Source: Oligoflexia bacterium
GTDB lineage: Bacteria; Bdellovibrionota; UBA1018
NCBI GenBank assembly: GCA_014376785.1
Contig: JACMQW010000082.1
Location: 3,499-67,498, forward strand
Direction of reading: 5' to 3'
DNA: 64,000 bases
Of the stretch, positions 1 through 64,000 are shown piece after piece. How positions within the stretch are numbered: the stretch's first letter is position 1; each line of letters starts with the position of its first letter. The notes under the pieces are model-generated. The model saw only the letters and a list, made by a program, of their open reading frames with translations, searched no databases and was not told where the DNA came from. Both the position numbers and the translations under genes were made by a program.

Positions 1-973
1 AGGTGACCGCGCCGATATTTTCCATCGCTCCAGCGTTGTGGTCGGGAACCAGTAACTGGTCGTATTTTGCGAAAGGGTACGGGTACCCAAAAAAATCTGC
101 GTAGAATTCAAGCCCTTTGCCCGTGATGTTGAACCACTCGGCAGCGTCCACGAACTTTGCCATCGACTGACGTGCGTAGAGAGCCAGTGGGATTCCTTCG
201 TGATCTCCCTTCCACTGCTTCCATGGGCCGGCTGCCGCAGCTAGGAGGTACGTACTCATCTGCGGAGTGGGAGCGAATTGCCACGAAAGGTGCCCGTCTA
301 CTTTCGTTTTATCGCGAAGGGGCATGTTTGCGATGACCGTCCATTCAGAAGGGGCTTCGATTGTCACCTCAAACGAGGCTTTCAAATCCGGTTGATCGAA
401 GCATGGAAAAATCAAATTGGCGTAATAGGGTTCAAGATCGGAGTGGATGTAAACTTTTCCGTCTTCGGGATCTTTGAAGCGGTAAAGTCCATTTCCGCTT
501 TTAGAAAACGGATGATTGTAGGCGATCTCTAATTTATTTTGGCCGATGACTAAATCGCCTTTCGGGATGTCCACCCATTCGCCATTTGCGCGATCTGCGA
601 TCTTCTTCTCATCCCAGACCTTTCCGTTCAGCAGGAGTGACGTGATCTTTCCGCCCGTGAAGTCGAGGCGCAGGCTTTTTGTCATCGAGAATGCATTTTC
701 GCGTAAATCGAAAATCAGTTTTGCTCGGCCCTGAAAGTCCTCGGAATGTTCGTCGAGAGAGAGCCAGAGTTGGTAAGTGATTTTGTGAATCTGCCGGGCG
801 CGAAACATGGCGGCTTCTCGGGTCAGTGCCGAACTTTTGCCCGCCTGGGATTCAGCAGTCACGCTTTTCGGATCCTTCGTAGTCGGTGTGCTCGAGCAAC
901 TGCTGCCAAGGGCTGCGATGAGAAGGAATGAGATTACCGGAAAGCGGACGCGGCGGGAGAGTGGGATCAGCAT
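1..973 (-). CDS. pepN: M1-family aminopeptidase N, lipoprotein (truncated by window edge)
   Basis: Manual translation from ATG 973 gives MLIPLSRRVRFPVISFLLIAALGSSC (lipobox-like); the same frame reads VPDHNAGAMENIGAVT (M1 GAMEN motif) at the window start. Not in the ORF track. Confidence 0.85.
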   Translation of the reverse strand, partial: MLIPLSRRVRFPVISFLLIAALGSSCSSTPTTKDPKSVTAESQAGKSSALTREAAMFRARQIHKITYQLWLSLDEHSEDFQGRAKLIFDLRENAFSMTKSLRLDFTGGKITSLLLNGKVWDEKKIADRANGEWVDIPKGDLVIGQNKLEIAYNHPFSKSGNGLYRFKDPEDGKVYIHSDLEPYYANLIFPCFDQPDLKASFEVTIEAPSEWTVIANMPLRDKTKVDGHLSWQFAPTPQMSTYLLAAAAGPWKQWKGDHEGIPLALYARQSMAKFVDAAEWFNITGKGLEFYADFFGYPYPFAKYDQLLVPDHNAGAMENIGAVT

Positions 974-987
974 TTTATTTCTTTCGT

Positions 988-1428
988 TTATTCGTCTAGT
1001 TTTTCGACGTCGATTCCGACGGAATTCAAAAGGACAATCGAGTCGCGAATTCGGTAATCTTCGCCGTAGATGACTTTTTTCACGTTTCCGAGATTGATCA
1101 GTCTTTTTGCGCAGCCCACGCAAGGCAAGTGGGTGACGAACGCGATTTTCTCCACCGAGCGAGGCGCATCACAATTAATGACCGCGTTTTCTTCGCTGTG
1201 AAGGCAACCACAGTTTCCTGCTTCATCTCGGTCGCAGTCGTTGGGAAGGCCCGAAGCGTTCCCATTGTAGCCGACGGCGAGGACCTTTCGGAAGTCAGTA
1301 GAGGTGATGACGGTTCCGACGGCGAGCCGTCGACAAGTGGACCTTTGCGCCAGCACGCGGGCCAGATCGAGATAGATTTGCTTGAAGCTCGGTCGCTTCT
1401 TTTCCGTCAGAGGAGCGGAAACACTCAT
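988..1428 (-). CDS. dCMP deaminase (ComEB-like zinc deaminase)
   Basis: RSTC, GYNG, HSEENA and PCxxC motifs. Confidence 0.9.
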   Translation of the reverse strand: MSVSAPLTEKKRPSFKQIYLDLARVLAQRSTCRRLAVGTVITSTDFRKVLAVGYNGNASGLPNDCDRDEAGNCGCLHSEENAVINCDAPRSVEKIAFVTHLPCVGCAKRLINLGNVKKVIYGEDYRIRDSIVLLNSVGIDVEKLDE

Positions 1429-1961
1429 CCGATTTTACCTGCCGGGTGAATAAAGCTCAGGTAGTGCCGGAGTTCAGCGATCGATTCGGTGATATCCCCG
1501 AGCGCGCGGTGGGCGTTCTTTTTGTCGAATTTAATCCCGTATTTTTCTCGGTAAATTTCTTTGAATGAACTCACATCGACTAGGCGATAATGGAGTTTTT
1601 TCGCAAAGACCGGCAAATAGCGATCGATGAAGCGTTTATCGTTGCCCACCGAATTGCCGACGAGAACAATTCGATCTTCGGAACGGAAGTATTTTTTCGC
1701 GAGTTCGACCAGGTCATTTTCGACGGCCGAGATGGGTTTTCCAGTCGGTACGGCCGCCGTGAGACCAGATTTTCCGTGATGCTCTTTGCACCAATCATTC
1801 ATTCCATCTATGATTTCCTGGGGTTGGAAGACAACGCTTTCGTATTCAGCCACAACGTTCAACTCGAGGTCTGTGATCATGACAGCGACTTCGAGAATGC
1901 GGTCGCTCACGTCATCCAGGCCCGTCATCTCCAGGTCGATCCAAAATAGGTGCTTTTTCAT
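1425..1961 (-). CDS. orn: oligoribonuclease
   Basis: WIDLEMTGLD, GNSVGND, LHYRLVDVSS, HRALGDI; start moved to ATG 1961 (MKKHLFW). Confidence 0.95.
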   Translation of the reverse strand: MKKHLFWIDLEMTGLDDVSDRILEVAVMITDLELNVVAEYESVVFQPQEIIDGMNDWCKEHHGKSGLTAAVPTGKPISAVENDLVELAKKYFRSEDRIVLVGNSVGNDKRFIDRYLPVFAKKLHYRLVDVSSFKEIYREKYGIKFDKKNAHRALGDITESIAELRHYLSFIHPAGKIG

Positions 1962-2210
1962 TTGGAAACCAGGGTACTCGCCAGGCGCGGGAGGGGCAAG
2001 CTCGCGGGGGGGAACGTCTCGTTTTAACTCGCCTTCGAACGACTCGTCTCGGCATGGATAGCCCTTTTCAAAATCAGGAATCAGCACGCTGCGGCACATT
2101 CAGTGGGCTTTCATGACTTGCAGATTAGCGAGCGACTTCTGACTTGATTCCCAGGCCTAAAGCCGGGTATTAAGCCTTTTCCCCTAAAACGCAAAAAGGA
2201 ACCTAATTAG

Positions 2211-4313
2211 ATGTCTAATATCCACGGCATGGACAGAATTCGTAACATCGGGATTTCCGCCCACATCGATTCCGGAAAGACGACTCTTTCCGAGCGCATC
2301 TTGTTTTACACCAACAAGATTCACGCGATTCACGAAGTGAAAGGAAAGGACGGCGTCGGCGCTGTCATGGACTCGATGGACCTAGAGCGCGAAAAAGGGA
2401 TCACCATCCAATCCGCTGCTACTTACTGCGAATGGAAAGGCTTCAACGTTAACTTGATCGACACTCCCGGACACGTGGATTTCACCGTGGAAGTGGAACG
2501 CTCCCTTCGCGTGCTCGATGGCGCAGTCCTTGTGCTTTGCTCGGTTGCTGGGGTGCAATCCCAGTCGATCACTGTCGATCGCCAGATGAAGCGCTATAAA
2601 GTTCCCCGCATTTGCTTCATCAACAAAATGGACCGCGCCGGTGCAAACCCTTTCCGTGGCCGCCAAATGTTGAATGAAAAACTCTCTCACAACGCCCACT
2701 TCATCACCTACCCAATCGGCGCTGAAGACCATTTCAAAGGGATCGTTGACCTCGTCCAGATGGTCGCTTTCTACTTTGACGGCGAAAACGGCGAAGAAGT
2801 TCGCGAAGAAGCCATCCCAGCGGACATTCTGGCCGATTGCCAGAAATACCGCGAAGAGCTGATTGCAGCTGTCGGCGAGTTCGATGAGACCGTCGGCATG
2901 AAGTACCTCGAAGGCCAGGACGTCACCGTTCCTGAGCTCCGCGAAGCGATTCGTAAAGCGACGCTTTCCCTCGAGTTCACTCCGGTCATGATGGGTTCTG
3001 CCTATAAGAACAAAGGTGTGCAGATCCTCCTCGACGCAGTCACTTATTACCTTCCAGACCCAAGCCAGCGCGAGAACTTCGCGCTGGATCAAAACAACAA
3101 CGAAGAAAAAATCATTCTTGAGAGTGATCCAACGAAGACCCTCGTGGCCCTCGCGTTTAAACTCGATGACGGTCGTTACGGTCAGCTCACCTACATGCGC
3201 ATCTACCAGGGTACGGTTCGCAAAGGGGACACGATCTATAACAACGTGAACGACAAAAAATTAAAAGTGCCACGCATCGTGCAGATGCACTCCGACCAGA
3301 TGAACGACATCGAGATCGCGAAAGCGGGAGACATCGTTGCGTTCTTCGGTGTGGACTGCGCATCGGGTGACACTTTCGGAGACGGTAAATCGAAATTGAC
3401 GATGACGTCGATGTTCGTTCCGAACGCCGTGATTTCGCTTTCGGTTGCTCCGAAAGATAAAACCGGTCAGACGAACTTCTCGAAAGCTTTGAACAAGTTC
3501 ACCAAAGAAGATCCGACCTTCCGCGTGCATCGGGATGAAGAATCTGCCGAAACCATCATTTCTGGGATGGGCGAACTCCACCTCGAAATTTACTGTGAGC
3601 GGATCAAACGCGAATACAATTGCGAAGTGATCGTCGGTAAACCTCAGGTCGCTTTCCGTGAGACGATTACGAAAGCTGCGAAGTTCAACTACACCCACAA
3701 GAAGCAGTCCGGTGGTAAAGGACAGTTCGGTCGTGTGGCGGGAGTGCTCGAACCCTTGCCGGCAGACGCAGCCGTGAACTACGAATTCGTCGATGATATC
3801 GGCGGGGGGGTGATTCCTCGTAACTTTATCCCAGCCTGCGACAAAGGTTTCCAAGAAGCGATTAAAGAAGGCCGCTTGATCGGATTCCCAATCGTCGGCG
3901 TTCGCGTCACGATTAACGACGGCGCTTACCACGATGTCGATTCCGACGAACTTTCCTTCAAAACGGCAGCCCTTATGGGATTCCGCGAAGCTTATGAAGC
4001 AGCGGGTCCGGTCGTGCTCGAACCGATGATGAAGCTTGAAACTCAGGCTCCTGAAGAGTTCCAGGGTTCCGTCATGGGACAAATCAACCAGCGCCGTGGA
4101 ATGATTCTGAATTCTGCGACGAACGAAGGCTACGCGATCATCGAAGCCGAAGTTCCGCTCACTGAGATGTTCGGATATTCAACTGACCTTCGTTCGGCGA
4201 CCCAAGGTAAGGGAGAATTCACGATGGAATTCTTGAAGTACTCGGCTGTGCCGCGGAACGTTCAAGAAGAGATGGTGAAAAAGTACCAAGAGAAGAAGAA
4301 CGCTGCAAAGTAA
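2211..4313 (+). CDS. fusA: elongation factor G (stand-alone, spdEFG1/mtEFG1-like)
   Basis: [38 protein letters not shown]; 700 aa. Confidence 0.98.
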
Positions 4314-4333
4314 TCGCAGTCCCCACCTATTTG

Positions 4334-4367
4334 AAAGGCCTCGAGAGTCTCTCTCGGGGCCTTTTTT
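4334..4367 (+). terminator. Rho-independent terminator after fusA
   Basis: AAAGGCCTCGAGAG-tct-CTCTCGGGGCCTTT stem with T-run. Confidence 0.85.
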
Positions 4368-4473
4368 CATTTAAGTCCTTGAATATTAAGCCTTTATCTT
4401 CGTCTTGCAATCAGCACTAATGCACTGCATAATTATTAATAATTGTTTACAATAAAAGACTGAAGGTCCCTTT

Positions 4474-5502
4474 ATGGTGTCTGGAGCAAAAAAGGCGAGT
4501 GGGCGAGAAGTTGGGAAGCCGGCGCGGTCGGAAAGGTCGCAGCGGGGCTTAGTTCCGGCGCTGTTCGGAGTTGCGCCATGGATCCTCTTATTCGGACTCG
4601 CTGGCTGTTCCATGAACGGGAAAACCACCAGTCCCTCTCTCAGTATCGACTTAACTGAATTTCGTTCGAGCCTCACTGAAAACAACCTCCTCGGGAGCGG
4701 TTCGGTTGCGGGTGTTCTCGGTCTTTCTGGGTTGGCGCCAGCGAGTGCTTTAGATTTTCCCTGTTACGGAATCAATGTAACGGGACCGGGGATCGCGGAC
4801 ACCTCTCCCCATCCGGATGGTGATGCTCAGAACTTGTTTGATTCCGCAATCGCAAGAAACACGACTTGTGGATACCGGGGAATATTATCTGCGCCGATCC
4901 GCCTTTCTTCGCGCATCGCCGAAGCAAATCTGCCGGTCTCGCCGGGGCGAGTGCGACTTGTCCAATTCGTCGGCGTGAGCGATTCGACCGTCTGTGCCTC
5001 TGGACTGTTGGGCGGCGGAGCTTCGTCCACTAACGGAAATCATACTTACTACGAGCTCGGCCGCGCAGTATTGCGGGACTTTTATTCCGACGTTTCCGTT
5101 GCGATCACGACGAATTGGCCGACCAATGTTCTGGCCAGGGAAACGCGTGCCGTGGATTGTGGAGATTCCGGAATTCCCACTTCGCCTACTGCGACTCTGA
5201 ACTCACTCACTATCGGTCCTACCGGCACATCGAACTACTCAGTTTCGGCAACCGGTGCGAGTGCTGCTCACTCGGTGACGCTCACGGTGACCGGACATTT
5301 TTCCGATGGAAGCTCAGCGAACGTCACGAATTTAGTCACCTGGAGTCCGAACGTAACAACTAATTTTTCCATTACGACAGCTGGTGTGCTGACTGGTTTG
5401 GTTTACAGCGGCGGTTCGGCAACGGCACTTTACGCGAGCTACACAGTGCCTGGTGGAAGCAGCATCAGTTCTACACCGGTCAACGTGACCGTCACGCTTT
5501 AG
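4474..5502 (+). CDS. hypothetical lipoprotein with C-terminal Ig-like (Big_2-type) domain
   Basis: LLFGLAGC lipobox; Ser/Thr-rich C-terminus with TVTGHFSDGSSANVTNLVTWS; start uncertain. Confidence 0.7.
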   Translation: MVSGAKKASGREVGKPARSERSQRGLVPALFGVAPWILLFGLAGCSMNGKTTSPSLSIDLTEFRSSLTENNLLGSGSVAGVLGLSGLAPASALDFPCYGINVTGPGIADTSPHPDGDAQNLFDSAIARNTTCGYRGILSAPIRLSSRIAEANLPVSPGRVRLVQFVGVSDSTVCASGLLGGGASSTNGNHTYYELGRAVLRDFYSDVSVAITTNWPTNVLARETRAVDCGDSGIPTSPTATLNSLTIGPTGTSNYSVSATGASAAHSVTLTVTGHFSDGSSANVTNLVTWSPNVTTNFSITTAGVLTGLVYSGGSATALYASYTVPGGSSISSTPVNVTVTL

Positions 5503-5522
5503 TCATTCGATGATGCGGAAAT

Positions 5523-5912
5523 CTACTCGACTTGTTTCTTAGCCGACTCATGGGCCGCTTCTTTTGCGGCGGCTTTGTTTTCTGCTTTCGCAGCCTCGGC
5601 AGTCGGGGCGACTGGAGCGGTCTGACCCGCTTCTTGAGGGAGGCTCGTCTTAGCGCTCGGCGCTCCGTCGAAAACCGAACGTTTCTCTCGGCCGCCCATC
5701 ACAGTGAGGCCGAGAGAGGTGAACATAAAAATCGCTGCGAGCGCGAAAGTCGTCTTCGTAAAGAAGTTCGCACCGCCGGAGCTTCCGAAAACCGTGTTAC
5801 TGGATCCGCCCAGAGTCGCACTGATGTCTGCGCCTTTTCCAGATTGCATCAAAACGACGATGATGATGAGCACGCAAGTAACGATGTGGACGGTAGTGAC
5901 GAAAGTTCCCAT
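5523..5912 (-). CDS. secG: preprotein translocase subunit SecG
   Basis: VLMQSGKGAD..GGSS..FG with two TM segments; conserved position after tpiA. Confidence 0.95.
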   Translation of the reverse strand: MGTFVTTVHIVTCVLIIIVVLMQSGKGADISATLGGSSNTVFGSSGGANFFTKTTFALAAIFMFTSLGLTVMGGREKRSVFDGAPSAKTSLPQEAGQTAPVAPTAEAAKAENKAAAKEAAHESAKKQVE

Positions 5913-6082
5913 AGTTCCACAGTTTTAACGAAAACTAGGAGGCGCTGCAACCCGCGAGTTTGAGCAACGCGATAAACCTGAGCTTAACGCAGTGCTAGAA
6001 TCTCCATCCAAGGAAGTCGACTGACGCGAGGAGGCTTCTCCCGCACTGCGGTTCACTGAACGCTTCACCAACCCAGCTAGAT

Positions 6083-6880
6083 TTAGAGCAGAGATCCCGC
6101 GCCTTCGAGCAGAGCGAGGAAGCTCTCCGGTTTTAAACTCGCCCCACCGACTAAGCCTCCGTCGACATTCGGCTGTTTCAGGAGGTCGCGAACATTCTCG
6201 GGAGTCATGCTTCCCCCGTAGAGAATCTTCGTTCTCACTGCCGCTTCCCGGCCGTATCGATCAGCGAGAATGCTTCGAGAAAAAGCATGCGCTTCTTCGG
6301 CTTGCTCAGGGGTTGCGGTTAAGCCCGTGCCGATCGCCCAAACCGGTTCGTAGGCGAGGATGAGTCTCTGGTTCCATTCGGCCGGCAGTCCCGTCTTCAG
6401 TTGGTTTTCAAGAACCGAGTTCGTCTCTCCCGCCTCTCGTTCCGAACGGCTTTCTCCGAAACAAAGCACAGCGGTGAACCCTTGGCGAAGGTGGCTCTCC
6501 GCTTTCTTTTTTACCGTCTCATTCGTTTCGCCGAAATACTGTCTCCGTTCGGAGTGACCGACTAAGGTCCAGCCCACGCCGATTTCTTTCAGCATCGGGC
6601 CAGAAATTTCGCCGGTAAAAGCACCTTTTTCTTCGAAGTGGACGTTTTGGGCTCCCACCGTGACGGCCGTTTCCTGGAACGCATCTCGCGCCGATTCAAG
6701 CGAAACGGAGGGGGGGAATACATGCGCGCTCAAACGCCCGCTTTGGATCGCTGCCCGAGTTTTCTCTGAAAGCGCGGTTTTCCACTGAGAAACAGCGGCG
6801 GCCGCAAACGACCTCGTTTCTTTCGGGCCGTGATTCATCTTCCAATTGCCTGCGATCAGAACGCCTCGACTCGCTTCCAT
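6083..6880 (-). CDS. tpiA: triosephosphate isomerase
   Basis: AGNWKMN, GHSERR, AYEPVWAIGTG, YGGS, LVGGASL. Confidence 0.98.
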   Translation of the reverse strand: MEASRGVLIAGNWKMNHGPKETRSFAAAAVSQWKTALSEKTRAAIQSGRLSAHVFPPSVSLESARDAFQETAVTVGAQNVHFEEKGAFTGEISGPMLKEIGVGWTLVGHSERRQYFGETNETVKKKAESHLRQGFTAVLCFGESRSEREAGETNSVLENQLKTGLPAEWNQRLILAYEPVWAIGTGLTATPEQAEEAHAFSRSILADRYGREAAVRTKILYGGSMTPENVRDLLKQPNVDGGLVGGASLKPESFLALLEGAGSLL

Positions 6881-8088
6881 TAGATCCGTTCGCGGGTGAT
6901 GGCCATCGTGGTTTCGCGTTTGTACATTTCGCGCAAAATTTCGATTCCGGGTAAGGTTCCGTTTTCGATGAATTCGAGTACCGCTCCACCTCCGGTAGAG
7001 AGGTGATCGAATCCATCAGCGTAACCCGATAGTTTCACCGCTGAGACCGTGTCGCCACCGCCCACGATCTTCACTGCCGAAATTTCAGAAACCGCTTTCG
7101 CCAAGGCAAAAGTTCCCACTGCGTATTCGGGTTTTTCAAACCATCCGAGGGGTCCGTTCCAAAAAATCGTTTTTCCGTTCGCTAAGAATTTCGAGAATTC
7201 TTCGACGGTCTTCGGACCGACGTCGAATCCGAGATTCGTGTCGACGGGCAGTACGATTGGGATTTCTTTCTTTTTTGCTTCGGCGAGAATTTTTCGAGCG
7301 GCTTCGACGTCGTCGAGCTTTGGTTGCTTCGCATCTTTTGGAATCGGTGTGTTTGTCACCGCCCAAAACGCATGCGCCATTGCGCCACCGATGCAAATTC
7401 CGTCGACTTCCCGGAGAAGCGCTTCGACGGTTTTAATTTTGTCCGTTACTTTCGATCCGCCGAGTACGGCGTAGAAAGGTTTTGCCGGATTTTTCACCAG
7501 AGGTTCTAGAAATTTCAGCTCTTTCTCAATGAGAAAGCCCATGGCTTTTACTTGCATGATGGAAGGCACGCCGTACGTCGAAGCGTGTTTCCGGTGAGCA
7601 GTCCCGAAAGCGTCCGTAACATAAACTTCGCAGAGCGACGCGAGTTGGGTCGCGAACTCGTGGTTGTTTTCTTCTTCACCAGGATGAAAACGTAGATTTT
7701 CCAGTAGGATCACGGAACCCGCCTTCTGGGTTTTCACCAGAAGTTCGATTCCTTCACCGACGCAGTCGTCAGTGAGCATCACGTCGAGTCCAAGCAAGCC
7801 AGAGAGGTGAGCGGCAACGGGCTCCAGGGAAAACTTTGCCGTCTTCTTCCCTTCGGGCCGACCGAGGTGGGAAGCAATGACGACGCGGGCCTTTTTTTCC
7901 AGGCAATACTTAATGGTGGGAAGTGCTTCGACGATCCGGGAATCATCCGTCACTTTTCCATTTTCAAGCGGAACGTTAAAATCGAGGCGCAAGAAAATCG
8001 ATTTTCCTGCCAACTCTAAATCCCGAATGCTCCGCGGGGCCGTGTTTTTAGATGGATTCGCTGAATAATTCTTCGATGGGCCTGCCAC
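6880..8088 (-). CDS. pgk: phosphoglycerate kinase
   Basis: RLDFNVP, SHLGRP, LLENLRF, DAFGTAHR, GGGDT, STGGGA. Confidence 0.98.
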   Translation of the reverse strand: MAGPSKNYSANPSKNTAPRSIRDLELAGKSIFLRLDFNVPLENGKVTDDSRIVEALPTIKYCLEKKARVVIASHLGRPEGKKTAKFSLEPVAAHLSGLLGLDVMLTDDCVGEGIELLVKTQKAGSVILLENLRFHPGEEENNHEFATQLASLCEVYVTDAFGTAHRKHASTYGVPSIMQVKAMGFLIEKELKFLEPLVKNPAKPFYAVLGGSKVTDKIKTVEALLREVDGICIGGAMAHAFWAVTNTPIPKDAKQPKLDDVEAARKILAEAKKKEIPIVLPVDTNLGFDVGPKTVEEFSKFLANGKTIFWNGPLGWFEKPEYAVGTFALAKAVSEISAVKIVGGGDTVSAVKLSGYADGFDHLSTGGGAVLEFIENGTLPGIEILREMYKRETTMAITRERI

Positions 8089-9141
8089 TTAAATGCCTTT
8101 CGCCGCGACGAAAGCGGTGAGGTCGAGCATCCGTGCGGAAAATCCGGTTTCGTTGTCGTACCAAGAGATGACTTTAATAAAGTTGCCTTCCATCACGGTG
8201 GTGAGCTCAGCATCGATGGTCGAGGAAATTTCGGATCCATTGTAATCGATCGAAACGAGCGGAGCGTGTTCGACGGCGAGAATGCCTTTTAGAGGTCCGT
8301 TAGCCGCCGCTTCCAGTGCTTCGTTAATGGCTTCTTTCGTCGTGGATTTAGACAACTCTGCGGTGAAATCCACCATCGAAACGTTTGCGGTAGGGACTCG
8401 GATAGAGAGACCATCGAGTTTGCCTTTTAAGTGCGGAAGCACGAGGCCCACGGCTTTTGCGGCTCCCGTCGTCGTCGGAATCATGGAAAGGGCGGCAGCG
8501 CGGGCGCGGCGTAAGTCTTTGTGCGCGAGATCTTGAAGGCGTTGATCGCTTGTGTAGGAGTGCACGGTGAGCATCGTTCCTCTTTTCACGCCGAAATTTT
8601 CGTCGATCACTTTCACGAGTGGGGCCAAGCAGTTCGTCGTGCACGATGCATTCGAAATCACGGTGTGTTTCGATGGCTCGTAGGCTTTTTCATTCACGCC
8701 CATGCAGATCGTAATGTCGGCATCTTTCGATGGCGCGGAAATTAAAACGCGCTTCACTGAACCTTTCAGATGGAGGGCAGCTTTTGCTTTATCCGTGAAA
8801 ATCCCGGTGCACTCATGGACGATCTCGACCCCGGCGCCAGACCAGTCGATCGCAGTGGGATCTTTCTCCGAATAGACGCGGATTTTTTTTATCCCTTTTT
8901 TCGTTTCGACCATGAGCATGTTGCCCTCGAGCTTCACGGTGTAGGGCAACGTTCCGTGAACGGAGTCGTATTTGAAAAGGTGAGCAGCGATTTCGGGAGC
9001 ATCCAGATTATTAATCGCGACCAGTTCGATGTCGTCCCGTTCGAGTACCAGGCGGGCTACTTTGCGTCCGATGCGGCCGAAGCCGTTAATTCCAATTTTA
9101 GTCACCGTGTTGGACGCATGATTCGAAGCGGTCTGGGCCAT
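8089..9141 (-). CDS. gap: type I glyceraldehyde-3-phosphate dehydrogenase
   Basis: INGFGRIGR, SNASCTTNCLAP, WYDNE. Confidence 0.98.
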   Translation of the reverse strand: MAQTASNHASNTVTKIGINGFGRIGRKVARLVLERDDIELVAINNLDAPEIAAHLFKYDSVHGTLPYTVKLEGNMLMVETKKGIKKIRVYSEKDPTAIDWSGAGVEIVHECTGIFTDKAKAALHLKGSVKRVLISAPSKDADITICMGVNEKAYEPSKHTVISNASCTTNCLAPLVKVIDENFGVKRGTMLTVHSYTSDQRLQDLAHKDLRRARAAALSMIPTTTGAAKAVGLVLPHLKGKLDGLSIRVPTANVSMVDFTAELSKSTTKEAINEALEAAANGPLKGILAVEHAPLVSIDYNGSEISSTIDAELTTVMEGNFIKVISWYDNETGFSARMLDLTAFVAAKGI

Positions 9142-9260
9142 GGGAGAGTCTCCTGGTGGGGTAAGTTTTGAACCTTTCTTCTACTCCCGAATGCCCCTCG
9201 GCATCAATCCTAGACTGCGGTGAATGGCCTCCAAATCGACGGAGGTTGACGTATTTTTAC

Positions 9261-10427
9261 TTACGGGGCGCTCTTCAAGAGCGATGCATACTTCCGCAAA
9301 TTCGCTTTGAACTCTTTGATTGCGCCGCTGTAAGGGGTGGCCCAAGGAAGCTTGGGTTTCATGACCGCCTGCGTAAGTAGGCACATCCCTTCGATGTCTG
9401 AGAGGGAAACGAACTCAGGCGCGGGGCCATTTGTTTCGGCCGCATCCGGGCCTCCCTCGAAGCTTTGGTTATGATAATTTCCCAAAGGAACTGAAATGGC
9501 GATGGTCGGGATGTCGTAAGAAGTGGCCGCAGATCCCTCACAGGTCCCGCCGTCCATGATGCGGCGTTGGTGTTTTCCGGGGAGAACTTTAGCCGCAAGT
9601 TCGGAGAAAACAGTAGTGGCTCCGGAGTGAAAGATATTTTTTTTGTCGCCGAGACGAACGACCGGTCCCTTACCGATGTCCGCACCAGGAAGCGTGCGAG
9701 ACGTTTCAAGCGATACGCAGAGGAGGGGGCGCTTTGCTGATTTGAACCAGCCGAGCTCCAAATGAGCGAGTGTTCCGATGAAACCGACTTCTTCGGCACG
9801 AGTGAGCAGTCCGATGAAAGGTGATTTCTTTTTCTTCAGTGCGATCGCGGTTTCAACAATCGCGAAAACTCCGATGAGATCGTCTGCGCATTTCGTGTAG
9901 AGTAAATCGCCTTCACTCCAATGGGTTTTTCGAAATCCGAACCCTCCGGAAATTTCCTTCGCTTTCACTTGGCGACGAAGGTCTTTTACGCGAATGATTC
10001 CGGACTTGATTGCCCGTCCTGAAGGAAGAAGCTCGGCTTCTTCCACTCGTCCTTCTCCGACAAAGCCTTCCTCATCCGCTAACCAGACTTTTCCGCCCAG
10101 CAGGTGCGCCGTCGGACTACCGCCATGCCATTCGAAAGTCAGTCGCTCATCATCGAGCCATTCGACACCGTGAAAACCCGGGTGGTCCATGTGGGCGATG
10201 AAGAGTCGGACGGGTTCCGTAGATTTCACGCGGATGAGTTTTAAGTATTCCGCTTTCGACTTCACGCCCACCACGATGTTTTTCGCTGGATCTAAGAAAT
10301 AAGAGATTTTTTCTTTTTTTAGAATGGTCTCAATCGCGGCGATGACCCTGCCTTCCCGAAACGGAGCGGTGGGTTGTTCGAGGATTGCGGAGAGCCTGGC
10401 ACGTGATTTTTCATTCTGGAAGAGCAT
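9261..10427 (-). CDS. M28/M42-like dizinc peptidase
   Basis: AHMDHPG, ADDLIG, RAEEVGFIG, GNYHN metal-ligand pattern. Confidence 0.75.
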   Translation of the reverse strand: MLFQNEKSRARLSAILEQPTAPFREGRVIAAIETILKKEKISYFLDPAKNIVVGVKSKAEYLKLIRVKSTEPVRLFIAHMDHPGFHGVEWLDDERLTFEWHGGSPTAHLLGGKVWLADEEGFVGEGRVEEAELLPSGRAIKSGIIRVKDLRRQVKAKEISGGFGFRKTHWSEGDLLYTKCADDLIGVFAIVETAIALKKKKSPFIGLLTRAEEVGFIGTLAHLELGWFKSAKRPLLCVSLETSRTLPGADIGKGPVVRLGDKKNIFHSGATTVFSELAAKVLPGKHQRRIMDGGTCEGSAATSYDIPTIAISVPLGNYHNQSFEGGPDAAETNGPAPEFVSLSDIEGMCLLTQAVMKPKLPWATPYSGAIKEFKANLRKYASLLKSAP

Positions 10428-10488
10428 CCCAAAAGGCTACTCCGGGATCGGGCTGGAAACAACGGGTCCCTACTGGCAGGATAAACGC

Positions 10489-12231
10489 ATGTCTGGAAGT
10501 CTTGCGGAATCGTTAGTGAGCCTATTGTCTGAGATGAAAACGCTGCTGGAATTGAACGGAGAGAATCCGTTTAAAATTCGCGCATTCGCAAAGGCAGCCG
10601 ACGCAATCGTTGCGGCCGGGGACGCTGAAGATTGGCAACTTCGAGCGGAGGAAGGGCGGTTGACGGAAATTCCCGGAATCGGAAAAGGAATCTCCCAAGT
10701 TCTAGTCGATTTTATGATCGGGAAGCAGACGGATGCTCGTGACGAGCTGGAGCGAAGTCTACCCTTAGGTTTGACTGAGTTGGTTAAAGTTCCGGGCCTC
10801 GGATCTAAAAAAGCGATCCAGGTGATCGAGGAACTCGACATTCACTCTCTAGCTGAACTCGAATATGCGTGCATAGAAAACCGGCTTTTAAAGTTGAAGG
10901 GCTTTGGCGTGAAGGCCCAAGACCGAATTTTGGAAGGCGTGCGATTCCTGCTCCAAACTTCCGGTCACTTGAAATTATCCGACGCCCTTTCACTTTCGGA
11001 ATCCTTAATCGCTGTGCTTCGGCTTCTTGCGGAAGATGTGATGAGCAAGGAAAAATCGGGGGGGCCGGGCGCCCTTCCGCGGGTATCGGAAACGGGGGCG
11101 CTTCGGAGGCGTCTGGAAACGCTCTCTGAGCTCGACTACTTGGTCGAGATCCCGGAGAAAGCAGAACCTCACGAATTTGAATCCCATTTCCGCAGTCGTT
11201 GGAGCGAAGAATTAGGGAAGCTGAATGAAAAAACAGCAGAAAAAATACCACTGCCAGTCCGACTCTCTTTCGCGCGAGAATCGCGGTTTGGAACTCTTCT
11301 AGCCCAGTCGACAGCGACCCAGGAATCTTGGGCCGCGCTTGAAAAACTCGCCTTTAAGAAAGACAGCTCCGAACCTCAGCCATCCCAGATCGTTGCATCT
11401 ACGGAAGAATTGTTTTTTGAAAAACTTTCGCTTCCTTGGATTTCACCCGAGATGCGGGAGACCGGCGAAGAAGTGGGGATTGCAAAAGCCGGTAAGCTGG
11501 GTTCGATCTTAGGATGGAACGATCTCCAGGGTTGTTTTCATAATCACACCACTCGCTCCGATGGGGTTGCGACGTTAGAAGAGATGGTTCTCGCGGCGAA
11601 AGCCCGCGGAATGAAGTACATCGGGATTTCCGACCATTCTAAGTCCGCGTTCTATGCTCAGGGACTTTTAGAGGATGCGCTCACGGCGCAACAAAACGAG
11701 ATTCGTGTCCTTCAGGATAAGCATCCCGAGATCAAAATTTTCTTTGGAATCGAAAGCGACATTCTTGCGGATGGGTCTCTGGACTATGAGGATGCGGTCC
11801 TGAAAAAGTTTGATTTCGTCATCGCGTCTGTTCATTCGCGTTTTCAGATGGACCGAACCACCATGACGGAACGGATCCTCCAAGCGGTCAGGAACCCGCG
11901 CACTACGATGCTCGGTCATCTGACGGGTCGGATTTTACTGGGCAGAAAAGGATATGATTTAGAAATCGAACGAATCATTCGGGAATGTGGCAGTCGCGGC
12001 GTCGGAATTGAAATTAACGGAAACCCGGCAAGGTTGGATATCGATTGGAGATGGGGACCGGAACTGCGGCGGGAGAATGTGATGGTGTCGGTTAACCCGG
12101 ATGCGCACGATACGTCGGGGTTGGACGATATAAAATACGGCGTTTGTGTGGCAAGGAAAGCCCTTCTTCCTCGCGAGCAAGTTCTCAACACTCGGAATAC
12201 GACGGATGTGGAAAAATGGTTAGCCCGCTGA
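10489..12231 (+). CDS. polX: DNA polymerase X / PHP 3'-5' exonuclease
   Basis: ENPFKIRAF, HhH repeats (IPGIGK, VPGLG), PHP motifs HNHTTRSDG, SDHS, NPDAH; start moved to ATG 10489. Confidence 0.9.
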   Translation: MSGSLAESLVSLLSEMKTLLELNGENPFKIRAFAKAADAIVAAGDAEDWQLRAEEGRLTEIPGIGKGISQVLVDFMIGKQTDARDELERSLPLGLTELVKVPGLGSKKAIQVIEELDIHSLAELEYACIENRLLKLKGFGVKAQDRILEGVRFLLQTSGHLKLSDALSLSESLIAVLRLLAEDVMSKEKSGGPGALPRVSETGALRRRLETLSELDYLVEIPEKAEPHEFESHFRSRWSEELGKLNEKTAEKIPLPVRLSFARESRFGTLLAQSTATQESWAALEKLAFKKDSSEPQPSQIVASTEELFFEKLSLPWISPEMRETGEEVGIAKAGKLGSILGWNDLQGCFHNHTTRSDGVATLEEMVLAAKARGMKYIGISDHSKSAFYAQGLLEDALTAQQNEIRVLQDKHPEIKIFFGIESDILADGSLDYEDAVLKKFDFVIASVHSRFQMDRTTMTERILQAVRNPRTTMLGHLTGRILLGRKGYDLEIERIIRECGSRGVGIEINGNPARLDIDWRWGPELRRENVMVSVNPDAHDTSGLDDIKYGVCVARKALLPREQVLNTRNTTDVEKWLAR

Positions 12232-12980
12232 AAAGCGCCGCGGCACAGTTGCTTCGGATACAGTCGTTTCGAATGGCTGAGGTGATTCGGATCCTGAAAG
12301 GGGATTATCCGGAAGCGCATTGCTACCTGGATTTCGCATCGCCTTTTCAGTTGTTAGTGGCCACTATTTTATCCGCCCAATGCACGGATGAGCGCGTGAA
12401 CCTAACCACCCCGGCACTTTTCGCGCAGTTCCCCGATGCGCGCACCATGAAGGATGCATCCAAAGGAGAAATCGAAAAGCTCATCCAATCGACAGGGTTT
12501 TATAAAAACAAAGCTCGAGCGATTCACGAAACTTCGCAGGTGCTCTTCGAGAAATATAGGGGCGAAGTGCCGCGCGATCTCGACGCGTTGGTTGCTCTGC
12601 GCGGAGTGGGTCGCAAAACGGCGAATGTGATTTTAGGCAATGCCTATGGAATTCCGGGATTCGTCGTCGATACGCATGTGGGCCGCATTACTCGGAGGCT
12701 AGGATTCACCAAGGCGAAAGATCCGGTGAAGGTCGAATATGAAGTTCGGAGGTTTGTGCCGGAGTCGGATTGGGTGCAGTTTTCACTTTGGCTGATTGCT
12801 CACGGGCGGACGGTGTGTACGGCTCGCGTTGCTCGGTGTGAGGAGTGTGCACTGTCGAAACTTTGTCCGAAAGTGGGGATTTCGGCCCACGAGAGCAAGT
12901 CGGTCAGTGATCATGCAATCAGTGATAAAGGAATTGGACGAGCCCGAAGCTCAGTGCGCAAACGGCGAGTCCTGAAATAA
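12216..12980 (+). CDS. nth: endonuclease III
   Basis: LVATILSAQCTD, GVGRKTANV, VDTHV, C-x6-C-x2-C-x5-C Fe-S motif; alternative start 12273. Confidence 0.95.
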   Translation: MVSPLKSAAAQLLRIQSFRMAEVIRILKGDYPEAHCYLDFASPFQLLVATILSAQCTDERVNLTTPALFAQFPDARTMKDASKGEIEKLIQSTGFYKNKARAIHETSQVLFEKYRGEVPRDLDALVALRGVGRKTANVILGNAYGIPGFVVDTHVGRITRRLGFTKAKDPVKVEYEVRRFVPESDWVQFSLWLIAHGRTVCTARVARCEECALSKLCPKVGISAHESKSVSDHAISDKGIGRARSSVRKRRVLK

Positions 12981-13002
12981 TTCCGTAGTTTAAGTAACGC
13001 AT
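12919..13002 (-). CDS. putative 27-aa single-TM peptide
   Basis: GAGGAG-aaaa(a)-ATG; MRYLNYGIISGLAVCALSFGLVQFLYH; downstream of a near-consensus promoter. Confidence 0.5.
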   Translation of the reverse strand: MRYLNYGIISGLAVCALSFGLVQFLYH

Positions 13003-13028
13003 TTTTTCTCCTCGTGAATTGATGGAAG

Positions 13029-13190
13029 TCAGTGCATGCAAGCCATCGTCGCCAGAAGCAGACCCAGTAATGAGCCAGTTAGGGTGATGCTGAAGAAGCA
13101 CGGACTTGAACGGCCAGGATGTGCCATCCATTCCGTTTTGATAGGAACTGCAGATTTCGGACCGAGGGATTTGGAATCTCTATGGGCCAT
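13029..13190 (-). CDS. putative 53-aa peptide with C-terminal TM segment (may instead be a 5' UTR)
   Basis: ATG a few nt after the predicted TSS; ends FFSITLTGSLLGLLLATMACMH. Confidence 0.3.
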   Translation of the reverse strand: MAHRDSKSLGPKSAVPIKTEWMAHPGRSSPCFFSITLTGSLLGLLLATMACMH

Positions 13191-13200
13191 AGTAGGACGC

Positions 13201-13229
13201 AAGCTAGAGGTAATGTCGCTATGTGTCAA
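13201..13229 (-). promoter_or_regulatory. sigma70-type promoter
   Basis: TTGACA-N17-TAGCTT on the minus strand. Confidence 0.7.
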
Positions 13230-13468
13230 TACTCAAATTCTTTGTTTTCTCCCTCAAATTGAATAGTAACCCTTTCACCGTTTTCCATTGCTCGTTGCGA
13301 CCGAAAAAATGTCCTCTACTCCGCAGAAGGCGTTTGGTCAAAAGAGCCGCTCGACGATGACTTTCCTAAACAAGCGATCCTCATTGGTAATTGAAGCCAG
13401 GTTCCTGATAACTCTCGGGCAGCCTCTGGTAAAAGACGCCCAAAGTCGCTTGGACCCGCTTAAACGGA

Positions 13469-13492
13469 GGGTAAAGGGTAAAGGGTAGAGGG
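13469..13492 (+). repeat. 7-bp tandem repeat / G-quadruplex motif
   Basis: GGGTAAA GGGTAAA GGGTAGA GGG. Confidence 0.75.
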
Positions 13493-13560
13493 ATTCGCAT
13501 CGATTTGCGCTCATCTTTGAGCGCTTGGGTTATTTCGTCGGTTAGGATAACTAGTTCCGT

Positions 13561-13818
13561 ATGAGCCCAGATCAAGTAAAAGCGCGCATCCAGGAAAAAC
13601 TGGGCGCAGGGACCGAAGCGGAAATCATCGACCTGACCGGAACGATGGACCATTACCAGGCGATCGTGATTTCTCCCTCTTTCGATGGGAAGATCATGAT
13701 CGAACAGCACCGGATGGTGATGGGTACCCTTCAGCCGGAGATAGACTCCGGTGAAGTGCATGCCCTCACGATGCGGACCTTCAGCCCGACCCAATACAAA
13801 AAATACATCGGAGGTTAA
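13561..13818 (+). CDS. bolA: BolA/IbaG family protein
   Basis: DHYQAIVISPSFDGK..IEQHRMV..VHAL; adjacent to monothiol glutaredoxin. Confidence 0.92.
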   Translation: MSPDQVKARIQEKLGAGTEAEIIDLTGTMDHYQAIVISPSFDGKIMIEQHRMVMGTLQPEIDSGEVHALTMRTFSPTQYKKYIGG

Positions 13819-13823
13819 TCACC

Positions 13824-14135
13824 ATGGCCCATCCCCTCGTTTCTAAAGTCGAAGAAAAAGTGAAGTCCAGTCCTGTCGTTATTTTCATGAAGGGCACTCC
13901 TCAGTTTCCTCAGTGCGGTTTCTCTTCCCGGACCGTTCAAGTCCTGAAAGCTGCAGGAGCTGAAGGAATTGTCGGAGTGGACGTCCTCGCGGATGACCCT
14001 CTTTGGGAAGCGCTTGAAGATTTCACGAAGTGGCCAACCGTTCCGCAAGTTTTCATCAACGGCACCTTTGTTGGTGGATGTGACATCGTAACTGAGATGT
14101 ACGAGCGCGGCGAACTTCAGGAAATGCTGAAGTAA
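13824..14135 (+). CDS. grxD: monothiol glutaredoxin (Grx4)
   Basis: MKGTPQFPQCGFS, WPTVPQ, GGCDI. Confidence 0.96.
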   Translation: MAHPLVSKVEEKVKSSPVVIFMKGTPQFPQCGFSSRTVQVLKAAGAEGIVGVDVLADDPLWEALEDFTKWPTVPQVFINGTFVGGCDIVTEMYERGELQEMLK

Positions 14136-14161
14136 ACCTCCGTCTTCCCTTTGAAATTTAG

Positions 14162-14194
14162 AACGCCGAGCGATTCGTTTCGCCCGGCGTTTTC
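14162..14194. terminator. terminator hairpin between convergent grxD and ppx
   Basis: AACGCCGagCGA-loop-TCGccCGGCGTT followed by T residues. Confidence 0.65.
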
Positions 14195-14210
14195 TATTCT
14201 GAGAGTAAAT

Positions 14211-15767
14211 TCAGGATTGATTCTGGGCGACGACTTTTAAATCGCGCTGGAAAATTTCCTCAAACAGCGCCTTCTTTTGCTCCACGCGAAGAAGCTCTAA
14301 ATCTCCGCTGCCGCGTTTTGCGCGGACGCGGATTTCTACTTTAGACGCCGAAACATGCACGCTCTGGATCGAGACTTGCGCACGGTGGTTTCGGTCGAGC
14401 GCATCTGCCACTCGGAGGAGGGCGAGCAATTTTAAAAATGCCGCTTTTCTCTCTTTTTCTTTTTGGTTTTTGGTTGAGCTTTTACCCGCGTTCTTCGTGA
14501 AAACGCCATCGATGATCGGCTTTCCGACTCGGTGGTAGAGGCAGAGGTGGGCGATGAATTCTGATTCCCACTTTTCGAGGGGGGCGAAGTCCGCGTATTT
14601 CGCGAAATAATAGGAATGGGCATCGTGATCAGTCGGAGTGACCACTTCCCCCACGTCATGGAAGTAGGCGGCCGCAATGAGGTAAGGTTTCCATGCCTCG
14701 GGTAATCGATGAACACTTTTCAGACGATCAAAGAGGAGACCTGCGAAGTGGACCACGGTGTCCGTGTGGAGCATCTCGGGATGCACTTTTGCGACTTGAA
14801 CTCTCGCCGCAGTGAGATGCTGAGCGAGGGGAGACCGGACGTGTGATTGGATCGCTTCTTTTTGTTCGACCAGGACGCCGTCGCGAAGCGAGTACTCGGT
14901 GGTGAGGATTTTTTTAGCACCCGTTGCGTTCATGCACTCTTCGAGGAGAATGCCCCCGGCTAGGATCATGTCGACGCGTTTCGACTCCATTCCCGGAAGT
15001 CCGAGCAAGTCCGTCGTCGTCATAGACTGCATTTCGCGAACGAGTTTTTTCAAATCTTCTCGAGCGATTGTTTTTGAAGGTTTGCCCTTCTTAATGAGTT
15101 TCGCAAGCGCCCTCGCGGTGCCTGAGGAAGCCAGCAGGGTTGTCACTTTCGGCCAACGGTCGGCCAGGATTTTCGTGAAAAGAGCACTGCGGATGTAGCT
15201 CCGGAGGTGGGCTACCGGATCCTCGTCGGTTTTCAGAAGGGGTTTCGGGGGGGAAGACCTGAGAAAGACTTGTTGAAGCCTTGCAGTGCCCAAAGAGAAA
15301 CTATGGGCGTGGAGAATCGTTTGGCCGCGACAGAGTGAAATCTCGGTGCTGCCGCCGCCAATGTCGATCAAACCGAAGCGTTCTTTGGGGAGCTTCTCGT
15401 TCCGAAGAATTCCGAGAGCGATCAATTTCGCTTCTTCAGTTCCGGAAATGACCCTTACTTCGATCCCCGTTTTCAGGCTAATCGACTTCAGTAGTCGATT
15501 CCCATCGGAAGCCTCGCGCAGTGCAGCAGTGCCAAAGGCAATAACGCGATCGACTCGGAAGTCTTCTGCGGTTTTCTTGAAGCTCACGAAAGCGTGCAGT
15601 GTTCTGCGGACGGCTTCCGAGTTCAGCTTGCCTTCCGTGAATACACCCTGGCCTAGCCTGACCATCAGCTTTTCGCGATGGAGGAGTTTAGACTGCTTCT
15701 GTGTACCGACCTGATGAACGTCGAATCGGACCGAGTTCGTTCCGAGATCGATGATGGCGATCCGCAT
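14211..15767 (-). CDS. ppx: Ppx/GppA exopolyphosphatase with HD domain
   Basis: IDLGTNS, TAALREA, DIGGGSTE, LRDG, HDVG. Confidence 0.93.
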   Translation of the reverse strand: MRIAIIDLGTNSVRFDVHQVGTQKQSKLLHREKLMVRLGQGVFTEGKLNSEAVRRTLHAFVSFKKTAEDFRVDRVIAFGTAALREASDGNRLLKSISLKTGIEVRVISGTEEAKLIALGILRNEKLPKERFGLIDIGGGSTEISLCRGQTILHAHSFSLGTARLQQVFLRSSPPKPLLKTDEDPVAHLRSYIRSALFTKILADRWPKVTTLLASSGTARALAKLIKKGKPSKTIAREDLKKLVREMQSMTTTDLLGLPGMESKRVDMILAGGILLEECMNATGAKKILTTEYSLRDGVLVEQKEAIQSHVRSPLAQHLTAARVQVAKVHPEMLHTDTVVHFAGLLFDRLKSVHRLPEAWKPYLIAAAYFHDVGEVVTPTDHDAHSYYFAKYADFAPLEKWESEFIAHLCLYHRVGKPIIDGVFTKNAGKSSTKNQKEKERKAAFLKLLALLRVADALDRNHRAQVSIQSVHVSASKVEIRVRAKRGSGDLELLRVEQKKALFEEIFQRDLKVVAQNQS

Positions 15768-15787
15768 GGATTATGCGCGAAAGCGCA

Positions 15788-15937
15788 TTAGTTCATTGGG
15801 TTTGCTTTTTTCTTCAGCGCTTTTAAGCTGCGTCCAGTGGCGATCTTGTGATCCCAGCGCTGCTTGTCGGATTCGGAGTAGGCGCGATCGGAATCGCGGC
15901 GTGCTTTTCTGTGTTTCGTCGAAAGTCTTTTTCCCAT
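15788..15937 (-). CDS. putative 49-aa basic small protein
   Basis: MGKRLSTKHRKARRDSDRAYSESDKQRWDHKIATGRSLKALKKKANPMN; TTGAAC-N17-TACACC lies 7 nt upstream of ATG; ends 20 nt before ppx. Confidence 0.55.
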   Translation of the reverse strand: MGKRLSTKHRKARRDSDRAYSESDKQRWDHKIATGRSLKALKKKANPMN

Positions 15938-16085
15938 AGGTGAGGGTGTACAGAACCCCGAGGCTCGGTTCAACTCTCTTTTTCGCCAATCTTGTGACGC
16001 TAGTGTCCAACTTTTTCGCCCATTTATCTAAAAACCAAAACTGCCTCTTGTTCCCCCGTCGCCCGCCGCCCAAACTAGAACTTGC

Positions 16086-17879
16086 ATGCAGAAGCCCCCT
16101 AAAAATTGTCGAAAATTTCATTGGTCACGAGTCTCCCGATCGATTGCCCTCGTCGGTCTCCTGATTACTCGAGCTCCTACATTAGCGGATGACTCCGCCC
16201 CGATGGCGGGATCGCCTCCCCAAGTGACCCTTCGCGAAGCGATCGAAGGGAATATGCTGGGCATTCAGCGAGAGCCTGAAGAAATGCGCGTCCGCACCCG
16301 AAATTCAGCCCGGAAATACGTTTCCTGGAAAAGGGGAGTGCTCACCACCGTTGAATTCGATGCGTGGAAGAAAGAATGCGAGTCCAAACCTGAAAGCGAT
16401 GATTTTTGTCCGCTTCTTCTGGGCAAGGACCCGAATGATTTCGTCGAATCCGAGGACGAAGTAAAGGAAGAGCCCGGCACCGAAGTTCCTCTGACAACAA
16501 CCGCGAAGGAGATGGTCGCGGCTTGGAAGTCAGCCAATTTCTCCGCGCTTAAAAAGGCAACTCCGAGCATCGTTTATCGATCTCTTCGGGGATTTAAAGA
16601 ATGGGAGCCCCTCGATTCGGTCGCAAAAAAACTCATCAGTGAAAGCAAGAGCTCGAACTGCGAAAATCCGGCCATGGCCACGGCGCTTGCCCAAAAAGCG
16701 GAAATGTTTCTTCCGGAGAAAAAATACCGTGAAATCGCCTTCAAACTCTACGAACGCGTCGTCGAATGTTCCACCACGGAGCATTCCTCCCGGGCTCGCT
16801 TCCGATACTCGCTTCTGAAAATCGAAGACGGCGATTGCAAAACAGCCGATCCATTACTAGAGAAGCTTTATCAGGAGAATAACCTCGAATACATCGGTCG
16901 TTCGCTTTATTGGCGTGCACGCTGCGCGGAAATGCGAGGAGACCGATTGCGGGCTGCCCTCTACAAGCAACGGCTCTTGAAAGAGAGCCCTCTCAGTTAC
17001 CATTCGATTATTTTGAACCGAGTCGAAGTTGCGAAACTTTCTCGGATGGTCGGAACGCTCGAGCCCACCATTATTTTTAGGTCCCACCTGCAACCGAAAT
17101 TGAATCAGTGGGTTCGCGCGATCGAAGGCCTCGTTGCGGTAAATGCCGACGAAATCGCTCGTCGGGTCATTTTTAAAACAGTGGAAGTGCTTCAGAAGAC
17201 CGAGCCTGAGCTACGCTTATACGTCGGTTCTCTTTCTTACCGGGTGGGTGATCCGATCTCCCAGTTCCGGCTGCTAACGACGGTTTTTCGGGATGAGCCT
17301 CGGTTTATTTCCCAGACTACTTTGAAGCTTTTCTATCCGATGAAAAATTTCCCAATCATTCGAAAGTACGCGACCGACACCGATCCGTATTTTGTTGCGG
17401 CGTTGATTCGTCAGGAGTCAGGTTTTAATCCGTGGGCCCGCTCGCGCGTCGGCGCGATGGGACTGATGCAACTGATGCCGGGAACTGCTCGTCAAATGGA
17501 ACGCGGAGTTTCGAAGAGGTCCCTGCTTCTTCCAGAACCGAACATTCGCCTAGGCACTCGCTACATTGCGAAATTGGTGAACCGTTATAATCGCGATGCG
17601 GAGCTTGCCCTCGCAGCTTACAATGCGGGCGCAGACCGGGTGGATGATTGGATTGCTCGGTATCCAACCACAGACCGGATGCTGTTTTTAGACCTCATTC
17701 CCTATAAGGAAACTCGCGATTACGTTGCACTGATCGGGCGGAACTATTATTGGTACCATACGCTCTACGGTGATTCCCCGGCGACGCCCATGCACACGGG
17801 AGCTAAAGGGTTAGGACGTTCGCTTGCGTCGGGCGATGAATTGGCGCGCAAACCTCTGTTTTTCACGCTTTACCGTTAA
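16086..17879 (+). CDS. Slt70-like lytic transglycosylase with helical/TPR-like region
   Basis: IRQESGF, GAMGLMQLMP, AAYNAG, ETRDYV; N-terminal signal-like segment. Confidence 0.9.
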   Translation: MQKPPKNCRKFHWSRVSRSIALVGLLITRAPTLADDSAPMAGSPPQVTLREAIEGNMLGIQREPEEMRVRTRNSARKYVSWKRGVLTTVEFDAWKKECESKPESDDFCPLLLGKDPNDFVESEDEVKEEPGTEVPLTTTAKEMVAAWKSANFSALKKATPSIVYRSLRGFKEWEPLDSVAKKLISESKSSNCENPAMATALAQKAEMFLPEKKYREIAFKLYERVVECSTTEHSSRARFRYSLLKIEDGDCKTADPLLEKLYQENNLEYIGRSLYWRARCAEMRGDRLRAALYKQRLLKESPLSYHSIILNRVEVAKLSRMVGTLEPTIIFRSHLQPKLNQWVRAIEGLVAVNADEIARRVIFKTVEVLQKTEPELRLYVGSLSYRVGDPISQFRLLTTVFRDEPRFISQTTLKLFYPMKNFPIIRKYATDTDPYFVAALIRQESGFNPWARSRVGAMGLMQLMPGTARQMERGVSKRSLLLPEPNIRLGTRYIAKLVNRYNRDAELALAAYNAGADRVDDWIARYPTTDRMLFLDLIPYKETRDYVALIGRNYYWYHTLYGDSPATPMHTGAKGLGRSLASGDELARKPLFFTLYR

Positions 17880-17947
17880 TAAGAATTTCTGAAGATTTTG
17901 TTGAAGAGACTCAGAACGTAGTCCCACCGCTGACTTAGGAGATTTTC

Positions 17948-19723
17948 ATGTCGTCGACCGTTCTTCATCGACTTTCGGATTGGGCGAAAGCCACGCCCAC
18001 TGCACCCGCTCAGCGGTATAAAAAAGATCAACAGTGGAAGACGCTCACCGCCCGCGATTATTGCGACCGCGTGTTCCACCTCGCTCTTTATCTAGAATCG
18101 TGTGGAGTGAAGCCGGGAGATATCGGCGCCATCCTTTCCTACAATTGTAAGGAATGGGTTCACATGGAACTTGCGACGCTGCTCATCCGCGGCCAGAGCG
18201 CAGGGCTTTATCCAAATTCGACGAATAAGGACATTCTCTACATTCTGAATCACACCGAGGCCTCTTTCTTAGCGGTTCAAAATAAAACATACTTCGACAA
18301 GATCGCATCCGAGGGGAAAGGTCTCCCGGCTAACATCCGTTTCATCATCGTTTTTGATGGAGACACGAGCTTCAGTCCGAAAGCGATTTCCTATCGCAAG
18401 GCGATCGAAGAGGGCGCGAAGCTGGCCCAAGGGCGAAAGATAGAAGACTACCTGGCGAAGCTCGATCCTTTCGCGGGCGCTTTTCTCATCTACACCTCCG
18501 GCACGACGGGGAATCCAAAGGGTGCGATTCTTTCCCACGATAATCTCACATTCACCTGCGATCAGATTGCGAAACGCTGGAAGCTTCCCTTTGGCGGAAG
18601 TTCGCTTTTTTCTTTTCTTCCGCTCTGCCACATCGCGGAGAAACTCCATTCGATTAGCGTGGGCATCGGTCAGCGTTACTTGGTGAATTACTGTTCGAAG
18701 TTCGAGAACGTGATGGTCGAATTGGCGGAAGCGGAACCGAACCTGCTCCTTTGTGTCCCGCGTGTTTGGGAGAAGATGGTCGAAGGTGTGGTTTCGAAAG
18801 TAGACAAAGGGAAAGGCGCAAAGAAGCAACTCGCTCTTTGGGCGCTGGGACTCGGAAAGAAAGTGAACAATGCGCGGCTGAATCACTTGCCGGTGAGCGT
18901 GGTCGAAAATCTCACCTATCCACTCGCAAAAAAGCTCGTCTTAGCGAAAGTTCGAAAAGCTCTCGGTTTAGGGAAGGCCCATCTGATTGCTTCCGGTGCC
19001 GCGCCTCTGCCGGCTCACGTATCGAAGTGGTTCCGCGGAATCGGGCTCGAGATATTCGAGTGTTATGGCCTAACGGAAACCACCGGAATGGTTTCGATTA
19101 CCCTTCCTGGGGTTGACTGTGCGGGAACGGTCGGAAAGCCGCTTGAAGGTACGGAATTCAAGCTCGGCGAGGACGGGGAAATCATGACCAAAGGGCGGCA
19201 TGTTTTCTTAGGTTATCGAAACGATGAAAAAAATACGAAAGAAGCGCTCGAAGACGGGTGGCTTCACACGGGTGATCTCGGGGAGTGGACGAGCGCCGGA
19301 CTCCTTCGCATCGTCGGCAGGAAGAAAGACATCATGAAGACGTCGGGAGGGAAAATGATCGCTCCCGCTCCGATCGAAGATAAGCTCCGCGAATCGAACG
19401 TGATTTCGCAGGTTTGTCTCGTCGGAGATAACCGCAAATACGTCTCTGCAATTTTAACGTTATCTGAGTCGGCATTGCTGGATCTCCGGGCAACGCCGGG
19501 TGCGATGGTCGATGGGGTAGTGGTCGATGAGGCCATGCTTGCGCAGGTCCAATCTCAGTTTGATCTCGTGAATAAGGGGCTAGCAAGCTTCGAGCAAGTG
19601 AAGCGTTTCAAAGTCATTGATCGTGAATTTTCGATCGAAGATGGAGAGATGACCCCGACGATGAAGATGAAGCGCAATGTGATTGAGCAACGCTTTCGCC
19701 CGCTGATTGATCAGATGTATTGA
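17948..19723 (+). CDS. long-chain fatty acid-CoA ligase
   Basis: YTSGTTGNPKG, YGLTET, GWLHTGDLG, GRKKD, TPTMK. Confidence 0.92.
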   Translation: MSSTVLHRLSDWAKATPTAPAQRYKKDQQWKTLTARDYCDRVFHLALYLESCGVKPGDIGAILSYNCKEWVHMELATLLIRGQSAGLYPNSTNKDILYILNHTEASFLAVQNKTYFDKIASEGKGLPANIRFIIVFDGDTSFSPKAISYRKAIEEGAKLAQGRKIEDYLAKLDPFAGAFLIYTSGTTGNPKGAILSHDNLTFTCDQIAKRWKLPFGGSSLFSFLPLCHIAEKLHSISVGIGQRYLVNYCSKFENVMVELAEAEPNLLLCVPRVWEKMVEGVVSKVDKGKGAKKQLALWALGLGKKVNNARLNHLPVSVVENLTYPLAKKLVLAKVRKALGLGKAHLIASGAAPLPAHVSKWFRGIGLEIFECYGLTETTGMVSITLPGVDCAGTVGKPLEGTEFKLGEDGEIMTKGRHVFLGYRNDEKNTKEALEDGWLHTGDLGEWTSAGLLRIVGRKKDIMKTSGGKMIAPAPIEDKLRESNVISQVCLVGDNRKYVSAILTLSESALLDLRATPGAMVDGVVVDEAMLAQVQSQFDLVNKGLASFEQVKRFKVIDREFSIEDGEMTPTMKMKRNVIEQRFRPLIDQMY

Positions 19724-19794
19724 TCGATTGCACCGATTCATCGATCTGATCGATTTCATTGAATCACCCGTAAGATCGGATTCGCCTCGGGGGC

Positions 19795-20331
19795 TCATCC
19801 CACGGGGGTGAGATCGTGTCTTTTTACTTCGCCATGCTCATACCAAGTCGCGCCTGTAAATGCTTTGCCGGCGAGAATGTACGGGATAAACGTACGGTCG
19901 CCGGCCCAGAGGTTTAGCACTAAGATCTCAGTGGTTTTTACCCAGTGCAGAGAACCCTCGGCGTTTTTTTCGGGTACGCTCAGAGCAGCCGACTCGTCGA
20001 CGCGCGCGCGGTAGAGCATGCACGACCAGTCTTCAGATTTGCGTGGCTTGAAGTTCGGGAACTGCAGAAATCCCGCGAATTTGAAAACTTCAGGAGCGAG
20101 TCGAAGGGTGGACTCTTCTTCCAATTCTCGAACCGCCGCTTCAAGGTAAGATTCGTCTGCTTCGCATTTACCACCCAAGCCGTTCCACTTGCCCGCATGG
20201 AAATCTCCCGGGCGATCCGCCGAGTCCCGATGAATCATTAATACGCGTTCGATCCCGTCGGAAAAATGACAAAAAACATAGATCAATACGGCCGGGATAT
20301 TTTTTCTGAGACCGGTTTCAAATGCGCTCAT
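19795..20331 (-). CDS. NUDIX hydrolase (MutT/MutX-like)
   Basis: KWNGLGGKCEADES...AAVRELEEES Nudix box; LWAGDR. Confidence 0.88.
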   Translation of the reverse strand: MSAFETGLRKNIPAVLIYVFCHFSDGIERVLMIHRDSADRPGDFHAGKWNGLGGKCEADESYLEAAVRELEEESTLRLAPEVFKFAGFLQFPNFKPRKSEDWSCMLYRARVDESAALSVPEKNAEGSLHWVKTTEILVLNLWAGDRTFIPYILAGKAFTGATWYEHGEVKRHDLTPVG

Positions 20332-20375
20332 CTTCCTTGCTGTACCACGGTCGGGTTCGACGTTAAAATAGAGGG

Positions 20376-21137
20376 ATGCTCAGGCTCACTCATTCGTCCC
20401 TCTTTTTTGCTTTTATGTTCTCGCTTTACTCGGTGAGTGCGAGCGCTGCGGATGCTCCTCAGGCGATCGGAACTCAGGAGGGTCGCTACTCTTGCCCTGA
20501 GACATTCGGTTCGCCGGCTCGCATGAGTCTATTACAGGCAAAAACTCGCTCGAAATGCCTTCTGGAGCTGCAACTTGGAGAGGTGACCGAGAAACTCGTC
20601 TCTGCCCATATAGACCGACAAAATATGATTTCAGTCTGGGGCGTCCCGAAGCGCATGAAGTTGCTCCCTAGCGATGCGAAACGAGTCTACCGACATTACT
20701 CTGCGAAAGCCCTTCCAGAGATTTTACACGAGAAGGTTCTTAAAAGTGGAGTCCGTCCGTACATCGATCCCACTCCGCATGAGCGGAGAGAATATCTAGA
20801 CCTAACGGGAGTGATGTTCACCACGCCGGAGTTTCCGCCCGAGGAACTTTGGATGGGAGTGAGCGCGAAAACCGATTGGGTGGAGTTTACGTTGACTTCC
20901 GACATCCCGGTTTGGGAATGCTCAAAAGGGAATTTACTCATTCCCGCCCAAGAAGATTTTCCGGATTGGATGAGAACAGCGTATTCATCCTTCGTAATGA
21001 CGGGGAAGCTTCCGATTGGCTATTCCGCGGATAAATTCCTTCAACTAAAGCAATCGGGTGGAATGCATGAACGCGCAGGCTTCCCGATCCAAATTCTCCG
21101 TCATCAGAAAGACGGAGTGATTCAACGCGAACTTTAG
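20376..21137 (+). CDS. secreted hypothetical protein, possible ADP-ribosyltransferase-like fold
   Basis: Signal peptide (ASA-ADA); YRHYS..L..IL....L / GVMFT / WVEF pattern. Confidence 0.6.
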   Translation: MLRLTHSSLFFAFMFSLYSVSASAADAPQAIGTQEGRYSCPETFGSPARMSLLQAKTRSKCLLELQLGEVTEKLVSAHIDRQNMISVWGVPKRMKLLPSDAKRVYRHYSAKALPEILHEKVLKSGVRPYIDPTPHERREYLDLTGVMFTTPEFPPEELWMGVSAKTDWVEFTLTSDIPVWECSKGNLLIPAQEDFPDWMRTAYSSFVMTGKLPIGYSADKFLQLKQSGGMHERAGFPIQILRHQKDGVIQREL

Positions 21138-21685
21138 AACCCGGAGAGTGTTTGGCGGAAATCTTGAATTTCTTTTAAGAGCCGAGATCGCACTTTCGGA
21201 GTGCAGGTGATCTGGTTCATCGTTAAGCCAAGTGTGATTCCGTGGATCGCGGTCGCGTATGCGCGACTCTTCCCATGCACATCGCGTTTACTGAGCAATG
21301 CCATGATGGGGCGGTATGTATCCTTATCGGGATCTAAGCCGCAGCTCTTTGCGGCTCCGGATGCGAAACCCACAGCGGCCATGGTTCGTTCCGCTGCCGC
21401 GTCGATGAGCGGTTTTAACTTTTCATCCGCAGACTCAGGCGCAAAATGCTTCAAATCGTCACCGACCATTTCGGTCATGTGATCGCGCGCGGTTTGAGTG
21501 ACTTTTTTCAATACGACGGGGGCACAGCAAAAAGCGTCGTCCCACGGAGTTTTAAAATGAGGCGGAAAAAGAGGCTCTGCAGCCGTTGCTGGTCTCGCAG
21601 CGGTTGCGAAAGCGAAGAGGGCAAAAAAGAGAACCGCCGCGAAACCCACCGACGCGAGCGGGATGGATACTTTAAACAGCATCAT
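21134..21685 (-). CDS. secreted hypothetical protein
   Basis: Hydrophobic signal peptide; overlaps the prfC stop, suggesting coupling. Confidence 0.65.
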   Translation of the reverse strand: MMLFKVSIPLASVGFAAVLFFALFAFATAARPATAAEPLFPPHFKTPWDDAFCCAPVVLKKVTQTARDHMTEMVGDDLKHFAPESADEKLKPLIDAAAERTMAAVGFASGAAKSCGLDPDKDTYRPIMALLSKRDVHGKSRAYATAIHGITLGLTMNQITCTPKVRSRLLKEIQDFRQTLSGF

Positions 21686-23361
21686 TTCTTCTTCCCGGTC
21701 CCACGAACTTCCGGAGCGGTCGTCACAAATTGTAATGTCTTATGATTTTCTACCGCCCAGCGAAGCGACCAATCCGATTTGAAGAGGATGACGGGTTGTC
21801 CGTCCCGGTCCTCCATGCAACGAGTGTCTTCGCGGCGATCGAATTCTTCAGCTTTCAGATCAGGTCCCACTACCCAGCGAGCATGGATGAAGTTGTGCTT
21901 TTCGATTTTCGTGTCGACGCCGTACTCGCCCAGGAGCCGATGCTGCAACACTTCAAACTGAAGCGCCCCGACTGCACCGAGGACGGGATCTTTATCACCC
22001 ATCCCGCGTTGGCGGTAGATCTGGACAACTCCCTCTTCAGAGAGTTGTTCTAGGCCTTTTTGAAGCTGCTTTCGCTTCATCGGATCTTTAATCACCACTC
22101 CTGCGAAATGCTCCGGACTAAAGCGCGGAACACCTTGGTATTCGAATGCCTTGAAGCCGTTTCCAGTGGAACAGAAAGTGTCTCCGATTCGAAGTTCGCC
22201 GGTCGTGTCGAGCATGCCAACGATGTCGCCGGGCCATGCTTCGTCGATGATCACGCGTTCTTGAGCAAAGAAGTTCAAGGGCTTTGAGAGTTTTACTTTT
22301 TTCTCGAGGCGGGCATGGGTGACTTCCATGTTGCGCTCGAATTTTCCTGAGCAGATGCGCATGAAGGCGACGCGGTCGCGGTGCATCGGGTCCATGTTCG
22401 CTTGAATCTTAAAAATAAATCCAGAGAACTGATCGGACGTCGGAGAGATGGTTTTTTTCCCTTCGTCCCCGGCAACTTCGCGAGCCACCGGTCTCGGTGC
22501 GAGTTCGATAAAGCGCTGAAGAAAGCGCTCCACTCCGAAATTATTCATCGCTGAACCAAAGAAAACCGGAGTGAGCTTTCCTGCGAGGACTTGGGCGTGA
22601 TCGAAAGGATCACCCGCGAATTCGAGGAGTTCGATCTCTTCCTTAAATTGGTCGTAGAGAACCTTTGCTTCGTCGAGGTCGTCGCGGGGGCCGCTCAGCG
22701 ATTTTAAAAGTTCAGGATCGGACGCACTGGAAAATTTCTTCGCTTCTAACCGACCGGACTGATTTGCGATTCCACCGGTGTTGAAGACCATGAATTCGTT
22801 CGACAAGCGGTCGTACACACCGCGGAAGCGGTCTCCCGATCCGATTGGCCAAGCCATCGGACAAGAGCGGATGCCGAGTACTTTTTCAAGTTCATCCAGC
22901 AGATCGAGGGGTTCGCGAGACGGACGATCAAACTTATTAATGAAGGTGAAGATCGGGAGCCCCCGCATTCGGCAGACTTCGAAAAGTTTTCGCGTTTGGG
23001 GTTCGACGCCTTTGGCCGCATCGATGAGCATGACGGCTGCGTCGGCAGCGGTGAGGGTGCGGTAGGTGTCTTCGGAGAAGTCTTTGTGCCCGGGAGTGTC
23101 GAGCAGGTTAATCTGGTCGCCCCCATAGTCGAACTGGAGGACGGAAGTAGAGATCGAAATCCCTCTTTGCTTTTCAAGCTCCATCCAGTCGGAAGTCGTA
23201 TTCTTTTGGTTCTTCTTCGCTTTCACGGCGCCGGCTAAGTGGATGGCTCCGCCGTAAAGCAGCAGTTTCTCGGTGAGCGTCGTTTTACCGGCGTCTGGGT
23301 GGGAAATGATCGCAAACGTCCGGCGGCGATCGACTTCTTTTTCAATATTCGGGATAGACAT
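21682..23361 (-). CDS. prfC: peptide chain release factor 3
   Basis: RRRTFAIISHPDAGKTT, DTPGHKDFSEDTYR, FKIQANMDP.HRDR, GAVGALQFEV. Confidence 0.98.
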   Translation of the reverse strand: MSIPNIEKEVDRRRTFAIISHPDAGKTTLTEKLLLYGGAIHLAGAVKAKKNQKNTTSDWMELEKQRGISISTSVLQFDYGGDQINLLDTPGHKDFSEDTYRTLTAADAAVMLIDAAKGVEPQTRKLFEVCRMRGLPIFTFINKFDRPSREPLDLLDELEKVLGIRSCPMAWPIGSGDRFRGVYDRLSNEFMVFNTGGIANQSGRLEAKKFSSASDPELLKSLSGPRDDLDEAKVLYDQFKEEIELLEFAGDPFDHAQVLAGKLTPVFFGSAMNNFGVERFLQRFIELAPRPVAREVAGDEGKKTISPTSDQFSGFIFKIQANMDPMHRDRVAFMRICSGKFERNMEVTHARLEKKVKLSKPLNFFAQERVIIDEAWPGDIVGMLDTTGELRIGDTFCSTGNGFKAFEYQGVPRFSPEHFAGVVIKDPMKRKQLQKGLEQLSEEGVVQIYRQRGMGDKDPVLGAVGALQFEVLQHRLLGEYGVDTKIEKHNFIHARWVVGPDLKAEEFDRREDTRCMEDRDGQPVILFKSDWSLRWAVENHKTLQFVTTAPEVRGTGKKK

Positions 23362-23511
23362 GAGAGTCGCACCTTAACGGAAACGCCCTGGCCCTGCATA
23401 GAAAAAGGCGAGGGAAAGTTATTGACGCATAGCGATCAGAGCGATAATCAACCGCGGAACCCTGAATCTTCTTCCCCACCAACGTTTTACCGCTACTGCG
23501 GCCGAGGTTTT

Positions 23512-23949
23512 ATGAACACTCTTTTAACTGCTCTCGTTGCTTTCAGTTCCCTATCCGCCGTTGCAAACAGCGGTGGGATCCAGTGTGTCCAGCCTGCGAA
23601 CGCCCACTTTGTGAATAACAATGGAGCCACTTTCACTCTGACTCCTTCTACCGCCGGCCATTACAAAGCGAAAATCGTGCAGTCGGCGAACCGCTGGGAT
23701 TCTTCGGTTAAATCCGAAATCTCGCTCGAAAACTTAGTTTGCACCTTCTCGACTTCTTCAGCGGTCGTGTTTTCTTGCTCTGAAGATGTGAGAGATGTCG
23801 ATACCGAGACTTCCACTTTGACTTCCCATAACGCCGTGAACGTCCAAACCGGTGAAAGCGTTTCCATCACCGCGCGCTCGATCACTGCAAAAGGGCAGCT
23901 CGATACGACCGTCGTCGAATTTGCGCTCAGCGCTTGCCAGTCGAAATAA
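23512..23949 (+). CDS. small secreted hypothetical protein
   Basis: GAGG RBS before ATG 23512; MNTLLTALVAFSSLSAVA signal; four Cys; followed by terminator. Confidence 0.75.
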   Translation: MNTLLTALVAFSSLSAVANSGGIQCVQPANAHFVNNNGATFTLTPSTAGHYKAKIVQSANRWDSSVKSEISLENLVCTFSTSSAVVFSCSEDVRDVDTETSTLTSHNAVNVQTGESVSITARSITAKGQLDTTVVEFALSACQSK

Positions 23950-23973
23950 GACATTCTGACCATTCTGGAAAGT

Positions 23974-24011
23974 CGGGCGGTTTCCTCAGGGAGACCGCCC
24001 GCTTTCTTTTT
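23974..24011 (+). terminator. Rho-independent terminator
   Basis: CGGGCGGTTTCC-loop-GGAGACCGCCCG followed by T-rich tail. Confidence 0.8.
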
Positions 24012-24052
24012 GAGATACCGCGATTCGATGAAACTTCCGAATCTCGGGCAGG

Positions 24053-26860
24053 CTAAATTCCCATGGCTTCGATTTTCATGAGGATCTCGTCCCGGGTTCC
24101 GCCCTTTACGGGAATCGGTTCGAGCGCGGCTGTGACATGCTTCTGGGAAGGCGCACTCCAACCGTGAAATCGCGGATCGAAGACCACCACGGCGCCCCGG
24201 TCTTCGACGCTACGAATGAGTCGTCCGACTCGTTGCTTTAGCCAGATCATTCGCAGCGGGAAGTCGTAATCAAACAGCCCAAACCGTGTGCGCGCTTTTC
24301 GGGCTTCCGCCAAAGGACCGCGGGTCATCGATTCGTTCATCTTCTCAACGATCACGCATGCCAGTTGCCGACCCGGAATGTCGATTCCTTCGCCATAACG
24401 CTCGCTGCCGATCAAGACCGCGCGTTCGGTGTTTCGAAACGCATCGATCGCGCGTCGGTCACTCACAGAATCGAAAACCTGGATGCCTTGTTTTTCCAGC
24501 CGCTCACGCAGAATTTCAGCCGCATATTTCAACCGGTGATTTGCGGTCATCAGAAGCATCGTCCGTCCACCCAGAATTTGGGCGACGTTTTCGGTAAAGC
24601 CGATGATGGCGTCTAAGTGTGCAGGGGTTCCCGGGGCGGAAACATCGGAAGGGAAAAAAGCTGTCGCTTGTTTTGCGAGCGGGTAGGGGGAGGGCAGCGA
24701 GACAAACGGTCTCGTGAGTTCCAGTCCGATTCGGTCGGTGATAAAGGTTGGATTTGCTCCGCTAGAAAGCGTGGCGGAAGTGAGCGTAATGGAGCGTGCC
24801 TCTTCGAAAAATTCCGTCGAGAGACTCTTCACTTCGACGGGCGAAATTCTTAGCCGCCATACATTCTCCCGAGGATTCCAATAGAGGAGGCGGAGCGAGT
24901 TTAAATTGGAGTCAGAATCCTGCGTGGCCAAGACGAGAGCTTCTTCGTATTCCTTCATGGAATTTGCGTGCAATTGGAGGACGTCCGCGGCGGGGTCAGT
25001 GCGAAGGGGGCCCGTTTTAACCGCCTCCACTGCTGTCGCTAATCGTTCGGCGCAGGCACTCACGGCGGCTGAGAGGTGAAGCAGGCCCCTGAAGAGCGGA
25101 TCTTTCCCGTGTTTTGAAAGGTCTAGAAAATCCTCATAACCTCCGGTGTCTCGCCCGCCTTTTTTCGTTAGGGCTGCGGGAATGAGAATCGTCAATTCCC
25201 TCATTCGTGTCTGGATCGGTTTCAAATAATCTTCGAGGGTTTCTTCGCCCGCAAGCCCCTTTGGAAGGCTGATCGAGGTGAGCAATCGGCGGATTCGACT
25301 CCCATCGGTTACTTTTTTCGAGCGTGATGTGGCCGTCAATCGCTCCAGATCATAAGCCAAATCGAGTTCGGTGAGGGAAAGGGTGAACGCTTCAGTCAGT
25401 TGGTCTTCGAGGTGGTGCGCTTCATCGAACACGATGTCTCTGATTTTAGGCAAGTGCTCTGGCCAATGGAATACGAGCGCATGGTTTGCGATCACAACTT
25501 CGCTCTGATGCGCGATACGAGCGGAATCGAAATAATGGCAGGCTTTGTAGAAGGTGCAAGGCGGACCTTTGGTTGTCGTGTAGTGCGCTTTCACACGTTC
25601 AATAAATCCATTCATCGCACTGAACCGGATGCGGAGGTACATTGAGACCCGGTCTAGCTCCGCTACTCGAATCTTTCCCGTGCTGGATGCTTTCGCGAGC
25701 GACACGATAAAAGCCGCGCAGTAGCGCTCCTCGATCGCCGCTTCATTTTCACCCTCGGGCAAAAGAAGGCATTCTTGATGGAGTTTACGAAGGCAGAGGT
25801 AGTTTTCCTGACCTTTCACAGTCGTTGCGGAAAGCACGGCACTTCCGGAGGTCTCTCCTAAAAGCTTAGAAACGAGGGGAATGTCTTTTTCAAGAAGTTG
25901 GTCTTGGAGGGCTTTGGAGTGGGTGGAGATGATCAGTGGACTGCCGGTCTGCTTCGCGGCCATCACTCCGGGGACGAGGTAGGCGACCGATTTTCCGGTT
26001 CCCGTGGGCGCTTCGATCGCAACCCGCTCACCGGTTTCGAGAGCGGAGCGAATTCGTTCGGACATTTGAAACTGGCTATCTCGGTAAGAGAACGCAGCCG
26101 TGTCTGGTTTTCGCTCTCCGTGTAAAACGGACTTTAAATCCGTTAAGGGAATTTCGATTTTTTCGGGATTGGTTTTCTCATCGTCTTTTTTCTCGAAATC
26201 CCGAAGGTCGCCGAGGAAAGGGCGATCCATCAAGAGGTCGATCAGGGTTTGTTTCTTCTCAAAATTCTCGCCGCTTTCCGCGAAGTACCACGACCACCAC
26301 CATTCCAAAAGAAAGTGGTCCACGATGGTGCTCATCCAGGGGCGCTCTCGCTCCTTCCATTCATGAGCGAAGACCAGAATTTTTAAGAGATCGACGCAAT
26401 CTTTATCCGCCCGGTGCGCGTTCTCGAAATCGACTCCTGCCCATTTCCGCAGGTTTTCCATGGAGTGAGAATGAGCATCGGGAAGAAGAAGCGCGAGCGG
26501 ATCGATCGAGTTGTGAACGGTAAAAATGAGGCCTGAGACGAGCGGAGACAGTTTGGCGTCGAGAAAACCCTGCTCGAGCTGAGAATTATGGGCAACAATC
26601 GGGGCGTCGCCTAAGAATTCTGCGAAGGCAGTTGCTACGTCTTCAAATGAAGGAGCGCGGCTAACCATCTCGTCCGTGATTCCGGTCAGTTCGCTAATAA
26701 GAGCCGGTATGGGGGAAAGGGGACGAACGAGCGTGTGGTAGCGGCCCACTTCTTCGAACCCGACCACTCGAATCGCGCCGATCTCGATGATTTCACAGCT
26801 TGCGGGATCGAGTCCGGTCGTTTCGAAATCGAGCAGAATATAGGTCGGTGGAGTGCTCAT
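24053..26860 (-). CDS. dinG: DnaQ-like exonuclease fused to DinG/YoaA-family helicase
   Basis: DFETTG and HRADKD (DEDDh); EAPTGTGKS, DEAHH, EGIDIPG, QRVGRLIR. Confidence 0.9.
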   Translation of the reverse strand: MSTPPTYILLDFETTGLDPASCEIIEIGAIRVVGFEEVGRYHTLVRPLSPIPALISELTGITDEMVSRAPSFEDVATAFAEFLGDAPIVAHNSQLEQGFLDAKLSPLVSGLIFTVHNSIDPLALLLPDAHSHSMENLRKWAGVDFENAHRADKDCVDLLKILVFAHEWKERERPWMSTIVDHFLLEWWWSWYFAESGENFEKKQTLIDLLMDRPFLGDLRDFEKKDDEKTNPEKIEIPLTDLKSVLHGERKPDTAAFSYRDSQFQMSERIRSALETGERVAIEAPTGTGKSVAYLVPGVMAAKQTGSPLIISTHSKALQDQLLEKDIPLVSKLLGETSGSAVLSATTVKGQENYLCLRKLHQECLLLPEGENEAAIEERYCAAFIVSLAKASSTGKIRVAELDRVSMYLRIRFSAMNGFIERVKAHYTTTKGPPCTFYKACHYFDSARIAHQSEVVIANHALVFHWPEHLPKIRDIVFDEAHHLEDQLTEAFTLSLTELDLAYDLERLTATSRSKKVTDGSRIRRLLTSISLPKGLAGEETLEDYLKPIQTRMRELTILIPAALTKKGGRDTGGYEDFLDLSKHGKDPLFRGLLHLSAAVSACAERLATAVEAVKTGPLRTDPAADVLQLHANSMKEYEEALVLATQDSDSNLNSLRLLYWNPRENVWRLRISPVEVKSLSTEFFEEARSITLTSATLSSGANPTFITDRIGLELTRPFVSLPSPYPLAKQATAFFPSDVSAPGTPAHLDAIIGFTENVAQILGGRTMLLMTANHRLKYAAEILRERLEKQGIQVFDSVSDRRAIDAFRNTERAVLIGSERYGEGIDIPGRQLACVIVEKMNESMTRGPLAEARKARTRFGLFDYDFPLRMIWLKQRVGRLIRSVEDRGAVVVFDPRFHGWSAPSQKHVTAALEPIPVKGGTRDEILMKIEAMGI

Positions 26861-26965
26861 AGGCGGCGGGTGTCTCAAAAACCCTAGTGAAAAGAAAGAC
26901 TTATGCGGCGCGTTTAATTGTTAATCGAATTAGTCAACTATAAGGGTTCTCCGACAAGTATTTAG

Positions 26966-27433
26966 ATGGAAAAAGAGCTGAAATCTAAAATGGGGACTGT
27001 CGCCGTCATTCTGACCGGAGACTCAGGTGCAGAATGGGTGGAAACCTTTTCCGACGAGCGCGAGATCACGGCGCTGGAAATGGCTATTTTGTCGGGAAAT
27101 CCTTATCCCTTGCAGAAGGTTTACGAGTTTCGTGAGAATGCGGCGAAAGAAGACGAAGATTTTGGCGATTACGTCGAAGACCTTCTTTGCAAAAAAATCG
27201 TCCGTCCGGAAGTTCAGTCGCACGGCGTTGCATGGCTCCGTTCAAAATTAAAAATCGAACAATTCCGTCAGGAAGAAAAAGATGCCGCCGAAGTCATCGC
27301 TCACTTCGCGCTCGCGAAAATGACCGAAGATCCTGATTTGGAAGACTTTATTCTGGCCGCACCCGGGGTCCAAGTCAGAATCAGAATTTTCAAAGTCCGC
27401 TTAACGCCCGGTACGAGCGCGTCTGCAGCATAA
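26966..27433 (+). CDS. hypothetical protein (acidic, no signal peptide)
   Basis: 155-aa ORF divergent from dinG; no motif recognised. Confidence 0.65.
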   Translation: MEKELKSKMGTVAVILTGDSGAEWVETFSDEREITALEMAILSGNPYPLQKVYEFRENAAKEDEDFGDYVEDLLCKKIVRPEVQSHGVAWLRSKLKIEQFRQEEKDAAEVIAHFALAKMTEDPDLEDFILAAPGVQVRIRIFKVRLTPGTSASAA

Positions 27434-27569
27434 ACGCCGTCTCGCCCAGGCGGCTGCATCCCTAACCGAATCCTGACATTCAAGTCGGGCTTTCGGGTTG
27501 CTTTAGCGAATCCTCGCACGTATCCCCAAACCGTCTCGTAGTTGAGGGACTTAAATAAGGGGGCTTCTC

Positions 27570-28265
27570 GTGCTATCGATTTTGATTTCGATCGTGTTCT
27601 CATCCTTCCTGTTCGATTCTTCCAGTTCGTATGCATTTACGACGAACGCTAAAATGCCCGTCTGCATGCGCGGAACTCAAGAAATTCAAATTGATAATGC
27701 CCGTGTCATCGACATGAAGCAGAAAACTGCGAACCAATATCACGATCGTGGATTTGTTGAGGGCCGTGTTGCCATCCCTCCAACCGTTCAAGGCGATCAT
27801 GTCCATTTCTCACTCGCGATCGGACCTGCTAAAAAAGACACCGTCGAGATCATCTACAATTTCGACACCGACTTCGGCGAATTGGCTCAAGGAATTCGCA
27901 TGGGCGATACCGTCGTGGTTTGCGGAGATTACATCACTTCTAATGCTCCTGCAGGCGGATACCGCGCTTCTCCAGACGGAGCGCTCATTCACTGGACTCA
28001 TTGGAATCCAGCGACTCGCGCAGGCAGCATGAACCATGAGCATGGGTTCATCATGACTGGCTCGACGCTTTCCGGATTTGATCGCGCACCGGAAGGATCC
28101 TGGGATGGAACAGTGCTTCAGCCTCGCGGTGGAGTGAACCGACCAGAAAATGGGAATCACTCGGGCAACCGTGGTAAACGCAATGGTCCTCCGCAGCGGA
28201 AGAAACGCCACTACAACGGCGGCGGATCGATTTGCGGATCCCTGTCTGAGTGCGGCGGCTTCTAA
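27570..28265 (+). CDS. secreted DUF3465-like protein
   Basis: Signal peptide; GDHVHF, GDTVVVCGDY, IHWTH..P...HEHG. Confidence 0.7.
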   Translation: MLSILISIVFSSFLFDSSSSYAFTTNAKMPVCMRGTQEIQIDNARVIDMKQKTANQYHDRGFVEGRVAIPPTVQGDHVHFSLAIGPAKKDTVEIIYNFDTDFGELAQGIRMGDTVVVCGDYITSNAPAGGYRASPDGALIHWTHWNPATRAGSMNHEHGFIMTGSTLSGFDRAPEGSWDGTVLQPRGGVNRPENGNHSGNRGKRNGPPQRKKRHYNGGGSICGSLSECGGF

Positions 28266-28314
28266 CTAAAGGTTTGCCCACGAGTTTCGAATCGTGGCAT
28301 GAACGAGGGAATTC

Positions 28315-29535
28315 ATGAAGAACCCTGCTCATTTGCCCGAAGTGCTCCGAACGCGAGAACCGCTGAAGAGCTTGGCCGAAATCGAAGCCCTTGCGGCTGA
28401 ACTTTCTCGCCACGCGATCATTTCTTTCGATACCGAGTTCATTCGAGAAAATACGTTCTACCCATCGGTCGAATTGATTCAGGTCGGAACTCGTACGGAT
28501 TCGTGGTTAATCGATGCTCAAGCCTTTCGAGGCAAGAATATTTCCGCCCTGCGCCCGCTGCTCGATATTTTTGAGAATCCAAAGATTCTGAAAATTCTTC
28601 ATGCGGCGCAGGGCGATCAAGAATGCCTTTACACCAGCTATAAGATCGTCGCGAAGCCCTCCTTTGACACTGCTGTTGGTGCCGCACTCTGCGGATACGG
28701 AGATGGCATCGGACTCGGCAATTTGATGAAAGCTCTTCTCAACGTGAACCTTAAAAAGGGACACGCGCGCACCAACTGGGCCGCAAGGCCTCTCCCCGCG
28801 CAGTTGATTGAGTATGCGCACGCCGATGTCGAGCACCTCGTGGAAGCAGCGGAATTTTTGCTCGAGAAGTTGGATGAAACCGGTCGGCGTGCTTGGTCGC
28901 TTGAACTTTCTGCGAAGTGGGAAGATCCGGCACTTTACGAACCCGATGCCGAAGGCATGACGACGAAGCTTGCGAAGAGCGGACGGATGGACGCACGAAC
29001 TTACGGGACCTTGGTCGAACTCATGCGGTGGAGAGAAGACCGCGTCCGTTCTTTGAACCTTCCACGGCGCTGGGTGGCCGACGACCAAGTGCTGCTGGAT
29101 CTTGCGAACGTGAAGCCAAAAGACATCGAACACCTCTCCGCTTTTCGGGGCCTGAATAAAGGCGAGATGAAGGCGAGCGGTGAAAAAATCTTAGAGGCGA
29201 TTCGTCGGGGTGCGGATGCGAAAGACGGCCGCGCTCCGGATTCTCCGCGAATCGATCACCCGAGTTCAGATGAAAGCCAAGCTTTGGACTTGATGAAGAC
29301 CTACCTCGGCATTTTAGCCGACCGCGAGCGCATCGCCATGAAGCACCTCCTGACGACCGGACAACTCCTTCCTTTGCTTCGCGAAAAAGTTTCTGATCCG
29401 AAAGAATGGGTCGAGAAAAAACTGATGTCCGCCGAAGCCGCACGCCTGGTGGGGGGGGAACTTCACGCGATGTTAGAAGGAAAACGTGCGTTGTCGATTG
29501 AGGGTCGAAAAATTAAAATTGTTCCGATTGAATAG
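28315..29535 (+). CDS. rnd: ribonuclease D
   Basis: FDTEFIRENTFYP, HAAQGD, YAHADV, HRDC region. Confidence 0.93.
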   Translation: MKNPAHLPEVLRTREPLKSLAEIEALAAELSRHAIISFDTEFIRENTFYPSVELIQVGTRTDSWLIDAQAFRGKNISALRPLLDIFENPKILKILHAAQGDQECLYTSYKIVAKPSFDTAVGAALCGYGDGIGLGNLMKALLNVNLKKGHARTNWAARPLPAQLIEYAHADVEHLVEAAEFLLEKLDETGRRAWSLELSAKWEDPALYEPDAEGMTTKLAKSGRMDARTYGTLVELMRWREDRVRSLNLPRRWVADDQVLLDLANVKPKDIEHLSAFRGLNKGEMKASGEKILEAIRRGADAKDGRAPDSPRIDHPSSDESQALDLMKTYLGILADRERIAMKHLLTTGQLLPLLREKVSDPKEWVEKKLMSAEAARLVGGELHAMLEGKRALSIEGRKIKIVPIE

Positions 29536-29624
29536 CTATAGCAATAAATTTGTAAGTCATGGTCCCCCAACCGTCCGCTTAACGATATGAGCACCTCTTT
29601 TTTAGGGCTATTTCAGGAGTAATC

Positions 29625-30950
29625 ATGACCGAAGCAAAAAAAATCTGCTCGAGCGAAGGAGCTGCGCTCTCTCCCGAATTTCGAAAACGTCGTTCGAAAA
29701 ATTGGCTGGTTCTCGGCTTCACCTATTCGGCGATGTACATGGGACGCTACAACCTGTCATTCGCGAATATGGCGCTATCTGACACCTTCGGCTGGGATAA
29801 GACCCAAATCGGCGCGATCATCACCGCCGCCCTTTCGATCTACGGTTTTTCCGCTATTTTTAACGGACCGATTGCGGACCGGATCGGGGGCCGTCGTGCG
29901 ATGCTCATCGGCGCGAGTGGAACGGTGGTCTTCAATCTTTTATTTGGTCTCGGCGCCTACTTGGGTTTCCTGGGCACCGGGCCCTACCTTCTCGCGTACT
30001 TCGCGGTGACTTGGTCCTTAAATTCTTACTTCCAATCCTTCAGTGCACTCTCTCTGATTAAAGTAAACGCAGCTTGGTTCCATGTGCGGGAGCGCGGAGT
30101 TTTTTCCGCCATTTTTGGTTCCATGATCCAAGGTGGCCGGGCGTTGATTTATTTCATCGGGCCCCTGCTCGTTGCATTTCTTCCATGGCAATGGGTCTTC
30201 TTCGTACCGTCTGTGATCGTGAGCATCATGGCGTACTTGACCTACCGCTGTGTGGAGAACGCTCCGGAGGACTGTGGGTTTGAAACCTATGATGTTCAAG
30301 ACGCGTCGAGTGGAGACACCGATAAAGTCGATTTGAAATATGTTTTGAAAAAAGTTTTGGGAAATCCAGTAGCCCTCACGATTGCGGCGGCAGAGTTTTG
30401 CACTGGATTTGTTCGGCACGGATTCGAACAATGGTTTCCGCGCTACATGCTCGAGTACCAGAAGCTCGAACTGAGATCGCCGATTTTTCAAAAGGGTGCT
30501 GGCGCAGTCGTACTCGCCGGCATCGCCGGTGCATTTTTCGCGGGAACCCTTTCTGATTATGTTTTCAAGGGACGTCGCCCGCCGATGGCTTTCGTTGGTT
30601 ACTTTCTGATGGTGGGCTCTCTCTTCGTCATCTACAAAGCGCCGTCGATTAATTTCGTTATCCTAGCGTTCGTGGTGAACTCATTTGCGATCTCGATCGT
30701 CCACTCGATGCTCTCTGGGACGTCTTCCATGGACTTCGGCGGAAAGAAAGCAGCGGCGACCGCGGCGGGCATGTTTGATGGAATGCAATACGTCGGCGGC
30801 TCCGCCGTCGGACTCGGAATGGGTTGGATGCTCGAGAAGTACGGCTGGGAGAGCTGGGGACTGAGCATGATTGGATTTGCGGTAATGGGAGCGCTACTAA
30901 TGCTCCTGCTCTGGAATGCGCGCCCGAAGGTGAAAAGCTCGGCCGTTTAA
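29625..30950 (+). CDS. MFS transporter, organophosphate:Pi antiporter (GlpT/UhpC) family
   Basis: YMGRYN, G.IADR.G.RR, WF...ERG, GTLSD, KKAAATAAG; about 12 TM segments. Confidence 0.85.
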   Translation: MTEAKKICSSEGAALSPEFRKRRSKNWLVLGFTYSAMYMGRYNLSFANMALSDTFGWDKTQIGAIITAALSIYGFSAIFNGPIADRIGGRRAMLIGASGTVVFNLLFGLGAYLGFLGTGPYLLAYFAVTWSLNSYFQSFSALSLIKVNAAWFHVRERGVFSAIFGSMIQGGRALIYFIGPLLVAFLPWQWVFFVPSVIVSIMAYLTYRCVENAPEDCGFETYDVQDASSGDTDKVDLKYVLKKVLGNPVALTIAAAEFCTGFVRHGFEQWFPRYMLEYQKLELRSPIFQKGAGAVVLAGIAGAFFAGTLSDYVFKGRRPPMAFVGYFLMVGSLFVIYKAPSINFVILAFVVNSFAISIVHSMLSGTSSMDFGGKKAAATAAGMFDGMQYVGGSAVGLGMGWMLEKYGWESWGLSMIGFAVMGALLMLLLWNARPKVKSSAV

Positions 30951-31564
30951 ATGTGACCCTCGGACTGGGGTGGAATCTTCCAGCCCCCCTCTTCACGTTT
31001 TCTATTTCTCCATTGGGTTCTTGTGATGGCGTGGCAGCTCAGGTCCATGATTTCGCCGCGGATTTTTACCATCGCATGGTTCACGCCTTCGAACTGCAGT
31101 CCCAGTCGATTCAGGATTTCGGTAGAGGAAGCGTTGTGGGGCATACAGCGGCCTTGGATCCGCTCGAACTGAGGAAAGGATTCAAATGCCCAGTCGATCA
31201 CTAATTTTAATGCTTCGGCCGGATTCGGGCTGACCCAGTGGTCGGAGTGAAAGACAAAGCCAATTTGGGCGCGTATCGGTCCCAGCTCTAAGAAAGTAAC
31301 GGAACCGATGATTTCGGGAGCGCCTTTTTCCTTCACGCCCCACGCGAGAAAAATATTTCCCGCTTCAAATGAAATTTGATTTTTCAAAGTCTGGATGTAG
31401 CTCAGCGATTCTTGGATATCGCGGTGAGCGTTCCAGATTGCCGTGTTTGCGACCTTCTGGTTGCTTGCGTATCGGTAAACCCCACTAGCATCGCTTTCTC
31501 GGAGCTCTTCAAGAACTAAGGTCTTCGTTTCTAAGCGTGGAAAAGAACTCATGCATGACCTCAT
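30947..31564 (-). CDS. RimJ/RimL-type GNAT acetyltransferase
   Basis: PRLETKTLVL, IGFVF...HW, HNASS..IL..LG..FEG. Confidence 0.85.
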   Translation of the reverse strand: MRSCMSSFPRLETKTLVLEELRESDASGVYRYASNQKVANTAIWNAHRDIQESLSYIQTLKNQISFEAGNIFLAWGVKEKGAPEIIGSVTFLELGPIRAQIGFVFHSDHWVSPNPAEALKLVIDWAFESFPQFERIQGRCMPHNASSTEILNRLGLQFEGVNHAMVKIRGEIMDLSCHAITRTQWRNRKREEGGWKIPPQSEGHI

Positions 31565-31604
31565 TTAGGAGGGGAGTGATCCTCTCACACTAGAGGATTT
31601 CGTA

Positions 31605-31648
31605 TAAAGAACGCGTAAGGTTTTACTAAAGAACGCGTAAGGTTTTAC
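31605..31648. repeat. perfect 22-bp tandem duplication
   Basis: TAAAGAACGCGTAAGGTTTTAC at 31605-31626 and 31627-31648. Confidence 0.95.
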
Positions 31649-31654
31649 CCTGAT

Positions 31655-32242
31655 TTAAACGGTAGTGTTTTTCTCTTCTTCGGTGAGCGGCGTACGCACA
31701 TCCACTATTTCTTCTTCCAATGCCTCGATCGTGAAACCCAGATGTTTTTTCATCCAACCCGGGCCTTGGGTGCCGATGTAAGAATAGAGCAGGTACTTCG
31801 GGAATCGTCCGATCCAAACGGCGAAAAAGAGTTCGACGAGGTTCATTCGCGCCAGTCCTGCGATCAAAATCGCGGGTTGCTGGGGGAGGGGACCAATCGC
31901 GATAAAGGCGATTCCCCAAAATCCGTAATGCTCGATCCACCCGGACATGCGAATCCAATTTTTTGTTTCGAAAAAGTGCTCACCCAAAAAGTAGACCGCG
32001 ACTCTTTCACCGAAATGGTGGGCAAAAATCGCGAGTGCGACCGCCCCGAAAGCGCAGCAGGTGCTGATCAGCACTGCATTCCAAAACCAGGTCTTCGGTC
32101 GCATCAGGCTTGCGAGGAGAACTAGGCCATCCGTCGGGATAACAATAATGAAGAGATCGATGAACGTGACGAAGCAGATCAGGGGGATGAACCAGGCGCG
32201 GTCTGCATAGCGCTGAATCCTCCGAATCGTTTTTTTCATCAT
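31655..32242 (-). CDS. DedA/YqaA (VTT-domain) membrane protein
   Basis: FIDLF..VIP.D, GPLPQ, AGL, GRF.KY. Confidence 0.82.
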   Translation of the reverse strand: MMKKTIRRIQRYADRAWFIPLICFVTFIDLFIIVIPTDGLVLLASLMRPKTWFWNAVLISTCCAFGAVALAIFAHHFGERVAVYFLGEHFFETKNWIRMSGWIEHYGFWGIAFIAIGPLPQQPAILIAGLARMNLVELFFAVWIGRFPKYLLYSYIGTQGPGWMKKHLGFTIEALEEEIVDVRTPLTEEEKNTTV

Positions 32243-32280
32243 GGGTTTACACCGATCGATCGAAGTTTACGGGTCGTAAT

Positions 32281-32793
32281 TTAAGCAGCCGTCCCGTGAC
32301 ACTTTTTAAACTTCTTCCCATTTCCGCAGTGGCAAGGATCGTTTCGTCCGAGTTTCGGTTCTGCTCGAACGTAAGGCCCGTTTTGGAGGCCTTGGGCATC
32401 CAAAAATTTCCAATCGCCGTTCTCTTTTTCAAAAGTAGCTTTTTCGTAATGGTTTTGGAGTTCTCCGTCGAAGACATATTTTGCGTGAAAAACGATCGTT
32501 CCCGTAGAATCAGTAGCTTCTCCTGCTTCTTTCTGGAGGATGACGAGGCCTTCCCATTTCGAGTCCTTCGACCAGTTCGTGATCTCTTCTCGGTTTACTT
32601 CCCCACGAGTCTTAGAGTGGTGGGAAGATAGGATGAAGTCGATATTGCCCACGACGAATGCAGAGTAACGGGCGCGTAAAAGATCTTCGGCGGTGACGGG
32701 TTTAGATTTTCCGTTCAGAATCGGTTCGCAGCAATTCGCGTAAGGTTTTCCCGATAGGCAGGGGCAAGTATCTTTCAACGTCAAGTTCGCCAT
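32281..32793 (-). CDS. YchJ family SEC-C protein
   Basis: [41 protein letters not shown]. Confidence 0.92.
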
Positions 32794-32846
32794 AAGTTCC
32801 TCTTTTGTCCCTTCAGTCTAACGCGAAATTATGGGACTAAGGAAGC

Positions 32847-33194
32847 ATGAGCATAAAAGGTTTTCGAGATGAGGCCCATTACCGCGAGACCATGGCGGTC
32901 ACTTTAGGTCGGATTGAGAAAGCCTTCTACGATGTCGACCCGGACGTTGCGGAGTGCAATGTGCAGTTCGGAGCGCTCACTATTCTTTTTCCAGACGGCA
33001 GCCGTTGCATCCTCTCCTCGCAGCCGTCCGTAGGCCAGCTTTGGATGGCAATCGCGTCGAAGGGAATCGCCTACCATTTCGATTACGACCCGGCCTTGGC
33101 CGAATGGAGAGATGATAAAGGGGACGGGGTGGAGCCCTTGGCTTTTTTGAAGAAGTTTATGGCCGAAAGCGCTGGCCTGAAAATTCAGTTTTAA
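32847..33194 (+). CDS. cyaY: frataxin-like iron donor
   Basis: GALTILF.DG..ILSSQP...QLWMA....YHFD. Confidence 0.85.
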   Translation: MSIKGFRDEAHYRETMAVTLGRIEKAFYDVDPDVAECNVQFGALTILFPDGSRCILSSQPSVGQLWMAIASKGIAYHFDYDPALAEWRDDKGDGVEPLAFLKKFMAESAGLKIQF

Positions 33195-33266
33195 CCCTAA
33201 ACCTCAGCCTTGTTTACCCGTCCGCTTTCAGGGAAAATAAAATCCGAAACCTTACAGGAGAGTCTT

Positions 33267-33524
33267 ATGTCACCTCAAGTTACTGTTTATACGATGGATC
33301 ACTGTCCCTACTGCGAAAGAGCGAAAAGCCTGCTGAAACAACGAGGTGTGGCCTACTCGGAAGTAAAGCTCCCGATGGACGACGACGCAGCTTGGGCAAA
33401 TCTCGAAAAAAAGACCGGGATGAAAACGATGCCGCAAATTCTGAACGGTGAGAAAGTGATCGGTGGCTACAACGACCTCGCCGCCATTGATCAAAAAGAC
33501 CAACTCGCCAGCTTGAAGGCGTAA
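33267..33524 (+). CDS. grxC: dithiol glutaredoxin
   Basis: CPYC, TMPQI, IGGY; AGGAG RBS before ATG 33267. Confidence 0.9.
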   Translation: MSPQVTVYTMDHCPYCERAKSLLKQRGVAYSEVKLPMDDDAAWANLEKKTGMKTMPQILNGEKVIGGYNDLAAIDQKDQLASLKA

Positions 33525-33617
33525 CGCAAAGCAAAAATTAAAACTTTCTAAAAATGACTTTGCTGGAGGTCGTGACTTAGGTTAGGAAATAACCTTCCAA
33601 GGCAATTTCAAGTAGAC

Positions 33618-33693
33618 GTCTCCATCGTCTAGAGGCCTAGGACACTCCCCTTTCACGGGAGTAACCCGGGTTCGAATCCCGGTGGAGACGCCA
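33618..33693 (+). tRNA. tRNA-Glu(TTC)
   Basis: GTCTCCA/TGGAGAC acceptor stem; CTCCC-CTTTCAC-GGGAG anticodon arm; GGTTCGAATCC T-arm; encoded CCA. Confidence 0.96.
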
Positions 33694-33695
33694 TT

Positions 33696-33732
33696 AAAAA
33701 AGCTCCTGGGCCACACGCTCAGGGGCTTTTTT
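33696..33732 (+). terminator. Rho-independent terminator after tRNA-Glu
   Basis: AAAAAAGCTCCTGGGC-cacac-GCTCAGGGGCTTTTTT. Confidence 0.85.
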
Positions 33733-33811
33733 AATGATCACAATCGCGTGATCGAACGAGTGAATGGATCCGGCGGGTGGATATTTTATTCCATTGAGAT
33801 AAAATCGACGG

Positions 33812-34475
33812 ATGTCGCTCACTCTCTATTTTCATCCGCTGGCTTCGTATTGTTGGAAACCGTTGATTGCACTTTACGAAAACGACACGAACTTCACTCC
33901 CATCATCGTCAATCTCGGAGATGAGACGTCTCGGATCGATTTTCTAAAAATTTGGCCGATGGGCGAGTTCCCGGTCCTTCGTGACGAAGGACGCTCCCGA
34001 ACTATTCCGGGATCATCTGCGATCGTCGAATACCTCCGGGTTTATTCGAAGGGTGGAGTCCCGATGATTCCCGAGGATTCCCGAGGATTTAGATTTGGCA
34101 CTCGAAGTGCGTCGAATGGACGGATTCATGGACAGTTACATCCAAACACCGATGCAAAAGATCGTCGGAGATTGTTTAAGGTCAGACGGAGAGAAAGATC
34201 CCACCGGAGTGACAGAAGCTCGCCAGACTCTGCAAACGGCTTACGACATCTTGGAAAAAAGCGGGGTAGGCAAGACATGGGCGGCGGGTGACCATTTTTC
34301 GATGGCGGATTGCTCTGCCGCTCCCGCTCTGTTCTATGCGAATAAAGTCGCGCCCTTCAACAACACTCATCCAAATTTGGCTCGCTACCTTGAGAGGCTC
34401 ACGCAGCGGCCCTCGTTTGCGCGAGTGCTAGAAGAAGCGAAGCCTTACTTCCACTTCTTCCCTTATAAAAACTAA
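33812..34475 (+). pseudogene. glutathione S-transferase, frameshifted by a 10-bp duplication
   Basis: N-half (LYFHPLASYCWK, FPVL, SSAIVEYL) and C-half (FSMADC, ARYLERL..RPSFARV) are in different frames; removing one GATTCCCGAG copy (34066-34085) joins them as PMIPEDLDLALEVRR. Confidence 0.9.
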
Positions 34476-34605
34476 TGGACTATCGACACCACTTTTTTGA
34501 GAACTGTCGCACCAAGCGATTACTCTGAAGCTGATTCAGCGGCAAAACGACTGAGAAGACGATTGTCGTGTATCCGCAGGTCGTCTCGAAGCCATAACAG
34601 GGATT

Positions 34606-34974
34606 TCACCTTTTCAGTCTCAGCCGAATCGGACCGCGAAACTTGGACGGCTCGATGACTTGCCCCTTTTGTAGGATTTCGATTTTACCTTGATGAACAA
34701 GCCTGCGTGCAGCTTGCCGAACAAGTTCCATTTTTTCTGCATCCTGTTTAAAAGCGGGCGGAAGGACTTCGGACGGACAAATCGTCGCGGAATGGGCGCG
34801 CTGGGCGAGTAGGTTCAAAATTTCAGTTTCATGGCCTTCTCTAAGTGTGTTTTTGTCCCGACGGCATTTTTCGCCGCAGTACCTAACTTCATTCCAGTTC
34901 TTTTCCCATTTCTTTCGCCACGTCATCTCGCGGCCGCATAAGAGGCAGTTTTTGGACTCCGGGATGCTTTTCAT
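34606..34974 (-). CDS. DUF2256 + DUF3253 fusion protein
   Basis: C..CGR.MTWRKKW..NW..VRYC...CR followed by TICPSEV..VRQAARRL...G.I...QKG...RGPIR. Confidence 0.85.
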   Translation of the reverse strand: MKSIPESKNCLLCGREMTWRKKWEKNWNEVRYCGEKCRRDKNTLREGHETEILNLLAQRAHSATICPSEVLPPAFKQDAEKMELVRQAARRLVHQGKIEILQKGQVIEPSKFRGPIRLRLKR

Positions 34975-35051
34975 CGTATTTCAGTAAGCCCGAAATTCGC
35001 GTCGTTTAATAGGTGAACAAATCGAGAATCGTTTGTCAGTACTCTGTCTAT

Positions 35052-35951
35052 TCATGGTCGAAGCAGCGTCTCACGAAGCACGCTGTGCTTACCGATGAGA
35101 TAATTTCTCTTTTCTGGATTTCGACCCAAACTACGCAGCCGGTACCAGGGCACATTCGGGTAAAGGTGATGAGTCAGGTGGCGATCTGAGTTGTACGGGT
35201 AGATGAAAAATCGCGTGATTTTGCCAGTTTCAAGATCGGAGGTGAATTCATCGATTTTCCCCGAACGTGCGCGGTGTTCTCCATAGCCCTGCAGTTTCAG
35301 AAAGAAGAAAAGGAAGGTCACCTGCGGTAAAATCCAATACCAAAGGAAGATGCGACCTCCATGGGGCATCGTGAGTAAGATTCCTACCCCTATGGCGACT
35401 ACTGCGATGGAGGTCCATTCGCCTTTCGAAATCTGGGGCAACCGTCTCTCCTGGATCTCGCGCGCCAAATAGAGTTGGTAAGAAAAGAAAAACTGGAAAA
35501 AGTGGTAACCGCACAAATCCAAGAAAATAATTTTCAGTAATTTTTCGAGGGGGAGAGGTTCAAATCGATATCCTTGGTCTTCGTAAAAGGAGACCTCAGG
35601 ATCGAGTTTTGGGTCCTTTAAGTGCCGATGGTGCTGAAAATGGAAATAACGGTACTGGGACACGAGCCCGAAAAAAGGCACTCCGCAGAAGATGTTGGTT
35701 GCGATGTCGTTCAAACGTTTTTTCGGAACGAGTTGGTAGTGAGCTCCTTCGTGAAAGAGAATTTGGAGGTGATTCTGTAGGGCCGCTACAAAAGGTAAAC
35801 AAGCGAAACGAAAGGTCCATGAATCCGAAGTCTCTCCCACGAGTGCAAGCGTGAGCATTCCGAAATAGGGACTAATCAACGCCGCAAGCGAGACCCACAC
35901 GTTCTGATTTCGTCTCAGAAGCTGAGGATGGAGGGGTTGCATGAGAATCAT
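35052..35951 (-). CDS. membrane fatty-acid desaturase/hydroxylase family protein
   Basis: His boxes HEGAH, HFQHH, HLTHH plus GEH; TM segments; P.VPWYRL. Confidence 0.88.
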   Translation of the reverse strand: MILMQPLHPQLLRRNQNVWVSLAALISPYFGMLTLALVGETSDSWTFRFACLPFVAALQNHLQILFHEGAHYQLVPKKRLNDIATNIFCGVPFFGLVSQYRYFHFQHHRHLKDPKLDPEVSFYEDQGYRFEPLPLEKLLKIIFLDLCGYHFFQFFFSYQLYLAREIQERRLPQISKGEWTSIAVVAIGVGILLTMPHGGRIFLWYWILPQVTFLFFFLKLQGYGEHRARSGKIDEFTSDLETGKITRFFIYPYNSDRHLTHHLYPNVPWYRLRSLGRNPEKRNYLIGKHSVLRETLLRP

Positions 35952-36579
35952 CCTTCTTTTTAAAGTCGTAAAAAAATCGATCGTCGTTCGAACTCATCCA
36001 GTCGCCTGTTTCAGCATGAAACTTCTGACGATTGATTCTGTAATCGGGCCGCCCCTCGATCTGCTTCGTCACGAAGGCCACTTCTTCCCAGATGATTTTG
36101 TTATTCGGATAGGCGCCGTAGCAGCCATTTGCTAACTTCACGAAGTGCTGGCATTTGTGATCTTCCGGAGATTCGACGAAGGTCGTGTTCAAATATCCGG
36201 GATCGGGATGGCAGAAGTCGACGGTGAATAGGTATTCGCATTTCTCCCAGTGCCCATCCCGCATGAAGACGCGACCGTTCAACTCTTTTAAGAAATCGTA
36301 TTCAATCACGGCAATGTGATAGCCGAGCTGGTCCCAGGTTTGGAGGTTTTCGAGTGGGACCTCTTCTGCGTCCTTCCTCCAAACAAAGGCGGAAAGCGGC
36401 AGTCGATAGAAGACGGCTCCCGTTGAAAGAAAGGCGTGCAGTCCAAGCGCTCGGCCTTTGATGCTTGAAATCGCGAAAAGATGGCATTCCTCGATCTCGC
36501 CGTGGTGGGCTTCGAGGTTGTAGAGGTATTCCCTCTTTAGGAAGCATTTGAGGGGCCGAATATTGTGATTGAGCAGCAT
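35872..36579 (-). CDS. hypothetical protein resembling a conserved uncharacterised phage protein
   Basis: LN.NI.P..C...REYLY....HHGE, GAVFYRLP.SAF, YLFTVD..HP, HKC.H, PNN.I.W, DRFFY; GGAG RBS. Similarity is recalled, not searched. Confidence 0.75.
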   Translation of the reverse strand: MLLNHNIRPLKCFLKREYLYNLEAHHGEIEECHLFAISSIKGRALGLHAFLSTGAVFYRLPLSAFVWRKDAEEVPLENLQTWDQLGYHIAVIEYDFLKELNGRVFMRDGHWEKCEYLFTVDFCHPDPGYLNTTFVESPEDHKCQHFVKLANGCYGAYPNNKIIWEEVAFVTKQIEGRPDYRINRQKFHAETGDWMSSNDDRFFYDFKKKDDSHATPPSSASETKSERVGLACGVD

Positions 36580-36631
36580 TTACTTCTTCTCCGTGCCGCG
36601 AACTTAGACCTCCCATCTCGACTTCGATAAT

Positions 36632-36651
36632 TCATAGATTTCATGTTATGA
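36632..36651. promoter_or_regulatory. possible LysR operator in the divergent promoter region
   Basis: TCATA-N10-TATGA inverted repeat; spacing is not the exact T-N11-A consensus. Confidence 0.35.
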
Positions 36652-36660
36652 GCATTTTTA

Positions 36661-37524
36661 ATGAGTTTACTAGGACCCGGCTTGGAAGCATTTATAGCAA
36701 TCGCAAAGTTGAAGACCGTTCATGCCGCCGCTAAAGAGCTGAGAATCTCTCAAACGGGCGTGACCCAGCGAATTCGTTCACTCGAGAAGCAATTGCAGGC
36801 GACCTTATTCACGCGGTCCAGACGAGGAATGCTCCTCAGTACCGAGGGGGACGCGCTCTACCGATACTGCCTCTCCGCACGCGAACTTGAAGGAGCCGCG
36901 CTCGCCCAAATACAAGGTGCGGGGAAACAAGCCATTGTAGAAGTTTGCATCACGGGGCCAACTTCGGCTCTCCGGACGAGGGTCTTGCCGGTGTGTGCTC
37001 GGGTGTCTCAGGCAAATCCGAAGACCCTCTTTCGATTCAAATTCTCAGATAGTGAATTCTGGATAGAAGACCTTCGCACAGGGGTCGCCCAGATTGCGCT
37101 GGTGCCACCTGAATTTGTTGGGAAGGAATTGCAAAGCAAGCTCTTAAAGCCCGAAGAGTATGTGATGGTCGGTCCGAAGAGCTGGAAGAAAAGGTCCTTC
37201 ACGGAAGTGGTGCAATCGGAAAGAATCATCGATTTCGAACCGTCGGATCGAACTTCATTTCGTTACCTGGAGCACTTTGGCTTGCTTGAACAGGCTAGAC
37301 CGGAGCGGCATTTCGCAAACAATACGGAAGCCGTTGCCAGCCTGATCGAATCGGGGATGGGTTATGGAGTTTTAACCCACGAGTTTGCTCAGAGATTTCT
37401 CGAGCGCTGCGAAATCGTTCTCTTGAACCAAGGGCGAGTGTACGCTCAACCCCTCGCACTTGCATGGTACCCGAGGCCCGAGACGAAAGGGTATTGGACC
37501 GAGATCATCCGATCGATTCGATAA
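36661..37524 (+). CDS. LysR-family transcriptional regulator
   Basis: N-terminal HTH (AAAKELRISQTGVTQRIRSLE...LF.R); 287 aa. Confidence 0.92.
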   Translation: MSLLGPGLEAFIAIAKLKTVHAAAKELRISQTGVTQRIRSLEKQLQATLFTRSRRGMLLSTEGDALYRYCLSARELEGAALAQIQGAGKQAIVEVCITGPTSALRTRVLPVCARVSQANPKTLFRFKFSDSEFWIEDLRTGVAQIALVPPEFVGKELQSKLLKPEEYVMVGPKSWKKRSFTEVVQSERIIDFEPSDRTSFRYLEHFGLLEQARPERHFANNTEAVASLIESGMGYGVLTHEFAQRFLERCEIVLLNQGRVYAQPLALAWYPRPETKGYWTEIIRSIR

Positions 37525-37721
37525 ATCAGAGTTTAGCTATTTTCAGTGAGCAAAGTGTTCGCTCACATCTCCCCATCCCATGCCGACAGAGTTAACAAAT
37601 ATTTATTCCTATATAGATATAACTGGATCGACAATTTTTTGCCCCCGCGTAAGCCTGGAGGTGTAAATGGAAACGATTTACGGTTCCGCTGCAATACTGC
37701 GGGTTTTATTACGGGGAAAAA

Positions 37722-39713
37722 ATGGTCACCTCCGCATTTGGATTGAGTCATTCCGATAGATTTCTCAACAAAGATCAGGAAAACGATTTTCTGCGCTCCG
37801 AAAATATTCGCTTGAGAGAAAAACTGCAGGAAACTTCCTCACTTCTTCAAGTTCATCCTCTCTTTTTCGCGAACGTGTCACTCGACGGAGAAATTCAAAA
37901 CGTGAGCAGCACGAGCATGATCATGCTGGGGTGTGAGTTTGATCGAGCAATCGGAAACCTTGTTTGGGATATTAAAAATTTTTCGAAATTTTCTGAAACT
38001 AGAAAATGGCTGATGAACGCCGTAAAGTTAGCAGCGAGCGGTCATGCATCCCGTGAGAAAGTTCTCGTAGAGCCCGCACTGAATTCAGATGAAAGCTCTC
38101 ACCTCGTTTCGTTGCACGTGCACCCGATTCGGAAAAGAAAATTAGGAATCACAAAAATTTCGATCACTGCCATAGATTTGAGCGATTCGCATGGTCTTTC
38201 AGACTCCTCCAAAATGGAGCAGGAGAGACTTGCGCGGGTGATTGATGTAGCGCAGTTAGGCTACTACGAATGGGATCTTAAGACGAATGCCGCTGTTTTA
38301 AGCGATCAGCTGAAAAATAAATGGACCCTTGAAAAAACTCTCGATGTTTCTGCTCTTTTTTTGAAAATTCATCCGGACGACCGCAGTGCCGTGATTTCTC
38401 GGATGGAGTCAGCGATTCGGCAGCACCGGTCTTATCATTCAGAATTCCGAGTCATTCTCTCTGATGAAAAAGAGTCCTGGATCGAGGCGGCCGGCGTCGC
38501 ATTCTATTCGGAAAGGGGTGAGCCTCTCTGTTTTTTTGGAACCACTCTGGATATCACGGACCGTAAATTGAGAGAAATGAGAATTGAAAAGAACGAGGAG
38601 TCTTTGAAAAAGGCTTTGGGAGTTTCGAGAGTGGGTTTTTTTGATTGGGATCTGCACCGAGACCAGACGGAGTTCAGCGAAAGGATGCGTCTAGATTGGG
38701 ATCTTCCGGAACAAGCCACGATGTCGCAAGCCCTGGAACGAATCCATCCAGAAGATCTGGTTCGTGTCCGCGAGTGCGTCCGCTATGCGTTGGAACATCA
38801 CGTTTGTTATTCAATGGAATACCGGGTGTATCACCGCGACGGGAAAGAAATTTGGATCGAGGCGCAAGGGGAAGCTCAGTATGATTCTTTCGGGAATGCG
38901 CTGCGCATGTTGGGAACCTCGGTGGATGTCACAGAAAGGAAATGTCTCGAGCTGGGAAAGCAGGCGATCATTAATGATCTCACTGAGACCAAATCCAAGC
39001 TCGAGCAATCTGAAAAAAAATTCAGTTTGGAAAGAATCCTTCGTGAGCGATTTGTTGTGTCGCTTTCCCATGATTTAAGGACTCCGCTAACGGCGGCCCG
39101 GTACGGCGTGTCGATGCTGACGAGTGGAAAGGAAAGCCCTGAACGAAGGGAGAAAGCGCTTCGCATCATTCGAGAGAATATTTTACGAGCCGATCGCATG
39201 ATCGAAGATCTTCTGGACGCGAATCGAATTAAAGCGGGTGAGAAGATCCCGATGCTCCTAGAGCCTTGTCATTTGAATAAAGTCGTTGCGGAGGTTCTGG
39301 CTGTTCTAAATTTCATTCATGGAAATCGATTTTCCCTGAAATGCTTAGATGAGATCCACGGTCAGGTTAGCTGTGAAGGCTTCCGCAGAATTTTAGAGAA
39401 CCTCTGTAACAACGCGGTTAAATACGGAGGGAAGGAGCGTCCGATTCTCATTGAGCTCTCGAAGTCGAATGAAGAGATTATTCTTTGTGTTCATAACGAA
39501 GGAAATCCTATCCCTGTTTCGGATCAGTCCACATTGTTCGATGCTTTTCGTCGGCTTCCAGGAATTGACCAGCAAGAACAGAAGGGTTGGGGGATTGGTT
39601 TGACGATCACTAAAGGTTTTGCTGAAGCGATGAATGGGACTGTGAAAATGACTAGTTCACCGGAAACAGGAACGGACTTCACCGTGCATCTGCCTTTAGT
39701 AGAGGTTACTTGA
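37722..39713 (+). CDS. multi-PAS sensor histidine kinase
   Basis: PAS/PAC repeats (IHPDD, IHPED), SHDLRTPL, NL..NAVKY, GWGIGL. Confidence 0.92.
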   Translation: MVTSAFGLSHSDRFLNKDQENDFLRSENIRLREKLQETSSLLQVHPLFFANVSLDGEIQNVSSTSMIMLGCEFDRAIGNLVWDIKNFSKFSETRKWLMNAVKLAASGHASREKVLVEPALNSDESSHLVSLHVHPIRKRKLGITKISITAIDLSDSHGLSDSSKMEQERLARVIDVAQLGYYEWDLKTNAAVLSDQLKNKWTLEKTLDVSALFLKIHPDDRSAVISRMESAIRQHRSYHSEFRVILSDEKESWIEAAGVAFYSERGEPLCFFGTTLDITDRKLREMRIEKNEESLKKALGVSRVGFFDWDLHRDQTEFSERMRLDWDLPEQATMSQALERIHPEDLVRVRECVRYALEHHVCYSMEYRVYHRDGKEIWIEAQGEAQYDSFGNALRMLGTSVDVTERKCLELGKQAIINDLTETKSKLEQSEKKFSLERILRERFVVSLSHDLRTPLTAARYGVSMLTSGKESPERREKALRIIRENILRADRMIEDLLDANRIKAGEKIPMLLEPCHLNKVVAEVLAVLNFIHGNRFSLKCLDEIHGQVSCEGFRRILENLCNNAVKYGGKERPILIELSKSNEEIILCVHNEGNPIPVSDQSTLFDAFRRLPGIDQQEQKGWGIGLTITKGFAEAMNGTVKMTSSPETGTDFTVHLPLVEVT

Positions 39714-39824
39714 GCATTGCCGTCAAAGGTTTGGCATCTGAGCTTTCAATAAATATCGCGTTCCGTCGAAGCTTGTAGTGGTAAACTGGTATTGACACTC
39801 TCAATGACAGTCGGGGAAATTTCC

Positions 39825-40211
39825 GTGCAACACCTTTTAATCGTAGAAGATTCGATTGAATTCCAAAAAATTATTTCAAGGGTACTAAACGACTACGAAC
39901 TCACTTCCGCCTTAAGCGCTGAAGAGGCATGGACCCAATTGGGCACTGCAAAGTTCGCCCTTGTTCTGTTGGATATCTCACTGCCGGGTAAAGACGGCTA
40001 TTCTCTTTTGGCAGATATGCAGGCGTCCGAACTTTTTAGAAATATCCCGGTGATTTGTTTAACGGGAAAAGTCGCGACTTCCGACCGAGTAAATGCATTT
40101 CGGCTCGGCGCAGATGATTTCATCGAAAAGCCTTTCGATCATCAGGAACTGAAAGTGCGGGTTGCCGCGAAACTAGCGAAGTCGCTTTCGCGGACTGCTC
40201 ATGACGGATGA
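39825..40211 (+). CDS. single-domain response regulator
   Basis: LIVEDS, LLDISLPGKDG, GADDFIEKPF; probable GTG start. Confidence 0.9.
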   Translation: MQHLLIVEDSIEFQKIISRVLNDYELTSALSAEEAWTQLGTAKFALVLLDISLPGKDGYSLLADMQASELFRNIPVICLTGKVATSDRVNAFRLGADDFIEKPFDHQELKVRVAAKLAKSLSRTAHDG

Positions 40212-42546
40212 TTTAGCGATTTTTTTCGAGGTGTCGCAGCACCTCCTCTGCATAGCGGGAGCAGATGGTTTTCTGAAGCGAGTGAATCCATCCTTTGAAA
40301 GAGTCTTGGGATTTTCAGCGACAGAACTCCTAGCTCGGCCCTATATGGATTTCGTTCTCCCCGAGGATCGGGCAGGAACGCTTGCACACGCCGAAGGGGT
40401 TCCCAGCGAACGTGGAAACTCCGAATTTGAAAACAGATACGTTTGTAAAGACGGCTCTATTCGCCATTTATCTTGGCGGACGACCACCGTGGATGATCGC
40501 ATTCTTTGCATCGCACACGACGTGACAGACGAGAGAGAAAAAGAAAAAAAGACGAAGCAGCTGAATGACGAAGCACTTCGTGAAGCAAAAGAAAGTTTCA
40601 GGCACCTTGCCGAAGCCATGCCCCAAATGGTCTGGAAAACGGACGCAGCTGGGAATCAACTGTACTCGAACGCAAGGTGGAACGAATACACCGGGTCCAA
40701 TCAGAGCGATGAGCAGGATTCGAAATTATGGGAGAACGTCGTCCACCCCGATGATTTCCAAAATTCAATCACGAATTGGACGAGGTCGCTGATATCCGGA
40801 GACAGCTTCGAAATGCAATATAGGCTGCGTAGGGCGATCGATGGCATCTATCGCTGGCACCTTGCGCGCGCGGTTCCCATAAAGGATAGCAATGGCACCA
40901 TCGTTAAATGGTTCGGAACTTTAACCGACATTGATGAGCAGAAACGTTCCGAAGAGGAACTGAGAATAAGTTTAGAAGAATTACGTCGTTCTTCACTGGA
41001 AAAGGTCGAGATACTCAAGCGCGAGAAAGCGGCGCTTGAATCTTCCGATTTAAAATCGGAATTCGTCGCTACGATGAGCCACGAAATTCGGACTCCTTTG
41101 AGTGCCATCATTGGAATGACTCAGGTGTTATTAAAGGGTGAATTAGACGAAGAGCAGGCCGACATCGCAAAGACGATTCTCTTTTCTGCCGAATCGCTTT
41201 CAGGAATCGTGAATGAAATTCTTGATTTCTCTAAAATTGAGTCGGGAAAGATGCCATTAGAAAAAGTTGATTTCGATTTGAAGACTATTCTTTTCGGGGT
41301 GGTTAATGCATCACGATTTGGCGCTGCGGAAAAAGGCATCAAGCTCCAAGTGACCATTCAACCGGAATTAGATACGTGGGTGAGTGGGGATCTCGTGAAG
41401 ATCCGGCAAGTCCTTCATAATTTATTGAGTAACGCGGTGAAATTTACTTCGCAGGGTGAAGTCTGTGTTTCTTTGGAAGCACGAGGCCATTCCGAATCTC
41501 TCCAGTCCCGTATTCGATTTTTGGTAACTGATACGGGAATCGGAATCGCAACCGAGGAGGTTTCTCGCCTTTTCGAACCGTTTGTTCAGGCGGATGCGTC
41601 GATTGCTCGCCGCTTCGGGGGAACGGGCTTAGGACTTTCAATTTGTAAGCGGCTCATTGAGTTGATGGGCGGCGAAATCGGAGTCGAAAGTATACCAGGC
41701 AAAGGATCTCAGTTCTGGTTTGAACTCTCTCTTTCGAAAAGAACAGAAATCACCCAGCATTTTAACTTCGATAGGCCTTCAGAGGGCTCTATCACGGGCA
41801 GAATCCTCGTCGCTGAAGACCACCCGATGAACCAGAAAGTGATTCGGTATCTCTTAAGAAACCTCGGACTTCAGATTGATCTGGTGGCTTCGGGGCGGGA
41901 AGCGGTACTTGCAAATGCGCTGCACCGCTACGACCTCATTCTCATGGACTGTCACATGCCGGACATGGACGGGTATGAAGCGACTCGTGCCATCCGTGCC
42001 CAACCTGGAGATTGCGCGCGCGTTCCGATTTACGCGCTCACCGCAGACGTCCTCCAAAATACTCCCCAGCGGTGCCGTGAGGTCGGAATGAATGGGTATT
42101 TTCAAAAGCCCATCCAAAGCGAAAGACTTTACTCTGTGATCGCTCAGTGCTGCACGAGACCCACGCGCGATCTGATGGAAAATCAGGCTGCGGTATCACC
42201 GTTAGGAAAAGTACCGCCCGATTTCGACCCGGCGGCCCTTCGGGTTTTGGAAAATCTGAATGCCGAGGGTCAGCCTGATATCGTCAGGGAGCTCGTGAAT
42301 GGATTTCACCGCGACACTCCTGCTCATCTCGCGCGGATTTTGGATGCGATAGAACGCCAAGACCGTTTTGCATTGGAACAAGAGGCGCACTCTTTGAAGT
42401 CAGTTTCGGCAGTGCTCGGCGCGATGAATGTTTCAAGGCTTTGTGGACTGCTTGAATTAGAAGCGCAGAGAGAAAGTTCGGTTTGTGCAAAAATGGTCCT
42501 TTCCGAGCTTCATGATTCGTATATTCGTTACTTGGATGAGACCTGA
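40201..42546 (+). CDS. hybrid histidine kinase PAS-PAS-HisKA-HATPase-REC-Hpt
   Basis: MSHEIRTPL, NAVKFT, GGTGLGL, LMDCHMP, AHSLKS. Confidence 0.93.
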   Translation: MTDDLAIFFEVSQHLLCIAGADGFLKRVNPSFERVLGFSATELLARPYMDFVLPEDRAGTLAHAEGVPSERGNSEFENRYVCKDGSIRHLSWRTTTVDDRILCIAHDVTDEREKEKKTKQLNDEALREAKESFRHLAEAMPQMVWKTDAAGNQLYSNARWNEYTGSNQSDEQDSKLWENVVHPDDFQNSITNWTRSLISGDSFEMQYRLRRAIDGIYRWHLARAVPIKDSNGTIVKWFGTLTDIDEQKRSEEELRISLEELRRSSLEKVEILKREKAALESSDLKSEFVATMSHEIRTPLSAIIGMTQVLLKGELDEEQADIAKTILFSAESLSGIVNEILDFSKIESGKMPLEKVDFDLKTILFGVVNASRFGAAEKGIKLQVTIQPELDTWVSGDLVKIRQVLHNLLSNAVKFTSQGEVCVSLEARGHSESLQSRIRFLVTDTGIGIATEEVSRLFEPFVQADASIARRFGGTGLGLSICKRLIELMGGEIGVESIPGKGSQFWFELSLSKRTEITQHFNFDRPSEGSITGRILVAEDHPMNQKVIRYLLRNLGLQIDLVASGREAVLANALHRYDLILMDCHMPDMDGYEATRAIRAQPGDCARVPIYALTADVLQNTPQRCREVGMNGYFQKPIQSERLYSVIAQCCTRPTRDLMENQAAVSPLGKVPPDFDPAALRVLENLNAEGQPDIVRELVNGFHRDTPAHLARILDAIERQDRFALEQEAHSLKSVSAVLGAMNVSRLCGLLELEAQRESSVCAKMVLSELHDSYIRYLDET

Positions 42547-42648
42547 TTTCCAGGAATGGACCTGAGCCTGGTAACGGCTTATGCTTCCCTGATGAATGCA
42601 AATGAAACCCGATCTACGAGTTCAACGGTAAGCTCTCCCGGCACGTCC

Positions 42649-43611
42649 ATGATGAAGTACGTGGCGCACACGCCAGGTGGACCTGAAAGTCTTAAAATCG
42701 CCACCGGACCGAAGCCTGCCCGTGCGGACGGGGAAATGATAATCGAAGTTTTCGCCGCCGGAGTGAACCGTCCGGATATCTCTCAGAGGCAGGGGACTTA
42801 TCCGCCTCCTCCGGGCGCTTCCCCGGTGCTAGGGCTTGAAGTTGCTGGATTGGTCCATGCGGTGGGGCCCGATTCTCGTTTTCGAATCGGCGACCGAGTC
42901 TGCGCGCTCGCTCCGGGCGGAGGTTATGCCGAGTATTGCGTGGTGCCTGAAGGGAGCTGCTTGCCCATTCCAGAGGGACTGACTTTTGAGGAAGCAGCCG
43001 GAATCCCCGAAAATTATTTCACGGTATGGGCGAATGTTTTTCAGATTGGGGAATTGAAAGCGGGGGAAAAATTCCTCGTTCATGGAGGAAGTAGCGGGAT
43101 CGGGACGACCGCGATCCAGCTTGCGCGTGCTTTCGGTGCTGAGGTTTATACGACTGCTGGATCTGCGGAGAAATGCGCAAAATGCGTGGAAATCGGCGCG
43201 GATCAAGCGTTGAATTATCGTGAAAAAGATTTTGAGAACGAATGGAAAGATTTGAATCTCATCCTGGATATGGTGGGTGGTAAATACACGAGGAAAAATA
43301 TCCATTGCCTCGGGATGCGAGGTCGATTGGTTCAAATTGCAGCGCTTCAGGGAGGCGAAGTGACCTTCGATATCTTTAAGATCATGCAAAAACGCATTAC
43401 TTTAACCGGTTCGACCCTTCGGCCAAGATCCGTCGCTGAGAAAGCGCAAATCGCTCAAGAACTCTCTGCGAAAGTATGGCCCCTTTTTCGAGAAAAAAAG
43501 TTAAAGGTCCTTATCGACCGAATCTATCCGATCGAAGAAGCCGCCGAAGCTCACAAACGGATGGAGAGCAGTCAGCACATCGGAAAAATCATTCTCCAAG
43601 TAAAAAAATAG
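42649..43611 (+). CDS. NAD(P)H-quinone oxidoreductase (PIG3-type MDR)
   Basis: GVNRPD..QR.G.YPPP.GAS..LGLE, HGGSSGIG, GSTLR, HIGKI. Confidence 0.93.
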   Translation: MMKYVAHTPGGPESLKIATGPKPARADGEMIIEVFAAGVNRPDISQRQGTYPPPPGASPVLGLEVAGLVHAVGPDSRFRIGDRVCALAPGGGYAEYCVVPEGSCLPIPEGLTFEEAAGIPENYFTVWANVFQIGELKAGEKFLVHGGSSGIGTTAIQLARAFGAEVYTTAGSAEKCAKCVEIGADQALNYREKDFENEWKDLNLILDMVGGKYTRKNIHCLGMRGRLVQIAALQGGEVTFDIFKIMQKRITLTGSTLRPRSVAEKAQIAQELSAKVWPLFREKKLKVLIDRIYPIEEAAEAHKRMESSQHIGKIILQVKK

Positions 43612-43711
43612 CGGTGTCATCCTATTGGCGATTGCCATCGAAAGTTCGATGGATGCTGTTTTGATGAAATGATTTTTACCTTCCGGGTGAGAACCGCTAT
43701 CATGAGAGAGG

Positions 43712-44560
43712 ATGTTTAAAGCAAAGGACGGAACACTTTTCAGTTTATTTGCTCTCGGGGTCGCGGTCGACCAACTCACGAAATTTCTGGGAGAGCGCAT
43801 CCAGGGGCGTCTAGGTCCATTCTCCGTCGAAATGCATCACAATCCTGGGATTTTTCTTCAGTGGCTTGCGACGGAATCAAGCCTCCTCCGCGTCGTTTCA
43901 GTTGCTTGTTTCTACGGTTTCATCCTTTTTATCTATTTTTCTTTGTTGTCGGCACTTTCCCTCCGTCACCAGCAGACGAAAGTCGCCCTCACGCTCTTTC
44001 TTTCTTCGATTACCGGAAACGCGGTCGATCGTATCGGGAATGGGGAAGTGCGAGATTTCTTGGTGCTTCGAATCGCTGACCGTCTTTTTTATGCAAATGT
44101 CGCGGATATCCTGATGTGGGTTTCCCTCGCCTTACTCGTGGCTTCAGCTTGGATTTACCGGCGGGATTTTTTTCCGGAAAAAAATTCGCGAATAAAGCAC
44201 GTCCTCAGCAGAAGTTATCAGTATGCTTGGTCAGCAAAAGTAGCATTGGCTTCATTCTGTTCGTTTGTGACTTTAATGCTTTTTTCGGTGACCTACTTTC
44301 ATGCGGCCGAAGATTTTAGATTCATCGCATGGGGTTTGGTGATTGGGATCTTTTTTAGTGCTTTCACAGCATTTGCGGCGATTCGCTTTTCGCATCGGAG
44401 CGCAGGCGCGCTGTACGCTTTTGAAAAATACGTCGAAAAATTATTAGAGGGTAAAACAAACGAGCCATTTTCCCTGCGTGAAAACGACGAGCATCGGCAA
44501 CTCGTACCACTCGCAAAAAAACTCAGAGCACACTTCATTCAAAAGGGAATTCAACGATGA
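43712..44560 (+). CDS. signal peptidase II (LspA)-like protein with C-terminal 2TM + HAMP-like extension
   Basis: DQLTK, N.G, GNAVDR, VRDF, NVAD; tail SHRSAGALYAFEK...LRENDE. Confidence 0.8.
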   Translation: MFKAKDGTLFSLFALGVAVDQLTKFLGERIQGRLGPFSVEMHHNPGIFLQWLATESSLLRVVSVACFYGFILFIYFSLLSALSLRHQQTKVALTLFLSSITGNAVDRIGNGEVRDFLVLRIADRLFYANVADILMWVSLALLVASAWIYRRDFFPEKNSRIKHVLSRSYQYAWSAKVALASFCSFVTLMLFSVTYFHAAEDFRFIAWGLVIGIFFSAFTAFAAIRFSHRSAGALYAFEKYVEKLLEGKTNEPFSLRENDEHRQLVPLAKKLRAHFIQKGIQR

Positions 44561-45711
44561 AAATTTGGCAACGGTTTCGAGTCGCGATTATTGGGCTCTT
44601 TGGTATCACCGCGATCTTCGCGGTTTTCCAAAACTGTGGGACCGGTACAGTGGGGACTGGCGCGAGTGGGAAAGCCTCATTGGATAATGGATACACCACT
44701 GGTACCACGGGCCTTTACCTTTCTCTCAGTGCATCGAGCTATGTCTTCGCAGCTTCGAGCTCGACCCAGAACCAAACCTTTACGCTCTCGAATCCATCCA
44801 GAGAATTAGCCCGCACTCTTTCCGTTTCGCTCTCATCAAGCACTTCCGCATTCACCCTCACCGGTGACACCTGCACGAATGCCAGCCTTCCTGCGGGTGG
44901 GGCGTGTGCATTCCAAATCTCGTACGTGAATTCCAGCGCTCAGACGGTGAACGGCTCGATTTCCATCTACTACGCAAACGCGGCGAATCTCGTGCAGCCC
45001 CCCATTGCGATCTCGCTCACGGGATCTGGTAGGACCGTCATCACGACCAACACGACCACGACCGCCTCGTCGAATGGCTCTCCGGGGAGCTACGTGGCTA
45101 GTACGGGGTTCACCCTGGGAACCGGCTCATTGAATAAATTCAGTTCGACCGCGACCTATCAAAAATCCGCGCTTTCCTGCGGAAACATCACGAAGCGCGA
45201 CGTCTGTGCATCATCCACTCCCGCAAGCTTTGATGGAGCAAACTGTCATGTCGGAGCGCCTCCGTGGGGAACCGGCTTTATTTACGGTGGTAATTTCTAC
45301 TATCCACCTCACGCGGGAACTCCCTGCGCTTCGAACCACTCGTTCGATGGAAGGAACTGCGTTTTCGCAAGCGCGTTTGGAAATTCACCTTTTATCTACA
45401 ATAATCATTTCTATTTCACTCCGACGACGCGGGTGATTCCCGGCTTTTACAGCGGAATTTGCCCATTAGGATCCATTTTCGACGGCGCGAACTGCTACGC
45501 GGGAAACGTTCCTACGGGCACCGGTCAGGTCTCCACGGCTCGTTTTACCTACGATGCGAAGGCGGGCGTCACTCCCTGTGAAAGTAGCAACGGCGACTAT
45601 TTCGACGGAAGTCGTTGTGTTTATTCGAATATTCCAACGGGTTGGAGCGGGTTTGTCTACCAAAGTAAGTTCTACTTTTACGCTCAAGCTTCCCGAGCCT
45701 GTGTGCCTTAA
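44557..45711 (+). CDS. FQNC-type lipoprotein with Ig-like domain and Cys/aromatic repeats
   Basis: Signal ending AVFQNC; FTLTGDTC...C Ig-like segment; four FDGxxC repeats. Confidence 0.8.
   Translation: MKIWQRFRVAIIGLFGITAIFAVFQNCGTGTVGTGASGKASLDNGYTTGTTGLYLSLSASSYVFAASSSTQNQTFTLSNPSRELARTLSVSLSSSTSAFTLTGDTCTNASLPAGGACAFQISYVNSSAQTVNGSISIYYANAANLVQPPIAISLTGSGRTVITTNTTTTASSNGSPGSYVASTGFTLGTGSLNKFSSTATYQKSALSCGNITKRDVCASSTPASFDGANCHVGAPPWGTGFIYGGNFYYPPHAGTPCASNHSFDGRNCVFASAFGNSPFIYNNHFYFTPTTRVIPGFYSGICPLGSIFDGANCYAGNVPTGTGQVSTARFTYDAKAGVTPCESSNGDYFDGSRCVYSNIPTGWSGFVYQSKFYFYAQASRACVP
45205..45680 (+). repeat. four intragenic protein repeats C..(S/I/Y)FDGxxC...F(I/V)Y...FY
   Basis: FDGANC, FDGRNC, FDGANC and FDGSRC units in the 44557..45711 product. 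Confidence 0.8.
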
Positions 45712-45863
45712 TAGGGACGAAGTCGAGGGAGTGTGCTAGCCTGAGGACATGAACCTTTGCTTTTTCTGTAAGCGCGAACATTCGGTGGCCGTGTGTGAAA
45801 CCTGCAAGCGACACGTTTGCATCCAATGCCAAGATAACCACAACTGTTACCGCCGAGATTAAT

Positions 45864-46184
45864 ATGTCATCCCATTCTCACCCTTCTTCCGCACAGCAAG
45901 CCGTTCCCGCTCAGCCCGAAAATTCCTTTCGCGTGACTTTAGAGACCTTAAGTTCGAAACCGCGGATCGACCAGGTGCTTCTCGAAGCACTTCGGGGGCA
46001 AAGCCGGAACCCCAATTTGAAGCGCATTTCGCGGACCGAATTCAAGGAACTCTTCAAGAAAAAGAAAATCCTGATCAAGGGCCAGCCGGCCACTCCTTCT
46101 TCCTCACTGGCGAGTGGAGTGACTCACGTCGACATCCTAGGTTATTCGGAAAATCCGAGCCCGGATGATCCGACTCTCCGCTAG
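45864..46184 (+). CDS. small hypothetical protein, S4-like RNA-binding pattern
   Basis: RIDQVL....ISRTEFKELF..KKILIKG pattern; start set at ATG 45864. Confidence 0.6.
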   Translation: MSSHSHPSSAQQAVPAQPENSFRVTLETLSSKPRIDQVLLEALRGQSRNPNLKRISRTEFKELFKKKKILIKGQPATPSSSLASGVTHVDILGYSENPSPDDPTLR

Positions 46185-47098
46185 AGTCGGCCTTTTTCCC
46201 GCAGCACCCGAACCAACATCGGTTCTACTGGGAAATCGCTTAAGAGCGACCCAAGCCACTCGCTCGCTGCAGGATTTGGGAAATCCACTTTCTCAGCTAA
46301 AATGAGCTCATTCTTCATCGAGTGCTCCCAGCCCGTGAGCTCGGTGACGGTGACTTTATAGCCGAGGCTTTCGAGCACGAGCGCGCGGATCACGTTGGTT
46401 AGGTGGCTGCCGAATTCACGAGAGTGGAGCGGGTGCCGCCAGAGCTGCCAAACGCCTGTCGAGTTTGCGGCCGCACCGTTTTCTTCTTCTGATTGGAAAT
46501 CGTCCCCCGAATTTCGCGGACGAACGGCTTTCAAGAGCCGTGAGACCTCGGCTTGGCAGCAAGGCACCAGCGCAATCGCCGCCGCATTTTTTTCGAGCGC
46601 AAGGAGGATGGCTTCGTCGGTGGCAGTGTCGCAGGCGTGGAGGGCAACGAGGAGGTCAACCTCACCTGGATCGGCGTCACGAATGGACGCATCGATGAAT
46701 TCCATCCGATCAAACCCGGTTTCTTTCGCAAGACCGCGAGCACGGGCGACCAGTTCCGGTCGAGATTCAATATTGCTTATTTTTCCGCGTCTGAGCGGGC
46801 CCACCCAAAGATCATAAAGCAGAAAGCCTAAGTAACTCTTTCCCGATCCCACATCGACGAGGCGAGGTTCGGTTTTTTTAGCATAGAGTTTTTCAAGCAC
46901 CGGCAAGAGGAGGCGAGTGAAATGGTAAATTTGTTTCAACTTTCGACGCGCGTCTTGGTTCAACTTGCCATCCCGTGTGAGCAGGTGGAGTTCTTTTAAG
47001 AGAGTCGGATTCTGTTCTGTCCAGAGAGTTTCGACGTCGCTCTTCACCAGTTTCTTTGCCCGTTCCGCGGCATCGTCTTTCAAGGATGGGTCGTTCAT
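46181..47098 (-). CDS. SAM-dependent methyltransferase (Methyltransf_32-like)
   Basis: VDVGSGKSYLGF, ALHACDTATD, VPCCQ, EHSMKN. Confidence 0.88.
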   Translation of the reverse strand: MNDPSLKDDAAERAKKLVKSDVETLWTEQNPTLLKELHLLTRDGKLNQDARRKLKQIYHFTRLLLPVLEKLYAKKTEPRLVDVGSGKSYLGFLLYDLWVGPLRRGKISNIESRPELVARARGLAKETGFDRMEFIDASIRDADPGEVDLLVALHACDTATDEAILLALEKNAAAIALVPCCQAEVSRLLKAVRPRNSGDDFQSEEENGAAANSTGVWQLWRHPLHSREFGSHLTNVIRALVLESLGYKVTVTELTGWEHSMKNELILAEKVDFPNPAASEWLGSLLSDFPVEPMLVRVLREKGRL

Positions 47099-48132
47099 TT
47101 CTTTTTTCTCCGAGTTCCGGTCCGGGGGGTATCCCCAGGTTCCGGAGCAAACGCGAGGTTAATGATTTTTTGGATGACTTCATCGTAACTCATGCCGGAT
47201 TTAATGGCGCTCAAAGCAAAGTCCCCGTCTTTTTCGATCGACGGGTTCGGATTTGCTTCGATGCAGAATATTTCGCCCGCCGGGGTGATTCGTAAATCAA
47301 TTCTCCCGTAGCCGCAAAGGCCTAAGACGCGGTAAACTTTTTTACAAATTTCTTCCAGCCGTTCAATCATGTCTTCTGACAGGTTTGCGGTGGCGGTTCG
47401 AATGCCCCATTTTTTTCGGTAGTCATCATCCCACTTCGCTTTGAAGCTCGCGAACTTTGGCTCGCCTTCGGGAACTTCCCTAAAATAAAGTTCGCGGGGA
47501 GGGAGTGCGCTCAGTCGTTCATTTCCGAGAATGCCGACGTAGATTTCCCGTCCGTCGATGAATTCTTCGATAATGACATCCGTTTCGAATCGTTCGTGAA
47601 GGTAGCGCACACGCTCTAAGGCGTCTTTCTTCGTTTCCGCAAAGGAGAGTTGAGAGATTCCTTCGGAGGCTTCTAAGTTCAGCGGTTTGATAAAGACCGG
47701 ATATTTTAAATCCGCGAGCGACTGCATGGGAGAGGCTTTCCGGCTGATGAGGAAATGCGGGATTTGGATGCGGTGGTAGGAGAGGATTTTTTTCGCGAGG
47801 CCTTTATCTTTCGAAATATTCAGCGCATTCGAAGTGGCGCCGGTATACGGAATTCCGAGCAATTCAATCAATGAGACGAGGTGGGGCTCGAATCGACGAT
47901 CCCCTCCGAAAGCTTCCGAGAGATTAAAGATTAAATCGGGTTTTTCTCGCTTCAGTTCTCTCAGCAGTAAATCTAAGTCATCATGAATTCCGAGGGGTAT
48001 CACGTCATGACCGAGACGGTTTAGTGTCGCCAGGATATGGGCCTCACTGGCCCAGTCGTCGGTTTTTAGGTATTCCGCGTATTGCTCGGGTTTGAGTGGG
48101 ATCGAGAGGTCAAAGAGCAGCACAATCTTCAT
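47095..48132 (-). CDS. D-Ala-D-Ala-ligase-like ATP-grasp enzyme
   Basis: IPYTG, DK..AK, FIKP...EASEGI, EEFIDGRE, GYGRIDLR, IEANPNP; lacks the canonical Ddl GGxSxE N-terminal motif. Confidence 0.88.
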   Translation of the reverse strand: MKIVLLFDLSIPLKPEQYAEYLKTDDWASEAHILATLNRLGHDVIPLGIHDDLDLLLRELKREKPDLIFNLSEAFGGDRRFEPHLVSLIELLGIPYTGATSNALNISKDKGLAKKILSYHRIQIPHFLISRKASPMQSLADLKYPVFIKPLNLEASEGISQLSFAETKKDALERVRYLHERFETDVIIEEFIDGREIYVGILGNERLSALPPRELYFREVPEGEPKFASFKAKWDDDYRKKWGIRTATANLSEDMIERLEEICKKVYRVLGLCGYGRIDLRITPAGEIFCIEANPNPSIEKDGDFALSAIKSGMSYDEVIQKIINLAFAPEPGDTPRTGTRRKKK

Positions 48133-48141
48133 GATGTTCCC

Positions 48142-49164
48142 CTAGACGTTTCGTTTAAATTTTCCGGTGAAAAGGTAATGGGTCACTAAAGTCGCTAAGT
48201 ACGCCGACAACTGCAGGTGAGTGTCCGCGTGCGTGCGCCCCATTCTTAATTCCAACTTGTCGCTTCTTGCGTGGAGTTTCCTCACCAAGGACTCAATTGG
48301 AAATTTTCGCTCGCCCGTCCAATAAGCCACGGAGTCGATGAGTTCTTTTCTCTGTTTTAAAAGAAACTTCGCTGCGGAATAGTCGCGCTTCGAGAGTTCG
48401 GCATCACCATTGAAAATTTTTTGGAGATCGTCGTCGAAAAATTCAGGGTAGTCGGCTGCGTTTTCGCGTTTGCGCTTCGCGTAGTACTTTCCGAGCGTCG
48501 ATTTCATTTTTCTTGCTTGGAAGGGGAGCGCCCCTTTTTCTCGGATGGGCTCCCGCGCGGCCACTTCACTCGCCAGTTCGTCGACGTAACTCAGCTTTTT
48601 CAGCGCCCCGCTCCAGCTTCGGTAAGTTTTTTTCCAATCGCCCGCTGGATCGAGCCAGACGGCGAAAGTCTCGGCGAAATCTTCGTCTGGATGGGCTTGG
48701 GCGTACCAATTATCCAGGTGTTGAACGAAGCCTTTTGAGTAGGGTTTTGGATGGTAGGTTTCCGGAGCGTATTCGGCTTCGGGCGGTCCGAAGACGTCTC
48801 TCCACTTACGGCGCTTGGAGAAGCGGTAGCCATGATCAAAGCAATGACCCGCTTCATGGCGTAAAAGTCGCTGACAGCTCTCGGGCGTGCCTCCTTCAAC
48901 GTCGAACATGAGGGCATGTTCAAGTTCTTTTAAGCGAGGGTGGGCAAGATAGAACGGAATAGAAATGGCAAGCATCCCTTCGGGACTAAACCATTCGTCG
49001 CCCAGGTAGATATCAGGCCGATAGATGAGTTTTTTCTCGGCCAATTCGGCTGCGAGTTGTTGCGAGCGGTCATGGAGGTCGCAATCCTCGATCTTCAAAT
49101 CGAGGTCACAGATTCGAAGCTTTAAAAGATCGTCGTCTTTTAATGTGGTCCAAGATTGCGCCAT
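48142..49164 (-). CDS. putative zinc metallopeptidase (Peptidase_Mx-like zincin)
   Basis: LRHEAGH, WYAQAHPDEDFAETFAVWL. Confidence 0.85.
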   Translation of the reverse strand: MAQSWTTLKDDDLLKLRICDLDLKIEDCDLHDRSQQLAAELAEKKLIYRPDIYLGDEWFSPEGMLAISIPFYLAHPRLKELEHALMFDVEGGTPESCQRLLRHEAGHCFDHGYRFSKRRKWRDVFGPPEAEYAPETYHPKPYSKGFVQHLDNWYAQAHPDEDFAETFAVWLDPAGDWKKTYRSWSGALKKLSYVDELASEVAAREPIREKGALPFQARKMKSTLGKYYAKRKRENAADYPEFFDDDLQKIFNGDAELSKRDYSAAKFLLKQRKELIDSVAYWTGERKFPIESLVRKLHARSDKLELRMGRTHADTHLQLSAYLATLVTHYLFTGKFKRNV

Positions 49165-49200
49165 GACGCTATTCTAGGCTGAAACCGAAAGGAAGCAAAC

Positions 49201-49611
49201 ATGAGCGATGTAAAGCGGACCGAGGGAGAGTGGCGTGAGATTCTGACGCCCGAAGAATACCGTGTTCTCCGTGAAAAAGGGACTGAGCGGGCTTTCACTG
49301 GGGAATACTGGAATACTTATGAACCGGGTACCTACAGCTGCCGAGCTTGCGGGGCAGAGCTTTTTCGAGCGGACCATAAGTTTGAATCTCACTGCGGTTG
49401 GCCGAGTTTCTATGACTCGATCGACCGGTCTCGTATTCATGAGACCGTGGACAACACGCATGGCATGCGACGAGTCGAGGTGACTTGCGCCGCTTGCGGG
49501 GGGCACTTGGGGCACATTTTTCCCGATGGTCCGAAACCGACCGGTGATCGTTACTGCATCAACTCGGTTAGCCTGCGATTTCAACCGCTGGCTAAGGCGC
49601 CGGGCGAGTGA
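49201..49611 (+). CDS. msrB: methionine-R-sulfoxide reductase
   Basis: GTERAF, CRAC, GWPSF, HLGHIFPDGP, RYCINS. Confidence 0.97.
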   Translation: MSDVKRTEGEWREILTPEEYRVLREKGTERAFTGEYWNTYEPGTYSCRACGAELFRADHKFESHCGWPSFYDSIDRSRIHETVDNTHGMRRVEVTCAACGGHLGHIFPDGPKPTGDRYCINSVSLRFQPLAKAPGE

Positions 49612-50240
49612 TGAGTCTTCAAACCCTCTTTCCAACGCAAATCTACCGCTCCCTTCTGCCTCTCGCATTTCGGAAACGTTGGATTCCGAGCCTCGTGAAG
49701 GAAACGAAACTCTTCCGAGATCTGGATGACGAAGGGCGAGCCTGGAGCCGCGAACACTATTATGGCGGATACACCTCTTATTCGTCGATCACTGACTTAG
49801 CTTTTCGTTCTTCGGGCTTTGCTGACTTAAAGCAGTGGATCGATCGGGAAGTGAAAAAGTACGCGAGTTCCCTCGAGCTTGATCTTGGAGCAGGACGTTT
49901 AGAAATGAGTGCACTTTGGCTGAACACCATGGGGCAGGGGTGCCATCACTCCTTCCATCTTCACCCGCTTTCCACCATTAGCGGTACCTTCTACCTTCAG
50001 GTGCCCAAAGGATCCGGAGAGTTTAAGATCGAAGATCCACGCCTGTCTTCTTTCATGGCCTCTCCCCCGCGGAAGAAAACCGCAAAACTCGCAAACCTTC
50101 GTTTTTTCTCGTTCATTCCGAGGGTGGGGGAAATGGTGTTGTTTGAAAGTTGGTTGAAACATGAAGTGACCGCGAATCAGTCGACCTCAGAACGAATCAG
50201 TGTGAGTTTTAATTATGACTGGATTCCCGCACGTGCCTAA
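49608..50240 (+). CDS. TIGR02466-type 2OG-Fe(II) oxygenase-like protein
   Basis: H..HLHP.S.ISGTFY, EDPR, FESWLKHEV, RISVSFN. Confidence 0.85.
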   Translation: MMSLQTLFPTQIYRSLLPLAFRKRWIPSLVKETKLFRDLDDEGRAWSREHYYGGYTSYSSITDLAFRSSGFADLKQWIDREVKKYASSLELDLGAGRLEMSALWLNTMGQGCHHSFHLHPLSTISGTFYLQVPKGSGEFKIEDPRLSSFMASPPRKKTAKLANLRFFSFIPRVGEMVLFESWLKHEVTANQSTSERISVSFNYDWIPARA

Positions 50241-50247
50241 AACTGAA

Positions 50248-50943
50248 ATGGCGCATTTCCCAGAAAACCTTCCGCCCGCCTGGCGCGCTAGACTATCGGG
50301 TGAGGCGAAAAAAGATTATTTTAAATCGCTGAGCAAGTTTCTCAAAGCGGAACAAAGTACGGGCGCAGTCGTTTTTCCGGAAAAGAAAAATATTTTACGC
50401 GCGGTCCAGTCTGTTGATTTGCCCGATGTTCGCGTCGTGATCTTAGGTCAGGATCCTTATCACGGGATGGATCAGGCAATCGGACTCTCTTTCGCTGTCC
50501 CCAATAACCATTTTCCGAAACCTCCGAGCCTTCAGAATATTTTCAAAGAAATTCGTTCCGACCTCGGAGTGACCATTCCTGCGGGTGTTTCGGATCTCTC
50601 CGGCTGGGTCGCCCAAGGCGTGTTGCTTCTGAACTCAGTGCTCACGGTTCGAGAAGGGGAGGCCTTTTCTCACCGCGGAAAGGGGTGGGAGATTTTCACC
50701 GATGAAGTGATTCGGTCGCTCGCGGAGCGCAAGGAGCCGATTGTGTTCATGCTCTGGGGTGCGGCGGCCCGAAAGAAACGGGACTTTTTCAAAGGAACGC
50801 CACACGTGGCGCTAGAATCTCCCCATCCATCTCCACTGAGCGCTCACCGTGGATTTCTCGGAAACAAGCACTTCTCAAAGGCGAATGAGCTCCTCCGGAA
50901 ATTTGATCAACCCGAAATTCGGTGGGAAAGAGTCTCGATCTAG
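50248..50943 (+). CDS. ung: uracil-DNA glycosylase (family 1)
   Basis: GQDPYHG, PPSL.NI, GVLLLN, HPSPLS; start uncertain (50233 or 50248). Confidence 0.96.
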   Translation: MAHFPENLPPAWRARLSGEAKKDYFKSLSKFLKAEQSTGAVVFPEKKNILRAVQSVDLPDVRVVILGQDPYHGMDQAIGLSFAVPNNHFPKPPSLQNIFKEIRSDLGVTIPAGVSDLSGWVAQGVLLLNSVLTVREGEAFSHRGKGWEIFTDEVIRSLAERKEPIVFMLWGAAARKKRDFFKGTPHVALESPHPSPLSAHRGFLGNKHFSKANELLRKFDQPEIRWERVSI

Positions 50944-50965
50944 TTTGTCCAATGGTCTGATTGGT

Positions 50966-51892
50966 CTAAACCGCAGTTGCGATCCCTTCACCAATTCGGA
51001 TCAAAGTCTCCCGACCACTAGCAGATTTTTCCAAAAGATCCGCATCGAAGGCAAATTTTCTGGGTTCTCCGATCACGATGACGGTAGACCCTCCGAAAAG
51101 GAAATAACCCTTTTCATCGCCTCGCTGGAACGTTTGCCCCGAATGGGTTTGGACGATTTTTCCGACACAAATCGCGCCGACTTCGACGTAGGCTATTTTT
51201 CCGAAATTTTCCGTTTGGAGAATAGTCACTTCCCGTTCGTTTCTAAAAAGAAGGTCTCCTCGGGCAGCAAGCGCGATCGGATTTACCGAGTGGAGGGGGC
51301 CACTCAATTTGCGACTCGAGAGAATTTTTCCCGCATCGGGAAAATGGAACCGATGGTAATCAACGGGGCAAAGTCGGGAAATAAATCCGGGCCCTCCGAT
51401 AAAGGGTTTCATCTCGGGAAAATCACCGAGGAGTGCAGGTCCGTTTAAGGTCGCGCCTTTAATCGGAAGTTTCGTATTCTCCTGGACGCTGGGCAAGAAA
51501 AGATACCTCCCTTCGGAAGGAGCGGCGAGGCGATGAGCCGATGGTTCAAAAGGACGGGCTCCTGGTTTTAACTTCCGAATAAAAAATTCATTAAAGCTAT
51601 GGAAAGGGCCACTTTCATAATCGGACATCGGAATCTCGAAACGCTTAATAAAGTCAGGAATGCTTTTCGCACTTCGTTCGGTGTTTTGGTAAGCGCCATA
51701 GAGTTTCGAAAACCAGGGCCTGCAAAGAACCGTGCTTTCCAAGGCAGCTCCGAAAGGGTTCTCGTAGAGAAACCGAACGCCTCCTTCGCCAAAAATATTT
51801 TCCGTGATGATCTGATTCTTATGACGATCAAAAACGAGCAGGTCTTTGGACATGAGATGAGCTTCGCGTTTCAGAGGCCGGACTTCAATCAA
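50966..51892 (-). CDS. psd: phosphatidylserine decarboxylase
   Basis: FNEFFIRKL, RLCPVDYHRFH, FGGST self-cleavage motif; start may be 51853. Confidence 0.93.
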   Translation of the reverse strand: MIEVRPLKREAHLMSKDLLVFDRHKNQIITENIFGEGGVRFLYENPFGAALESTVLCRPWFSKLYGAYQNTERSAKSIPDFIKRFEIPMSDYESGPFHSFNEFFIRKLKPGARPFEPSAHRLAAPSEGRYLFLPSVQENTKLPIKGATLNGPALLGDFPEMKPFIGGPGFISRLCPVDYHRFHFPDAGKILSSRKLSGPLHSVNPIALAARGDLLFRNEREVTILQTENFGKIAYVEVGAICVGKIVQTHSGQTFQRGDEKGYFLFGGSTVIVIGEPRKFAFDADLLEKSASGRETLIRIGEGIATAV

Positions 51893-53450
51893 AAGGTAGC
51901 CTTAAAAGCCTCGCTTCTCTGAAATCATCCAGACCAGGCGCCTCGCGGCCATGCAGCGCAGCGAGGGTGAGGGATAACCGGAGTGTTTTATGGCGATCCC
52001 GGAAACTCGTAAAGCGAATGGCGTCGAGCTTCTTTCGGAGATCCGGAGAACGGGTGAGGAGTTCTTCAAGATCGCCAGCTGTCATTTTCCCAGGCATCGT
52101 TCCATGGTTTTTTTTCAACCTAGCTCGGGTTTCCCAAACCCGAGATTTTGCTTCCGAAAAAGCTCGGGAAGGGATGGAAGGGTCGGGAGGTGAGCGGAGC
52201 GTAAAGACGAGGTCCAGTCGATCCAAGATCGGCCCGCTCAGCCGAGAGAAGTAGCGCGCTCGGTCCGCGGGAAGGCAGCGACACGCAGGGAGTCCGCTGT
52301 CCATGGGTGATCCGGGCACTCCTCCACAGGGACAGAGGTTTCCATTGCCGGCAAAAATAAAATCACAGGGCAACTCATAAGCCCCTTCCACTCGAGTGAT
52401 CGTGATTTTCTTTCGCTCCAGTGGCTCTCGAAGCGCCTCGCGTGCATCTCGGTGCCATTCTGGAAATTCGTCTGCCAGAAGAACCCCTCCGTGGGCGAGT
52501 GAAAATTCTCCCGGACGAAGTCGCCCCGCCGAGAAGGATCCAATGAGGGCCGCGGGTTTTGCTTGAGGGCTTACCCTTCGAAAAGAAATCGCATCGCTCT
52601 TTCCGGTCATCTCCGAAATGAAAGCGCGGATTCGGAGTGTTTCCGGCTCCAGCTCGGGTTGGAGCGCCAGGAACCATTCGAGCGCTAACGATTTACCAAT
52701 GCCTTTCGGCCCAAGGAGGAGGAAATGGTGGGCACCCGCCGCAGCGATTTCGAGGAGTCTAGCCAGCGCCGGGGGAAGCGGAAGAAGTTTAGAGTCGCTC
52801 GTGGCACTGTGCTCGGGGAGATCGGTTGCAACCGTTAGATGCGGATATTTCCTCGGATCATTTGGTTGATCGGCCGATTCCCATTCGTTGGGCAAAAGCG
52901 CATTACTCATTTCGGCAAGGTTACTCAGAGCGCGAACTTTCGGCAGGACCGTATCCGGAAAAAGTTTCCTACCTGCGTGATAGAAAATTTCAGAGTCCTC
53001 CTCAGCGATAAAAATAACATCTGCTTTTGCCAAAAGCGCCGCCGCTAATGCCCTTGCGGGCGACCCCACTCCTTTTAATCGACCACTTAAACCAAGCTCT
53101 GCCCAAGCGAATAGCCGATCTGCGACGGGAGGTCGCTTCTTCCCTTCGATTCGGTCCGTTTCTAAAATCACGGCAATCGCCATTGCGAGGTCGAGGCCTG
53201 TCCCATTTTTTCGTTCGCTTGCGGGCGAGAGATTCAGAACAATTTTTCGTTTCGGAAATTCCAACCCACTGGATTCGATCGCGGACCGAATTCGGTCTTT
53301 CGCTTCTGAAACTTCGGGTCCAGGCAGACCGATCATTTGAAAGTGGGGGATTTGAAAGCTCGAAGAAATCTCGACTTCTTGGAAGCGCGGATCAATCACG
53401 CCATTTAAGAGGGTAAAAATTCGGGGAGAGTCGGTTTCAGAAGGTCGCAT
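51885..53450 (-). CDS. comM: ComM/YifB Mg-chelatase-like AAA+ ATPase
   Basis: IGLP...V.EA.DRI, NLSPA, GPKGIGKS, PGEFSLAHGG, LREPLE, LSGPILDR. Confidence 0.88.
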   Translation of the reverse strand: MRPSETDSPRIFTLLNGVIDPRFQEVEISSSFQIPHFQMIGLPGPEVSEAKDRIRSAIESSGLEFPKRKIVLNLSPASERKNGTGLDLAMAIAVILETDRIEGKKRPPVADRLFAWAELGLSGRLKGVGSPARALAAALLAKADVIFIAEEDSEIFYHAGRKLFPDTVLPKVRALSNLAEMSNALLPNEWESADQPNDPRKYPHLTVATDLPEHSATSDSKLLPLPPALARLLEIAAAGAHHFLLLGPKGIGKSLALEWFLALQPELEPETLRIRAFISEMTGKSDAISFRRVSPQAKPAALIGSFSAGRLRPGEFSLAHGGVLLADEFPEWHRDAREALREPLERKKITITRVEGAYELPCDFIFAGNGNLCPCGGVPGSPMDSGLPACRCLPADRARYFSRLSGPILDRLDLVFTLRSPPDPSIPSRAFSEAKSRVWETRARLKKNHGTMPGKMTAGDLEELLTRSPDLRKKLDAIRFTSFRDRHKTLRLSLTLAALHGREAPGLDDFREARLLRLPFD

Positions 53451-53492
53451 GCCGAGTGGGAATGCGAACGACGTACCGAATGCGAGCGAGGT

Positions 53493-53933
53493 TTAGCTGC
53501 GTTTCTTCAAGCGACCTAGTAATTCCGTACGAGCGCGATTGATCGCCTCGGCGATCTCCGTTGCTTCCTGCCACTCCCGCGAGCCCGGACGCCCGATACG
53601 ATCTGGATGGTACTGCTTCATTTTTTCTTTGTAGGCTTTTTGAATTTCGGACTCCGAAGCCAGAGTGGAGACTCCGAGAACTTCATGGGCAGCGCCGTCT
53701 TTCACGATTCCGACCAGTCGAAGGGGAGATTTTTTTGTCTGTTCGGGCGGGAGGGGATCTCCCGGGGTGTGTCGCTTGAAACTCAAATTACGGTCCGCTT
53801 CTCGCACTTTGAATTTACTTTTAGTCGCCTCATGAGACCTGGCTCGAAGCCAAAGTAGAATAAATCCCAAGCTCATTCCTGCTTGGATCAATCCGAAATG
53901 CGACTGGATGAAGTTCAGTAGCGACTCGCTCAC
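53493..53933 (-). CDS. membrane-anchored J-domain protein
   Basis: N-terminal TM segment; EVLGV...EI.KAY...M.QYHPD; probable GTG start 53933. Confidence 0.85.
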   Translation of the reverse strand: MSESLLNFIQSHFGLIQAGMSLGFILLWLRARSHEATKSKFKVREADRNLSFKRHTPGDPLPPEQTKKSPLRLVGIVKDGAAHEVLGVSTLASESEIQKAYKEKMKQYHPDRIGRPGSREWQEATEIAEAINRARTELLGRLKKRS

Positions 53934-53943
53934 TGAAAAGATT

Positions 53944-55092
53944 ATGCGCGACTTGGGAGAGGTTGGGAACCTGATTTGCAATGAGCCTCCCGTGCTTTCT
54001 CTTCAAACTGCCTCTTTCACCTCTCTGTTCTTTGAAGCACGGTTAAGCCCTGCGCCTGCGTGCCGTGCTTGGACGGAAGCGCAGGGTTGTTTTACGGGAG
54101 TCGAGTGGCATTCAGCGATTGAAGCCATGCCGCTGATCCGGAAGTTTTTTGAAGAGGCGCGCCTTGCCGCTTCCGAGGTACTCGGGGTCGAGGGGATTGA
54201 TCGTCTCGGGATCTTTCGAAAACTCATGCTGCATGAATCGACCGGTGGACTTTCAAGATCGTGGCTGCGAGATCTTGGGTTTGTTCATCTCGATGCAGCA
54301 TCGGGAATCCATTTGTATTGCCTCTGGACCGCCGTGGACAAAACATTGATGCGGTTTTCATCGCAGTTGAAGTTCTCGCTCAGCGCGATTCGGCTCTCAA
54401 GAGGAGTCATTCCCTTTTTCTTCTTTGTGTTTTTGTGGGGATTCACTGGGTTTAGACCGGGACTGCTCCGACCTTTTCTGTTGGTGCTTTTTCGGCTCTG
54501 TAGTTCGCGCCTGGGCATTCGGTTTCGCTGGGCAGTGCCGTTGGTTTCAGCGCTTCTCGTTGACGCGCTCTTCGGATTTTTTCACGCTTACGGAAGCGAG
54601 TTTGAGTTTGATCGCTGGGCTCCCGGCGAATTGCACTATGCCCTGTCTTGGTGGGGAGGTGTTTTCGGTTTTGAGTGGGCCCGAGCGCGGGGATGGAGCG
54701 GAGCGCGAGCCCACCTCTGTCTTGGAATTTCTTCCTGGTTTTCGATTTTGCCCCTGGACCTTTGGATCGGTCATTTTGCGCCCTGGACCCCGGTTCTCAG
54801 TTTTATCACCGTGGAATTTCTCGTCCGGGGGGGGTTTCTTCTTCTCTTTCTGGGCGTACTCCTCTCTGGATTCTTCCCGAATAATGCCTGGGCCACGCAT
54901 TCCCTAGAATGGATGAGCCTGGGTTGGAATGCGGCTTTCGGGAGCATCGGTGGAATATTGAGCGAGTGGGGAGGCGATCGAAACTTGGATGAAACTCTTG
55001 GAGTATTTCTGAGCGCATTTTGCGCCATCCTGATCGTTTTGGCCTGGATGGGTCGAACTCGACACAGTCCAGATGAGGCGATGAACGTTTGA
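53944..55092 (+). CDS. ComEC/Rec2 competence-domain membrane protein (divergent)
   Basis: LGFVHLDAASGIHL resembles the ComEC G..H..A.SG.H motif; PGLLR; multi-TM; start uncertain. Confidence 0.7.
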   Translation: MRDLGEVGNLICNEPPVLSLQTASFTSLFFEARLSPAPACRAWTEAQGCFTGVEWHSAIEAMPLIRKFFEEARLAASEVLGVEGIDRLGIFRKLMLHESTGGLSRSWLRDLGFVHLDAASGIHLYCLWTAVDKTLMRFSSQLKFSLSAIRLSRGVIPFFFFVFLWGFTGFRPGLLRPFLLVLFRLCSSRLGIRFRWAVPLVSALLVDALFGFFHAYGSEFEFDRWAPGELHYALSWWGGVFGFEWARARGWSGARAHLCLGISSWFSILPLDLWIGHFAPWTPVLSFITVEFLVRGGFLLLFLGVLLSGFFPNNAWATHSLEWMSLGWNAAFGSIGGILSEWGGDRNLDETLGVFLSAFCAILIVLAWMGRTRHSPDEAMNV

Positions 55093-55152
55093 CGGCAAAT
55101 CGATTTGCGCTTTAAAGCTCCAGGCAGGTAAAATAGAAGGCTAGGGAGTTTC

Positions 55153-55995
55153 ATGCGGGGAATATCGGAAAACAGAGCGGGCCGTGAAGCCATCCGTTCG
55201 AGTCTCACGCCAAAACTATTGGCACTTTTGAGCACTTGCGCCCTTTTTTCCTGCGCGCCTGCATCGGACGAAGATTCCTACTCCGACGCGTGCGTGCTTC
55301 CGTCGGACCAAACCCAGACGCTCACGGGGAGGTGGTACCGACTTCCCGTTTTCATTTCTTTTCGCGATGGTCATTTTAACTCTTACGAGCTCGGGCTAGC
55401 CATGGACGCGGCGGACAACTGGAACCGGTTTTTCGGCGCCACTCAAGGTGTCGCAGTTTTTGATTACGGCACCCGGGCATCGCCAAGGCTCGATCAAAAA
55501 ACGACCAGCCCACCGGCTGGAGGGATTTGTTCCGAAGCCACCCCGGACGTCTCGAGGCCAGGCGGTTACCGAACTTCTCTCACGATCTTCAAACGGACGA
55601 CGTGGATTTACGCGACTTCGGCCATTGCGATCACGAGCACGTGCACGACAGCGGCCAGTCCTGTGAAGGCGTTGACCAACGCCATGATGGAATTGAATTA
55701 TCAGACTTATTTCACGTCTGGAAAACCGGTTCCGGACCTCACTTCGATTTTCACTCACGAGCTCGGGCATCTGATCGGCCTAGATCATAGCTGCGCCGGA
55801 AGCTACGATGCCTCTTCCCCGACCCATCCACCCGTTTGCTCAAATTCAGGACTCGACTCGAGTTATTTCAGCGCGGTGATGTATCCTTCATTCGCGTTCA
55901 AAAGTGATGGAGTGACCGGAATCCCCAGAAAATCACTGAATGGAAATGATCAAGGGCGAACGAGCTGCCTGTATGGTCCGAATGCCCTTAAATAG
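55153..55995 (+). CDS. matrixin (M10-like) metzincin lipoprotein
   Basis: LFSC lipobox; HELGHLIGLDH; Met-turn AVMYP. Confidence 0.85.
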   Translation: MRGISENRAGREAIRSSLTPKLLALLSTCALFSCAPASDEDSYSDACVLPSDQTQTLTGRWYRLPVFISFRDGHFNSYELGLAMDAADNWNRFFGATQGVAVFDYGTRASPRLDQKTTSPPAGGICSEATPDVSRPGGYRTSLTIFKRTTWIYATSAIAITSTCTTAASPVKALTNAMMELNYQTYFTSGKPVPDLTSIFTHELGHLIGLDHSCAGSYDASSPTHPPVCSNSGLDSSYFSAVMYPSFAFKSDGVTGIPRKSLNGNDQGRTSCLYGPNALK

Positions 55996-56068
55996 TATGA
56001 TGGATTGTGGAAGATCATGATCTTTCAAGTCTGTAGCTTTAAACCGGTAGCTTTCGAAAAGAGAGAAA

Positions 56069-56482
56069 ATGACTATCTTGAGTAGAGTAGTGGTGGGTTT
56101 TGCAGTGGCAACGGTTTTTGTAGGTTCTGCATTTTCCGTAGAACCGGCCGCAATAAAAAAGCCTGGAAACGGGCAGTATTTTCGATGGGCGGCGGGATAT
56201 CCCGGCATCATTACAAGAACCAAAGGTTGCTCTTCGCCGCTGTTATGTATCGGAACTTATGAGGTTTACGTAGAAGGATATAACGGTCCCGCGGTGATCA
56301 AAACGGGACAAGCTTTCTGCAATGCGGTTTACGAAAATAAATGTCCAACTGCACAAACCTGCGCCGAAGATGAGGCAATTACTCATCAAAAGGCGGCTTA
56401 CGTTGGCGATCCACGGGGCGATGTGAACATGCCTGATATGTATCAACGTGGATCAAAGCGCGAATCAGGAGACGCAAACTAA
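56069..56482 (+). CDS. small secreted Cys-rich hypothetical protein
   Basis: Signal peptide; C...C...C.A.....CP.A..C..D. Confidence 0.7.
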   Translation: MTILSRVVVGFAVATVFVGSAFSVEPAAIKKPGNGQYFRWAAGYPGIITRTKGCSSPLLCIGTYEVYVEGYNGPAVIKTGQAFCNAVYENKCPTAQTCAEDEAITHQKAAYVGDPRGDVNMPDMYQRGSKRESGDAN

Positions 56483-56758
56483 ATGAAAAAGTCTAATTTT
56501 TTAAGAGCGGCTCTTTTGACACTTTTCTTACTTGCTACAAATGCGAAAGCAATCGGAATACAAAATGTCAGTGGTACGGTCGATTCTTTCGATAAATCTA
56601 ATATCGTTTTAAAGCAAGAACACGGCCCAAGCCTTAAAGTCCCAAGATCTCTTTTATCTGATGAGAATGAAAAAAATCTCAAACCTGGGCAAAAGCTCCA
56701 GTTAAATATCGACCTACGGACAATCGAAAAATTAAATCCGAAGTCTAAAAATAAATAA
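56483..56758 (+). CDS. small secreted hypothetical protein (OB-fold-like pattern)
   Basis: Signal peptide; GTV.SFD...I.L...LKPGQK; abuts the upstream gene. Confidence 0.7.
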   Translation: MKKSNFLRAALLTLFLLATNAKAIGIQNVSGTVDSFDKSNIVLKQEHGPSLKVPRSLLSDENEKNLKPGQKLQLNIDLRTIEKLNPKSKNK

Positions 56759-56834
56759 GGAAACGTCTGTTTTGGAGCTTCAAAATCAAGAGCGGAAATT
56801 TTCTATGAGGGATTAGGGTGCCAAAGCGCCGCTA

Positions 56835-58301
56835 TTAGATTACGCCCTTTTTACGAAGCAATTCCATCGCCGCTTTTGACGCGTAGACCGAAGGCACGAA
56901 GTTTACGAAACCTGACAGGTGCTTCATCAACGTATTTTGTCGGTCGACGAGTAGTGAAGGATGGCCTTCTTTGTCGACGACCTTCACCGATTCGCTCTCC
57001 GCGATGGCCGCTTTAGCACTCATGGACCCGCCCGCTTTGCGGTTCAGGTATTTTTTACTTTTCGTAAACGTGACGTCTTTTTCCGGATGGTCCACCAAAA
57101 TCCATTCCCGGCCGGTTCCATTTTTTGCGATGACGGCTTCGATTTCTCGGAGCTTGGTGTTCATCTGCTTCACGAGCTTTTCTTTTTCTTCCGGCGAGTC
57201 GCTGATGATTCGGTGACTGAAGGCCGGGTGGCGGATCGTTTTCGGTGCCTGACGGTACATCAGCATCTCGACGAGTTCTTCGGTCTTTGCGTCACCCCGG
57301 AGTAGGTGTTTGAAGCGGGTGTCTTGGAGGCGTTGCATGAAGTACATGTCGTTCCACCAAAAGAATCGCTCATCCTTTTCCTCGACCATCGAAAGGAGGT
57401 CGTGAAATTGGTACATCAGATCGTGTTCGAGCAGCACCTTCGTGACTTGGGTCGACATCGCGTCGAACTTCGCGGATGCCGGATTTTTAATGACCTGTGA
57501 ATACCAGCTAAATCGCGCAATCAGAAAGTCTTCGACCGCGTGCTCGGCGTTCTCGCGAACTCCGAATGCTTTTTGGCCACCGGGCGCATCGAAGGCGACC
57601 AAGTTTGCCATGATGTAATGCCGATCGAACTGGCCGTACTTCATCCCGGTGTAGTGGGAATCGCGGAGCAGGTAGTCCATGCGGTCTGCATCCAGGTCGG
57701 AATGCATGAGTTGATTTGCAATCAGGTAGGGAGACTCGCCTTTGATGATTTTAGAGATCATCAATTCATCTAATCCGTAATCTTCCAGGATCGCGGTGAT
57801 TCCACCCTCATACCGGGTATTCTTGATAATAAACGCGCCGAGGTGCTCGTGGTTATTCGAGAGCTCTTTTGCTACTTTCGTTTTTCCGCCGCTCGCTTTC
57901 CGTTCCGCGCGCACATTTCCATGGCGCATGTAAGCGTGCTCGACCGAGTGAGAGAAAGGAAACGTTCCGAGGTCGTGAAGGAGTGCCGCGATGCGAAGGC
58001 TCTTATGAAGAAGGGCGGCCTCGCTGCGTGATTTCGGATTAAAGAGCTCATCGTCAGAAACGCCGATGCCAAGCGAGCGAATCATCTGATCCATCGAGTG
58101 CATCACGCCGATCACGTGCGCAAAGCGGTTATGCTCAGCGCCGGGGAAAACGTAGTTTGCGAAACCCAATTGTTTAATCCAGCGCAGTCGCTGAAAAAAA
58201 GGAGAATTGATGATTTTCTCTTCCCATTCCGTGACGGGAATAAATCCGTACATCACGTCGAAAATCACGGCCTGCTTATGGCGATGGGTTTTGTTTGCCA
58301 T
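56835..58301 (-). CDS. HD-domain phosphohydrolase, SAMHD1-like dNTPase family
   Basis: FQRLR.IKQLG, FPGAEHNRFAH, LLHDLG, PFSH, DADRMDYL.RD. Confidence 0.9.
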   Translation of the reverse strand: MANKTHRHKQAVIFDVMYGFIPVTEWEEKIINSPFFQRLRWIKQLGFANYVFPGAEHNRFAHVIGVMHSMDQMIRSLGIGVSDDELFNPKSRSEAALLHKSLRIAALLHDLGTFPFSHSVEHAYMRHGNVRAERKASGGKTKVAKELSNNHEHLGAFIIKNTRYEGGITAILEDYGLDELMISKIIKGESPYLIANQLMHSDLDADRMDYLLRDSHYTGMKYGQFDRHYIMANLVAFDAPGGQKAFGVRENAEHAVEDFLIARFSWYSQVIKNPASAKFDAMSTQVTKVLLEHDLMYQFHDLLSMVEEKDERFFWWNDMYFMQRLQDTRFKHLLRGDAKTEELVEMLMYRQAPKTIRHPAFSHRIISDSPEEKEKLVKQMNTKLREIEAVIAKNGTGREWILVDHPEKDVTFTKSKKYLNRKAGGSMSAKAAIAESESVKVVDKEGHPSLLVDRQNTLMKHLSGFVNFVPSVYASKAAMELLRKKGVI

Positions 58302-60097
58302 TACGTTTCCACGCTCAGAGCCACTTTCATCGGCTCCGCGTTCAGTTCGCGAAAGAGCGTGACGATCTCGTCTTTCGACATGAGTTTCATGTTCGTTTCG
58401 CCATACTTTCGAACCGCAAACCCGCCAGATGCGATGTCGCGGTCTCCGGCCACCAAGGAGAAAGGAATTTTCGTGATCTGCGCTTCCCTGGTTTTAAGTC
58501 CCATCGATTCGTTCCGATCATCGATGTCGACCCGAAGTCCCATCAGTCGGAGTTCTTTCGTAAAAGCGGCGACGTACTCCTTGTTCTGGTCGGCGACTGG
58601 CACGAGCCGCGCTTGAATCGGAGCGAGCCAGAAAGGAAACGCACCCGCCACGTGTTCGATAAGGATTCCGATGAATCGCTCCAGAGATCCGAAAACTGCG
58701 CGGTGAACCATGACCGGAGTTGGCGATGAATTATCCGATCCCGTGTATTCGAGGTTGAATCGTTTCGGCATGTTAAAGTCGAGCTGGATGGTACCGAGTT
58801 GGTGTTTGCGCTTGAGCGCATCGGAAACTCGGAAATCGATTTTGGGGCCGTAGAAGGCGCCGTCTCCGGCATTGATCACATAAGGCATGTTCAAGCCGTC
58901 TAGTACTTTTTTCAGGCCGTTTTCAGCCGTGTCCCAGAGTTCATCAGATCCCACGCGTTTTTCCGGACGAGTGGAGAGGTTAATTTCGACGTCCGTGAAG
59001 TTGAAGAACGCGTACGTCTTCAAAACCATCTCGATCACTTTCTTAATCTCGAGCTCGATTTGTTCGGGGGTGCAGAAGATGTGGGCATCGTCCTGACAGA
59101 AGGTTCGCACGCGAGTGAGCCCGGCCGTCGCACCGGATTTTTCGTAGCGGTGAAGCCGGCCGAAATCCGCGAAACGAATCGGCAGATCGCGGTAAGAGCG
59201 CTTCGACGACGCATAAATGAATGTATGCGCTGGACAGTTCATCGGCTTCACTGCGAATTCGCGTTCGTCGATGTTGGTGAAATACATGCTGTCTTTATAG
59301 TTGTCGTAATGGCCGGAAGTCTTCCAAAGCGAAACGTCCATGATTTGGGGAGTGATCACTTCCTCATAACCGTAGGGAACGTAGAGGTCGCGCATGTATT
59401 GAACGAGGCGATTATAAATGGCCGTTCCTTTCGGGTGGAAGAACGGGGAGGCGGGTGCCTCTGGAATAAACGAGAAGAGATCGAGTTCTTTCCCGAGTTT
59501 CCGGTGGTCGCGTTTTTTCGCTTCCTCCAGCATGGTCAGGTATTCATCTAACTGCGCTTTTTTCTCAAACAGCACGCCGTAAATCCGAGTCAGCATCGGA
59601 TTGGTCTCTTTACCCCGCCAGTAGGCGCCGGCAATGGACATGAGTTTATAGCCATTTCCGATGTCGCCCGCGCGCATGATGTGCGGGCCTTTGCAGAGGT
59701 CGGTGAAATCGCCTTCGGTGAAGGTTGTGACCACCGATTCCCCTGCGGCCTGGAGGGCTTTGATGATTTCGACTTTGTAGGTCTGGCCTTCGGACTCAAA
59801 CTTCGAAATCGCGTCCCCGATGGAGAGTTCTGCTTTCACGAGAGTGGCATTCGCCTTCGTGATTTTCTTCATCTCCGCTTCAATTTTTTCTAGATCCTCG
59901 TTCACGAGCTTCACGCCCGGAATGTCCATGTCGTAGTAAAACCCATTCTCAATCGTCGGGCCGATGCCGAACTTCGCCGCGGGGTAGAGGTTTTTCACGG
60001 CGTGGGCCATCACGTGTGCGGCCGAGTGGCGCATGCGTTCGACCTTGGAGGTGATTTCGGGTTCCTGAAAATCGTGCAGAGCGGTGTTTTCGTTCAT
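58301..60097 (-). CDS. thrS: threonine-tRNA ligase (no N-terminal TGS domain)
   Basis: RHSAAH, DLCKGPH, RDHRKLG, KPMNCP, GAFYGPK, HRAVFGSLERF. Confidence 0.98.
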   Translation of the reverse strand: MNENTALHDFQEPEITSKVERMRHSAAHVMAHAVKNLYPAAKFGIGPTIENGFYYDMDIPGVKLVNEDLEKIEAEMKKITKANATLVKAELSIGDAISKFESEGQTYKVEIIKALQAAGESVVTTFTEGDFTDLCKGPHIMRAGDIGNGYKLMSIAGAYWRGKETNPMLTRIYGVLFEKKAQLDEYLTMLEEAKKRDHRKLGKELDLFSFIPEAPASPFFHPKGTAIYNRLVQYMRDLYVPYGYEEVITPQIMDVSLWKTSGHYDNYKDSMYFTNIDEREFAVKPMNCPAHTFIYASSKRSYRDLPIRFADFGRLHRYEKSGATAGLTRVRTFCQDDAHIFCTPEQIELEIKKVIEMVLKTYAFFNFTDVEINLSTRPEKRVGSDELWDTAENGLKKVLDGLNMPYVINAGDGAFYGPKIDFRVSDALKRKHQLGTIQLDFNMPKRFNLEYTGSDNSSPTPVMVHRAVFGSLERFIGILIEHVAGAFPFWLAPIQARLVPVADQNKEYVAAFTKELRLMGLRVDIDDRNESMGLKTREAQITKIPFSLVAGDRDIASGGFAVRKYGETNMKLMSKDEIVTLFRELNAEPMKVALSVET

Positions 60098-60215
60098 CAC
60101 TCCCAAACTTAATGGAGTCGGCGTTTTTTTTCCAGCAAGCAGGGGACTTAGGCGAGGAATTTGCTCATGGACCTTGTCTTATTTGAATTTCGGATTGTTC
60201 TTGGAGGGTCGAGTC

Positions 60216-61037
60216 ATGAGTTTGCAGCGGTTATTCGGAGTGTTTTTCCTGGTTTGTTTGAGTGGGTGCTTAGAGTCGCAAGTGGCTCGGAAATCGGGTG
60301 CGGCAACTCTCGCGTCGAGGGCCGGCCTAAAAGCAGAATGGATTCAGTCTCCTCTGGTTTCGGAAGGCGAAAATCCCGCGCTTTACCCTTATGCGAAACG
60401 GGTGATGGAGGGGGCGCCGGTTCAGTGGAGAGTGCTATCTCTCACTAATCAATCGTCTGAACGATTGACGCTTTATTTCGGGGCTTGGGAAAACGACGAA
60501 CTCGAAATGCGTCTCTCCACCTATTGCCCCATTCTGGCCGATCGCCTGGTTCCGCGAGGGAACGAAGTAGCTATCGATATCTGCCGCTACATCAGCCGCT
60601 GGAAAGTGAGCGGATTAGAAATCTTGCGTGAGTACCACCGAATGGAGAATTCGGTCGCGGTTGCCAGAAATGAAACGGAACCGCTTAAAAATACGACGGA
60701 TCTTCGGACTGGAGAGAAAATAGAACTCATTGCGACCTTGATTCTGACCAGCGGATCTCCGATCCCGGGAGAAGTTCTCGGTGATCCGGCAAAAGAGCAT
60801 TTCCTTCCACGTGGATTGCCTTCGCTGTATACCCAACAACTCCTCTCGACGGACTTCCGTAGACTCCTCCGGCCAAGTATTTACCGGGAGGATAGCACCC
60901 CGATTGAGGTGGGAGACTTTGCTGCAGAAGTGAGTTTTCACGGGCCTTCGTATTTCGACTTTGAGAGTCGGGAGAAGCAGCCAGGGCGAAAATCGATTTT
61001 TCCACCCGAGCGTGAAGGAATACCGCTATTCGAGTAA
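60216..61037 (+). CDS. hypothetical lipoprotein
   Basis: MSLQRLFGVFFLVCLSGC lipobox; GGAGG upstream. Confidence 0.7.
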   Translation: MSLQRLFGVFFLVCLSGCLESQVARKSGAATLASRAGLKAEWIQSPLVSEGENPALYPYAKRVMEGAPVQWRVLSLTNQSSERLTLYFGAWENDELEMRLSTYCPILADRLVPRGNEVAIDICRYISRWKVSGLEILREYHRMENSVAVARNETEPLKNTTDLRTGEKIELIATLILTSGSPIPGEVLGDPAKEHFLPRGLPSLYTQQLLSTDFRRLLRPSIYREDSTPIEVGDFAAEVSFHGPSYFDFESREKQPGRKSIFPPEREGIPLFE

Positions 61038-61061
61038 GGCACTTCGTGAGAGGGGAAATTC

Positions 61062-61550
61062 ATGCTGACTTCAAACATCCAACCTCCCGTTTCCCTCCGT
61101 CCGGCGATCTTTGAGGATTTGGATGCGATCCTTTCGGTTGAAAAGCGCGTTCATACGGTTCCTTGGGAGAAAGCTCATTTTCAAGGCGAGCTTGAGAAAT
61201 CGTATTCTCGTCTTTGGGTACTGACGGACGACGAAACGGACAGCATCGTGTATGGATACGCAGTATTTTGGGTCATGGGCGAGTCTGCCGAAGTTTTGAA
61301 TATTGCCGTCGATATTCCTCACCGGGGGCTCGGACTCGCGAAACTAATGCTGCAGCAAATCATCAATGAAGCTATGCGTCTGGGCCTCGAGAACCTGATG
61401 CTCGACGTCCGCAAATCGAATCTTCCCGCAGTGGGTCTTTATCAGCGTGCGGGGCTGTCCATCACCCAATACCGCAAGGGATTTTATTCAAATGGGGAAG
61501 ACGCTTACCATATGACCGTAGGTCTGACTGGCGAAGCCACTGAGTTCTGA
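61062..61550 (+). CDS. rimI: ribosomal-protein-alanine N-acetyltransferase
   Basis: PW...F..EL, NIAV....RG.G, LDVR.SN..A..LY, R..FY.NGEDA. Confidence 0.88.
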   Translation: MLTSNIQPPVSLRPAIFEDLDAILSVEKRVHTVPWEKAHFQGELEKSYSRLWVLTDDETDSIVYGYAVFWVMGESAEVLNIAVDIPHRGLGLAKLMLQQIINEAMRLGLENLMLDVRKSNLPAVGLYQRAGLSITQYRKGFYSNGEDAYHMTVGLTGEATEF

Positions 61551-61652
61551 TTCCTCTCGACCGAGTATTCCAGTCCAGAAACGCTGCGTCTCGTTTTTGA
61601 CAGACTTAGTTTTCTTGGGTATCAGCCTTCCAACCTAAAAGATTGGAATCTC

Positions 61653-62438
61653 ATGAAGTACCTGCGACTCACGTCGTTCTGGGGCATGTCGCTCTGGGCT
61701 GCGGCTTGGTTCATTTCCTTAATTTTCCCTTTCAGCCACTCCACTGAGGCGATGATTTATCCCGTGAGAAGCCTCTATCAAGGAGGAGCTTACGCCACCC
61801 TCACCGAGACCACCCTCGAGCGGGTTTTTTCCGATCGCATGAGTGGAAAGTCAGAACTCTATGACTTAACCGGAAAGTCCGGACTTCGGGACCGAAGCAA
61901 TCTTTCGAAACGATTAGCTGCTCACCTTTATCAACTTTGTCTGCAAAATCGGCTCGACCCCGCATTCATTCTATCTGTCATTCAAGCCGAGTCGAGATTC
62001 CAGCTGGATGCTGAGAGCCCGGCGGGTGCCATCGGACTTATGCAACTCATGCCGGGCACCGCCCGCGTGGTTGCGGCGAAGCATCCGACCCTTCTCAGCT
62101 CGGAGCGCTTCACGGCAAATGACCTTCGAGATCCTTTTCTGAATTTGACACTTGGCGTAGTGTATTTGAAGGAGATGAAGGATCGCTACACCGGACTTTC
62201 TCCTTACTACCATTTAGCGGCCTATAATATGGGTCCCGGATCCCTCGACGCGCTCATGGCGGGACCAGATTTTCGACCCGAGAAAACTTTGAAATACTAC
62301 CAAGGCATCATGCGAGGCGTGAGTCACTGGAGGCATTATCAAGGCCGGCATTCGAAAGTGTCGACTACCCATTCTGGAGCGCTCGGGATAAAACCAATCT
62401 CGGATGTCGCGAGAAATTCACCCAACCGAAAAATCTAA
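61653..62438 (+). CDS. SLT-domain lytic transglycosylase
   Basis: IQAESRF, GAIGLMQLMP, AAYNMG; N-terminal hydrophobic segment. Confidence 0.88.
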   Translation: MKYLRLTSFWGMSLWAAAWFISLIFPFSHSTEAMIYPVRSLYQGGAYATLTETTLERVFSDRMSGKSELYDLTGKSGLRDRSNLSKRLAAHLYQLCLQNRLDPAFILSVIQAESRFQLDAESPAGAIGLMQLMPGTARVVAAKHPTLLSSERFTANDLRDPFLNLTLGVVYLKEMKDRYTGLSPYYHLAAYNMGPGSLDALMAGPDFRPEKTLKYYQGIMRGVSHWRHYQGRHSKVSTTHSGALGIKPISDVARNSPNRKI

Positions 62439-63117
62439 ATCCGCAGGTCGGCCCTCCAGTGTCATTTTACTCAGCGGGGGACTCGACTCCGCCGCAAACC
62501 TGGCCTTGGGAGTGGAGTCGGGGGACGTTCTGCTTGCCCTTCACGTGGATTACGGACAGCGGGCCGAAGTTCCCGAATGGCGCGCCTCTCAGAAACTCGC
62601 CGATTATTATGGCGTGAAGATTGAGAAAATTTCGATCCCTTGGTTAGGCGCCCTGGGCGGAAGTAGCCTGACCGATCGCTCAAAAACGATTCCCGAACTG
62701 AAGTGGTCTGAACTCGATACCCTTCCTAAAATCCAGGAGAGCGCAAAGTCCGTTTGGGTTCCGAATCGAAACGGAGTGCTCGTCAATTTAGCAGCGAGTT
62801 TCGCCGAGCGCCTGCGCGCGGATCAGGTGCTGGTGGGTTTCAACCGTGAAGAAGCCACGACATTCCCTGATAATTCAGAGGAATTTCTCGATCAGTGCAC
62901 GCAGGCGCTTCGTTATTCGACTGCAAATGGAGTGGCGGTTTTTTCTTACACGACTCGGTTCGATAAAATTCAAATCTGCGACGCCTTAAAAAACCTTTCT
63001 CGTCCTTTTCCTCACGCCCTCGTCTGGAGTTGCTACCTCGCGGGTGATGAACCTTGTGGAAAATGTGAATCCTGCGGCCGGCATGACCGGGCTTTAAAAG
63101 GTGCGGGAGTGGAATGA
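62404..63117 (+). CDS. queC: 7-cyano-7-deazaguanine synthase
   Basis: SGGLDS, DYGQR, VPNRN, FPD, SCY..PCGKCESC. Confidence 0.92.
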   Translation: MSREIHPTEKSKSAGRPSSVILLSGGLDSAANLALGVESGDVLLALHVDYGQRAEVPEWRASQKLADYYGVKIEKISIPWLGALGGSSLTDRSKTIPELKWSELDTLPKIQESAKSVWVPNRNGVLVNLAASFAERLRADQVLVGFNREEATTFPDNSEEFLDQCTQALRYSTANGVAVFSYTTRFDKIQICDALKNLSRPFPHALVWSCYLAGDEPCGKCESCGRHDRALKGAGVE

Positions 63118-64000
63118 GAGTGGCGCCGATCCTGATCTTGCATTCGATTTTGTCCGCCGGAATGATTTTATGGGTCTCCGGTTGTGTGTCGGCTCTGAAG
63201 GAGCCCCCCGCAGCAGTTCAAGCCGAACTGAAGGACCAGAAAATTGAGACTCGGCTTCGCGCAGGAATTCACGAGCGTTTAAAGGCAGGACTCGGTTGGG
63301 GGTATGTGGCGGCGATTCGCGAGGACGGAAAAAACGCCGTTTTCGCTGCTGGTAAGAAAACGTTAGAGCCCGCTAGTCTTTTTCTCGATGTGGATTCCGT
63401 CCCGGTCGGTTCGGTTTCTAAGGTTTTTACGGGCTTCCTTCTGCACCTCGCGGAGCAAGAGGGGCGGTTGAAGCTGAATAAAACGCTCGGGGAAGTGTTC
63501 CCGCGTTTGAAAAAAACAGATGCCGGGAAAATCACCCTTTTTGATTTGGGACTGCATCAGTCGGGACTTCCTCGTTCACTTCCCTCGCTTCGACTGAAAA
63601 AAGACGACCCGTATGCGGACATTCAGAAAGAAGAAGTCCTCCGCCTCCTCGGAGAATGGAAAGCTCCCAATATTCCTGGCTTAAAGGCACCGCGAGTTTA
63701 CTCGAACTGGGGATACCTCGTTCTCGGTTTGGTTTTGGAAAAGGTTTACGGCCAGAGCTATTCGGCGATTCTACAGAACAAAATTTTTTCTCCCCTAGGA
63801 TTCGAAAATGCTTCGATCCATTCTGAGTCGACGAAAACGAGGCGGAGGTCGCGTAGCCACCGATCACGGGTCGCCAGGGCATCAGAGGGATATTCGCTTG
63901 CGGGAGATCCCCTTCCGGAATGGTCGTTCAAGGGATTCACCGCCGCAACCGGTGGAGTTCAGGCCAGCGCCGCAGATATTCAGCTCATTTTGGCTGCTCT
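63114..64000 (+). CDS. beta-lactamase-family serine hydrolase, lipoprotein (truncated by window edge)
   Basis: Manual translation from ATG 63114: VSGC lipobox, GSVSK (SxxK), HQSGL, YSNWGY, PLG. Not in the ORF track. Confidence 0.85.
   Translation, partial: MRVAPILILHSILSAGMILWVSGCVSALKEPPAAVQAELKDQKIETRLRAGIHERLKAGLGWGYVAAIREDGKNAVFAAGKKTLEPASLFLDVDSVPVGSVSKVFTGFLLHLAEQEGRLKLNKTLGEVFPRLKKTDAGKITLFDLGLHQSGLPRSLPSLRLKKDDPYADIQKEEVLRLLGEWKAPNIPGLKAPRVYSNWGYLVLGLVLEKVYGQSYSAILQNKIFSPLGFENASIHSESTKTRRRSRSHRSRVARASEGYSLAGDPLPEWSFKGFTAATGGVQASAADIQLILAA

Follow-up and report, generated by a model that had tools for sequence, protein, structure and literature searches.

The window, by which we mean the whole 64,000-nucleotide stretch of Oligoflexia bacterium DNA that was analysed, contains a compact cassette of three genes. 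The first, here called X235, is a 235-aa ORF on the reverse strand (positions 35872–36579) encoding a cytoplasmic protein of two beta-barrels, which belongs to the phrog_3704 family (hereafter the X family) and, within it, to a Bdellovibrionota clade. Residues 1–212 are conserved, and residues 213–235 form an unconserved tail that runs over the start of the next gene. That gene, DES (35052–35951, reverse strand), encodes a predicted integral-membrane non-heme di-iron oxygenase of 299 aa from a GntB-like branch of the FA_desaturase superfamily. The two overlap by 80 nt (35872–35951, reverse strand), or by 71 nt if the second ATG of DES is used, with DES in the +1 frame relative to X235. DES could start at the ATG at 35951 or at 35942, giving 299 or 296 aa; we take the upstream codon as the start, because the resulting N-terminal peptide LLRRNQNVW aligns with 'LKRNEN.W' of the homologues. 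The ATG of X235 is preceded by GGAG 9–12 nt upstream, and its homologues begin with an identical MLLNHNI. Divergent from X235 lies the gene for a LysR-type transcriptional regulator of 287 aa (36661–37524, forward strand), separated from it by a control region of 81 nt (36580–36660) with a GC content of 0.395. The ORF coordinates, the match of DES to PF00487 and its invariant His boxes thus confirm the layout given in the initial annotation, namely a 235-aa ORF overlapping a three-His-box desaturase and facing a divergent LysR gene across an 81-nt gap. The overlap is the arrangement expected for translational coupling, and it occurs in the +1 frame in all seven loci of the clade, at lengths of 23–89 nt that vary with the start chosen. 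A programmed frameshift fusing X235 to DES was considered and rejected, as an A-rich run such as that at the junction would suit a −1 slip, and the frame of DES is +1.

The palindrome that had been reported in the gap proved weaker than stated. The repeat search at seed 6 found no inverted repeat in the control region, while a separate scan of the 81 nt found an imperfect dyad, TCATA-N10-TATGA (approximately 36632–36651), roughly 10 nt away from the start codon of lysR. The dyad is conserved, being present at equal distance from the lysR start in loci L012, L013 and L017 and hence in all four alignable control regions, which makes it a candidate LysR-type operator. Promoter and terminator scans gave counts below shuffle expectation. 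The GC content of the cassette (0.48–0.53) is unremarkable against the window mean of 0.516. The ORFs scanned between 29.6 and 42.5 kb encode MFS, GNAT, VTT/DedA, YchJ, frataxin, glutaredoxin, GST and DUF2256/DUF3253 proteins, histidine kinases and a response regulator; none is mobile, defence-related or phage-like, so the claim that no phage genes lie nearby holds over this range.

X235 has no Pfam or NCBIfam match, and a sequence search of the PDB gave nothing at E ≤ 1; a profile of the family (alignment A1) retrieved alpha-mannosidase II alone, at E 0.35. The PHROG search gave a match to phrog_3704 (E 2.6e-62, 211 bits), aligning residues 1–212 with profile positions 2–217 of 223. Relatives at 35–40% identity to X235 occur in 114 phage records, with pelagiphages and many cyanophages among them. 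The end-to-end phage homology that had been proposed is therefore borne out, and every one of the short motifs listed in its support is present and lies on conserved columns. The family comprises 1,275 representative clusters at E ≤ 0.001, and 35 columns are invariant between X235 and the phage-type sequences. Its conserved residues are polar and aromatic, the most conserved polar ones being K142, D121, H145, N159, N160 and E190, with no cysteine set. The initial annotation had pointed to conserved His and Cys residues as a sign of metal binding, and this was not sustained: of the 120 members, 70 have C143 and 49 have C32, with no other recurrent Cys position, while 64 have H48 and 34 have H124. 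The Bdellovibrionota clade carries an HPDPG motif weakly resembling the metal-binding N-terminus of GH38, and six of 120 members match GH38 (best E 4.9e-4). One member (P0163) has an intein-like insertion bearing a LAGLIDADG domain; apart from this and a weak ankyrin match, Pfam found nothing in the 18 longer members, and no fused form longer than 412 aa was scored, which counts as weak evidence.

An AF2 model of X235 built from 120 sequences (pLDDT 90.9) is all-beta, with two Tudor/SH3-like barrels; it was used in place of an earlier, poor model from 30 sequences (pLDDT 67.8). Among viral predicted structures in BFVD the best match is close (TMq 0.81, E 2.4e-20, rmsd 2.0 over 218 columns). 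The family combines a confident predicted fold with the lack of any full-length match among solved structures (TM ≤ 0.33), and the partial fold scores fall in the range that the search tool itself calls common. A kinship with papain-like acyl-transfer or hydrolase proteins (IcsB_M, Peptidase_C97, TseH and CLN5, the nearest named clusters of the ESM Atlas at 0.89–0.91, with no more than 109–130 shared features) was rejected, since the fold searches list no such folds and the candidate Cys143 is missing in 50 of 120 members.

The family is not the unlabelled dark matter it had been taken for. Phage records name its genes 'PurM', 'ferredoxin' or hypothetical, 'purM' being the label of GenBank and of the cyanophage and pelagiphage literature and 'ferredoxin' that of RefSeq and PHROGs. 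Neither name survives the domain searches. AIRS (PF00586) and AIRS_C (PF02769) are absent from X235 at E ≤ 0.01 and from 120 members at E ≤ 1, and hhalign of the family (alignment A2) against this genome's own 362-aa PurM gave a probability of 0.86%. The genome already has AIRS-domain genes, and AIRS/AIRS_C domains were found in none of five phage genomes bearing the X gene, with 14 of 14 controls detected. Likewise, no Fer2, Fer4 or Rieske match was found in 120 members at E ≤ 1, the occurrence of C143 and C32 provides no iron–sulfur ligand set, and no ferredoxin fold is among the fold matches listed for the model. Its two small all-beta barrels are a further point against the names, which for the ferredoxin fold extends to the listed families only. 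We conclude that X235 is neither an AIR synthetase nor an iron–sulfur ferredoxin.

DES matches the Pfam FA_desaturase family (PF00487) at E 9.6e-34, with 117.7 bits against a cut-off of 29.7, and its three His boxes (H67xxxH71, H104xxH107H108 and H258xxH261H262) are invariant in 32 homologues. A PDB search with the DES profile gave nothing meaningful. The best NCBIfam match is GntB (NF041365), with residues 16–274 aligned to profile positions 19–273 of 308; its 81 bits are far short of the cut-off of 380, so DES is not a GntB orthologue. All 12 DES-type proteins scanned (DES and 11 homologues or paralogues) nevertheless had GntB as their highest-scoring curated match (50–150 bits), and the lipid desaturases DesA and DesB gave at most 35 bits. 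PMC10367076 describes GntB as a transmembrane enzyme making gamma-hydroxy-arginine. The analogy to arginine is loose, because all GntB scores are far under 380 and paralogues of DES without an adjacent X gene score above DES itself (up to 150 bits); the neighbours of these paralogues in related genomes were uninformative. The regulator contains HTH_1 (E 5.3e-16) and LysR_substrate (E 5.9e-15) domains, both above cut-offs. Its best NCBIfam matches, LysR_Sec_metab (99.8 bits) and ArgP/LysG (94 bits), are both under theirs, which for the ArgP/LysG subfamily (NF002964) is 197 bits.

The X family divides into three deep clades. One is made up of aquatic phages and another of bacteria from soil and fresh water; the third, a rare clade of Bdellovibrionota, branches deeply on its own and falls inside none of the phage clades sampled. 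The family is thus not confined to viruses, as the earlier description implied: its bacterial clade (Acidobacteriota, Planctomycetota and Nostocales) is large, and there the gene stands alone with no constant neighbour. Only six of the 401 genomes covered for the phylum carry X, a rare and patchy distribution, and one of these six carriers has a copy at 30% identity with no DES or LysR gene within 1.5 kb. The carriers of the cassette are a few predatory-type bacteria. Within the Bdellovibrionota clade, DES lies directly downstream of X in seven of seven loci (the window and L012–L017), and six of the seven also have a LysR-family gene in divergent orientation. The cellular, regulated context proposed in the initial annotation is therefore real for this clade, and the desaturase linkage is not unique to this genome. 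In a set of 61 related genomes, only the four with X235 have a DES match above 280 bits, and the next best match reaches 195 bits. Roughly 30 members of the clade come from metagenomes (P0002–P0032), and for four of them the longest contig is exactly as long as that of a DES homologue (10251, 1188996, 8372 and 2299), a hint of further linked pairs. At the same loci X235 is far more tightly conserved (74–83% identity) than DES (35–54%) or LysR (53–60% for the orthologues in L012, L013 and L017). From locus to locus the cassette is flanked by different genes (for radical SAM, ScpB, TGT and IS66 proteins, among others), so the three genes travel as a unit.

Outside this clade the link disappears. 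A scan of genome contigs with the single protein returned two loci, and a scan of metagenome contigs returned 13 distant relatives of X with no further cassette. In all, X was linked to DES in none of 63 other genome loci, 13 metagenome loci and 8 phage isolate regions viewed, so the predicted co-occurrence of X homologues with a desaturase and a LysR gene applies to the Bdellovibrionota clade and not beyond it. As the link is confined to one rare clade, the core function of the family does not need DES, and a desaturase-linked role, as had been suggested for the phage copies, does not follow for them without further grounds.

The reading that we favour, with a little less than even confidence, is that X235, DES and LysR form a LysR-controlled two-protein oxygenase module. 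LysR would control the X235–DES operon from the 81 nt between the divergent genes, where the conserved dyad lies, and may sense the substrate or product of DES. DES would be a membrane-embedded non-heme di-iron hydroxylase or desaturase, whose substrate need not be an acyl lipid, since the one member of the branch that is both curated and characterised, GntB, is a hydroxylase of free L-arginine. X235 would be a soluble accessory protein whose synthesis is kept in step with that of DES by the overlap of the two frames, and the two would act in one pathway or complex. The role we favour for X235 is that of a ligand-binding or substrate-presenting subunit, with a putative small-ligand pocket formed by K142, D121, H145, N159, N160 and E190 together with the aromatic residues W82, Y116 and Y204 on the two barrels. 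Prediction of a complex between X235 (residues 1–212) and DES scored 0.00 against a mark of 0.32, which is evidence neither for nor against binding. What the data do establish is how the genes are arranged and that this arrangement is conserved, which families the proteins belong to, the class of fold, and that neither database name holds.

The gene neighbourhoods in phages open another explanation. There, X follows DNA polymerase A in six of six podovirus-type contigs scanned, is flanked by nrdA and nrdB in HTVC008M and L048, and is also found near endonuclease V; modules of this kind, for DNA replication and nucleotides, suggest that its role has nothing to do with membranes. X235 and DES could accordingly be neighbours and not partners, X235 performing the general function of the family, perhaps by binding nucleic acid or a nucleotide-related ligand, and DES separately modifying membrane lipids, with LysR co-regulating both, for example under stress. 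The intein-like LAGLIDADG insertion in one member fits this, inteins being typical of replication and nucleotide-metabolism proteins, as do the small Tudor, KOW and SH3 barrels, which are often nucleic-acid binders (NusG, Spt5 and the PSHCP Tudor domain were among the matches), and the 63 of 69 genome loci that lack DES. However, the +1-frame overlap in seven of seven loci and the strict co-occurrence of DES with X235 (four of four among 61 genomes) exceed what co-regulation usually entails, and the cassette stays together while its flanks change. We regard this explanation as possible rather than probable.

A role for X235 at the metal centre of DES, where it would be an iron chaperone or electron relay, with the same role beside phage NrdB and 2OG-Fe(II) oxygenases, is unlikely. 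Three kinds of O2-activating iron enzyme do adjoin X, namely DES in seven of seven clade loci, NrdB, and 2OG-Fe(II) oxygenases (beside X in S-TIM4, Syn30 and L026), and the conserved D121, E136, H145 and E190 could bind Fe(II), to which the GH38-like HPDPG motif of the clade may be added. Nevertheless, the cysteine set of an iron–sulfur cluster and any Fer2, Fer4 or Rieske match are missing across the 120 members at the threshold given above, and just 34 have the H124 that belongs to the HPD motif. The association with NrdB is also inconstant: HTVC027P and CL131 carry X and have no NrdB, and nrdB lies more than 100 kb from X in S-TIM4 and S-TIM5. A ribonucleotide reductase partnership as a general rule for X was rejected, as NrdB is present in three of five X-carrying phage genomes.

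The initial annotation had offered domestication of a phage gene for anti-phage defence as an alternative, to which a decoy function can be added. The abundance of the family in phages, the rare and patchy occurrence of the cassette among related genomes and the Bdellovibrionota host lineage would agree with such an origin, but PADLOC gave no match at E ≤ 0.01 for X235, DES, LysR or the downstream gene, the surroundings of the cassette in the window are free of mobile, defence and phage genes, the clade branches deeply outside the sampled phage clades, and the GC content is ordinary. We therefore find no support for a defence function and consider it very unlikely. That X235 is after all PurM or a ferredoxin has in its favour the labels in GenBank, RefSeq and PHROGs and nothing else, and can be practically discounted.

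The failure of the PurM name bears on the phage literature. Genome papers and ocean surveys list the phage X gene among the auxiliary metabolic genes for purine synthesis; 'purM' is reported in 8 of 16 cyanomyovirus genomes (PMC3037559) and in 45% of 82 HTVC023P-type pelagiphage genomes (PMC9599517). Depth profiles of 'purM' are given in PMC9983427, where the gene may or may not correspond to the X family. If the X gene is not PurM, those inferences about purine metabolism need revision. No published correction of the label was found in the literature searched, although one may be in print.

Returning to the oxygenase module, a broader version can be formulated, which we consider improbable as a whole. 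The X family might be a new class of proteins that bind small ligands and assist non-heme iron oxygenases, forming in Bdellovibrionota the soluble half of a membrane hydroxylase for a polar, arginine-like or amine substrate, and in phages feeding or steering an oxygenase-linked step instead of making purines. If this were true, candidates for the phage step would be maintenance of the ribonucleotide reductase di-iron centre, base or amino-acid hydroxylation by 2OG oxygenases, and arginine or polyamine chemistry. There are loose hints of an amine or guanidino theme: judged from profile scores, GntB is nearest to DES and ArgP/LysG is among the top matches of LysR; at 3 of 29 bacterial loci (L049, L053 and L066) a gene for arginine decarboxylase or agmatine deiminase is no more than two genes away from X; and the barrels are Tudor-like. 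The constant overlap with DES under LysR is a first clue to the function of the X family. The Bdellovibrionota cassette is the only context found in which X has a fixed overlapping partner and a dedicated regulator, which makes its function testable in an ordinary expression host.

Compared with known systems, X235 is closest to the 'purM' of T4-like cyanophages (Sullivan et al. 2010, PMC3037559) and its pelagiphage counterpart, with which it has the full conserved length, the motifs and the predicted fold in common. It differs from them in belonging to a separate deep clade, in being chromosomal and beside a divergent LysR gene, and in being overlapped by a di-iron oxygenase gene, an arrangement seen in none of the eight phage isolate regions viewed; the phage copies, unlike X235, occupy replication, RNR or 2OG-oxygenase neighbourhoods. 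The tandem Tudor or 'Royal family' proteins and other SH3-like barrels (SETDB1, 53BP1, PHF19 and the Rsc2 BAH domain) share no full-length match with X235, at the TM values given above. The likeness to Tudor readers concerns the barrel fold of the predicted model and says nothing on the reading of methyl-lysine or methyl-arginine. GntB, the transmembrane L-arginine gamma-hydroxylase of guanitoxin biosynthesis, is like DES a membrane His-box enzyme of the FA_desaturase superfamily, while its setting is different, as neither a GntC-like PLP enzyme nor other gnt genes are found near DES. Several membrane di-iron oxygenases work with a soluble partner, AlkB with rubredoxin and the acyl-lipid desaturases with ferredoxin or cytochrome b5. 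X235 is unlikely to be an electron donor itself, since it has no redox cofactor motif. The likeness to pairs of the AlkB/rubredoxin type is one of arrangement: in both, the gene of a membrane His-box oxygenase lies beside that of a small soluble protein, and X235 and DES are, as in those pairs, presumably produced together.

The three-gene layout described in the initial annotation is present in the window. X235 (35872-36579, minus strand) is a 235-aa ORF overlapped by the 299-aa DES (35052-35951, minus strand), which matches Pfam FA_desaturase with an E-value of 9.6e-34 and whose three histidine boxes are invariant in an alignment of 32 homologues. The divergent LysR gene (36661-37524, plus strand) lies 81 nt from X235 and encodes 287 aa with both defining domains. 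The N-terminus of X235, MLLNHNI, is identical to the start of close relatives, and GGAG is found 9-12 nt upstream. A gene caller starts DES at an internal GTG, giving a 282-aa protein (P0270); as the residues encoded 5′ of this codon align with the homologues' N-termini (LKRNEN.W), the start is assigned to the ATG at 35951 or 35942, with an X235/DES overlap of 80 or 71 nt. Between 29.6 and 42.5 kb the ORFs surrounding the cassette encode ordinary cellular functions, and at 0.48-0.53 the GC of its three genes differs little from the window average (0.516). A 122-aa protein with DUF2256 and DUF3253 is encoded on the DES strand (34606-34974, minus), starting 77 nt after DES ends; the gene is not conserved downstream of DES in the other six loci of the Bdellovibrionota clade. 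A frataxin/CyaY-like gene followed directly by a glutaredoxin gene (32847-33524, plus strand), about 2.3 kb from the cassette, are iron-handling genes outside the conserved unit. A glutathione S-transferase (33812-34475, plus strand) is split across two overlapping frames (GST_N, 33812-34291; GST_C, 34095-34475, both plus), which indicates a frameshift: the gene is a pseudogene or the assembly is in error here. Directly beyond lysR is a run of signalling genes (37722-42546, plus strand), comprising a PAS histidine kinase, a response regulator and a PAS hybrid kinase with an Hpt domain, with the lowest GC in the window (0.47-0.49).

DES follows X, the homologue of X235, in all seven loci of the Bdellovibrionota clade (the window and L012-L017), always in the +1 frame and overlapping it by tens of nucleotides; the genes flanking the cassette differ in every locus. 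Identity to the window genes within the clade is 74-83% for X, 35-54% for DES and 53-60% for LysR. Six of the seven loci have a divergent LysR-family gene: L012, L013 and L017 carry orthologues and L015 and L016 more distant members (Pfam), with an unassigned 196-aa ORF in its place in L014. In L013 (3929-5000) the LysR match is split, covering residues 1-62 and 104-287 separately, so this regulator may be disrupted; lysR and X are also separated there by an extra 89-aa ORF. At seed 6, a repeat search of the X235-lysR gap reported no inverted repeat. Scanning the gap directly revealed TCATA-N10-TATGA, about 10 nt from where lysR starts, and this element recurs at the equivalent position in L012, L013 and L017, the related loci with orthologous LysR. 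By its sequence this is a candidate LysR-type operator, having the position and form expected of such sites. Among 61 related genomes X is present in four; the same four, and no others, have DES matches above 280 bits (next best, 195 bits). Across the phylum X is found in 6 of 401 genomes, one of them with a distant copy (30% identity) that has neither DES nor LysR within 1.5 kb. Because the overlapping pair is fixed, co-occurs strictly, has its own regulator and moves as a unit, a function shared by X235 and DES is the most likely reading, at a little under an even chance.

The regulated cellular context initially proposed, with LysR and a desaturase, holds in this clade but not outside it, where no X-DES link was found in 63 other genome loci, 13 metagenome loci or the 8 phage regions viewed. 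An alignment-based scan, with one genome per species, gave 69 X loci. A quick maximum-likelihood tree of 64 rows (the window, 55 of these loci and 8 phage isolates), leaving out 14 fragmentary or split rows (L033, L034, L047, L050, L070, L071 and L073-L080), splits into three deep groups: the Bdellovibrionota clade (7 rows, SH-aLRT 100), a phage clade of isolates and marine contigs (25 rows, SH-aLRT 90) and a bacterial clade of Acidobacteriota, Planctomycetota, Nostocales and others (30 rows, SH-aLRT 99). As the tree is unrooted and the order of the three groups is unresolved, we claim neither a phage nor a cellular origin. Gene calls in the fetched loci are simple ORF picks. Bacterial-clade X genes are carried by long chromosomal contigs and surrounded by housekeeping genes of various kinds, with no constant neighbour among 111 neighbouring proteins from 29 loci. 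In three of these 29, X is within two genes of agmatine deiminase-type PAD_porph proteins (L049 and L053) or of an arginine decarboxylase (L066, directly upstream on the same strand).

The main rival, possible though appreciably less probable, holds that X235 has retained a general role independent of DES, and it draws on the phage neighbourhoods. The marine 'genome' loci are phage contigs with capsid and terminase genes nearby and the order primase, helicase, DNA polymerase A and X, the polymerase being directly upstream in 6/6 such contigs scanned. Ribonucleotide reductase large and small subunit genes flank X in Pelagibacter phage HTVC008M (L082, 1-4235), with one hypothetical gene also in between, and in L048 (2649-6729), where X is directly between nrdA and nrdB; 2OG-Fe(II) oxygenases adjoin X in S-TIM4, Syn30 and L026. 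That X235 supplies metal is improbable, and such a role would not be general for ribonucleotide reductase, since two X-carrying phages are without nrdB. A role in defence has little or no support and is very unlikely.

The proposed phage homology of X235 was borne out. X235 has no match in Pfam or NCBIfam; it matches phrog_3704 over its whole conserved length (E 2.6e-62), and tblastn found the gene in 114 phage records, with 35-40% identity among the matches listed. Grouped by the first word of the organism name, these are Synechococcus (67), Prochlorococcus (16), Cyanophage (14), Pelagibacter (6), Flavobacterium (4) and others (7). A profile search of 1.84 billion representatives gave 1,275 clusters at E<=0.001. 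In one member, P0163 (585 aa), an intein-like insertion carrying a LAGLIDADG domain separates the conserved motifs LQLWD and CFSY, at a point corresponding to the W82-Y87 region of X235. GenBank labels the phage gene 'purM / phosphoribosylaminoimidazole synthetase', RefSeq calls it 'ferredoxin', and PMC3037559, PMC6293099 and PMC9599517 treat it as a purine-synthesis auxiliary gene, the last in 45% of 82 pelagiphage genomes. These names, taken literally, have little or no support and almost no chance of being correct. We rejected PurM: AIRS and AIRS_C domains are absent from X235, from 120 aligned members even at E<=1 and from five phage genomes carrying X (controls 14/14), and the family profile matched the genome's own 362-aa AIRS protein with an hhalign probability of 0.86%. 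Ferredoxin was likewise rejected, with no match to Fer2, Fer4 or Rieske models among the 120 members and cysteines recurrent at just two positions (70/120 and 49/120). The family-wide positions (X235 numbering) are G54, P61, W82, Y116, T119, D121, K142, H145 (in 102/120 members), G152, P158-N159-N160, E190 and Y204, a pattern more suggestive of a defined pocket of polar and aromatic residues than of a cluster site.

The X235 model was poor from 30 sequences (pLDDT 67.8) and confident from 120 (pLDDT 90.9, pTM 0.80), with two small β-barrels predicted at about residues 4-66 and 89-165, then an extended C-terminal part. A viral structure library gave clear matches solely to uncharacterised phage members of the family (TMq 0.81, E 2.4e-20), and searches of the PDB gave no full-length match to the two-barrel architecture. 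In Synechococcus phage Sf-CH1b (L083, 2133-3121), a SET-domain lysine methyltransferase gene overlaps the start of X, which is of interest given the Tudor-like barrels, yet is a single case.

Under the favoured reading of a function shared with DES, X235 would be the soluble component, binding the ligand, of a two-protein membrane oxygenase whose substrate could be a lipid or a polar molecule. The 'fatty-acid desaturase' label for DES stands at the superfamily level and not beyond it: DesA and DesB lipid desaturase models give at most 35 bits, and the best curated model is GntB, at 81 bits against a cut-off of 380, so DES was rejected as a GntB orthologue. The 11 DES homologues and X-less paralogues tested all have GntB as their top match too (50-150 bits). 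Descriptions of GntB itself conflict, PMC10367076 describing a transmembrane enzyme producing γ-hydroxy-L-arginine and the review PMC12371840 an α-ketoglutarate-dependent one.

Follow-up and report, generated by a model that had tools for sequence, protein, structure and literature searches.

The 64,000-nucleotide stretch of DNA analyzed here (the window), from an Oligoflexia bacterium of the phylum Bdellovibrionota, encodes an extended paralog of the lipoprotein signal peptidase LspA, ORF A, which the balance of probability modestly favors as a putative specialized signal peptidase II for noncanonical lipoboxes. The paralog joins an LspA core to a C-terminal module of two transmembrane (TM) helices and a HAMP domain (2TM-HAMP), and its gene is coupled to that of ORF B, a putative surface lipoprotein with a signal peptide ending in F-Q-N-C. 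Judged from sequence, ORF B is a probable substrate of the extended LspA within a two-gene unit. In the usual description, lipoproteins mature by one constitutive route that relies on a single signal peptidase II and a lipobox of small residues. The features of the locus are as follows.

43635-43652, + strand: terminator-like hairpin (weak) 3' of the upstream oxidoreductase gene
43675-43703, + strand: promoter-like site just 5' of the extended lspA (9/12 match, weak consensus)
43712-44560, + strand: ORF A, 282 aa, extended LspA paralog (LspA core plus 2TM-HAMP module)
43748-44149, + strand: peptidase A8 core of ORF A, residues 13-146 (Pfam stretch), four TM helices plus beta-cradle
44054-44056, + strand: codon of catalytic Asp115 (VRDF), invariant in 42/42 aligned sequences
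44105-44107, + strand: codon of catalytic Asp132 (NVAD), invariant in both family alignments
44177-44557, + strand: 2TM-HAMP module of ORF A, residues ~156-282 (hhalign and AF2 model)
44557-45711, + strand: ORF B, 384-aa orphan, putative surface lipoprotein with an Ig-like region and Cys-rich repeats
44557-44637, + strand: ORF B signal peptide to Cys27 (n-region KIWQRFR, h-region, F-Q-N-C; read from the sequence)

The extended LspA and its C-terminal tail

A 282-aa LspA paralog retaining both candidate catalytic Asp residues had been predicted at this locus, and the coordinates, the Pfam Peptidase_A8 match, and the alignment agree on it. The junction with ORF B reads ...CAA CGA TGA, with the ATG of ORF B inside it (cgATGa), which confirms the predicted overlap of stop and start (ATGA); AAGGGA lies approximately 10 nt 5' of the ORF B start. 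The terminator-like hairpin after the upstream oxidoreductase gene suggests that ORF A and ORF B form their own transcription unit; terminator-like sites are weak indicators (5 found versus 3.5 expected), as are promoter-like sites (4 found versus 1.8 expected in shuffles).

ORF A matched Pfam Peptidase_A8 (PF01252) over residues 13-146 with 55 bits (cutoff, 25) and scored 57.5 bits in a genome-wide search with the same profile. It fell below the cutoff of the NCBIfam lspA equivalog TIGR00077 (39 versus 73.95 bits), and it is not a single-domain protein of ~160 to 180 aa like canonical LspA, since ~127 of its 282 residues belong to the fused 2TM-HAMP module. The AF2 model of ORF A (pLDDT 92, pTM 0.84) retrieved LspA structures 5DIR and 6RYO/6RYP as its top Foldseek matches (E values of 2e-6 to 3e-5, probability of 1.00, TM score on target of 0.65 to 0.70), and profile searches of the PDB matched 9EMZ, 5DIR, and 6RYO at E values of ~1e-23. 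Residues ~1 to 150 are thus predicted to share the fold of canonical LspA (5DIR from P. aeruginosa, 6RYO/6RYP from S. aureus, and 9EMZ), as well as its pair of catalytic Asp residues and its conserved positions for Asn, Gly, Arg, and Lys.

In the 42-row family alignment, N44, N103, D115 (VRDF), N129, and D132 (NVAD) are invariant, while in the extended family D20, K24, G46, G102, and D106 are conserved in at least 90% of sequences and R107 in 83%. The positions conserved as in canonical LspA are D20, K24, N44, G46, N103, D106, R107, D115, F116, N129, A131, and D132, and Asp115 is also invariant across a combined set of 41 extended and 17 canonical sequences. The same comparison revealed group-specific changes adjoining the active-site motifs: the canonical N-x-G-A-A-F is replaced by bulky hydrophobics in the extended LspA, GG-A-x-GN by GG-I-x-GN, and D-x-A-I by D-x-F-Q-W. 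The window protein itself departs from the family consensus in having Ala for the near-invariant Pro of SHRxAGP, Ser for G99, and Ala for F128. On this basis, ORF A is a member of a distinct peptidase A8 subfamily whose predicted catalytic residues are intact. It differs from canonical LspA in its fused C-terminal module, in the changes beside its active-site motifs, in being a second copy alongside a housekeeping gene, and in its association with a noncanonical lipobox.

The tail consists of an N-x-R...Q motif, TM5, a short loop, TM6 running continuously into AS1 (SHRSAGALYAFEKY...), a connector, and AS2 (LRENDE...). Structure prediction, which had been proposed as a check, gave helices at residues 167-197, 203-245, and 264-277 with a loop at 246-263, an arrangement that fits a 2TM-HAMP module. 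A profile comparison (hhalign) between the ORF A family alignment and nine stand-alone 2TM proteins gave a probability of 99.7% and an E value of 1.3e-25 over 136 columns. Six of these nine proteins match Pfam HAMP (PF00672) at an E value of ≤0.01, the best at 7.8e-8 (33 bits; cutoff, 25 bits). Residues 153-282 of ORF A gave no direct match to PF00672 even at an E value of ≤10, so the predicted HAMP-like two-TM tail was borne out indirectly, through the stand-alone proteins. The conserved Pro at the start of AS1 is missing from the window protein (AGALY versus the family's AGPxY; P233 is present in at least 90% of rows). A predicted complex of two tail copies (residues 150-282) scored 0.11 (mark, 0.42), a value that speaks neither for nor against dimerization. 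By these comparisons, the tail of ORF A is a whole predicted 2TM-HAMP module fused to a complete LspA core.

In kinases and chemoreceptors, HAMP modules act to convert signals, as a parallel four-helix bundle within a homodimer coupled to a downstream output domain. As in the HAMP modules (PF00672) of those proteins, a TM helix continuing into AS1, a connector, and AS2 can be recognized in the ORF A model, and the tail is homologous to free 2TM proteins that match PF00672 and carries the family motif SHRxAGPxYxF...G...LRxxD...L. In contrast to sensor kinases and chemoreceptors, ORF A has no downstream output domain, its input side is an enzyme rather than a periplasmic sensor domain, and its tail has Ala in place of the family's near-invariant Pro and no direct Pfam match. 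Given that many relatives also encode the 2TM-HAMP module as a separate small protein, the extended LspA might act as a sensor or regulator, in which the LspA-like domain would bind lipoprotein precursors, or else a lipid or peptide ligand, and the HAMP would signal to a partner, for example, in envelope-stress sensing. This reading is improbable. Fusion forms of 270 to 320 aa have no output domain after the HAMP, the domains found in the long forms (AhpC/TSA, methyltransferase, or Peptidase_S74) are not of the kinase or cyclase type, and the strict conservation of both catalytic Asp residues and the Asn residues argues for catalysis.

ORF B and its FQNC signal

ORF B begins with MKIWQRFRVAIIGLFGITAIFAVFQNC followed by GTGT, the Cys27 codon being at 44635-44637, and reading the sequence confirmed that its signal ends in FQN-C. 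The features of a lipoprotein-type signal are present, namely, a positive n-region, an h-region, and Cys at +1, and Cys27 is followed by a Gly/Thr/Ser-rich linker. The canonical lipobox has the pattern [LVI]-[ASTVI]-[GAS]-C, which F-Q-N-C of ORF B does not fit. Within its own genome this signal is an exception: in a crude census of 378 signal candidates, in which both the counts and the signal calls are heuristic and not the output of a trained predictor, LSGC occurred 12 times, LSSC 9 times, LTGC 8 times, and FQNC once, with Gly, Ser, or Ala at -1 in 224/378 and Asn at -1 in 8. Of three FQNC sites in long open frames of the genome, one lies within a signal, and ORF B is the only match in the genome to an FQNC-signal profile at an E value of ≤0.05 (E = 0.0099). 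Its n-region resembles those of FQNC proteins from genomes G285, G086, and G115. The expectation that FQNC lipoproteins are frequent in Bdellovibrionota thus holds for some families of the phylum but not for this genome (1/378).

Beyond its signal, ORF B could be placed only loosely. A word-indexed search for homologs returned only ORF B itself, a choice-of-anchor D match was weak (28.8 bits; cutoff, 45 bits), all atlas matches to ASH/HYDIN-type Ig domains fell below the 0.9 bar for leads, and neither the YTHC protein nor the G234 partner showed similarity to it.

It is conceivable, at long odds, that ORF B is not a lipoprotein but is cut by signal peptidase I (e.g., between IFA and VF) or keeps its signal as an anchor, with FQNC being incidental and the extended LspA acting elsewhere. 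An A-x-A-like site (I-F-A) does precede VFQNC, the motif departs from the canonical lipobox, and confidence in the atlas model of ORF B is low (pLDDT 0.52). Against this, the Cys is invariant in all 22 signals behind the FQNC profile, the linker after Cys27 is of the Gly/Thr/Ser-rich type, and in FQNC-rich genomes the motif ends dozens of typical n-h signal peptides with small or polar linker residues directly next (58 profile matches at an E value of ≤0.05 in G315).

Distribution of extended LspA and FQNC signals

A canonical LspA of 179 aa (107 bits with Pfam) is encoded beside a LolE-like gene elsewhere in the genome (G000:C67), so the extended gene is not its sole lspA, a point that the original prediction had asked to see confirmed. 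LspA was matched at an E value of ≤1e-10 in 300 of the 301 genomes sampled from the phylum. The LspA-2TM-HAMP fusion, a family of 163 cluster representatives at an E value of ≤1e-10, is present in 109 of the 301, nearly always alongside canonical LspA; genomes without the extended form had best E values of ~1e-13 to 1e-30, the range of canonical-length matches. The extended form is fixed in entire families of the phylum, among varied neighbors, and in a quick tree the window copy grouped with the f10 lineage (SH-aLRT 94), apart from the other copies of its genus. On E. coli prey, the mini Tn-seq fitness values of Bd3246, the probable ortholog in Bdellovibrio bacteriovorus, were 0.0095 and 0.018 (supplement S4, PMC6561027), indicating that this gene is not dispensable there.

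The FQNC-signal family, called present when a genome had at least three profile matches or a best E value of <1e-3, was found in 65/109 genomes with the extended LspA and in 0/192 without it. The profile was built from carrier genomes (22 signals), at most 28 candidates were scored per genome, and the G285 partner was missed. In an independent sampling, FQNC-coding DNA sites lay within signals in 14/29 cases in two f21 carriers and in 8/30 cases in five f25/f31/f33/f34 carriers, compared with 0/60 in eight noncarrier genomes. Raw counts of the DNA pattern TTYCARAAYTGY against a backwards control had shown an apparent FQNC excess in noncarrier families and no link within families; this proxy was dropped because none of the 60 noncarrier sites sampled lay in a signal peptide. 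In the converse direction, the FQNC family was undetected in 44/109 carriers, including all 29 f22 carriers as well as G002, G005, G252, G030, G036, and G052. The link between FQNC and the extended LspA, which had been proposed for checking, is real but partial: among the genomes sampled, the signal family was found only with the enzyme, not vice versa. It is also phylogenetically clumped. The 65 FQNC-rich genomes lie in families with a fixed extended LspA (f21, f25, f31, and small relatives), and because the co-occurrence clusters in a small number of related families, the association may derive from no more than one to three evolutionary events. A plausible signal in the noncarrier G042, LSLQNC followed by APG, indicates that the extended LspA is not required for Asn to occur at -1.

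Gene neighborhoods add to this picture. In two genomes of family f10, G285 and G086, the next gene downstream of the extended lspA lies on the same strand, carries ...FQNC followed by GRT, and encodes the sole FQNC protein detected in each genome. These two partners are 56% identical to each other and resemble ORF B in the signal only, the sole alignment with an E value of <1 spanning residues 1-28 (E = 0.01). In f22 carriers, the gene just upstream has an unusual box, either GGYTH-C or LYNQ-C. G101 and G305 each contain the GGYTHC pattern only once, which has little weight since a 5-mer is expected to be rare. Other neighbors of the extended lspA include signal peptidase I-type secreted proteins in G252, an OMP-like gene in the window's own genus, and a PBP4-like gene in f21, and in f25-type loci a codirectional upstream SBP gene with a canonical lipobox adjoins it.

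These canonical neighbors, together with the many carriers without FQNC signals, the clumped co-occurrence, and a fully canonical catalytic core, would also suit a generalist or backup LspA paralog for ordinary prolipoproteins, perhaps conditioned by its HAMP, in which case the FQNC neighborhood would reflect shared ancestry or hitchhiking in a cassette. Such a role is unlikely: it does not predict that the unique FQNC signal of a genome would sit on the coupled neighbor, that the pairing would recur with unrelated cargo in G285 and G086, that the FQNC family would be missing from 192 noncarriers, or that family-specific substitutions would surround the active-site motifs. As for a peptidase dedicated to FQNC, the co-occurrence and the pairing with unrelated cargo speak for such an enzyme, whereas the broader family, with its 44 carriers lacking FQNC signals, does not fit exclusive dedication.

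A complete second route of lipoprotein maturation, also raised in the original prediction, received no support from Lgt. The genome of the window has two full-length PF01790 matches (222 and 215 bits), and two Lgt copies are the norm in the phylum, in carriers and noncarriers of the extended LspA alike (as read by eye). A second Lgt was accordingly rejected as a marker of a second route; in f10, two copies are present in all four carriers and in 2/8 noncarriers.

Possible mechanism and comparison with known systems

LspA cuts diacylglyceryl-prolipoprotein on the N-terminal side of the +1 Cys and is sensitive to globomycin. For a specialized signal peptidase II, the following sequence of steps can be proposed. 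ORF B would be exported by Sec, and its Cys27 would be diacylglyceryl-modified by one of the two Lgt enzymes, after which the extended LspA would cleave between Asn26 and Cys27. Housekeeping LspA favors small residues at -1 and so would be expected to handle the Asn26-Cys27 bond poorly. The cytoplasmic HAMP module may dimerize the extended LspA or gate its activity.

A more tentative proposal is that LspA-2TM-HAMP might form a branch of the Lgt-LspA-Lnt pathway that, unlike the constitutive remainder, is regulated and specific to one class of substrates. In this scheme, the class would be marked by a W-x-R-F/Y-R n-region plus an aromatic-polar-N/H/Q-Cys box (FQNC, YTHC, or YNQC), and the HAMP would switch maturation of the class on or off, for example, upon prey contact in predatory relatives. 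The scheme as a whole, signal and control together, is possible but doubtful.

Several systems are known in which dedicated enzymes act on substrates with a cognate signal, including class B sortase/NPQTN, exosortase/PEP-CTERM, and rhombosortase/GlyGly-CTERM. Similarly, a paralog of a general enzyme here co-occurs with a distinctive signal variant, and low-copy genomes encode the enzyme next to a putative substrate whose cargo varies. The FQNC signal differs from these in being N-terminal and of the lipoprotein type, the enzyme class is different, and the co-occurrence is one-way, with many carriers of the extended LspA lacking FQNC.

More than one LspA per genome, with specialized roles for the extra copies, is also a feature of Myxococcus xanthus, in which lspA3 and lspA4 are reportedly located in the myxovirescin/TA cluster and provide antibiotic self-resistance. 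Those paralogs are of plain length and tied to self-resistance, whereas the one described here carries a 2TM-HAMP fusion, lies outside any biosynthetic cluster, and is associated with a variant signal peptide. The precedent of extra copies in a producer, and the possibility that substitutions near the active site alter inhibitor binding, raise the idea of a drug-tolerant LspA copy conferring resistance to LspA-targeting natural products. This is very improbable: the neighbors in the window are an oxidoreductase gene, ORF B, and a small ORF, with biosynthetic genes absent from the flanks; the fusion is a fixed feature of entire families of the phylum, with neighbors that vary; and the FQNC pairing would be left unexplained. 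Literature searches returned no description of an LspA-HAMP fusion or an FQNC lipobox, and passages of Bdellovibrio papers that mention lipoboxes give no sequence for them.

If the extended LspA is a specialized signal peptidase II, lipoprotein predictors would be under-calling whole sets of surface proteins in the phylum, one relative alone having 58 FQNC signals. A few changes near the active site could then suffice to retune the specificity of signal peptidase II, which would be relevant to LspA inhibitors. An experimental handle on the family is offered by the probable Bdellovibrio ortholog, whose fitness is strongly reduced on E. coli prey, and lipoprotein processing, if the proposal is correct, could be regulated.

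Organization of the gene pair

Both open reading frames (ORFs) of the original prediction were found exactly where it had placed them. They encode an LspA paralog with an extended C terminus (ORF A, here extended LspA) and an orphan protein, ORF B, whose signal ends FQN-C at Cys27.

Features of the gene pair and its surroundings (window positions)
40201-42546, +, 781-aa hybrid sensor kinase, two genes upstream of extended lspA
After the upstream oxidoreductase gene, terminator-like hairpin (consensus match only)
Just before extended lspA, weak promoter-like site (consensus match only)
43712-44560, +, extended lspA (ORF A), 282 aa
44557-45711, +, ORF B, 384 aa
45795-46184, +, 129-aa ORF, 84 nt past ORF B on the same strand
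46170-46190, terminator-like hairpin at the 129-aa ORF

The stop codon of extended lspA overlaps the start codon of ORF B (cgATGa), and the sequence AAGGGA lies about 10 nt 5' of that start. The 129-aa ORF, for which a Pfam search gave no match, may be a third gene of the unit. The C-terminal half of ORF B (45150-45711, +) carries about four Cys-rich repeats of roughly 45 aa, each of the form FDG-x-NC ... P-x-G ... F-Y ... F-Y-(Y/F), to which no library gave a name. The translation of the upstream sensor kinase reads as a kinase core, a receiver, and an Hpt-like end.

An LspA core fused to a 2TM-HAMP module

Residues 13 to 146 of ORF A match Pfam Peptidase_A8 at 55 bits (cutoff, 25) but fall below the NCBIfam lspA equivalog cutoff (39 versus 73.95 bits). 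The source genome has a canonical lspA elsewhere, as a paralogous reading of ORF A supposes; it lies on another contig next to a LolE-like permease gene and encodes 179 aa. Its Peptidase_A8 match is the stronger one, so ORF A is a paralog rather than the housekeeping enzyme. The source genome also contains two full-length Lgt paralogs, of 222 and 215 bits (contig C27, 30682-31413, -; contig C1, 7017-7757, +). Read by eye, two Lgt copies are usual across the phylum, with or without extended LspA; in family f10, two copies were listed in 4/4 genomes with full-length extended LspA (carriers) versus 2/8 without it (non-carriers).

An exhaustive HMMER search, counted as cluster representatives, returned 363 family members at E values of ≤1e-3, 163 at ≤1e-10, and 5 at ≤1e-30, mostly 270 to 320 aa long and aligned across nearly the entire query. 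When 40 members were aligned with the window protein and the source genome's canonical LspA, N44, N103, D115, N129, D132, and D259 were invariant, and the tail carried the motif SHRxAGPxYAFE...LRxGD...L. In the AlphaFold model of ORF A, which is confident (pLDDT 92, pTM 0.84), the LspA core is followed by three helices (167-197, 203-245, and 264-277), the last two separated by a loop; the confident Foldseek matches were LspA structures only, over the first ~150 residues, and a PDB profile search concurred.

The original prediction had described the tail as HAMP-like, and this was borne out through homology to free-standing proteins. The tail by itself matches separate ORFs of ~150 to 190 aa in relatives and in the source genome. 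An alignment of nine such proteins with two transmembrane segments (2TM) matched columns 156 to 291 of the family alignment (hhalign, 99.7%; E value, 1.3e-25), and six of the nine matched Pfam HAMP, the best at 33 bits (cutoff, 25). The window's own tail, which has Ala where the family has a near-invariant Pro, gave no direct Pfam HAMP match. By homology, a 2TM-HAMP protein has been fused to the LspA core as its tail; the original observation is confirmed, the protein being an intact LspA joined to such a module. Proteins consisting of the module only (~146 to 194 aa) occur in the source genome (L015:1825-2310, contig C29, -, adjoining a cation-efflux-like membrane gene) and in many relatives (among them loci L011 and L052-L059); they share the layout N-x-R...INPxxQLKF, TM, loop, TM, SHRIAGP...LRKxD and have no output domain. 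In a few long forms of extended LspA (445 to 646 aa; P0025, P0033, P0049, P0052, P0063, P0074, P0082, P0097, P0099, P0120-P0122, P0135, and P0147), an AhpC/TSA-redoxin, class I methyltransferase, or Peptidase_S74 domain follows the HAMP module; the C-terminal halves of P0025 and P0033 had no assigned domain, and none of the long forms contains a signaling output domain.

Comparison of 41 extended with 17 canonical LspA sequences, all from the phylum, showed a common catalytic set. Around it, the canonical N-x-G-A-A-F is replaced by bulky hydrophobic residues, GG-A-x-GN by GG-I-x-GN, and D-x-A-I by D-x-F-Q-W in the extended family, substitutions that would be compatible with an altered substrate pocket.

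Distribution and gene contexts of extended LspA

Among 301 genomes sampled from the phylum, full-length extended LspA was present in 109, using a family profile and our own threshold (best E value, <1e-40). The profile matched 300/301 genomes at ≤1e-10; in non-carriers, the best values were ~1e-13 to 1e-30, as for the listed matches of canonical length. The gene is fixed in families f21 (35/35), f25 (18/18), and f31 (6/6), mixed in f22 (29/67), f10 (4/12), and f2 (2/5), and rare (4/35) in f1, the family to which the window belongs. In a quick tree, from which two loci without an ORF passing the filter were left out, the window's enzyme groups with the f10 lineage (SH-aLRT, 94; long branch), and the rest of its genus falls in a distinct clade with good support, in which the extended lspA copies adjoin an OMP-like gene. 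The family is widespread, and our literature search gave no description of it in print, with nothing relevant on either LspA-HAMP fusions or FQNC lipoboxes. Bd3246 of Bdellovibrio bacteriovorus, matched by annotation alone, is a probable ortholog; its mini Tn-seq fitness values are 1.27 and 0.26 on planktonic and biofilm Vibrio cholerae and 0.0095 and 0.018 on planktonic and biofilm Escherichia coli (PMC6561027, supplement S4), and the main text of that paper does not mention the gene.

Two f10 genomes, G285 and G086, which belong to the same taxonomic order as the window, have an FQNC signal (VFSLFQNC or IFTVFQNC, then GRT) on the same-strand gene directly downstream of extended lspA. The two partners share 56% identity, and their sole alignment to ORF B with an E value of <1 spans residues 1 to 28 (E value, 0.01); judged by these alignments, they are akin to ORF B in the signal peptide alone and carry unrelated cargo. 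Possible variants of the signal are ILFVFQNGTC, directly downstream of extended lspA in G234 (L242:1-2017, -), and, at locus L257 (G263, contig C52), a signal in which VFQN is followed by PAAAQRAC in place of C. Genome G115 encodes two FQNC proteins elsewhere; they share an unusual n-region (RWRRFLVQFRRN; RWKRMLVTARKN) that is similar to LRLWVHYRRN in the G285 partner and to KIWQRFRV in ORF B.

Other carriers have other neighbors. In f22, the upstream protein has a GGYTH-C or LYNQ-C signal; GGYTHC occurs once per genome in both genomes tested. A conserved f22 trio (loci L016, L017, L019, and L023) comprises this ~450-aa protein, extended LspA 3 bp downstream on the same strand, and a secreted protein of ~387 aa that contains a CxxCH motif. 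The upstream gene in f25-type carriers encodes an SBP with a canonical lipobox, a PBP4-like gene is divergent to extended lspA in f21, and the neighbors in G252 are SPase I-type secreted proteins.

Co-occurrence with FQNC signals

When lipoprotein-like signals of the source genome were crudely counted (378 in all), LSGC, LSSC, LTGC, and FSGC dominated, and FQNC occurred once, on ORF B. Across genomes, co-occurrence was first approximated by counts of the DNA pattern for F-Q-N-C against a reversed control. That proxy, which had indicated no within-family link, was dropped when its sites were checked in context: none of 60 sampled sites in eight non-carriers picked for top DNA excess lay in a signal peptide, versus 14/29 in two f21 carriers and 8/30 in five carriers of f25, f31, f33, and f34. 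In five f22 carriers, 2/30 sampled sites were flagged as signals, and both look false by eye.

A 26-column profile was then built from 22 real FQNC signals. In trials it gave 58 matches in genome G315 at E values of ≤0.05, a single match in the source genome (ORF B; E value, 0.0099), and nothing under 0.3 in two negative genomes; it failed to detect the G285 partner. With presence defined as at least three matches or a best E value of <1e-3, and at most 28 candidates scored per genome, the FQNC family was found in 65/109 carriers versus 0/192 non-carriers. Single weak matches occurred in 20 non-carriers, and the best five of these included no true FQNC signal. One of these five, G042, has a plausible lipoprotein signal, LSLQNC followed by APG (L249; contig C6, 66951-67022, -), a counterexample to the notion that Asn at -1 needs extended LspA.

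The predicted co-occurrence thus holds in one direction: carriers often lack the FQNC family, and the association is not universal for extended LspA and is drawn from few independent lineages. The link itself is supported by the unique signal, the translational coupling, the recurrent pairing with unrelated cargo, and the strict one-way co-occurrence. On this evidence we slightly favor the reading that extended LspA would be a specialized peptidase for noncanonical lipoboxes such as FQNC.
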